DNA of 35,796 bases from Corallococcus terminator (lineage in GTDB: Bacteria > Myxococcota > Myxococcia > Myxococcales > Myxococcaceae): the NCBI RefSeq assembly GCF_003611635.1, contig NZ_RAVZ01000061.1:1-35796 (forward strand), read 5' to 3'. The position numbers and the translations under genes were made by a program. The notes under the pieces were generated by a model. It saw only the letters and a program-made list of their open reading frames with translations. It made no database searches and was not told the origin of the DNA. Positions 1 to 35,796 of the stretch are shown piece after piece. Every line of letters begins with the position of its first letter. The first letter of the stretch is position 1.

Positions 1-425
1 CGCCCCAGGCTGCGTCCGTGCCCCCGGGGTGGCGCCAGAGCCGGAGGGCTCGCCCCCACAGCCCACCATCACCGCGCTGACCACGAAGAGCATCCACCCC
101 CACCACTGACGTGCTTCTGACTTCATACGAGCCTCTTTCGATTTCAGAACGGGTGCGGCCCCCTCTTCCAGCTCCCGGGTGCAGGGCACCGCCAGGGAAG
201 CGTCGAAAGGAGCGCGGCGCGAAGCTACCTGCATGGGGTTGCGTTGGAATCTGGGTCCTCTTGGCCCCTGGCGCGCCCCGACCGCTGCGTGAGCCTTCGC
301 ACGGACGAGGCCACAGGCCAGGGAAAGTCCAGGGCGCGCGCACGCGATGTTGGCGGCTGCATCGCGCGGGTGTCTCCCAAACACAGAATGCCCGCGGCGG
401 CGTGCTGGCGTGACACACACATGCC

Positions 426-1313
426 CTACGCGACGATCGTGGCGTCCATCACGGTGAGGGCCACGCCACCGACGCGGGCTCGCTCGATGCGGCCCGGCCT
501 GCCCGTGACCTCGATGTCGATGCGGCCCGGCTTGCCCAGGGTGTCTCCCTGCTCGATGCGACCGGCCACCGTGCCTCCCTGCTCCGGCAGGCGCAGGACG
601 CCGTGCTCGACGAGGTAGGCCGCCAGCGGGCCCGCCGCGGAGCCCGTCACCGGATCCTCCAGGATGCCGAAGCCCGGGACGAAGTAGCGCGCCTGCGCGA
701 CACTGCCCTGCTCCTTCGCGTCCAGCGTGAAGAGGTACACGCCCCGCACGCCGTGCGGCATCAGCAGCGCATTCATCACCGCGCCTCGCGGAGTCAATGA
801 CTCCAGGTCCTCCCGCCGCTTCAGGGGCACCATCAGGCGGTGCCCCTGGCGGACCACCGGCAACGCCGACTCCACCTGATCCACCCTGCCGCCCAGCGTG
901 GGCATCAGCGCCTCCAGCATCACGGGGTTGGGCTGCGCCTCCGGCTGGGGCGTGACGATCCAGACCTGCGTCCCCCGCGCCCCCCGGGGCTCCAGCTCGA
1001 TGTCGAGCGTGCCGGCGGGGCACTCCAGGCGGTACGCGCCCGGGCTCTTCAGCAGGCCCCGCTCCGCGAGCAGGTGGAAGGTGGCGACGGTGGCGTGGCC
1101 ACAGAAGGGAATCTCATCCACGGGCGTGAAGTAGCGCAGACGCACCGTGGGGTCCTCCGGCCGGGACAGGACGAAGGCCGTCTCCGACACGCTCACCACC
1201 GCGGCGATCCGCTGCATCGTGGACGCATCGAGCGACGCCGCGTCGAGCATCACGCCAGCACGATTGCCCACGCCGGGGGTCCGGGTGAACGCGTCGATGA
1301 GCTGCACCTGCAT
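426..1313 (-). CDS. PhzF-family (phenazine biosynthesis-like) isomerase
   Basis: ORF 426..1379(-). The internal ATG at 1313 gives the N-terminus 'MQVQLIDAFT..GNRAGV', which matches the PhzF-family start motif. A GGAG lies about 7 nt upstream of 1313. The product length (~295 aa) is typical for the family. Choosing 1313 over 1379 is an inference. Confidence 0.8.
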   Translation of the reverse strand: MQVQLIDAFTRTPGVGNRAGVMLDAASLDASTMQRIAAVVSVSETAFVLSRPEDPTVRLRYFTPVDEIPFCGHATVATFHLLAERGLLKSPGAYRLECPAGTLDIELEPRGARGTQVWIVTPQPEAQPNPVMLEALMPTLGGRVDQVESALPVVRQGHRLMVPLKRREDLESLTPRGAVMNALLMPHGVRGVYLFTLDAKEQGSVAQARYFVPGFGILEDPVTGSAAGPLAAYLVEHGVLRLPEQGGTVAGRIEQGDTLGKPGRIDIEVTGRPGRIERARVGGVALTVMDATIVA

Positions 1314-1417
1314 GGAGGACTCCGACGGAGGAAGGGGACTGAAGGACGCAGGCATGCTCCGCCCTTCAGCTCCCGTCAAGCGTGGGAGTCTGCCTTTGAG
1401 AAGCGAAAGAGATGCCC

Positions 1418-2074
1418 TCAGTGCATGGGCTTCTTCGGTGTGCCCCTGGAGCTCCCCTTCACCTCGATGCGCCGGCCCTGCGCCTGGACTTGCGGCAGCT
1501 TCATGGAGATCTCCAGGACGCCGTTCTCGAAGCGGGCCTGGACGGTGTCCGCGTCGATGCCTTCCGGGAGCGGCAGGGTTCGCTGGAACAAGCCGAAGCC
1601 GCGCTCCATCCGCCAGATGTCTCCCTGCTCCTCCTCCTGCTCGAAGCTTCGTTCGCCTTCGAGGATGAGCAGGTCGTCCAGCACCTCGACGCGGATGTCC
1701 TCCTGCTTCATTCCCGGCAGATCGGCCCGCACCAGGAGGTTGCCGTCCCGCTCCAGGATGTCCACCCGGGGCGACCAGGGACCGAACTCAACATCCCCGC
1801 CACTGCGCAGGCCGCGTCCCAGACCGTAGTCCGCGAAGAGCTGATCCATGTCCTCCATCATCCTGCGGAAGAGCCCGAATGACCCCTGGGCGAAGCTCCC
1901 TCTCGAAACGATGGGCGCCTGGGACTCCCGGCGCGAGATTCCCGAGCCCCGGGCCGAAGCGCCACCGGTGTCCTCGGGAGCGTCGAGTTGCCGGGACGCC
2001 CCCGAGCCCTTCTTCACGGCCGTTGAGGTGGACGAGGCCTCGGGTCCCCCCGCCTTCGTGTTGTCGGTTGCCAT
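1418..2074 (-). CDS. Hsp20/alpha-crystallin family small heat-shock protein with disordered N-terminal region
   Basis: The alpha-crystallin domain is readable ('WSPRVDILERDGNLLVRADLPGMKQEDIRVEVLDDLLILEGER...FQRTLPLPEGIDADTVQARFENGVLEISMKLP'). A GGGAGG motif lies 4-5 nt upstream of the ATG at 2074. Confidence 0.85.
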   Translation of the reverse strand: MATDNTKAGGPEASSTSTAVKKGSGASRQLDAPEDTGGASARGSGISRRESQAPIVSRGSFAQGSFGLFRRMMEDMDQLFADYGLGRGLRSGGDVEFGPWSPRVDILERDGNLLVRADLPGMKQEDIRVEVLDDLLILEGERSFEQEEEQGDIWRMERGFGLFQRTLPLPEGIDADTVQARFENGVLEISMKLPQVQAQGRRIEVKGSSRGTPKKPMH

Positions 2075-2333
2075 GATGTCCTCCCAGGGGCGGCCCGGTT
2101 GGCGGCTGGCCCGTCGGGCGGCCCCCCTCGATTCGAATCGGGATGGGGATCATCCCTCTGGGAAGCTGACGGTGCGCCCGGGCCCCATCAAGAGGCGGTC
2201 GCAGGCCCCCTGCTCCGGTGGAAACACGGCCGGGCGTTCCCCTGCCCCGCCACCGTCCAGCGCTGGAGCCCCTCCGCGCGCCCCCTCACAACGGGGTTGA
2301 ACGAACGCTCCCGAGCAGGCACAGCAGGGAGGC

Positions 2334-3110
2334 ATGAATCTTTCGAAGTCAGGTGGGTGGGTGGTGCTGGTGCTGCTGCTCCAGGCGGGCAGCGCGTCGG
2401 CGCAGATCGTCAACGTCCAGGCGCTCTTCGATGACAAGGCGGAGCTGGGGCCGGCCGCGGCGATCGAGCTGGGAGGCGACTGGCGCACGGGCAGCACGCA
2501 GCTCTTCTCCGTGCGCGGCTCGCTGGTGGGGCAGATCCGCTCCGAGCGCAACGTCTGGCTGGGCGTCATCCGCGGCGAGTACTCGTTCGCCAGTGGCGAG
2601 CGCATCGTGAGCCAGGTGCTGGAGCACGTGCGCTACCGCCGCCGTTTCACCGACCGCGTGTCCGGCGAGGCCTTCGTCCAGCACGAATACAACGAGTTCC
2701 GCCGGCTCCAACTGCGGGCCCTGCTGGGGGCAGGGCCGCGCTTCGTGCTGTTCAACGAGGAGGCCACGGGACTCACCTTCGGCATCGCGCTGATGGTGGA
2801 GCACGAACGGCTGCGCAAGGACGGGGAGGCGGACGCGGGAGACCGCTACACGGACCCGCGCATGTCCAGCTACCTGTTGGGCCGGGTGAAGCTGATGGAG
2901 AACATCCAGCTCGTGGAGACGGTGTACTTCCAGCCGCGCGTCACCCGTCCGTCCGACCTGCGCGTGCTCAACGAGACCCTGTTCGCGGTGACGCCCAACC
3001 CCCGCATCACGGTGGGCATCGGCTTCAACCTCACCTACGACAGCGCACCGCCCGCGACGGTGCCGGCGATGGACACCCAGCTTCGCACCACCGTGGGCGT
3101 GAAGCTCTAG
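2334..3110 (+). CDS. Secreted/outer-membrane beta-rich protein (DUF481-like by recollection)
   Basis: There is an N-terminal signal peptide, 'MNLSKSGGWVVLVLLLQAGSASAQ'. The rest of the 258-aa product has an alternating hydrophobic pattern. AGGGAGG lies upstream. Only the signal peptide is seen directly; the family name comes from memory. Confidence 0.65.
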   Translation: MNLSKSGGWVVLVLLLQAGSASAQIVNVQALFDDKAELGPAAAIELGGDWRTGSTQLFSVRGSLVGQIRSERNVWLGVIRGEYSFASGERIVSQVLEHVRYRRRFTDRVSGEAFVQHEYNEFRRLQLRALLGAGPRFVLFNEEATGLTFGIALMVEHERLRKDGEADAGDRYTDPRMSSYLLGRVKLMENIQLVETVYFQPRVTRPSDLRVLNETLFAVTPNPRITVGIGFNLTYDSAPPATVPAMDTQLRTTVGVKL

Positions 3111-3134
3111 CCCCAGGCGCACGCAGGTGTCCGC

Positions 3135-3818
3135 TCACAGCGAGCCGAAGTGACGCTTCAGCCCGCGCTGCCCCGAGGGCGTGACGACGAGTCCGCGCGA
3201 ATCGGGTTGACGTTCGACCCAGCCCAACGAGAACACCCGTGACGCGAGCGCCGCCCCCAGCGCCCCGGCCAGGTGGTCGCGCCGCTCGCTCCAGTCCAGG
3301 CAGCGGTGCGCGAACTGGCGGCGCTGGTCTCGCAAGGGGGCCAGCTTGATTCCGAACGCCTCGAACCACTCCTCGCCGCTCGGCGTCAGCGCGAAGGCAC
3401 GGCGCCGCAGCGACAGGTGCCCGCCGCGCAGGAGTGCATCGGTGATGCCCATCCCGAGCCTTCCCGCCAGGTGGTCGTAGCAGTAGCGAGCGGCCCGGAG
3501 GGGCTCCGGCGTGGCCGAGACACGGGGTCCCCGGACCGCCACCGTCATCAGCGCTTCCACCATCCGCGCCACGGTGGGCGTGGCGAGCCGGAACACCTTG
3601 TTGCGCCCCTGGCGGGTCGAGCGGATCAACCGGGCCTGCTCCAGGCGCTTGAGGTGCGCGGTGGCCGTCGCGGGGCTGACGCCGGTGCCGAAGGCCAGCT
3701 CCTTGGCGACGAGCGACCGCCCCTCCATGAGCAACTCCAGCATCCGGATCCGCGTGGCATCCCCCACGGCACCCGCCAGCGCGGCAAGGTCCGGCCCTGC
3801 ATCCATCGTTCGCTCCAT
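3135..3818 (-). CDS. ArsR-family winged-helix transcriptional regulator with extended C-terminal domain
   Basis: The HTH region 'ATRIRMLELLMEGRSLVAKELAFGTGVSPATATAHLKRLEQARLIRSTRQGRNKVFRL' matches the ArsR/SmtB pattern. I take the start as 'MERTMD' at 3818 rather than 3887, because 3887 would overlap the divergent P450 start. AGGAAA lies upstream. The gene is divergent from the P450 gene. Confidence 0.8.
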   Translation of the reverse strand: MERTMDAGPDLAALAGAVGDATRIRMLELLMEGRSLVAKELAFGTGVSPATATAHLKRLEQARLIRSTRQGRNKVFRLATPTVARMVEALMTVAVRGPRVSATPEPLRAARYCYDHLAGRLGMGITDALLRGGHLSLRRRAFALTPSGEEWFEAFGIKLAPLRDQRRQFAHRCLDWSERRDHLAGALGAALASRVFSLGWVERQPDSRGLVVTPSGQRGLKRHFGSL

Positions 3819-3880
3819 GACGAACCATTTCCTAGCACAGGCAGGGTGAGGCGGGAGGAGAGTGTCCCGAGCGAGGAACG

Positions 3881-5026
3881 ATGACACCGCCCACCGACCC
3901 CTTTCAGGCCGTCACCCATCCCGACCCCACCCCGTACTACGCGGACCTGTGTGCCCGGGGCGGGCTGCAACGCGTCGAAGGCTTCGAGCCATGGATCGCG
4001 GCGGATGCCGCCACGGTGCAGGCCGTGCTCACGAGCGAGCACTGCCGGGTGCGGCCCGCCTCGGAGCCTGTTCCCGCGCATCTCGTGGACACCGCCGCTG
4101 GCGCGCTCTTCGGGCGACTCGTGCGGATGAACGACGCCGCGCCCTACCCTCTCGTGAAGCAGGCCCTGGCCGATGCGCTTCCCACGGTGATGCAGGCGGT
4201 GGAAGCCGAAAGCCACCGCCAGGCCGCGCGGCTGTTCTCCGAGCCCCGGCTGTCATGCCTGCCGGAGCGGGCGCTCCAGTTCCCCGTATTTGTGCTTGGC
4301 ACCCTGCTCGGGTTCCCGGAGGAGGCGCTGGAGGAGAGCACACGGGACGTGGAGGCCTATGTCCGTTCGGTCGCCCATCCCGCGACGAGCGACACGGGAG
4401 CCGTGGCCGCCGCACGGCTCGTCGAACGCGTGGCCACGAGCCTTCGAGCAGGGCCTCGCATCCCCCGGATGTTGAGCGCCTTCACAGCGAGGATGCAGCA
4501 CGAGGCAGCGCCCGTCGAAGCGCTGATTCCCAACGCGGTGGGCCTGCTCACCCAGGCATATGAAGCGACCGCGGGCCTCGTGGGGGCTTCACTGCTGGCC
4601 TTCGCGCGGATGCCCGGACTGCCGGAGCAGCTTGCCCGAGGCGAGTGCTCCCTCGACGACGTCGTCCAAGAGGCGGCCCGTCACGGGTCCCCCGTCCAGA
4701 ACACCCGACGATTCCTCCATGCGCGCGCGACAGTCGCGGGTCAGCCATTGGAAGCGGGCGCAACGGTGGTCGTCGTGCTCGCCGCCGCGAACCGCGATCC
4801 CCGCGTGAATCCCCAGCCCGACGCCTTCCTCCCACGCCGCTCGGCTCGCCGGACCTTCACTTTCGGCGTGGGCCCCCATGCCTGTCCGGGGCATGCGCTC
4901 GCGGTGACGATGGCGTCCGCGGCGGTGGAGCGCATGCTCGCGAGCGGCCTGGACCTCACCCCGCTGTCGCAGTCGGTCACCTGGCGCGCGTCCACCAACG
5001 CTCGCATCCTGGGAGGTCTGTCATGA
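3881..5026 (+). CDS. Cytochrome P450 monooxygenase
   Basis: The heme-thiolate loop 'FTFGVGPHACPG' (FxxGxHxCxG) is present, and a conserved EAAR-like segment sits in the K-helix. The 381-aa length is typical. GAGGAAC lies upstream. Confidence 0.9.
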   Translation: MTPPTDPFQAVTHPDPTPYYADLCARGGLQRVEGFEPWIAADAATVQAVLTSEHCRVRPASEPVPAHLVDTAAGALFGRLVRMNDAAPYPLVKQALADALPTVMQAVEAESHRQAARLFSEPRLSCLPERALQFPVFVLGTLLGFPEEALEESTRDVEAYVRSVAHPATSDTGAVAAARLVERVATSLRAGPRIPRMLSAFTARMQHEAAPVEALIPNAVGLLTQAYEATAGLVGASLLAFARMPGLPEQLARGECSLDDVVQEAARHGSPVQNTRRFLHARATVAGQPLEAGATVVVVLAAANRDPRVNPQPDAFLPRRSARRTFTFGVGPHACPGHALAVTMASAAVERMLASGLDLTPLSQSVTWRASTNARILGGLS

Positions 5027-5367
5027 TCGCTGTCATCTTCGAAGTCCAGGCCCACGAAGACCACCGCCAGCGGTATCTGGAGCTCGCCGCGGAGCTGCGG
5101 CCCTTGTTGTCGGGCATCGATGGCTTCATCTCCATCGAGCGGTTCCAGAGCCTCACCGAACCGGGCAAGTTGCTGTCGCTGTCCTACTGGCGCGACGAGG
5201 CCTCGGTGGCGCAATGGCGACGTCTGGAAGCCCACCGCGAAGCCCAGGGTGAAGGAAGGGAGTATGTGTTCCGGGACTACCGCCTGCGCGTGGCCCAGGT
5301 CGTCAGGGATTACGGAATGAAGGACCGGGCAGCCGTGCCCGCCGACAGTCGCTCCGTGCACGGCTGA
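5023..5367 (+). CDS. Antibiotic-biosynthesis-monooxygenase (ABM) domain protein
   Basis: The ATG at 5023 overlaps the P450 TGA stop as ATGA. The product is about 114 aa. 'MIAVIFEVQAHEDHRQRYLELAAEL...SLSYWRDEASVAQWR' fits the ABM ferredoxin-like fold pattern. Confidence 0.75.
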   Translation: MIAVIFEVQAHEDHRQRYLELAAELRPLLSGIDGFISIERFQSLTEPGKLLSLSYWRDEASVAQWRRLEAHREAQGEGREYVFRDYRLRVAQVVRDYGMKDRAAVPADSRSVHG

Positions 5368-5484
5368 GCCAGAGGGGCGACGGCAGGTATCTGAAAGGCC
5401 TTCCGGTCGGACAGCCCCGTGTGTGGCGTCTCCCCCCATCGCATGCGGGCAATGACTCCCCCACCTTCTTTCCGGGGGTGCACG

Positions 5485-5898
5485 ATGAGGGATGGGTTCA
5501 GGAACGCAGGGCTCCTGGGGCTGGCTGCCCTGTTGCTTGGGTCTCCAGCGTTGGGACAGACAGCGGACCCGCCCGAAGACTCCAAGGGGTCGCCGCAGTT
5601 TTCCTGCTTCGAGGCGACCCGCGCTGGGCAAGGCGCCGTGAGCGAAACCCTCGCGGCCCAGCTCTGCCAGGGCGCCCGCTCCGACGCCCCGGCCCAGTGT
5701 TTCCGACGCGTCCAGGCCGGAGGCTTCCTGTCGGACCCGCAGGCGCTCCAGCTCTGTCAGTACGCCACGCCGTCGGATGACCCGGCGTCGTGCTTCCTCA
5801 AGGCGCGGACGTCCTCGTTCCTGGATGAGGCACAGCTCGTACAGCTCTGCCGCCCGCCCATCGCGGAGATGCTGAAGCTGTGCCCCTACGGCCCCTGA
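5485..5898 (+). CDS. Small secreted protein with three cysteine-containing repeats
   Basis: A signal peptide 'MRDGFRNAGLLGLAALLLGSPALGQ' is followed by three ~30-aa repeats of the form [SQ]CF..(8-15)..LxxAQLxQLC[QR]. The upstream in-frame ATGs (5419, 5449) lack a signal-peptide context. The function is unknown. Confidence 0.55.
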   Translation: MRDGFRNAGLLGLAALLLGSPALGQTADPPEDSKGSPQFSCFEATRAGQGAVSETLAAQLCQGARSDAPAQCFRRVQAGGFLSDPQALQLCQYATPSDDPASCFLKARTSSFLDEAQLVQLCRPPIAEMLKLCPYGP

Positions 5899-5908
5899 CG
5901 CGCCGGCC

Positions 5909-8596
5909 TCACCGGGTGCGGAGGAAGTCCCGGACGCTCTGCTGCTGGAGCTTCGCGGATTCGATGCACAGCCGGATGGACTCCACCGCCCGGGCCAGCG
6001 CGCGCGGTCCACCCTCCACGCGCTTCGCGCGGGGCGTGAGGAAGGTCTCCGCCTCCGCGAGCTGGGTCTCCTCACAGAGATTGCCCACCTGGTTGATGAG
6101 CCCGCCCTGCTCATCCGAGCGCAGCCGCTGGGCGAGCACGTCGAACTGCGCGCGGTAGAACTCCCAGGCCAGGGCCTGCGTCTCCGGCATGTTCAGCGAC
6201 ATCTTGAGGATGCCCAGGGCATCCCGCGTGTCGAAGTCCGACCCCACCACCAGGGCCAGCGCCCGCCGCGTCAGCTCCGGCTTCCGGAAGTAGCTCAGCG
6301 CCGTCAACAACCGGGCGCGCTCATTGCGGTCCTGCTCCTTCTTCGCGGCCTCCAACAGCGCGTCGAACAGTTCCGCATCACCATGCGTCGCCGCCCGGGG
6401 CAGCGCACTGTTCAGCGCCTCCGGGTCCACGGACTTGCGGTCCGCGAGCCACGCGCGCACCAGGGGCGTGGCCTGCTTCACCAGCACCGGGTCCTCGCCC
6501 AGCCCGCCCGCCAGTTGCAGGAACAGCGAACGCGTCTGCTTCACCGCGTCGTCATCCCCGGCCTTCGACACCCACCCCAGGGCCCGTGCGCGCGGCCCGT
6601 AGAGCGAGGCCACCCAGGAGCGAAAGCGCTTCCGCTCCTCCACGGAGAGACGGTCCATCCGCACCTGCCAGAGCAGCGACGCTCCGCTCTGCACCACGAG
6701 TCGCTCCGGCGAGCGCGCCGTGGCCGGAACAGCCTTCAGCGCCTCCCCGAGCGGCAGATCCCCACGCTCCACCGCCGCGTCCAAGTCCGCCCAGAGGGCC
6801 ACCTGCTCGCCCGTCGTGAACGCGGAGACCGGGGTCGCCAGCAGCTTCGTGAGCTGTTCGCGCGTGTAGCCCCCACGGTAGTAGCCGGTGCCGCCCGCGT
6901 TGAGCAGAACCCACGCCGGACACTGCTTCGTGGGCAGCGTCACCTCAGTCGTGGGGCCCTTCAACATCGAACACACCCGGGCCGACTGCGTCCCCGTCCC
7001 CGCCTTCAGACAGACAGGCACCCGCCATTCCTGCTGCGTGCTCGCCCGGGAACCCACGGGCAGATACCGCTCCTGTGACAGCTTCACCGTCGGCGCGCCG
7101 CCCGCCGGACACGTCACCTGCGCGGACACCTGCGGCGCGCCGCCCTTCTCGATGAAGCCGCCGAAGGAACTCGCGACCTCTGGCCCCGCCGCCTGGGACA
7201 CCTCCGCCAGGAAGTCCTCCGTCGTCGTCACGCCCCACGCGTGCTTGCGGACATAGCCACGCATCACGTCGCGGAACCGCTCCGCGCCCAGCCATGCTTC
7301 GTACATGGCGATGACGGCGGAACCCTTGTCATACGTCGTCCCATTGTCGAACGAGCCCACGATGTCGTCATTGCTCGCCACCGGCTTGCGCACCGGCAGC
7401 GCGGCCTCCAGCGCATCCGACGCCAGCGCCGACTCCGTCGCGTACATGGCCCGCTCCTGCTGATAGCTCCAGGACGGCTCCAGCCGGTCCACCGTCTGCC
7501 GATCCAACCAGGCCGTGAAGGACTCATTCAGCCAGATGTCGTTCCACCAGGCGTTGGTGACGACGGCGCTGAACCAGTAGTGCCCCAGTTCGTGATTGGC
7601 GATGACCGTGTAGGAGCGGCGCCGGTTCAGCGTCTCCTCACCGGGAGGAATCAGTGTCAGCGGCTGCCCGAGCGCCACGAGCCCCGGATGCTCCATCGTG
7701 CCCCAGTAGCGGGGCACCACCGCCACATCCAGCTTCTCGTAGGGGTACGTCTGGTCGAAGAAGTCCTCCAGCCCCTTCACGATGCGCGGCGTGACGCTCG
7801 CGGCGTAGCGCGTCTCGCCGCCCCGGCCCTTCGGCACGATGAAGCGCAGGGGCACGTTCGCGCGCCCCACCGTGCCCGCCTCCACCACGTCGAACGGCCC
7901 CACGATGAAGGCCACCAGATAGCTGGGCATGGGCCGACTCCGCGCGAACGTGACGCGCTCCAGTCCGTCCGCCACGGGCTCGCGCGAGACGACGGGATGG
8001 TTGGCCAGGGCCACGTGCCCCGCCTTCACCGTCAGGCGCAGCGTCCAGGGCACCTTGAAGGTCGGCTCGTCGAAGCACGGGAACGCACGCCGCGCGTCGA
8101 TGGGCTCGAAGAACGTGTAGAGATAGGACTCCCCTCCCTCCGCCTGTCCATAGACGCCCTGGCTGCGCTCGCGGTCCACCTTGCCGGTGAAGTCCAGGGT
8201 GAGCGTCGCCGTGCCCACGGGCAGCTCCTCCGGCAACAGCAATCCCAGGCGCCCCTCGCTTTCGGAGACGGGCTTCGCGTCGAAGGTGCGGCCACCCACC
8301 GTCACCCTCGCGCGTGACACCTCCAGGTCCTGGCCATGCAGCCACACCTGACGCACCGGCTTGAGCACCTCCACGTCGATGGCGACACTTCCGGGATAGG
8401 TCGCCTCCGTGGGCAGCAGCTTCAGGTCCAATGCGTAGCGCAGGGGCCGCACCGAGTCAGGCAGGCGCAGCGCGGGCGGCTGGGGCGCAGGCCACGCGAC
8501 GGTGACGGGCGCGGCGGAGGGGGGCGGCGCGGCCTCCGGTGAATGGGCACAGCGGACGGTCACCGCGACAACGAGCAACAGGAGGAGGCGGTTCAT
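5909..8596 (-). CDS. Secreted M1-family aminopeptidase (aminopeptidase N-like)
   Basis: There is a signal peptide, 'MNRLLLLLVVAVTVRCAHS'. The zinc site is 'VIANHELGHYWF...WLNESFTAW' (HExxH-18-E). The exopeptidase motif appears as the variant 'GTMEH' rather than the canonical GAMEN. A long ERAP1-like C-terminal helical domain follows. The product is 895 aa. Confidence 0.9.
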   Translation of the reverse strand: MNRLLLLLVVAVTVRCAHSPEAAPPPSAAPVTVAWPAPQPPALRLPDSVRPLRYALDLKLLPTEATYPGSVAIDVEVLKPVRQVWLHGQDLEVSRARVTVGGRTFDAKPVSESEGRLGLLLPEELPVGTATLTLDFTGKVDRERSQGVYGQAEGGESYLYTFFEPIDARRAFPCFDEPTFKVPWTLRLTVKAGHVALANHPVVSREPVADGLERVTFARSRPMPSYLVAFIVGPFDVVEAGTVGRANVPLRFIVPKGRGGETRYAASVTPRIVKGLEDFFDQTYPYEKLDVAVVPRYWGTMEHPGLVALGQPLTLIPPGEETLNRRRSYTVIANHELGHYWFSAVVTNAWWNDIWLNESFTAWLDRQTVDRLEPSWSYQQERAMYATESALASDALEAALPVRKPVASNDDIVGSFDNGTTYDKGSAVIAMYEAWLGAERFRDVMRGYVRKHAWGVTTTEDFLAEVSQAAGPEVASSFGGFIEKGGAPQVSAQVTCPAGGAPTVKLSQERYLPVGSRASTQQEWRVPVCLKAGTGTQSARVCSMLKGPTTEVTLPTKQCPAWVLLNAGGTGYYRGGYTREQLTKLLATPVSAFTTGEQVALWADLDAAVERGDLPLGEALKAVPATARSPERLVVQSGASLLWQVRMDRLSVEERKRFRSWVASLYGPRARALGWVSKAGDDDAVKQTRSLFLQLAGGLGEDPVLVKQATPLVRAWLADRKSVDPEALNSALPRAATHGDAELFDALLEAAKKEQDRNERARLLTALSYFRKPELTRRALALVVGSDFDTRDALGILKMSLNMPETQALAWEFYRAQFDVLAQRLRSDEQGGLINQVGNLCEETQLAEAETFLTPRAKRVEGGPRALARAVESIRLCIESAKLQQQSVRDFLRTR

Positions 8597-8749
8597 GGGC
8601 GCTGGAGCGTAGCGTCATCCCACCCGTCGTCCAGGGTAATCACCGACCCGGAAAAGGGGTTGGACAGACACCCTCCCTTACGCAATCACAGTCTGTGTTT
8701 CCTTCTTCAATCTGGTAGATCGAAACACTCTCCCCACACGGAAGGTGCG

Positions 8750-11098
8750 ATGCGTCGACAGACCTCTCTGTCTAGCGTTATGTTTTACGTGGTAACCAGC
8801 TTTGCATTGGCTGTCATGGCTTGCAGCCCGGACACCGCCGAGCCGGTGCCCGAAACCGGTGACGTGCGGTTCATCAGCGCGGTGCCGCAGGCGCTCGCGG
8901 GCGATGAAGTCACCCGCGTGACGGTGACGCTGACGGCCCCGGGCGTGGCCACGTCCACGACCGTGCTCACGAAGAGCGCGGACAGTTGGAGCGGCACGCT
9001 GTACCAGGTCCCCGCAGGCACCCAGCGCACGTTCACCGCCGAGGCCTTCGCGGCGGATGGCTCCCTGCGTTACCGGGGCGTGGCGACGGATGTCACCATC
9101 ACGGCGGGCACCACGTCGGTGGTCGCCATCACGCTCCAGGCCCTGAATGTCCCCGGGCCCTTCGACAACTCCGCGCCCTGCATCGATTCGCTGGTGGCGT
9201 CCGCCAGCACCGTGCTGCCCGGAGGCACGCTGTCGCTCCAGGCCACCGCGCATGACGCGGACACGTCCGACACGTTCACCTACGCGTGGACGGCGACGGG
9301 CGGCACCTTCGGTTCGGCCACGCTCGCGACGACCACCTGGACGGCCCCCGCCACCGCGGGCGTCGTCACGCTGACGCTGACGGTCACCGACTCGCGCGGC
9401 GCCACGGCGGTCATCCGCATCAACATCACGGTCATTTCGACGGACGGCGGACCGGACACGGGCGTGGCCCAGGTGTCGGTGACCTTCAACGTCTCCCCCG
9501 CCGTGAACCGCGTCACCGCGTCGCAGTCCCCCCTGCCGGTGGGCCAGAGCACCACCGTGGTCGCGGACGTGACGGATCCGGACGGTGATGCGCTGACCTA
9601 CCAGTGGTCAGCGTCCTGCGCCGGCACCTGGACGGACGACACCACCAGCACGGCGTCCTTCACCCCGAGCGCGGTGCCGGCCGGCGAGTCCTGCGGCAAC
9701 TGCTCGCTCACCGTCGCCGTGAAGGATCCGAACGGCGGACAGACGCAGGGCACCCTGCGCATCTGCGTCGGCACGGGCCCCGTCGCCAACGTCCCCCCGC
9801 GCATCGTCCTTTCGAACCAGAGCGCGCTCTCCGTGGCGGGCGACGGCACCGTGACGTTCCGCGTCCTCGCGGAGGACGGCAATGGCAGCGCGCTCACCTT
9901 CGCCTGGGCCTCCACCCACGGCACGCTGGGCACGGCCACCTCCGGGTTCACCTCCAGCGAGATCGCCTGGAAGGCCCCGGCCTGCATCCCCGACGGCCCC
10001 AGCCCCACCATCAGCGCCACCGTCACCAACGCCCTGGGCTTCTCCGCGTCCACGAGCTTCAGCGTCGCCGTGGTGGGGGTCCCGACCTGCACCCCGCCTC
10101 CGGAGAGCACCGTCGCGCGGTGGGATGCCACGGCCGCCATGACGGTCCGTCGCTACGGCGCGAGCGTCGTCCCCCTGCCCTCCGGCAAGATCCTGGTCTT
10201 CGGGGGAGTGACCGTGTCGAACCCCGTCCTGTTGTCCGGCGAAATCTATGATCCCGCCACGGCGACCTGGGCCCCGGCCGCCTCCATGGGGACGGCGCAC
10301 TACTCGCCGGCGGTGACCCGGCTGCCCTCCGGCAGGCTCCTGGTCACGGGGGGCTTCGGGCTCTACCCGAGCACCACCCCGCTGCGCAGCGTGGAGCTCT
10401 ACGACCCCGCCACCAACACCTGGACGGCCGGTCCGACGATGGCGTTCGCGCGCGGGAGCCACACGTCGACGCTGCTGCCCAACGGCAAGGTGCTGATCAT
10501 CGGCGGAAACACGTCGGGCGACACCGCGAGCAATCGCATCCCGGAGCTGTTCGACCCCGCGACGATGACGTTCGTGCCGGTGGCGGCCTCGGCCTTTGTC
10601 CATACGAACCACGAGGCGGTGTTGCTGCCGTCGGGCAAGATCCTCGTCCTGGGCGGCAACTCCCCGGCGGAGTTCTATGATCCGGCCACCAACACCTGGA
10701 GCAACGCCACGGGGCTCATCCAGCGCAACTTCACGCACGCCTTCCTGCAGCCGTCGGGAAAGGTCCTGCTGGCCGGGAGCACGACCCTGATCGCGCTGTA
10801 TGATCCCGTGCTCAACGTCCAGACGACGGTGGGGAACTTCAACTACGATCGAGTGTCGTCCTCCATCGTCCAGTTGGCCTCGGGAAAGCTCCTGCTCGCG
10901 GGCGGCAACTCCCTGGTCGGCCTGACGACGGAAGTCTTCGATCCGGCCACCGGGACGACGTCCTTCTCCATCAGCATGGCGTCGAACCGCTACTCGATGG
11001 GCACCACCCTGCTGCCCAACGGCAAGGTGCTCTTCATTGGCGGATGGGACCGGGACGCGGGGGCGAGCGTCAACGCGGTCCTCCTCTACACCCCCTGA
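8750..11098 (+). CDS. Lipoprotein with four Ig-like/PKD-like domains and a C-terminal 7-bladed Kelch-type beta-propeller
   Basis: The real start is 'MRRQTSLSSVMFYVVTSFALAVMACSPD' at 8750, with GGAAGG 6 nt upstream. The ORF-track start at 8543 would overlap the divergent aminopeptidase. There are four ~90-aa repeats carrying [TY][FY][AQ]W[ST]A motifs. Seven repeats of the form '..LP[SN]GK[VIL]L[VIL].GG' are characteristic of Kelch/galactose-oxidase-like blades. Confidence 0.85.
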   Translation: MRRQTSLSSVMFYVVTSFALAVMACSPDTAEPVPETGDVRFISAVPQALAGDEVTRVTVTLTAPGVATSTTVLTKSADSWSGTLYQVPAGTQRTFTAEAFAADGSLRYRGVATDVTITAGTTSVVAITLQALNVPGPFDNSAPCIDSLVASASTVLPGGTLSLQATAHDADTSDTFTYAWTATGGTFGSATLATTTWTAPATAGVVTLTLTVTDSRGATAVIRINITVISTDGGPDTGVAQVSVTFNVSPAVNRVTASQSPLPVGQSTTVVADVTDPDGDALTYQWSASCAGTWTDDTTSTASFTPSAVPAGESCGNCSLTVAVKDPNGGQTQGTLRICVGTGPVANVPPRIVLSNQSALSVAGDGTVTFRVLAEDGNGSALTFAWASTHGTLGTATSGFTSSEIAWKAPACIPDGPSPTISATVTNALGFSASTSFSVAVVGVPTCTPPPESTVARWDATAAMTVRRYGASVVPLPSGKILVFGGVTVSNPVLLSGEIYDPATATWAPAASMGTAHYSPAVTRLPSGRLLVTGGFGLYPSTTPLRSVELYDPATNTWTAGPTMAFARGSHTSTLLPNGKVLIIGGNTSGDTASNRIPELFDPATMTFVPVAASAFVHTNHEAVLLPSGKILVLGGNSPAEFYDPATNTWSNATGLIQRNFTHAFLQPSGKVLLAGSTTLIALYDPVLNVQTTVGNFNYDRVSSSIVQLASGKLLLAGGNSLVGLTTEVFDPATGTTSFSISMASNRYSMGTTLLPNGKVLFIGGWDRDAGASVNAVLLYTP

Positions 11099-11132
11099 GC
11101 CCGGGCTGAAGTTCCCCTGAAGCAGCGTTGAA

Positions 11133-11164
11133 GAGCGGTCGGACCCACACGGATCCGACCGCTC
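11133..11164 (+). terminator. Perfect 11-bp stem hairpin downstream of the Kelch lipoprotein gene (candidate terminator, no U-tract)
   Basis: The 5' arm 'gagcggtcgga' (11133..11143) pairs with the 3' arm 'tccgaccgctc' (11154..11164) around a 10-nt loop. It sits between two + strand genes. No T-run follows, so its function is inferred. Confidence 0.3.
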
Positions 11165-11205
11165 CGGGCATTGCGGCCTGCCTCGAATCAGCGAGGATGC
11201 GGCCC

Positions 11206-12027
11206 ATGTCCACCCTCAAAGGCAAGACCCTCTTCATCACCGGTGCCAGCCGCGGCATCGGCCTGGCCATCGCGCTGCGCGCGGCCCGGGACGGCGCCAA
11301 CATCATCATCGCGGCGAAGACCACGGACCCGCACCCCAAGCTGCCCGGCACCATCTACACGGCGGCCCAGGAGATCGAAGCGGCCGGCGGCAAGGCGCTG
11401 CCCTGCGTGGTGGACATCCGCGATGAGGCGCAGATCCACGCCGCCGTGGCCAAGGCGGTGGAGACCTTCGGCGGCATCGACATCCTGGTGAACAACGCCA
11501 GCGCCATCAGCCTCACCGGCACGCTGGAGACGCCGCTCAAGCGCTTTGACTTGATGCACGGCATCAACACGCGCGGCACCTTCGCGTGCTCGCAGGCGTG
11601 CCTGCCGTACCTCAAGAAGTCCTCCAACCCGCACATCCTCAACAACTCGCCGCCGCTCAACATGGAGGCGCGCTGGTTCGGCCCCCACGTCGCGTACACC
11701 ATGGCGAAGTTCGGCATGAGCATGTGCGTGCTCGGCATGGCGGAGGAGTTCAAGGACGAGGGCATCGCCGTCAACGCCCTCTGGCCGCGCACCGTCATCG
11801 CCACCGCCGCCGTGCAGAACCTGCTGGGCGGCGATGAGACCATCAAGGGCAGCCGGTCGCCGGAGATCATGGCGGACGCGGCCCACGCCATCCTCACCAA
11901 GCCCAGCCGCTCCTTCACCGGCAACTTCTGCATCGACGAGGACGTGCTGCGCGGCGTGGGCGTCACGAACTTCGACAAGTACCAGTCCGTGCCCGGCGCG
12001 GAGCTGTTCCCCGACTACTTCATCTGA
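11206..12027 (+). CDS. SDR-family oxidoreductase (HSDL2-like short-chain dehydrogenase)
   Basis: 'MSTLKGKTLFITGASRGIGLAIALRAARDGANIIIAAKT..HPKLPGTIYTAAQEIEAAGGKALPCVVDIRDE' has the TGxxxGIG Rossmann motif and closely resembles the HSDL2 N-terminal domain. GAGGA lies upstream. The ORF-track start at 11128 would run through the hairpin. Confidence 0.85.
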   Translation: MSTLKGKTLFITGASRGIGLAIALRAARDGANIIIAAKTTDPHPKLPGTIYTAAQEIEAAGGKALPCVVDIRDEAQIHAAVAKAVETFGGIDILVNNASAISLTGTLETPLKRFDLMHGINTRGTFACSQACLPYLKKSSNPHILNNSPPLNMEARWFGPHVAYTMAKFGMSMCVLGMAEEFKDEGIAVNALWPRTVIATAAVQNLLGGDETIKGSRSPEIMADAAHAILTKPSRSFTGNFCIDEDVLRGVGVTNFDKYQSVPGAELFPDYFI

Positions 12028-12076
12028 CCGTCGCACCCACCCCGGGGCGCATGGGTGCGCCAGGAACAAGGCCCTC

Positions 12077-12997
12077 ATGCCCCCGCGCAAGCTGCTGCGA
12101 CACCTGGTCTGGCTGGAGTCCTTCACCGCCGCCGTGGAGGCGGGCAGCATCGACGCCGCCGCCGAACATCTGGGCGTCGCCCGCTCCGTGGTCAGCGAGC
12201 ACATCCGCGCGCTGGAGGAGGCCCTTGCGGATGGCGCGGTCCTGCTGGAGCGCGGCCCGGGACGCAGGCTGCAGCTTTCCGCACGCGGCGAACGCCTCTA
12301 CGCGGGCACCCAGACGCCCCTGCACCAGTTGGACATGAAGCGGCTGGTGGACCTGGCGCGCGTGGAGCCCACCCTGCGCCTGGGGCTCAACCCCACCCTG
12401 TCCATGTCGCTGTTGGGCGGCATCGCGCAGGACGCGGCCGCCACCGACCTCAAGCTGGTGGTGGGCTTCGGCGGCTCGCACGAACTGGTGCGGCAGGTGC
12501 AGACCCGGCAGCAGGACCTGGTGCTGGACTTCACCCCGCTGCCGCCCCACGACGGCGTGGATTCAGAATCGCTGCTGCGCATGTCCTTCGTGGTGCTCGC
12601 AGGCCCCGACTCCGCGCTGGTGCGCGAACAGGCGTCCCGGCGCGCGCTGGATGTGAAGGACCTGCAGGGTCAACGCTTCGTGGACTGGTTGCGCGACGAC
12701 CCGTACGGCGGCGCCAACAGCGCGCGCTTCTCCGCCCAGGGGGTCAAGGTGGACGAAGTGGGCCGCGTGGAGAGCTTCCTCCACCTCTACGAGTTGCTGC
12801 GCGCCTACCGCGCCTGCGCCATCGCCCCCGACGTACGGCCCACCCAACCGTTCCCCTCCGACATCCACGTCTGGCCCCTGCGCGAGGCGGAGCCCCAGGT
12901 GGTCGAAGTCGTCGCCCTGTGGCCCTCCGGCGGACTCAGCCCCGGCGCCCACGCCGTGCTGGACGGCCTGCGACGTCGGCTCCGCAAACGGCGATAA
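12077..12997 (+). CDS. LysR-family transcriptional regulator
   Basis: The N-terminal HTH 'LLRHLVWLESFTAAVEAGSIDAAAEHLGVARSVVSEHIRALEEAL' is followed by a substrate-binding-domain-sized remainder (306 aa). AGGAACAAGG lies upstream of the ATG at 12077. The ORF upstream of 12077 (from 11834) is an overlap artefact. Confidence 0.85.
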   Translation: MPPRKLLRHLVWLESFTAAVEAGSIDAAAEHLGVARSVVSEHIRALEEALADGAVLLERGPGRRLQLSARGERLYAGTQTPLHQLDMKRLVDLARVEPTLRLGLNPTLSMSLLGGIAQDAAATDLKLVVGFGGSHELVRQVQTRQQDLVLDFTPLPPHDGVDSESLLRMSFVVLAGPDSALVREQASRRALDVKDLQGQRFVDWLRDDPYGGANSARFSAQGVKVDEVGRVESFLHLYELLRAYRACAIAPDVRPTQPFPSDIHVWPLREAEPQVVEVVALWPSGGLSPGAHAVLDGLRRRLRKRR

Positions 12998-13089
12998 TCC
13001 GTCGAAGACGTCGTTTTCTGCCGGATTTCCGTCCTCCGCTGACATGGGTATCTTCCAGGTGTCCTGTTTCTCTTGAAGGAGCCTCCCGG

Positions 13090-14685
13090 ATGACCCCCAC
13101 GGAACGGACGATCGCTCGCCTGCCTGCCCACCTGCGCCGCTATGTGGTGTCGCAGGACTACGCGGCCTACACGCCCCGCGATCAGGCGGTGTGGCGGCAC
13201 ATCCTGGGACAGCTCCGGGGGCACCTGCGGGACAAGGCGCATCCCGTCTACCTGGAAGGTCTGGAGGCCACCGGCATTGGCGCGGAGGCCATCCCCAGCC
13301 TGGACGAGATGAACGAGAAGCTGTCGAAGCTGGGCTGGTCCTGCGTGGCGGTGCGCGGCTTCATCCCCCCGGCGGTCTTCACGGAGTTGCAGGCGCTGGG
13401 CGTGCTGGCCATCGCGGCGGACATCCGCACGCACGAGCACATCCAGTACACGCCCGCTCCGGACATCGTCCACGAGAGCGCGGGGCACGCGCCCATCATC
13501 GCGAACCGTCGCTACGCGGAGTACCTCAAGGCCGTGGGGCTGGTGGGGTTCAAGGCCATCGCGAGCGTGGAGGACCAGGCCGTCTTCGAGGCCATCCGCA
13601 ACCTGTCGGTGGTGAAGGAGGACCCCACGGCGAGCGAGGCGGAGATCGCGCACGCCCAGGCCCGCCTGGAGGCCGCCAACGAGAGCCACCGCTACATTAG
13701 CGAGAGCACCCGCGCGAGCCGCCTGTACTGGTGGACGGCGGAGTACGGCCTCGTGGGCGACCTGGAGCGTCCGCGCATCTACGGCGCGGGCCTGCTGTCG
13801 AGCATCGGCGAGGCGAAGCACTGTCTGACGTCCGCGGTGCAGAAGCTGCCGCTGGGCGTGACGTGCGCGGACACGGATTACGACATCACCCGCATGCAGC
13901 CGCAGCTCTTCGTGGCGCGCGACTTCGAGCACCTGTTCGAGGTGCTGTCGGAGTTCGAGGCCACGCTCGCGTGGAAGCGCGGCGGGGACCTGGGCCTGAA
14001 CGAGGCGCTGCGAGCGCGCACGGTGAACCACCTGGTGCTCGCGGACGGCCGTGAGGTGACGGGCAAGGTGGTGGAATTGCTGCCGGCAGCGGGCGAGGTG
14101 GCTCCCGGCCTCTCCACCGCGATGGCGCGGCTGGAAGGCCCCATCGTCACTTCGCGCGACGGACAGGCGCTGGACAAGCCCTTCAACGGCGCGGCGCTGG
14201 TGGCCTTTGGCAATGGCACCCTGCCGGAGCGCGGGAACTTCCGGCTCTCACTGGACAGCGGGCTGGTGCTGGAGGGCTTCGCGGTCGATGGCGGCGAGGT
14301 GATTGCCCTGAGCGGGACGCTCGCGGGCAAGCCGCTGGAGCTGCCGTCGATGGCGCGCGTGTACGTGACGGAGCGGCTGCCGTCCGTGGCTGGAGGCCCC
14401 GCGGATACTGGCGCGTGGGACCGCTGGTTCGGGGAGATGAATGCCTTCACCGCGGGCGACGGCGAAGCGCAAGCCCGCGAGCGCAAGGCGAAGGCGCTGC
14501 ATCCGTCCCTGGCGGCCCTCTACACGGAGGTGCGCAGCATCCGGGAGACGGGACAGCTCCCGGCGGACCGGCTGGAGCAGATCGCCCGGGCCTCCTCCGA
14601 CTTCCCGTCGGATTGGTTGCTGCGCGCCGAGGTCGCGGAGCTGCGCGGGGAAGCGCCTTCACCGCGCAACGCGGCCCACGCTTAG
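13090..14685 (+). CDS. Biopterin-dependent aromatic amino-acid hydroxylase (phenylalanine-4-hydroxylase-like) with ~240-aa C-terminal extension
   Basis: The catalytic-core motifs 'DIVHESAGHAPII' (HxxxxH iron ligands) and 'RLYWWTAEYGLV' (Glu ligand region) are present. AGGAG lies 9 nt upstream of the ATG at 13090. The total length is 531 aa, against ~270-300 for classical bacterial PAH. Confidence 0.85.
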   Translation: MTPTERTIARLPAHLRRYVVSQDYAAYTPRDQAVWRHILGQLRGHLRDKAHPVYLEGLEATGIGAEAIPSLDEMNEKLSKLGWSCVAVRGFIPPAVFTELQALGVLAIAADIRTHEHIQYTPAPDIVHESAGHAPIIANRRYAEYLKAVGLVGFKAIASVEDQAVFEAIRNLSVVKEDPTASEAEIAHAQARLEAANESHRYISESTRASRLYWWTAEYGLVGDLERPRIYGAGLLSSIGEAKHCLTSAVQKLPLGVTCADTDYDITRMQPQLFVARDFEHLFEVLSEFEATLAWKRGGDLGLNEALRARTVNHLVLADGREVTGKVVELLPAAGEVAPGLSTAMARLEGPIVTSRDGQALDKPFNGAALVAFGNGTLPERGNFRLSLDSGLVLEGFAVDGGEVIALSGTLAGKPLELPSMARVYVTERLPSVAGGPADTGAWDRWFGEMNAFTAGDGEAQARERKAKALHPSLAALYTEVRSIRETGQLPADRLEQIARASSDFPSDWLLRAEVAELRGEAPSPRNAAHA

Positions 14686-14749
14686 GCTCGTGGCATGGCC
14701 GCCCCCGGCCCCTCAATGGACCGGGTGCCCCTCGCGAACCGACTCATCC

Positions 14750-15106
14750 TCAGGTGCAGGGATAGGAGGACGCCATGCAATAGGCTGACGTCGGCCCGTT
14801 CGGCCCCATGATGCCCGGGCAGCAGCGAGTCCCTGACGAACAAGGACTGGCGACCTTGTCGGACAGGGCCGGGCCTCCCTGCAGGGTGCAAAAGGGACGG
14901 CATCCCGGGGCGGACGAGGAGCCAGCGTAGACGCAGACGCCACCAGGGCAACTCGACCCTTGAGGCGCGCCCACGGTACATTCGTAGATGGCATCCTCTC
15001 GTGTGGTGAGTGAGGGCGACTCCTCCTCGGGCATCGAAGTGCCACCACATCCACCCAGCAACCCCAATGCGCTACACAGTACGCCGATGAGCATCACCAC
15101 TCGCAT
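14750..15106 (-). CDS. Small cysteine-rich lipoprotein (13 Cys in 118 aa)
   Basis: A signal peptide plus lipobox 'MRVVMLIGVLCSALGLLGGCGG' is present. GGGAGAG lies 5 nt upstream. The third-codon-position GC looks lower than in neighbouring genes, so the gene may be foreign or the call may be wrong. Confidence 0.45.
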   Translation of the reverse strand: MRVVMLIGVLCSALGLLGGCGGTSMPEEESPSLTTREDAIYECTVGAPQGSSCPGGVCVYAGSSSAPGCRPFCTLQGGPALSDKVASPCSSGTRCCPGIMGPNGPTSAYCMASSYPCT

Positions 15107-15327
15107 ACGCTCTCCCAGGCAAGCCTTCGCAATCGAAGGGCATCCAGCCTAAACCAGAAGTCGTGATTTCCGTCCATCGGGTCTGCCGTTGATGTTGAGA
15201 GCGGTCGTGTAGCAAGGCAACAGCCTCTTCGACGTTGGAGTTCTCTCCCGGCCTCCAAAGGCGCCAGAGGATCGGGGGCGAGAGCAGCTCCTCCACTTTC
15301 ACGGAAGGGCGCGTGCGAACGGCGCAG

Positions 15328-16950
15328 TCAGGTCTGTCGTTGCGGCGCATCTGCCCCCGCTCGCCGTTGTCGGCGCCTGAGCCCGCCCCCCAGAAGCAAC
15401 GCGATGAGCGCACCCGACAAAGGTCCGCCCGCCGCCTGACATCCGCCATCCGCCCCTGACGGGTCCCGCGGATCATCGATGGGCTTCTGGGGCTGTCCGG
15501 CATCCGCGGAGCCTGCGTCCTGCGTGCCCGCGTCACCCGTCCCAGCATCCACGGTGCCGGCATCTTCCGTCCCCGCGTCCATGCCTGCATCCGGCGGCGG
15601 AGGTAGCACCGGGGCACAGCCCGCGTCCTGGCCGGTGGCCGCGATGCACAGTTGGCCATAGCGCCCCAGGCCCTGTGGCCTGCTGTCCACGACAGCGACC
15701 ACGACCCGCGTCGCATCCTCCGCGGCCACCTGGGCACGCAGGGGCTCCGGCCCGCCCACCTGGACGACGCGCAGCACGGCGTCATCAGTGACGGCCGCCA
15801 CGAGCAGATACAGCGCGGCGAGGTCCGTGCCCGGCTCGGGCTCGAACGTGGCCGAGACGAAGGACGTGCCCCCCGCGACCTCGAAGATGCGCGAGGAGGC
15901 GCCACCCACCCGCATGGAGGAAAGCAACGTGGGAAGCGCCGAAGCGGTCGTCACCAGCGGCGCATAGCCCTCTGCTCGCGCGTAGCCGTAGCCGGGCGTC
16001 GCGCGCGAACCGGTGCCCAGGTTCCACGCGGTGAACTGCGTGAAGGCCGCATCGAAGGACGACGCGAAGTCGCGGCGCAGGCAGGTGTCCAGCAGCAGCG
16101 GCCAGCGAACGGTCGGCTGCCGCACGGACTCCTCCAGCAACGCGACCAGGAGCGCATCCCCAAAGCGCTCGTTCGCGAACTGGAAGAAGAGCCCCGCGCC
16201 GTAGCTGAAGCCCACGGCGGGACCGCTTGGATCCGTCAGCAGGCTGCGGTCCGGGAGCTCCAGGTAGTAGTGGCTGAAGCCCTCCAGGTCATCGAGCGCG
16301 GGCTCGAAGCGTTCGGTGGCCCAGACGGCGGTGCCCTCGGACGCGATGCCTCCCAGGTCGGGTCGGTACGCGGCCTGGACCGCGTGGAAGAACTCGTGGC
16401 TCGCCAGGATCTCCACGGCCTCCTGGTCGGACGGGTAGCCGTAGCCCGTGAAGTCGTTCTCCTGGAGCATGTAGCCGGTGCAGCGCGTGGTGCCGTCCAG
16501 GCAGGTCTCCATCCGGAAGGCACCATCGGCGCGCAGGGCGAAGTCCACCAGGTACACGTCGAAGCGGCCGTCGCCGCCGTTGTCTCCCGGCGTGGTCGCG
16601 TCGTCGGGCGGCAGGCGGAAACCCAGCCCTGCGTAGAACGTCGCCACGCGCTCATAGGTGCGCCCGACGAGCTCCACGAAGTCGGGCACGCCATTGCCAT
16701 CCCCATCCGCCAGCGGCACCGCATTCGGTCCCTGGCGGGTGAAGTGGACGCGGAAGCGATTGCCCTCGGAGACGGCGGACTCCACCGTCTCCGTCGGCTC
16801 GAAGCGTGGCGCGGGCGCGGTGGCCGAGGTGGGCCGCCCGGAATCGGCGATCCCCCACGGCACGGGCGCCACCGCCTCCTCGTGGAGGAGGCGGTGCGGA
16901 GTCCCCGCGCCGGTCAGCAGCAGGAGCAGTGCGGAAACTCCGGGGGCCAT
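15328..16950 (-). CDS. Secreted HExxH zinc metalloprotease with DAGT-repeat linker and MYXO-CTERM-like sorting tail
   Basis: I take the start at the signal peptide 'MAPGVSALLLLLTGAGT' (16950), not 17367. 'LASHEFFHAVQAAY' contains HExxH. The C-terminus carries 'PDAGMDAGTEDAGTVDAGTGDAGTQDAGSADAG' and then 'GGCQAAGG..ALIALLLGGGLRRRQRR', which has the GGC...hydrophobic...RRR pattern. The start overlaps the upstream stop as TGATG. Confidence 0.8.
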   Translation of the reverse strand: MAPGVSALLLLLTGAGTPHRLLHEEAVAPVPWGIADSGRPTSATAPAPRFEPTETVESAVSEGNRFRVHFTRQGPNAVPLADGDGNGVPDFVELVGRTYERVATFYAGLGFRLPPDDATTPGDNGGDGRFDVYLVDFALRADGAFRMETCLDGTTRCTGYMLQENDFTGYGYPSDQEAVEILASHEFFHAVQAAYRPDLGGIASEGTAVWATERFEPALDDLEGFSHYYLELPDRSLLTDPSGPAVGFSYGAGLFFQFANERFGDALLVALLEESVRQPTVRWPLLLDTCLRRDFASSFDAAFTQFTAWNLGTGSRATPGYGYARAEGYAPLVTTASALPTLLSSMRVGGASSRIFEVAGGTSFVSATFEPEPGTDLAALYLLVAAVTDDAVLRVVQVGGPEPLRAQVAAEDATRVVVAVVDSRPQGLGRYGQLCIAATGQDAGCAPVLPPPPDAGMDAGTEDAGTVDAGTGDAGTQDAGSADAGQPQKPIDDPRDPSGADGGCQAAGGPLSGALIALLLGGGLRRRQRRAGADAPQRQT

Positions 16951-23945: not shown

Positions 23946-25469
23946 ATGACACTCCCAGGAGCGCGACATACGGTGGCCGCAGCCATGCGCCGCGCACTCT
24001 GCGTCTCCACCGTCTCCCTCCTCCTGTCCGCCTGCGCCCACGCGCCGTCCACGCCCCAGGCGCCCCCGGGCAACACCCTGAGCGGGGTGACGAAGGCCCT
24101 GCTGGAGACCCTGGAGGCGGACGGGGCGCTCGCGGGCGCGTATGTGGTGGACGCGCGCACCGGCGAGCCGCTCTTCACGCACCGGGAGAACGTGCGCCTG
24201 CTGCCCGCGTCCGTGATGAAGGTGGTGTCCACGTCCGCGGCGCTGTCCGCGCTGGGGGCGGACTTCCGCTTCGTGACGCCGGTGGCCCTGGAGGGCTCGC
24301 AGGTGGGGGGCCTGTTCCTGGGCGACGTGGTGGCGCAGGCCTCCGGAGACCCGTCCCTGGGCTCCTGGCGCTTCCCGGAGACGGCGCTCGCGTGCGACCG
24401 CATCGCGGAGGCCTTCCAGGCGCGCGGCATCCACCAGTGGCGCGGCAGCGTGCGCATCGCCGGCACCGACGGGGTGGACGGCCTGATGGGGCCCGGCTGG
24501 GCCTGGGACGACGCCGCGTATGCCTACAGCGCGGCGCCCACGCCCTTCGTCTTCCGCGAGAACGTGGTGGACCTGGCCCTCACCCGCGCGCCCGGCTCCA
24601 CCTGCGCGGACGCGCCCTCCGTGCAGCTCACCCCCACCTTCGCCACGCTGAGCGCGGTGGTGCGCGTGGACGTCAACGCGGAGCGCACGAACCTCTCCTG
24701 CATGCGCGGAGGCCAGGGCGTGCGCTGCACGTGGCGCTCGCCCCAGGGAGGCCCCTGCCCCCAGTCCGCGGGCGTGAAGCTGGCCGTGGACGCGCCGCAG
24801 GAGCTCTTCGCCGCGTGCGTGGACGACGCGCTGGCGCGCAAGGGCGTGACGCGGCTGCCCCTCACGCTGGAGGCCCCCACCTCCCCCATGCCCCCGGTGC
24901 CGGTGCCGCTGGTGGAGCTGACGAGCCCGCCCCTGTCGGAGCTGGTGCGCGTGACGAACAAGGAGAGCCTCAACCTGTACGCGGAGCGGCTGGGCATGCG
25001 CTTCGCGCGCGAGCGCACCGGGCAGGAGGGCTACACCGTGCTGCGGACGGCGCTGGCCGCGGAGCTGCTGCGCCGGGGGGTGCCGCCCAAGGATTTGCGC
25101 CCGGTGGATGGCAGCGGCCTGTCCCGCTACAACCTGGCCACGCCCCGGGGCATGGCGCGCGTCATCTTCACCAGCCTCCAGGAGCCGTATGGCCCGGCGC
25201 TGGTGGACAGCCTGCCGGTGCTGGGCGTGGACGGGACGCTGGCGGGACGGCCCACGACGCCGGCCACCGCGGGCCGCGTCCGCGCGAAGACGGGCACGCT
25301 GACGGGCCAGAAATGCTTCGTGGGCGTGGCCGAGCGCCCCAATGACCTGGAGCACCCGCGCGTCGTCTTCGCGCTGATGCTCGGCAACATGGACGAGGGC
25401 ACGAAGCCCAACGCCAACGAGACCTTCGACGTCTTCTCCACCGCCCTGGTGGAGCTGCCCCTGCATTGA
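23946..25469 (+). CDS. dacB: D-alanyl-D-alanine carboxypeptidase/endopeptidase, PBP4-like (peptidase S13)
   Basis: A lipoprotein-type signal 'MRRALCVSTVSLLLSAC' is present. 'LLPASVMKVVSTSAAL' matches the PBP4 SxxK active-site context. The SxN and 'RAKTGTL' (KTG) motifs are also present. The start could be 23946 or 23985. Confidence 0.85.
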   Translation: MTLPGARHTVAAAMRRALCVSTVSLLLSACAHAPSTPQAPPGNTLSGVTKALLETLEADGALAGAYVVDARTGEPLFTHRENVRLLPASVMKVVSTSAALSALGADFRFVTPVALEGSQVGGLFLGDVVAQASGDPSLGSWRFPETALACDRIAEAFQARGIHQWRGSVRIAGTDGVDGLMGPGWAWDDAAYAYSAAPTPFVFRENVVDLALTRAPGSTCADAPSVQLTPTFATLSAVVRVDVNAERTNLSCMRGGQGVRCTWRSPQGGPCPQSAGVKLAVDAPQELFAACVDDALARKGVTRLPLTLEAPTSPMPPVPVPLVELTSPPLSELVRVTNKESLNLYAERLGMRFARERTGQEGYTVLRTALAAELLRRGVPPKDLRPVDGSGLSRYNLATPRGMARVIFTSLQEPYGPALVDSLPVLGVDGTLAGRPTTPATAGRVRAKTGTLTGQKCFVGVAERPNDLEHPRVVFALMLGNMDEGTKPNANETFDVFSTALVELPLH

Positions 25470-25519
25470 AGCGGCAGGGCGCACTCTTCCCAGGGCACAG
25501 CACCCATGCGAGGTGAACC

Positions 25520-27700
25520 GTGAAACTGAAGACCGCAGTGACCACCGCCGCGCTGCTCCTGCCGCTCGTGTCCGCGGCGGCGGGCAAGGCGCCCGCGAAG
25601 CCCGCCGCCACGGAGAAGCAGCCCGTGGAGAGCACGTACCACGGCACCACCGTGGCGGATCCGTACCAGTGGATGGAGTCCGCCACCGACCCCAAGGTGC
25701 AGCAGTGGACGGACACCCAGAACGCGTACACCCGCGCGACGCTGGACAAGCTGCCGGGGCGCGAGGGCCTGCGCCAGCGCATCACCGAGCTGCTGTCGTG
25801 GAAGTCCCCCGCGTACGGGGGCCTGGAGGAAAAGGGCGGCGTCATCGTGGCGATGAAGTTCCAGCCTCCCAAGCAGCAGCCGACGCTCGTCGTCCTGGGC
25901 TCGCTGGACGACACGTCGAAGGAGCGCGTGCTGTTGGATCCCACGCAGGTGGACCCGTCCGGCAAGACGACCATCGACTGGTTCCAGCTCACGCACGACG
26001 GCAAGAAGGCGGCGGTGTCGCTGTCGAAGAGCGGCACGGAGAGCGGTGACGTGTCGGTGTACGACGTGGCCACGGCGAAGGCGCTGCCCAACGAGGTCGT
26101 CCCGCGCGTCAACGGCGGCACGGCGGGCGGCAGCCTCGCGTGGAACGCGCAGGGCACGGGCTTCTTCTACACGCGCTATCCGCGCGGCGAGGAGCGTCCC
26201 GCCATCGACCGCGAGGTGTACCAGCAGGTGTACTTCCACGCGCTGGGCACGCCCACGGAGAAGGACACGTACGCTCTGGGCAAGGACTTCCCGCGCATCG
26301 CGATGACGGACCTGGAGGCCAGCGACGACGGCCAGTACACGTTCGCGCGCGTGGCCAACGGGGACGGCGGCGAGTTCGAGCTGTACCTGCACGGCCCCAA
26401 GGGCACGTGGACGCAGGTGGCGAAGTTCACGGACAAGGTGGTGTCGGCGCGCTTCGGCAGCGACGGCGCGGCGTACCTGCTCAGCCGCAAGGACGCCTCG
26501 CGCGGCAAGGTGCTGCGCCTGCCGCTGGCCACGCCGAGCCTGGACAAGGCGACGGTGCTCGTCCCGGAGAGCGAGGCCACGGTGCAGTCCATCCTGCCCA
26601 CGAAGAGCCGCCTGTACCTGATGGAGCAGTTGGGCGGGCCGTCGCAGATGCGCATCGTGGACCTGACGGGCAAGGCGCTGGGGCTGGTGCCCACGCTGCC
26701 GGTGTCGTCGGTGGGCGGCGCGGTGCGGCAGGGCGCGGACGACGTGCTGTTCGCCAACTCCAGCTTCACGACGCCGGCCGCGTGGTTCCGGTATTCGGCG
26801 GCGGACGGCAAGGTGACGAAGACGGCGCTGGCGCGCACGGCGGCCATCGACATGAGCGACGTGGAGGTGGTGCGCACGGAGGCCACGTCGAAGGACGGCA
26901 CCAAGGTGCCGCTGACCATCCTGAAGAAGAAGGGCACGAAGCTGAACGGGAAGAACCCGACGTGGCTCACGGGCTACGGCGGCTTCAACATCTCCATCAC
27001 GCCCGGCTACAGCCCGACGGCGGGGCTGTGGCTGGAGCAGGGCGGCGTGTACGCGGTGGCGAACCTGCGCGGTGGTTCGGAGTTCGGTGAGGCCTGGCAC
27101 CAGGCGGGTTCGCTGACGAAGAAGCAGAACGTGTTCGACGACTTCTACGCGTGCGCGAAGCTGCTGGTGGACCAGAAGTACACGCAGCCGAAGAAGCTGG
27201 CCATCCAGGGCGGCAGCAACGGCGGTCTGCTGATGGGCGCGGCGGTGACGCAGCACCCGGAGCAGTACGGCGCGGTGGTGGCTCGCGTGGGCATCTACGA
27301 CATGCTGCGCACGGAGCTGACGCCCAACGGCCAGTTCAACGTGACGGAGTACGGCACGGTGAAGGACCCGGAGCAGTTCAAGGCGCTGTATGCCTATTCG
27401 CCGGTGCACCAGGTGAAGGACGGGACGAAGTACCCGTCGGTGCTCTTCACCTCCGGGGCGAACGACCCGCGCGTGGATCCGTTCCACTCGCGCAAGATGG
27501 TGGCCCGGATGCAGGCGGCCACCAGCGCCCCGAAGCCCATCCTGCTGCGCGCCAACGCGGAGACGGGCCACGGCGCCGGCACGCCCCTGAATGCGCGCAT
27601 CGAGGAGGAGGTGGACGTCTACTCCTTCGTCTTCAACGAGCTGGGCATGACGTACAAGCCCAACGCGACGAAGAAGCCCACCGCGCCCGCGCCGCAGTAG
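25520..27700 (+). CDS. Secreted prolyl oligopeptidase family serine peptidase (S9A)
   Basis: The gene has a GTG start with GAGGTG upstream. A signal peptide 'MKLKTAVTTAALLLPLVSAAAG' is present. 'TVADPYQWMES' matches the POP N-terminal signature. The catalytic Ser motif 'IQGGSNGGLL' sits in the C-terminal alpha/beta domain. The product is 726 aa. Confidence 0.9.
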   Translation: MKLKTAVTTAALLLPLVSAAAGKAPAKPAATEKQPVESTYHGTTVADPYQWMESATDPKVQQWTDTQNAYTRATLDKLPGREGLRQRITELLSWKSPAYGGLEEKGGVIVAMKFQPPKQQPTLVVLGSLDDTSKERVLLDPTQVDPSGKTTIDWFQLTHDGKKAAVSLSKSGTESGDVSVYDVATAKALPNEVVPRVNGGTAGGSLAWNAQGTGFFYTRYPRGEERPAIDREVYQQVYFHALGTPTEKDTYALGKDFPRIAMTDLEASDDGQYTFARVANGDGGEFELYLHGPKGTWTQVAKFTDKVVSARFGSDGAAYLLSRKDASRGKVLRLPLATPSLDKATVLVPESEATVQSILPTKSRLYLMEQLGGPSQMRIVDLTGKALGLVPTLPVSSVGGAVRQGADDVLFANSSFTTPAAWFRYSAADGKVTKTALARTAAIDMSDVEVVRTEATSKDGTKVPLTILKKKGTKLNGKNPTWLTGYGGFNISITPGYSPTAGLWLEQGGVYAVANLRGGSEFGEAWHQAGSLTKKQNVFDDFYACAKLLVDQKYTQPKKLAIQGGSNGGLLMGAAVTQHPEQYGAVVARVGIYDMLRTELTPNGQFNVTEYGTVKDPEQFKALYAYSPVHQVKDGTKYPSVLFTSGANDPRVDPFHSRKMVARMQAATSAPKPILLRANAETGHGAGTPLNARIEEEVDVYSFVFNELGMTYKPNATKKPTAPAPQ

Positions 27701-27711
27701 TCGGTTTCATC

Positions 27712-27762
27712 CGCCCGTCCTTCCTTGAGTGGAGGGACGGGCGTTTCCTTTCCCGTGTTTCG
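27712..27762 (+). terminator. Candidate intrinsic terminator after the prolyl oligopeptidase gene
   Basis: The stem 'cgcccgtcc' (27712..27720) pairs with 'ggacgggcg' (27735..27743). It can be extended to ~12 bp with one mismatch. A T-rich tail 'tttcctttcccgtgtttcg' follows. Confidence 0.45.
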
Positions 27763-27778
27763 TGGCACCCTGGCGCCC

Positions 27779-28201
27779 ATGAGCCCGCTCATCCCCTTCT
27801 TCATCCTCTCGCCCATCCTCGCGGGCGGCCTCGCCTGGTTCACGCTCACCCGCATCGGAAAGCGGCGGAATGAACGCGCGAAGGGGTCGCTGGACGCGGT
27901 GGTGGCGAAGCTGCGCGGGCAGAAGGTACTGGGCGCGGTGGACCTGTTCGTCCAGGACGTGTCGTGGTCCGGGGAGACGGAGCTGTCGCCGCAGAACTGT
28001 CAGGTCCGCGTGGTGATGGGCGGACAGGACGCCAGCAGCATTCCGGCCCGCTTCGAGGTGGAGAGCGCGCCGGGTGCGCCCCGTCCTCCGGCGGCGGTGC
28101 TGGCGGCGCTGCGGGAGTTGGATGCGCAGGCGATGGCGGCGCTGAAGGCGGGCGGCTGGGCGTGGCAGCGCCCGCGCATCGGCTTCGAGCCGGCGGCGTA
28201 G
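27779..28201 (+). CDS. Hypothetical small membrane-anchored protein
   Basis: I take the start as 'MSPLIPFFILSPILAGGLAWFTL' (one TM helix) at 27779, downstream of the terminator hairpin, rather than 27725. There is no recognisable domain. Confidence 0.4.
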   Translation: MSPLIPFFILSPILAGGLAWFTLTRIGKRRNERAKGSLDAVVAKLRGQKVLGAVDLFVQDVSWSGETELSPQNCQVRVVMGGQDASSIPARFEVESAPGAPRPPAAVLAALRELDAQAMAALKAGGWAWQRPRIGFEPAA

Positions 28202-28233
28202 CCGCGACGGGGCATGGATCAACCCATCGCGGC
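28201..28233. terminator. Hairpin between convergent genes (candidate bidirectional terminator)
   Basis: 'gccgcgacggg' pairs with 'cccatcgcggc' around an 11-nt loop, giving 10 of 11 base pairs. There is no U-tract. Confidence 0.3.
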
Positions 28234-28238
28234 CGCGC

Positions 28239-29123
28239 TCACGCCTGGACGTGCGCGAGGATCGCCGCCGTGAGGACATCGAACCAGGCGGGGTTCAGGG
28301 CATGACCCATTCCGTCGATGAGCAATGCCGTCCCTCCGGAAACGTCGGCCGCCGCGGCAGCATGTCCTGGCGGGAAGATGGGGTCCTCGGAGCCGCCAAT
28401 GAACAGGGCGGGCACCGCGAGGCGACGCAAGGCTTGAAGCTGATCCTTCTGGGAGCTGCGCAGGCAGGCCTGCCGGTGGAAATCCCCTGCCGAGGTGTCA
28501 TCCCCACGCGCGGCGGCAGTCGCCACCAGGTCCCGCCAATAGGCCGCATCGAAGGGTGCGCGTGAACCGTTGGCGAGCCGCCAGCTCTCGCTGAGCAGCT
28601 CTGACGGGGACAGGTCCGGCGGCAGGCGTCCGAGTTCCGCGAGCCATTCAGCCGACGGGGGTGGCAGTCCCGACGTGGGGGCCTCGCTTCCACAGAAGGT
28701 GTGGAGCATCACCCCGTAGTCTGGCGTGGACAGCATGCTCGTCAGCGAGGCCACGCGTCGCGGCGTGCGGAGGGCCAGCCGCTGGGCCAGGAAGCCTCCC
28801 ATCGACAGCCCCACAAGATGCGCCCGCTCCACCTCCAGCGCGTCGAGGATCGCGAGGACGTCGCCGGACAGGTCATCGAGGTTGTAGGGATGTGCCTCGA
28901 ATGCGCGGTGCGTGGAGGCCCCCGTATCGCGGTAGTCAAAGCGGATGACGCCCAGACCGGCTTGGAGCAGCGGTGCGCAGAACGCATCAGGCCAATAGCT
29001 GGCACCACACCCGTTGCCGGCGAGCAGCAGCACGGGCGGTGCCTGACGGGCTCCGAGAACCTGATAAGCGATGCGGACGTCACCCCGGTCGATGTGCTGT
29101 TCGTGCATGGGAGCCTCAGACAT
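28239..29123 (-). CDS. Alpha/beta-fold hydrolase
   Basis: 'VLLLAGNGCGASYW' precedes the nucleophile elbow 'HLVGLSMGGFLA' (GxSxG). The C-terminal part carries His and Asp. The start could be 29123 or 29108 (the latter has GAGG upstream). Confidence 0.8.
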   Translation of the reverse strand: MSEAPMHEQHIDRGDVRIAYQVLGARQAPPVLLLAGNGCGASYWPDAFCAPLLQAGLGVIRFDYRDTGASTHRAFEAHPYNLDDLSGDVLAILDALEVERAHLVGLSMGGFLAQRLALRTPRRVASLTSMLSTPDYGVMLHTFCGSEAPTSGLPPPSAEWLAELGRLPPDLSPSELLSESWRLANGSRAPFDAAYWRDLVATAAARGDDTSAGDFHRQACLRSSQKDQLQALRRLAVPALFIGGSEDPIFPPGHAAAAADVSGGTALLIDGMGHALNPAWFDVLTAAILAHVQA

Positions 29124-29140
29124 TCATTGAAGCTGAGCGC

Positions 29141-30121
29141 TCAGTGCGCGAGCGTCGCGAGGAACTCACGGATGGCGCGGCCGTGCTCCGCAGGCTCCTC
29201 GATATGCCCCGTGTGACCGCTGTGCGCGAGCACGACGAGCTTCGAGCCCTGGATTCCCGCATGGGCCATGCGCGCCATCTTCTCAGAGCAGATGACATCC
29301 TTGGCGCCCACGAGGATGAGCGTGGGCGTCACGATCTCATGCAGCCGGGGGCGCACATCGAAGCTCGTCTCCGCGGTACTGAACGCGCCACCCTCAGGAG
29401 GCACGGTCTGCCGTGGACCGATCCACATGCGGGCCTGCGCCCGGTAGGCCTCGAACTCGTGGCCGCGGTGGGTCCAGTCGGCGAAGGTGAAAGGCATCAC
29501 CCGCTTCAAGCCGGTGGTCGCGTCGGCGTCGGTCTTCTCCTCGCTGAAGGCCGCGAATCCGGCCTGGGCCTCGGCGAACCACGGCTCATGCTCGAACCAC
29601 TGGAGGTTCGACATGATGTCCCTGCCCAGCTCTCCGCCCGTCACCGGCGACGTGTCGTAGAGGACGAGCCCGCGCAGGTGCTTGGGGTGCGTGAGCGCGT
29701 AGCCCTGAGCGACGAAGCCTCCGTGCGAATGGCCCAGGAGCACCACCTGGTCCACGCCGAGGGCCGCGCGCACGCCCTCCACCGCCTTGACGTAGGCCTC
29801 AATCGTGTAGCCGTTCGGATCGGCGAGCCTGCCAGAGACACCCGTGCCGAACGGCTCGATGTAGACGACGGTGGCGACCTGCTCCACCTCCGGCATGCGC
29901 AGGGAGCCCCAGTCTCCACCCGGCCCGCCGGGGTGCGCGATGACGACCGGTCCGCTGCCGAACACGTGGTAGGCGACCGGTACGCCATCGACAATGGCCT
30001 GCCCCGCACGCGTCTCGGCACCGGATGATGTCTTCGTGGGCCGCGGGCCGGTGGAGCAGGCCATGGACGCCAGGGAGAGTACGAGGACACCTGCGATCCG
30101 GTGGAGGGACGTAATCGTCAT
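29141..30121 (-). CDS. Alpha/beta-fold hydrolase lipoprotein (proline-iminopeptidase-like)
   Basis: A signal plus lipobox 'MTITSLHRIAGVLVLSLASMACS' is present. The nucleophile elbow is 'VLLGHSHGGFVA'. It lies 17 nt from the next hydrolase on the same strand. Confidence 0.8.
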   Translation of the reverse strand: MTITSLHRIAGVLVLSLASMACSTGPRPTKTSSGAETRAGQAIVDGVPVAYHVFGSGPVVIAHPGGPGGDWGSLRMPEVEQVATVVYIEPFGTGVSGRLADPNGYTIEAYVKAVEGVRAALGVDQVVLLGHSHGGFVAQGYALTHPKHLRGLVLYDTSPVTGGELGRDIMSNLQWFEHEPWFAEAQAGFAAFSEEKTDADATTGLKRVMPFTFADWTHRGHEFEAYRAQARMWIGPRQTVPPEGGAFSTAETSFDVRPRLHEIVTPTLILVGAKDVICSEKMARMAHAGIQGSKLVVLAHSGHTGHIEEPAEHGRAIREFLATLAH

Positions 30122-30360
30122 TGTGGAGTGTCCATAGCAGACCCACTGCACACCAATCCACCTGCCCTGGCCCATGAGGGCCGCCGCTGTGCCTGCTCAA
30201 GATCCGGGCGCTGCATCTTGCGTGCGTCAAGGCTGCGTCAGAACACGCGTCGTCATGACGGTGTCCCATCATGGGATTGGAACCCGGGAAGCGTCAGGGC
30301 CAGGGTCCGCGAGTGACAAGTCATTCCGAGCGCCACGCCAGCGGGAATGCCAGACCGGCG

Positions 30361-30620
30361 TCTGGCTGCCATCCGCCAACAGTCACAAGACGGCGGAGCT
30401 GCCCACCGCGATGCAGGTCCAAGCCCAGACACTGGCTTCATTCGTGGACGCCCTGCGCGGCGCGGGCTTCCCTCCCGAGGTCTTGAGCGGCGCCTCCACG
30501 CCCACCCTCTGGCAATCCCACGCAGTGCATGGCCTCACGGAGATCCGTCCAGGCCTCAACGCACTGAACGACCGCAACAGCACCCGACGAAAGTCCGGAC
30601 TGGACGGGAGTCGAGGGGCT
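30361..30620 (+). pseudogene. Decayed, internally deleted fragment of the alanine-racemase-N-domain (D-serine-dehydratase-like) gene found intact at 31515..32603
   Basis: 30361..30393 resembles 31625..31663 (both ending '...cacaagacggcggag'). 30394..30595 then matches 32060..32262 ('ctgccc[a/g]ccgcgatgcagg...gaccgcaacagcac') at roughly 90% identity. The junction sits at a shared 'ggcgga[g/a]' microhomology. The frame is disrupted and there is no start. Confidence 0.65.
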
Positions 30621-30671
30621 GGCGCGCGGATCAGACCCACCGCGCCACTTCGCGTTGGATAGGATGCGCCC

Positions 30672-31424
30672 ATGCTCCTTTCCAAGAACGACTTCCTTCC
30701 GCGCGCGGAGGCCACGCTCGCCCGGCTGGACGGTGCCCTCAAGGATGCGCTCTCCCATCAGGGCGCACCCCTGGTCACCTCCCTGGGGAGGGCGTTCCCC
30801 AAGGACGCGCCCCTTGAGCCCGCCGGACTCGCGAAGGCGCTGTGTCCCGGGCCTGTCTCGCATGTCGGCCTGGCGGCCGTGGTGATGCGCGAGTTCCTCG
30901 AACCCGTGGACGCCGTGCTGGACGCGTCGCTGTCCAAATCCACGGTCGTGACGGGGAACGCGAAGGCTCCCGGTTCGCTGCTCGTCACCTGTCCCCTCCT
31001 CGTGCTGGGCGACCTGGAGGTCGATGGATTCCTGGACGACTGCGGACCGGATTCGACCATCGTGGTCCTGGGCCGGTGTGTGGCGAAGGGACTGCGAACG
31101 TCGGGGAACTTCCTGGTCCTGGGCGACCTTGTGGTCCGGGACGTCATCCAGGGCGTCTACAACGATGAGAGTCTCATCGTGGCGGGCAACCTGACGACGC
31201 GCTTCCTGGATGAGAATGATCACGAAGTCGCGTGCTACGGAGAACTCCACGCGGAGCATCGCTTCGAGAACGGGCGCTCCGACGAAGAGGCGGCGTTACA
31301 GGCCTCCGCCTTCCTGGTGCCCGGGCTCTGGAACATCGATTCCGGTGAAATCGACCACGACGAACTCTTCGCACGCATCCGGCGGAACGAGCCGGTCTTC
31401 ACCGAAACGAAGAAGCACCCTTGA
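30672..31424 (+). CDS. Hypothetical protein with beta-helix-like V/L-G-D repeats (bactofilin-like pattern, unverified)
   Basis: The 250-aa product has AGGA upstream. Repeats 'LLVLGDLEVDGFL','IVVLGRCVAKGL','FLVLGDLVVRDVIQG','LIVAGNLTTRF' suggest a beta-helical core. Confidence 0.6.
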   Translation: MLLSKNDFLPRAEATLARLDGALKDALSHQGAPLVTSLGRAFPKDAPLEPAGLAKALCPGPVSHVGLAAVVMREFLEPVDAVLDASLSKSTVVTGNAKAPGSLLVTCPLLVLGDLEVDGFLDDCGPDSTIVVLGRCVAKGLRTSGNFLVLGDLVVRDVIQGVYNDESLIVAGNLTTRFLDENDHEVACYGELHAEHRFENGRSDEEAALQASAFLVPGLWNIDSGEIDHDELFARIRRNEPVFTETKKHP

Positions 31425-31514
31425 AGTAAATGGCCTCGGGTGACGTTGCCTGCCGCATGTCGGTTCGAGCACCCACGACGGGAGTACTGGAGGACATCCG
31501 CGCCCGGTGCCAGC

Positions 31515-32603
31515 ATGGGCCGCATGCCCTCCTTCGACTCGCTCGACACCCCCGCCGCCATCGTCGACCTGGACCGCGTCGAGCGGAACCTCCAGCGCGT
31601 CGCAGCCTATGCGCGCGAGCACGACCTGCGCTGGCGACCCCACACCAAGACACACAAGACGGCGGAGTTGGGCGCGCTCCAGGTGGCCGCGGGCGCATCA
31701 GGCGTCACGGTGGCCACGGTCCTGGAGGCCGAGGTCATGGCCTCCGTGTCCGACGACGTGCTGCTCGCGTACCCGCCCGTGGGGGCCCGCCGGCTCGCGC
31801 GGCTGATGGCCCTTCCCCCACACGTGCGCATCTCCGTGGCGCTTGATTCCGTGGAGGTATTGAACGGGTTGGCGCTCGCGGCCCGGGACGCGGGACGCAC
31901 CGTGGGCGTGCTGGTGGAACTGGACCTGGGCATGCGCCGGGTCGGGCTGCGCACGCCGGACGAAGCCGTGGCCCTGGCCCGCGCGGCGGCCTCCACGCCG
32001 GGCGTGTCCTTTCGCGGGGTGACGTTCTACGCGGGCCACCTCCGGATGCCCCAGGCGGAACTGCCCGCCGCGATGCAGGCCCAATCCCAGACACTGGCGT
32101 CGTTCGTGGACGCCCTGCGTGGCGCGGGCCTCCCTCCCGAGGTCGTGAGCGGCGGCTCCACCCCCACCCTCTGGCAATCCCACGCAGTGCACGGCCTCAC
32201 GGAGATCCGCCCGGGCCTCAACGCGCTGAACGACCGCAACAGCACTGTCATCGGCGCCAACGACTGGACGGAGTGCGCCTATTCGGTCCTTGCCACCGTG
32301 GTGAGCACCGCCGTGTCCGGGCAGGTGGTCATCGACGCGGGGGCCAAGGCGCTCGCGAAGGAAGAGGGCCTCGCGCCCGGGTACGGCGTCCTGCTGGACC
32401 GGCCGGAGGTCGTGGTGAAGAACCTGTCGGAAGAACACGGCCTGCTGGATGTGTCGGCCACAACGTGGCGACCCCGCATCGGGGACCGCGTGCGCGTGGT
32501 GCCGAACCATGTCTGTGTTTCCGTCCCCATGCACTCGCGGCTGCACGTCGTCCGAGGCGATACAAGCGTGGCGACCTGGGACGTCGCGGCGCGCGGCTGG
32601 TAG
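31515..32603 (+). CDS. Fold-type III PLP enzyme, alanine-racemase-N-terminal-domain protein (D-serine dehydratase / D-threonine aldolase-like)
   Basis: 'PAAIVDLDRVERNLQRVAAYAREHDLRWRPHTKTHKTAELGALQ' matches the family N-terminus and includes the PLP-Lys context. The product is 363 aa. The start is 31515 or 31524. Confidence 0.85.
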   Translation: MGRMPSFDSLDTPAAIVDLDRVERNLQRVAAYAREHDLRWRPHTKTHKTAELGALQVAAGASGVTVATVLEAEVMASVSDDVLLAYPPVGARRLARLMALPPHVRISVALDSVEVLNGLALAARDAGRTVGVLVELDLGMRRVGLRTPDEAVALARAAASTPGVSFRGVTFYAGHLRMPQAELPAAMQAQSQTLASFVDALRGAGLPPEVVSGGSTPTLWQSHAVHGLTEIRPGLNALNDRNSTVIGANDWTECAYSVLATVVSTAVSGQVVIDAGAKALAKEEGLAPGYGVLLDRPEVVVKNLSEEHGLLDVSATTWRPRIGDRVRVVPNHVCVSVPMHSRLHVVRGDTSVATWDVAARGW

Positions 32604-32655
32604 GCCTCCCGGCCCTCAGGCAGGAGACCTACCGCCGTTGAACCCACGGGGCCGG

Positions 32656-33672
32656 CTACATGCTGAGTTGCGGGTCCCTCGCCGCTCCCCAGTCCTTCAC
32701 GCCCACCTGCCCCATCGAGGCGGCGACGTCCTCTCCGGGCTTGGGCTTCGTCTTACGGACGGCCTCGAGGTCCTCGAAGTTGAACTTCGGGTAGATGAGC
32801 CCCGCGAACACGTAGTCCGTCACGTTGATGTCCAGGCCGCCCAGGATGGGTTGCCCATCCCGGGTGATGGAGCTGGGCAGTTGGTAGCACATGATGGACG
32901 TCTGATCCGCCGGGGTGGCGAAGATGGACTGATCATCCAGCGGGGTGAGCACCTGCTGATCGACCGTCTCCTTGTCCCAGCCCTGCGTCGCGAGGAAGTA
33001 CGCGTAGGCCTTGTCGGGGTCGATTCGCGCCACCAGTTCGCGCCGCATGTGTTCGTGCGGGAAGCCGAGCGTGTGCCCTGCCTCATGCCGGACGACGCGG
33101 CTGTATTCGGAATCCGGGGTGCTCATCGTGAACCCCTCGAGGTTCATCGTCGGCTCGTCGGTCGGGATGAGCTTCACGTCCGTCCCGAGGTACGACCAGT
33201 AGCCCCCCGGCCCCCGGGAGATCCGGATATCACCGGTCCCATTCGTTTCGATGAAGGAGACACCGCCGCTCGTCGCCCAGGCATTCAGGTGGCTGACGAT
33301 GCGAGCGCGGAGGTCGGCCGGTGCGGACTCCATGAAGCTGACGGTCAGCTCGCGGGTGGCCGGCCCCCAGTACTTCGACGTCAGGAGCGCGATCCGCAAC
33401 GGATCCAGCGGGAGGTCCGCGCCCACGGCGGCCATGGGCCCTGCCTGCGGAGCATTGACCGGGTTGATCTTCCTGGCGACCTCCGCCGCCTTCACCAGCA
33501 GGCGGCTGGGGAGGACCTTCAGCGAGCAGCCGCCCCGGCTCGCGGGGGTGACCACCACGCGACCATGGCCATTGCCATGCTCACGCTCCGATGGCTTGTA
33601 TTCCTGTGTCGCCTTCCGAGCCAGCTCGGCAATCTTTAGCAAGGCGTCACGGTACCGCTCTGTTTCACTCAT
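32656..33672 (-). CDS. Astacin-like (M12A) zinc metalloprotease without recognisable signal peptide
   Basis: 'VRHEAGHTLGFPHEHMRRE' matches HExxHxxGFxHE. The Met-turn is 'TSIMCY' (astacin SxMHY). The N-terminal ~100 aa are hydrophilic. Confidence 0.8.
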   Translation of the reverse strand: MSETERYRDALLKIAELARKATQEYKPSEREHGNGHGRVVVTPASRGGCSLKVLPSRLLVKAAEVARKINPVNAPQAGPMAAVGADLPLDPLRIALLTSKYWGPATRELTVSFMESAPADLRARIVSHLNAWATSGGVSFIETNGTGDIRISRGPGGYWSYLGTDVKLIPTDEPTMNLEGFTMSTPDSEYSRVVRHEAGHTLGFPHEHMRRELVARIDPDKAYAYFLATQGWDKETVDQQVLTPLDDQSIFATPADQTSIMCYQLPSSITRDGQPILGGLDINVTDYVFAGLIYPKFNFEDLEAVRKTKPKPGEDVAASMGQVGVKDWGAARDPQLSM

Positions 33673-33783
33673 GGCTCCACCTCCACTTATCCCTGAGGGA
33701 AAACTGGAGACGGCGCGTGCGCCAACAAGGCCACGAGTTGGTTTCAGGCCTTCCGTGCGCCGAAGCGTTTCAGCCGACGGCCG

Positions 33784-34779
33784 TCAGAGGAGCCGCTGCA
33801 GTTCCTGGGTGAGCACCTCTTCCAGGTGCCGGATGCTGCGATAGACGAGGCAGCGATAGCTGGACACGTCGAATCTCAGCTCCCGCACGTCCCGCACCAG
33901 CAGCAGCGTGGGCTTGCCCCGCCCCCAGGCGTACCCCACTTCCAGATACACATTGGGGTTGGCCAGCGACAGGTCCGCGATGACGACCTTCGCGGTGTCG
34001 ATGCGGTCCCGGATGCGCTGGATGATGGGGCCGTCGAAGGTGGCCTGATCCACGCGTTCGCAGAGCAGCCCGGCGGACTTCACCGGCCCCAGGATGCCGT
34101 AGTGGTAGGTGTCCTCCAGCTCCGGCGCGAACGGCATCGCCACGAAGGCATGGGGCTTCTCATTCGAGTTCGCGCCCGCGCTGGCCATGGGCGCCGCCGC
34201 GACGAAGCGTGACGTGCGCCGGACGCGAAAGCCCATGCCGCCGGGCAGGGGCTCTACCCCCGCAGTGGCGCCCAGGCCTGTCGCCAGGGCCTTGCGCATC
34301 CGCTCCACGCGCTTGGGATTGATTTCCACCACCGTGACGCGCTCCAGGTCGCGCGGCCCCACGCCCCGCTGGAAGGCCTCCACGAAGCCGCCCACCAGGG
34401 CCAGCACCGCTTCGTCCTCGTCGAGCCCATAGTTGGGCCCGTGCACCGTGCACGCGAGGTGGCGGAGCGTCGGACGCGGCTCCAGGAGTTGAAGCGCGCG
34501 GACGGAGAACTGGCGGATCTCGTGGTAGCCGAACTGACGCAGGCGCACCGTGCCCAGGAAGAGCACCCAGGGCGAACCCAGGCCGCCCCGGGTCTCGATG
34601 AGGCGGTGGTCCCCGGGAAGCACCGTGAGGGTGTCCGTGGCGATGCCCACCCCTTCCAGCCGCCGGGCCACCGCGCCGTCCGCCCCGTGGAAGCCCTGCG
34701 CATACTTCAGCAGGACGGCGTCCGCGGCCGTCTCTCCCACGTCCCCCAGGTCCACGACGACGTCGAGTGTGTCTCCCAT
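33784..34779 (-). CDS. Macro domain fused to a SLOG-superfamily nucleoside 2-deoxyribosyltransferase-like (TIR-like) domain
   Basis: I take the start at 'MGDTLDVVVDLGDV' (34779). The upstream ORF frame translates as R/S/P-rich junk. The N-terminal half matches the macro pattern ('DLGDV..AADAVLL.YAQG..GADGAVARRL', 'LRHLACTVHGPNYGLDEDEAVLALVGGFVEAF'). The C-terminal half matches the NDT-like pattern ('HAFVAMPF...VVIADLSLANPNVYLEVGYAWGRGKPTLLL'). Confidence 0.75.
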   Translation of the reverse strand: MGDTLDVVVDLGDVGETAADAVLLKYAQGFHGADGAVARRLEGVGIATDTLTVLPGDHRLIETRGGLGSPWVLFLGTVRLRQFGYHEIRQFSVRALQLLEPRPTLRHLACTVHGPNYGLDEDEAVLALVGGFVEAFQRGVGPRDLERVTVVEINPKRVERMRKALATGLGATAGVEPLPGGMGFRVRRTSRFVAAAPMASAGANSNEKPHAFVAMPFAPELEDTYHYGILGPVKSAGLLCERVDQATFDGPIIQRIRDRIDTAKVVIADLSLANPNVYLEVGYAWGRGKPTLLLVRDVRELRFDVSSYRCLVYRSIRHLEEVLTQELQRLL

Positions 34780-34807
34780 GGGCACGGAACTGTAGTCAGT
34801 CGTGCCG

Positions 34808-35512
34808 TCAGGCTCCAGCCACCGGCAGGAAGCGGTCGAACCAGCCCAGGGCCTCATCCCAGACACGCCCCCAGCCTGCTTCGGTGAAGAGGTGTCCTTC
34901 GCCGTCGTGTTCAACGGAGCGAAGCCGCTCGGGGGCGCTCGCGTAGCGCGGCGCGAGCGCATGGTGGAAGGCCCGCGCGTCCGACGCCGGCACCAGGGTG
35001 TCCGCTGCGGCCGTCTGCAAGAGCAGCGGCGTCGGGAAGTATCGCTCCAGCCGGGCGTGAGGCCGTGGCGGCGGAGCAACCACGCTCACGGCCGCGTCGA
35101 GCACCGCACCGGCTTCGATGGCGCCAAAGAGGATGGCGCCCCCCAGGGAGATGCCACAGGCACCCACCGCGCCCGGCCGCGACCAACCCAATTCGGCGAG
35201 GACCCCGAGCACCGTGGGAAGCTCCAAGGCGGCATGCGCGACGAGCTCCGCGAAGCTGTCCGCCGCGCGGTCGGGAGCGAAGCGGTGTTCGAAGTCCGGG
35301 TGGCGCCGCTCGCCATGCCCCACCGCGTCAAGGATCACCGCGACGTACCCATGCCGGGCCAGCAGCCGCGCCTCGGGGCGCTGGACCTCCTTCGACGCCC
35401 CCAGCCCGTGCAGGAGCACCACCGTGCCCCGGAGGCCCGGCGCAGGAGCCGGTCCCCCGCCGACAATCAGGGCCGGTGCGTCCGCGAGCATCACCCGTTG
35501 CTCTGACGACAT
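34808..35512 (-). CDS. Alpha/beta hydrolase (dienelactone-hydrolase-like esterase)
   Basis: 'VVLLHGLGASKE' precedes the nucleophile elbow 'GACGISLGGAI'. GGGAGGTG lies 5 nt upstream of the ATG at 35512 (the ORF track uses the GTG at 35518). It is 28 nt upstream of the macro-SLOG gene on the same strand. Confidence 0.8.
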   Translation of the reverse strand: MSSEQRVMLADAPALIVGGGPAPAPGLRGTVVLLHGLGASKEVQRPEARLLARHGYVAVILDAVGHGERRHPDFEHRFAPDRAADSFAELVAHAALELPTVLGVLAELGWSRPGAVGACGISLGGAILFGAIEAGAVLDAAVSVVAPPPRPHARLERYFPTPLLLQTAAADTLVPASDARAFHHALAPRYASAPERLRSVEHDGEGHLFTEAGWGRVWDEALGWFDRFLPVAGA

Positions 35513-35694
35513 GATCACCTCCCGACTCTCCCATCAATGCCTTGCACGCGCCAACGCGTTGTATGGCAGACTGGACAACCGCAAGGCTTTGCACGTGGAA
35601 GCCTGGCTGCCTGGCAGGCTTTTCAACCACCCTCTCGAAGGGTGTGAACCATTTCACTGCCCCTGTCGGACCCAGTCGCTAGCGTCCCGGCACC

Positions 35695-35796
35695 ATGTCC
35701 CTGTTCGCGCGCCTCCAGGCCCTGCTGTCCGCCCACCCCGCCGCCCCGGAAGCACCCGCCGGGCAGGCGCCCGCGACCGCTGCTTCACCTTCCGCC
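35695..35796 (+). CDS. Possible 5' end of a gene running off the window (MSLFARLQALLSAHPAAPEAPAGQ...)
   Basis: An ATG at 35695 opens a frame to the window edge. There is no clear RBS, and only 34 codons are visible. Confidence 0.2.
   Translation, partial: MSLFARLQALLSAHPAAPEAPAGQAPATAASPSA

Follow-up and report, generated by a model that had tools for sequence, protein, structure and literature searches.

In Thoeris immunity, macro domains sense the ADPR/IAD that TIR domains make (PMC11204291), and the effectors catalogued for EAD-, vWA-MoxR- and STAND-linked conflict systems include DrHyd, TIR and Macro domains (PMC7159879, PMC8195603), although these papers describe no obligate pair of a macro-like and a DrHyd domain as a unit. 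The NDT superfamily, which includes the MilB/BcmB CMP hydrolases, DNPH1 (Rcl), the nucleoside 2-deoxyribosyltransferases and the 'DrHyd' proteins, has its nucleophile Glu within an h-E-h-G-h motif that opens helix 3. In NADase TIRs, Phe or Ala stands in place of the Tyr by which NDT and DNPH1 are confined to 2'-deoxy substrates (PMC11204291). Literature searches for the combination of a macro and a deoxyribosyltransferase domain returned nothing beyond the Thoeris macro paper, and they found no experimental work on the family described here and no papers on its Myxococcus xanthus orthologue, MXAN_3123.

The window analysed here is a 35,796-nucleotide stretch of Corallococcus terminator DNA, in which a minus-strand gene at 33784..34779 encodes a 331-aa protein with a macro-like and an NDT/TIR-like domain (hereafter the dyad), as seen from the open reading frame and its translation, the homologues and an AlphaFold2 model. 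Its ATG lies at 34779 and its stop codon at 33784-33786, with the same start Met in 45/45 aligned orthologues; a longer protein from a TTG at 35079, produced by mechanical extension of the reading frame, was rejected because the extension overlaps the neighbouring gene and is found in no orthologue. That neighbour, which lies upstream on the same strand at 34808..35512, is an alpha/beta hydrolase gene matching Pfam DLH, Hydrolase_4 and Abhydrolase_1, in line with the dienelactone-hydrolase-like identity proposed in the sequence-only reading; it starts with an ATG preceded by GGGAGGTG, with an alternative GTG at 35518. The same reading had placed the two co-oriented genes 28 nt apart without an obvious ribosome-binding site, and both points held, with a spacer (34780..34807, minus strand) in which no purine-rich Shine-Dalgarno sequence was found. 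It also has no recognisable promoter or terminator, as a consensus scan of 33500-35796 gave neither, a null that is weakly informative for Myxococcota because the scan was sigma-70-centred. The strings quoted earlier, GDVGETAADAVLLKYAQGFHGADGAVARRL, HGPNYGLDEDEA and VVIADLSLANPNVYLEVGYAWGRGKPTLLL, are all present in the translation. The dyad gene is a genuine gene and not a chance open reading frame, because its GC3 is 0.88, its protein has 1678 database homologues, including full-length orthologues at 57-98% identity, and the AlphaFold2 model is confident (mean pLDDT 87).

The N-terminal part, residues 1-190 (34210..34779, minus strand), is a divergent domain with the three-layer alpha/beta/alpha macro fold, and it is followed by a predicted disordered linker (residues 191-207; 34159..34209, minus strand) with pLDDT <50 at residues 194-205 and a variable, gapped alignment. 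No match to PF01661 (Macro) was obtained at E<=1 for the protein or at E<=10 for even one of 45 orthologues, the fusion protein had no NCBIfam match, and no Pfam or NCBIfam model covers the domain, so that it cannot be named from sequence libraries alone. HMMER searches of PDB sequences with full, N-domain and C-domain profiles gave marginal matches only, the best for the N-domain being the PARP15 macro domain (E 0.24); a Ppx/GppA match (E about 1) was taken to be spurious. The hhalign alignment of the N-domain with YmdB (E 6e-5, probability 65%) pairs G12-D13 with G10-D11, which binds adenine, D34 with D35, a catalytic residue, and Y117-G118 with Y126-G127. The family-defining motif H113-G-P-N-Y-G-L-D120-E121-D-E123 (34411..34443, minus strand) occupies the position of macro loop 2, aligning with YmdB S122...G127 (S-T-G-V-Y-G). 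The adenine-contacting Asp and the loop-2 G-x-[YF]-G diphosphate motif are thus present, and in the family D13 is conserved at 86% and G118 at 97%, with an aromatic residue at position 117 in 78%. The N-domain shares the G-D adenine motif, the counterpart of YmdB D35 and the loop-2 G-x-[YF]-G with the MacroD/Af1521/PARP9-PARP14-type macro domains, whereas it differs from them in its lack of a PF01661 match, in a loop 1 whose GGG segment is three residues shorter than that of YmdB and in the absence of the MacroD-type N-x6-GGG motif, with L24 and A27 facing YmdB N22 and N25, so that only the Asp (D34) of the catalytic set is kept. It has instead its own invariants, K25, Y85, H113, D120, E121, E123 and R157; across 86 dyad proteins at 30-48% identity, conservation is >=95% at H113, G114, G118 and D120 and about 92% at E121 and E123. 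The earlier macro assignment of this half survives in the fold, the adenine Asp and the loop-2 motif and falls short in the Pfam match and in loop 1, and ADPR binding is not assured because the canonical N-x6-GGG motif is absent.

The C-terminal part, residues 208-331 (33787..34158, minus strand), is an NDT/DrHyd-type, TIR-related N-glycosidase-like domain with a flavodoxin-like five-stranded NDT-type fold, and its putative active-site motif N274-P-N-V-Y-L-E280-V-G-Y-A-W-G286 lies at 33922..33960 (minus strand), with the GAA codon of E280 at 33940-33942. In the MilB alignment E280 faces the Glu of HVEIGWASG, a position at which PDB 4ohb carries Ala, and an hhalign comparison of the C-domain profile with a DNPH1 sequence matched it to E104 of GVGYE104LG, although only the Glu segment aligned, at a probability of 16%. 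The nearest solved fold is that of MilB, a biosynthetic CMP hydrolase, which the C-domain profile matched only marginally among PDB sequences (HMMER, E 0.17). The PF05014 score of 26.1 bits does not reach the gathering cut-off of 28.8, a sub-threshold match being present in 45/45 orthologues (best E 3.7e-6). E280 is present in 64 of the 86 family members (74%), while C240, E241 and Y313 stay conserved. In the strand-1 motif A-F212-V-A-M-P-F, the 212 position is Phe in 70 of the 86 proteins, Leu in 6, Tyr in 5, Val in 4 and Ile in 1; its presumed equivalence to the Tyr of NDT and DNPH1 is taken from its place on strand 1, the DNPH1 alignment being confined to the Glu segment. Compared with the NDT superfamily, the domain shares the nucleophile Glu in its h-E-h-G-h motif but stays below the Pfam threshold, at 11-23% identity to solved members, with a presumed exchange of the strand-1 Tyr for Phe, the extra invariant Cys240-Glu241 and Tyr313, a constant fusion to the macro-like domain and a partnership with TIR, caspase and EAD domains. 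Compared with the TIR NADase effectors of CBASS, Pycsar and bacterial NLRs (Cap12/PycTIR, PF10137) and with SARM1, it resembles them in its match to the PADLOC 'Effector TIR' model PDLC00733 (E 4.7e-13 over the Glu-containing core), in its structural matches to the SARM1 and RPS4 TIRs and in a Phe at what is presumably the position typical of NADase TIRs (PMC11204291), whereas the PADLOC match spans 73 residues only, NDT-family structures score higher than TIRs and no Pfam TIR family matches the domain, PF10137 appearing in 1/45 orthologues at E 0.07. SLOG proteins (LOG/DprA/ThsA-SLOG) were not the closest relatives in either fold or sequence, and of the earlier description of this half as an NDT/TIR-like SLOG domain the NDT/TIR type stands, with the catalytic Glu in place, and the SLOG label falls. 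As to the conserved catalytic residues expected from alignments, E280 is invariant in 45/45 Myxococcota orthologues and the catalytic Asn of macro loop 1 is missing.

The two domains are an obligate pair: the N-domain profile found 1058 representatives of 50%-identity clusters, nearly every full-length one of which has the same C-domain, and the full two-domain protein occurs in at least 541 species of many phyla, including one archaeon. Some relatives carry the dyad fused to TIR_2 (as in Ktedonobacteraceae loci), CHAT, EAD1 or EAD7, a Methanosarcina locus adds caspase C14 to it, and the N-terminal TIR of the relative P0126 is ThsB-like (PADLOC PDLC00420, E 1.2e-58). E280 is kept in 44/45 solo dyads, whereas it is replaced in 17/17 TIR-fused members with a 126-134-aa extension (11 by Gln, 6 by other residues) and in 4/7 EAD-class members; the TIR domains fused to a C-domain that has lost E280 keep the Glu of their own W-x-x-x-E motif, and every invariant of the macro domain stays. 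Loss of E280 is thus almost confined to proteins with a fused TIR or EAD, and this pattern, with the TIR Glu kept, indicates that the chemistry of the C-domain is replaceable by that of a TIR. The family is enriched in Myxococcota and patchy across other phyla, where horizontal transfer is hinted at by a dyad-gene GC3 of 0.29-0.31 against about 0.5 in the neighbours at two Ktedonobacteraceae loci and by the failure of the dyad gene, at seven higher-GC loci, to pass the GC3 filter of the gene calls. Searches of phages and plasmids with tblastn found no full dyad, only relatives consisting of the C-domain alone.

In Myxococcus and Corallococcus the dyad gene sits in a syntenic housekeeping region with DnaJ, SpoIIM, RDD, GerE, MbtH and a D-Ser-dehydratase-like gene; all-vs-all neighbour clustering of 55 loci gave lineage-specific synteny and no recurrent neighbour or partner gene, and in eight distant loci Pfam annotation showed unrelated housekeeping genes upstream (ThrE, amidase, CutA1, PCMT, NrfD). 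No TIR, STAND or other defence gene lies near this copy, no TIR gene was seen among the called neighbours of four orthologous loci, and none of the three genes tested at the locus matched ThsA or ThsB in PADLOC. The proposed co-occurrence with defence islands was accordingly not borne out, and the nucleotide-signalling or anti-phage character suggested for the domain pairing holds at the level of the family, through its ThsB-like TIR, CHAT/caspase and EAD1/EAD7 fusions, and not in the context of this gene. A two-gene operon, in which the hydrolase would work with the fusion protein in NAD/ADPR processing or defence, is very improbable. The shared strand, the 28-nt gap and the lack of a promoter or terminator consensus between the genes speak for it, and from this arrangement the two are probably co-transcribed in this strain; yet the hydrolase adjoins the dyad gene in 7 of 84 fetched loci (two from the same contig), all in one Corallococcus sub-clade (L002/L011, L005, L012, L013, L038), and in no other Corallococcus, Myxococcus, Pyxidicoccus or Archangium locus or distant lineage among those compared. 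It is also less conserved than the dyad gene (69-91% vs 90-98%) and has no PADLOC match. After this comparison the hydrolase, which the sequence-only reading had drawn into the module, was rejected as a functional partner; it is an incidental, lineage-specific neighbour lying outside the module.

The reading tentatively preferred here is that the dyad is a soluble N-glycosidase of ribonucleotides or NAD+ under the control of a ligand, one that serves conflict or cell-death systems as a sensor-effector cassette and that Myxococcaceae retain as a solo core gene, and we infer its ligand, substrate, direction of control and biological role as follows. The macro-like domain would bind a nucleotide of the adenine-diphosphate-ribose type, be it ADP-ribose itself, a conjugate of it or some other signal derived from NAD, with D13 contacting the adenine and the G-x-[YF]-G loop the diphosphate, in a pocket whose distal-ribose site appears remodelled by K25, D34, Y85, H113, D120, E121, E123 and R157; binding would then gate the C-domain, or the macro domain might hand substrate to it, and the C-domain would act as a Glu280-dependent N-glycosidase that separates base from ribose in a ribonucleotide, NAD+ being the prime candidate, with Phe212 at the strand-1 position in place of the Tyr that enforces 2'-deoxy substrates. 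From these steps it would follow that the pair is a self-contained sensor-effector cassette, with a logic analogous to that of Thoeris ThsA. Other lineages have wired it to ThsB-like TIR, caspase/CHAT or EAD adaptor domains of abortive-infection or programmed-death systems, and the Myxococcaceae keep it as a solo, probably vertically inherited chromosomal gene. If this is true, the family would add to the macro domains a new clade that has a conserved polar site of its own, and to NAD/ADPR-based immunity or cell death a new way of pairing sensor with effector; it would also amount to a natural experiment on the takeover of an NDT-like domain's chemistry by a TIR. The gene's place in the conserved core of the social, developmentally lysing Myxococcaceae also makes M. 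xanthus MXAN_3123 a tractable model for asking whether conflict-system effectors were recruited for multicellular development.

The housekeeping-looking syntenic region, with no defence gene nearby, counts against the sensor-effector reading, as does the failure to find the full dyad on phages or plasmids, and the want of any conserved neighbour around the solo dyad, whatever the lineage, would suit a metabolic enzyme just as well. Such an enzyme would be a bifunctional one of nucleotide salvage or detoxification, whose C-domain hydrolyses a (ribo)nucleotide N-glycosidic bond in the manner of MilB, DNPH1 or LOG-type proteins and whose macro-like domain has a by-product of ADPR type, such as O-acyl-ADPR or ADPR-1''-phosphate, as its hydrolytic substrate or ligand, with no role in conflict or cell death. 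The single-copy-like orthologues throughout Myxococcaceae at 57-98% identity, the conserved synteny in Myxococcus and Corallococcus, the housekeeping neighbours elsewhere and the MilB-like fold are all in keeping with it. We nevertheless consider it unlikely, if worth serious weight, as the repeated fusions to ThsB-like TIR, CHAT/caspase and EAD death-like adaptors are hallmarks of conflict or cell-death effectors and not of salvage enzymes, the distribution outside Myxococcota is patchy with GC3 hints of horizontal transfer, and the specific loss of E280 with a fused TIR argues for TIR-like chemistry. Were it true, the dyad would be a new but otherwise ordinary bifunctional enzyme of nucleotide processing.

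The conservation pattern also bears on which of the two domains is the catalyst. In canonical macro domains the distal ribose lies beside loop 2, and the D-E-x-E acidic cluster comes just after that loop, which would put it by the expected place of the distal ribose. The polar residues of the N-domain are >=92-95% conserved in the 86 dyads against 74% for E280, and with its His/Asp/Glu/Lys/Tyr/Arg set more conserved than E280 the macro-like domain could be a catalytic centre rather than a sensor. It would then represent a new catalytic macro clade in which H113, D120, E121 and E123, with K25, D34, Y85 and R157, hydrolyse, much as PARG does, a glycosidic or ester bond linked to ADPR; the NDT/TIR-like domain would serve mainly for nucleotide binding or TIR-style oligomerisation. 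This is rather improbable, since E280 is retained in 44/45 solo dyads and in all 45 Myxococcota orthologues, which implies selection for catalysis by the C-domain here. It is likewise conceivable, at a similarly low likelihood, that the dyad is a single-chain 'ThsA-like' sensor-effector whose remodelled pocket (K25, H113, D120-E121-x-E123) recognises or processes a TIR-made ADPR conjugate and switches on the ribonucleotide/NAD+ N-glycosidase, the solo version having been domesticated into the core gene set of Myxococcaceae, where it might serve programmed cell death during development or the defence of the population against phages; each TIR-fused form would in that case be a complete Thoeris analogue in one protein.

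Set against Thoeris, the dyad resembles the SIR2-SLOG and TM-macro types of ThsA in that it would join a nucleotide-sensing domain to an effector, the TM-macro type being the one that senses TIR-made ADPR/IAD (PMC11204291), and relatives such as P0126 add the ThsB-like TIR at their N-terminus. The order of the domains is reversed, however, with the putative sensor N-terminal, the putative effector is NDT/DrHyd-like and not SIR2 or transmembrane, the macro domain belongs to a separate clade without N-x6-GGG, no PADLOC ThsA model matches, and no thsB lies beside this gene or, at four loci, its orthologues. Set against the EAD-, vWA-MoxR- and STAND-linked effectors of multicellular bacteria (Kaur et al. 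2020, 2021), this copy differs in that it lacks an EAD and is not flanked by an NTPase, vWA or MoxR gene, whereas its family shares with those systems the fusions to EAD1/EAD7, CHAT/caspase and TIR seen in relatives, the DrHyd and Macro domains that are listed there as effectors (PMC7159879, PMC8195603) and an enrichment in Myxococcota.

The gene fusing a macro-like N-terminal domain to an NDT/TIR-like (DrHyd) C-terminal domain, together termed the dyad, lies at 33784-34779 on the minus strand, starts with ATG and encodes 331 amino acids with a GC3 of 0.88, confirming the fusion observed in the sequence-only reading, whose quoted motifs were all found in the translation and whose interpretation was supported in part. 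An alpha/beta hydrolase gene (34808-35512, minus strand, 235 aa; Pfam DLH, Hydrolase_4 and Abhydrolase_1) is co-oriented and upstream across a 28-nt gap, its start preceded by the Shine-Dalgarno sequence GGGAGGTG. No Shine-Dalgarno sequence was detected in the 28-nt spacer, in agreement with the earlier remark that the fusion gene has no obvious RBS, and a consensus scan of the spacer revealed neither promoter nor terminator. The window belongs to a Corallococcus, and the closest loci to its dyad were those of a Myxococcaceae MAG (98% protein identity) and C. praedator (96%). The M. xanthus DK1622 orthologue MXAN_3123 (L001 8001-9053) is annotated with 350 aa, and its 19-20-residue N-terminal extension is absent from all other orthologues; its start codon was probably called too far upstream.

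The identity of the N-terminal domain (residues 1-190) was not obtainable from sequence libraries, with no Pfam Macro match at E<=1 for the window protein or at E<=10 for 45 orthologues, no NCBIfam match for the dyad protein, and a non-significant top PDB-sequence match of the domain profile to the PARP15 macro domain (E 0.24). The alignment-based AlphaFold2 model of the dyad protein (mean pLDDT 87, disorder limited to linker residues 194-205) gave Foldseek matches for this domain almost exclusively to macro domains (E 5e-9 to 1e-5, TM about 0.7), so the predicted structure settles the macro fold proposed earlier. Profile-profile alignment with YmdB (E 6e-5, 148 columns, 65% probability) placed G12-D13 on the adenine-contacting G-D, D34 on the catalytic D35, G76-T77 on G83-P84, and H113-G-P-N-Y117-G118 on loop 2, S-T-G-V-Y-G. 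Relative to YmdB, N-x6-GGG is absent, L24 and A27 occupying the Asn positions and the loop being shorter by three residues. In a set of 86 dyad proteins with 30-48% identity to the window protein, D20, K25, A27, G32, D34, Y85, T111, H113, G114, G118, D120, E121, E123, G131 and R157 are conserved at >=92-95%, and this distinctive set marks the domain, as judged from alignments, as a separate macro clade in which the adenine/diphosphate elements appear kept and the distal-ribose side rebuilt.

The C-terminal domain (residues 208-331) scored 26.1 bits against Pfam PF05014 (nucleoside 2-deoxyribosyltransferase), slightly below the 28.8 cut-off, PF05014 being matched by 45/45 orthologues, and its core matched PADLOC PDLC00733 ('Effector, TIR') at E 4.7e-13. 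A profile search of PDB sequences aligned YLE280VGYAWG to MilB HVEIGWASG, whose Glu is replaced by Ala in the deposited 4ohb sequence, and hhalign aligned E280 to DNPH1 E104, in a DNPH1 numbering that agrees with the D80 mutant in the PDB title of 8rps. Modelled separately (pLDDT 88), the domain matched NDT, BcmB, DNPH1 (TM 0.75) and the SARM1 TIR in Foldseek. Within the TIR-DrHyd-SLOG assemblage of the Aravind laboratory (PMC9503650), these matches therefore place it on the NDT ('DrHyd') branch and outside the SLOG branch; the NDT/TIR-like part of the earlier assignment stands and its SLOG label does not. In NDT and DNPH1 a Tyr limits substrates to 2'-deoxy forms, and NADase TIRs carry Phe/Ala at that position (PMC11204291); since strand 1 (A-F212-V-A-M-P-F) bears F212, we infer that a ribonucleotide substrate, e.g. 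NAD+, would be possible.

The N-domain profile, used in an exhaustive HMMER search, picked up 1058 cluster representatives (50% identity) at E<=1e-3, of which 317 passed E<=1e-30, and local hmmsearch detected the same C-domain in essentially every full-length match; the N- and C-domains form an obligate pair. Scanning a single genome for each species showed the dyad gene in at least 541 species, with Myxococcota predominating, and full-length dyads of 42-50% identity were observed in Acidobacteriota, Chloroflexota, Bacteroidota, Gemmatimonadota, Binatia, Gallionellales, Leptonemataceae, Armatimonas and a Methanosarcina. The TIR-fused dyad genes of Ktedonobacteraceae MAGs (L067 3568-5157; L071 3064-4560) have a GC3 of 0.29-0.31 versus about 0.50 in flanking genes, and the dyad gene did not pass the gene-call GC3 filter in seven higher-GC loci, which hints at horizontal, perhaps recent, acquisition outside Myxococcota. 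The full dyad was not found in phage or plasmid collections. Hypothetical phage proteins carrying the C-domain alone (about 30% identity over residues about 211-323, macro-like domain lacking) occur in Staphylococcus aureus temperate phages (H2-H10) and a Dorea phage (H1). Orthologues with 50-72% identity were also encountered in L028 (BNCN01000010.1, 'Comamonas sp. KCTC 72670'), which shows Myxococcus-type synteny with the D-Ser-dehydratase-like gene, and in L050, L051 and L060, labelled 'uncultured Enterobacterales' MAGs (GC 69-72% in L050 and L060); all four records appear to be mislabelled and probably come from Myxococcota.

Longer relatives carry extra domains, placed ahead of the dyad at the N-terminus or, in a single case, between the two halves; these comprise TIR_2 (P0126, P0128, P0135, P0164 and the two Ktedonobacteraceae loci), CHAT (P0142, P0255), Caspase C14 (Methanosarcina locus L072), EAD1 (P0151) and EAD7 (P0268, P0171). 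For multicellular bacteria, DrHyd, TIR and Macro are listed as effectors in NTP-dependent conflict or apoptosis-like systems (PMC7159879, PMC8195603), and the dyad's fusion partners are the effector/adaptor repertoire of such systems; the suggested link to nucleotide-signalling immunity holds at family level. The N-terminal TIR of P0126 (505 aa; residues 12-166) matched the PADLOC ThsB model PDLC00420 at E 1.2e-58, making this TIR, macro-like and NDT-like protein a candidate one-polypeptide Thoeris analogue. P0158 (719 aa) joins a full Hsp70 (PF00012, E 5e-183) to a macro-like domain at 552-718; the protein ends at a contig/gene-call boundary, and the fusion may be real or an artefact. E280 is kept in 44/45 solo dyads, which have no extra fused domains, and is replaced in 17/17 TIR-fused class members with a 126-134-aa extension (Gln in 11, other residues in 6) and in 4/7 EAD-class dyads; the E280-replaced fused dyads retain all macro-domain invariants plus C240, E241 and Y313, and the fused TIRs retain their own W-x-x-x-E Glu. 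With E280 lost and the TIR Glu kept, the simplest reading is that C-domain chemistry can be taken over by a TIR, which supports TIR-like N-glycosidase (NADase-type) activity in E280-bearing C-domains, including that of the window protein.

Differential neighbourhoods were observed for the dyad gene. In M. xanthus and Corallococcus it lies in a syntenic block with DnaJ, SpoIIM, RDD, GerE, MbtH, Lnb_N, a convergent D-Ser-dehydratase-like gene, Peptidase_S9 and S13; its neighbours differ in Archangium and a Myxococcales MAG. An astacin/zincin-like metalloprotease gene (32656-33672, minus strand; Pfam Astacin score 22.6 bits, cut-off 22.5), present only in the window, L005 and L038, separates the dyad gene from the D-Ser-dehydratase-like gene (31440-32603; Ala_racemase_N and D-ser_dehydrat). 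It is a recent insertion, since the dyad and D-Ser-dehydratase-like genes converge directly on each other in other Corallococcus and in Myxococcus. A 192-nt direct repeat of 92% identity (30392-30583 and 32054-32245; also 30362-30401 and 31631-31670) has as its upstream copy a fragment of the D-Ser-dehydratase-like gene, just before a 250-aa ORF (30672-31424) that is unannotatable, with no Pfam match. The repeat resembles the remains of a partial gene duplication produced by local rearrangement or insertion.

The earlier proposal of a hydrolase and fusion operon is contradicted by this comparative context and is very improbable: adjacency of the hydrolase to the dyad gene is confined to a single Corallococcus sub-clade (L002/L011, L005, L012, L013, L038), where the hydrolase is less conserved than the dyad gene. 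All-vs-all clustering of 55 loci yielded no neighbour family common beyond close relatives, and the idea of a local defence module was wrong. At eight distant loci the genes examined upstream have unrelated housekeeping functions (ThrE, PMT_2, amidase, DUF885, CutA1, NrfD/4Fe-4S, sodium:solute symporter), with a PCMT methyltransferase downstream in one. Such a context fits a housekeeping bifunctional nucleotide-processing enzyme, but the fusion partners contradict this rather doubtful explanation. That the N-domain site is the more strongly conserved would suit a macro-like catalytic centre with a regulatory C-domain, an arrangement we consider unlikely.

No study of any family member was found in the searchable literature, and the dyad family is an uncharacterised, widespread macro and DrHyd family of putative sensor-effectors. 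Our preferred, still tentative, reading is a ligand-gated ribonucleotide/NAD+ N-glycosidase, for which we infer ligand, substrate and biological role alike: the macro-like domain would bind an ADPR-type nucleotide and control or feed the Glu280-dependent C-domain, the cassette being carried in Myxococcaceae as a solo gene passed on vertically. The same sensing logic operates in Thoeris ThsA, whose macro domain senses TIR-made ADPR/IAD (PMC11204291).
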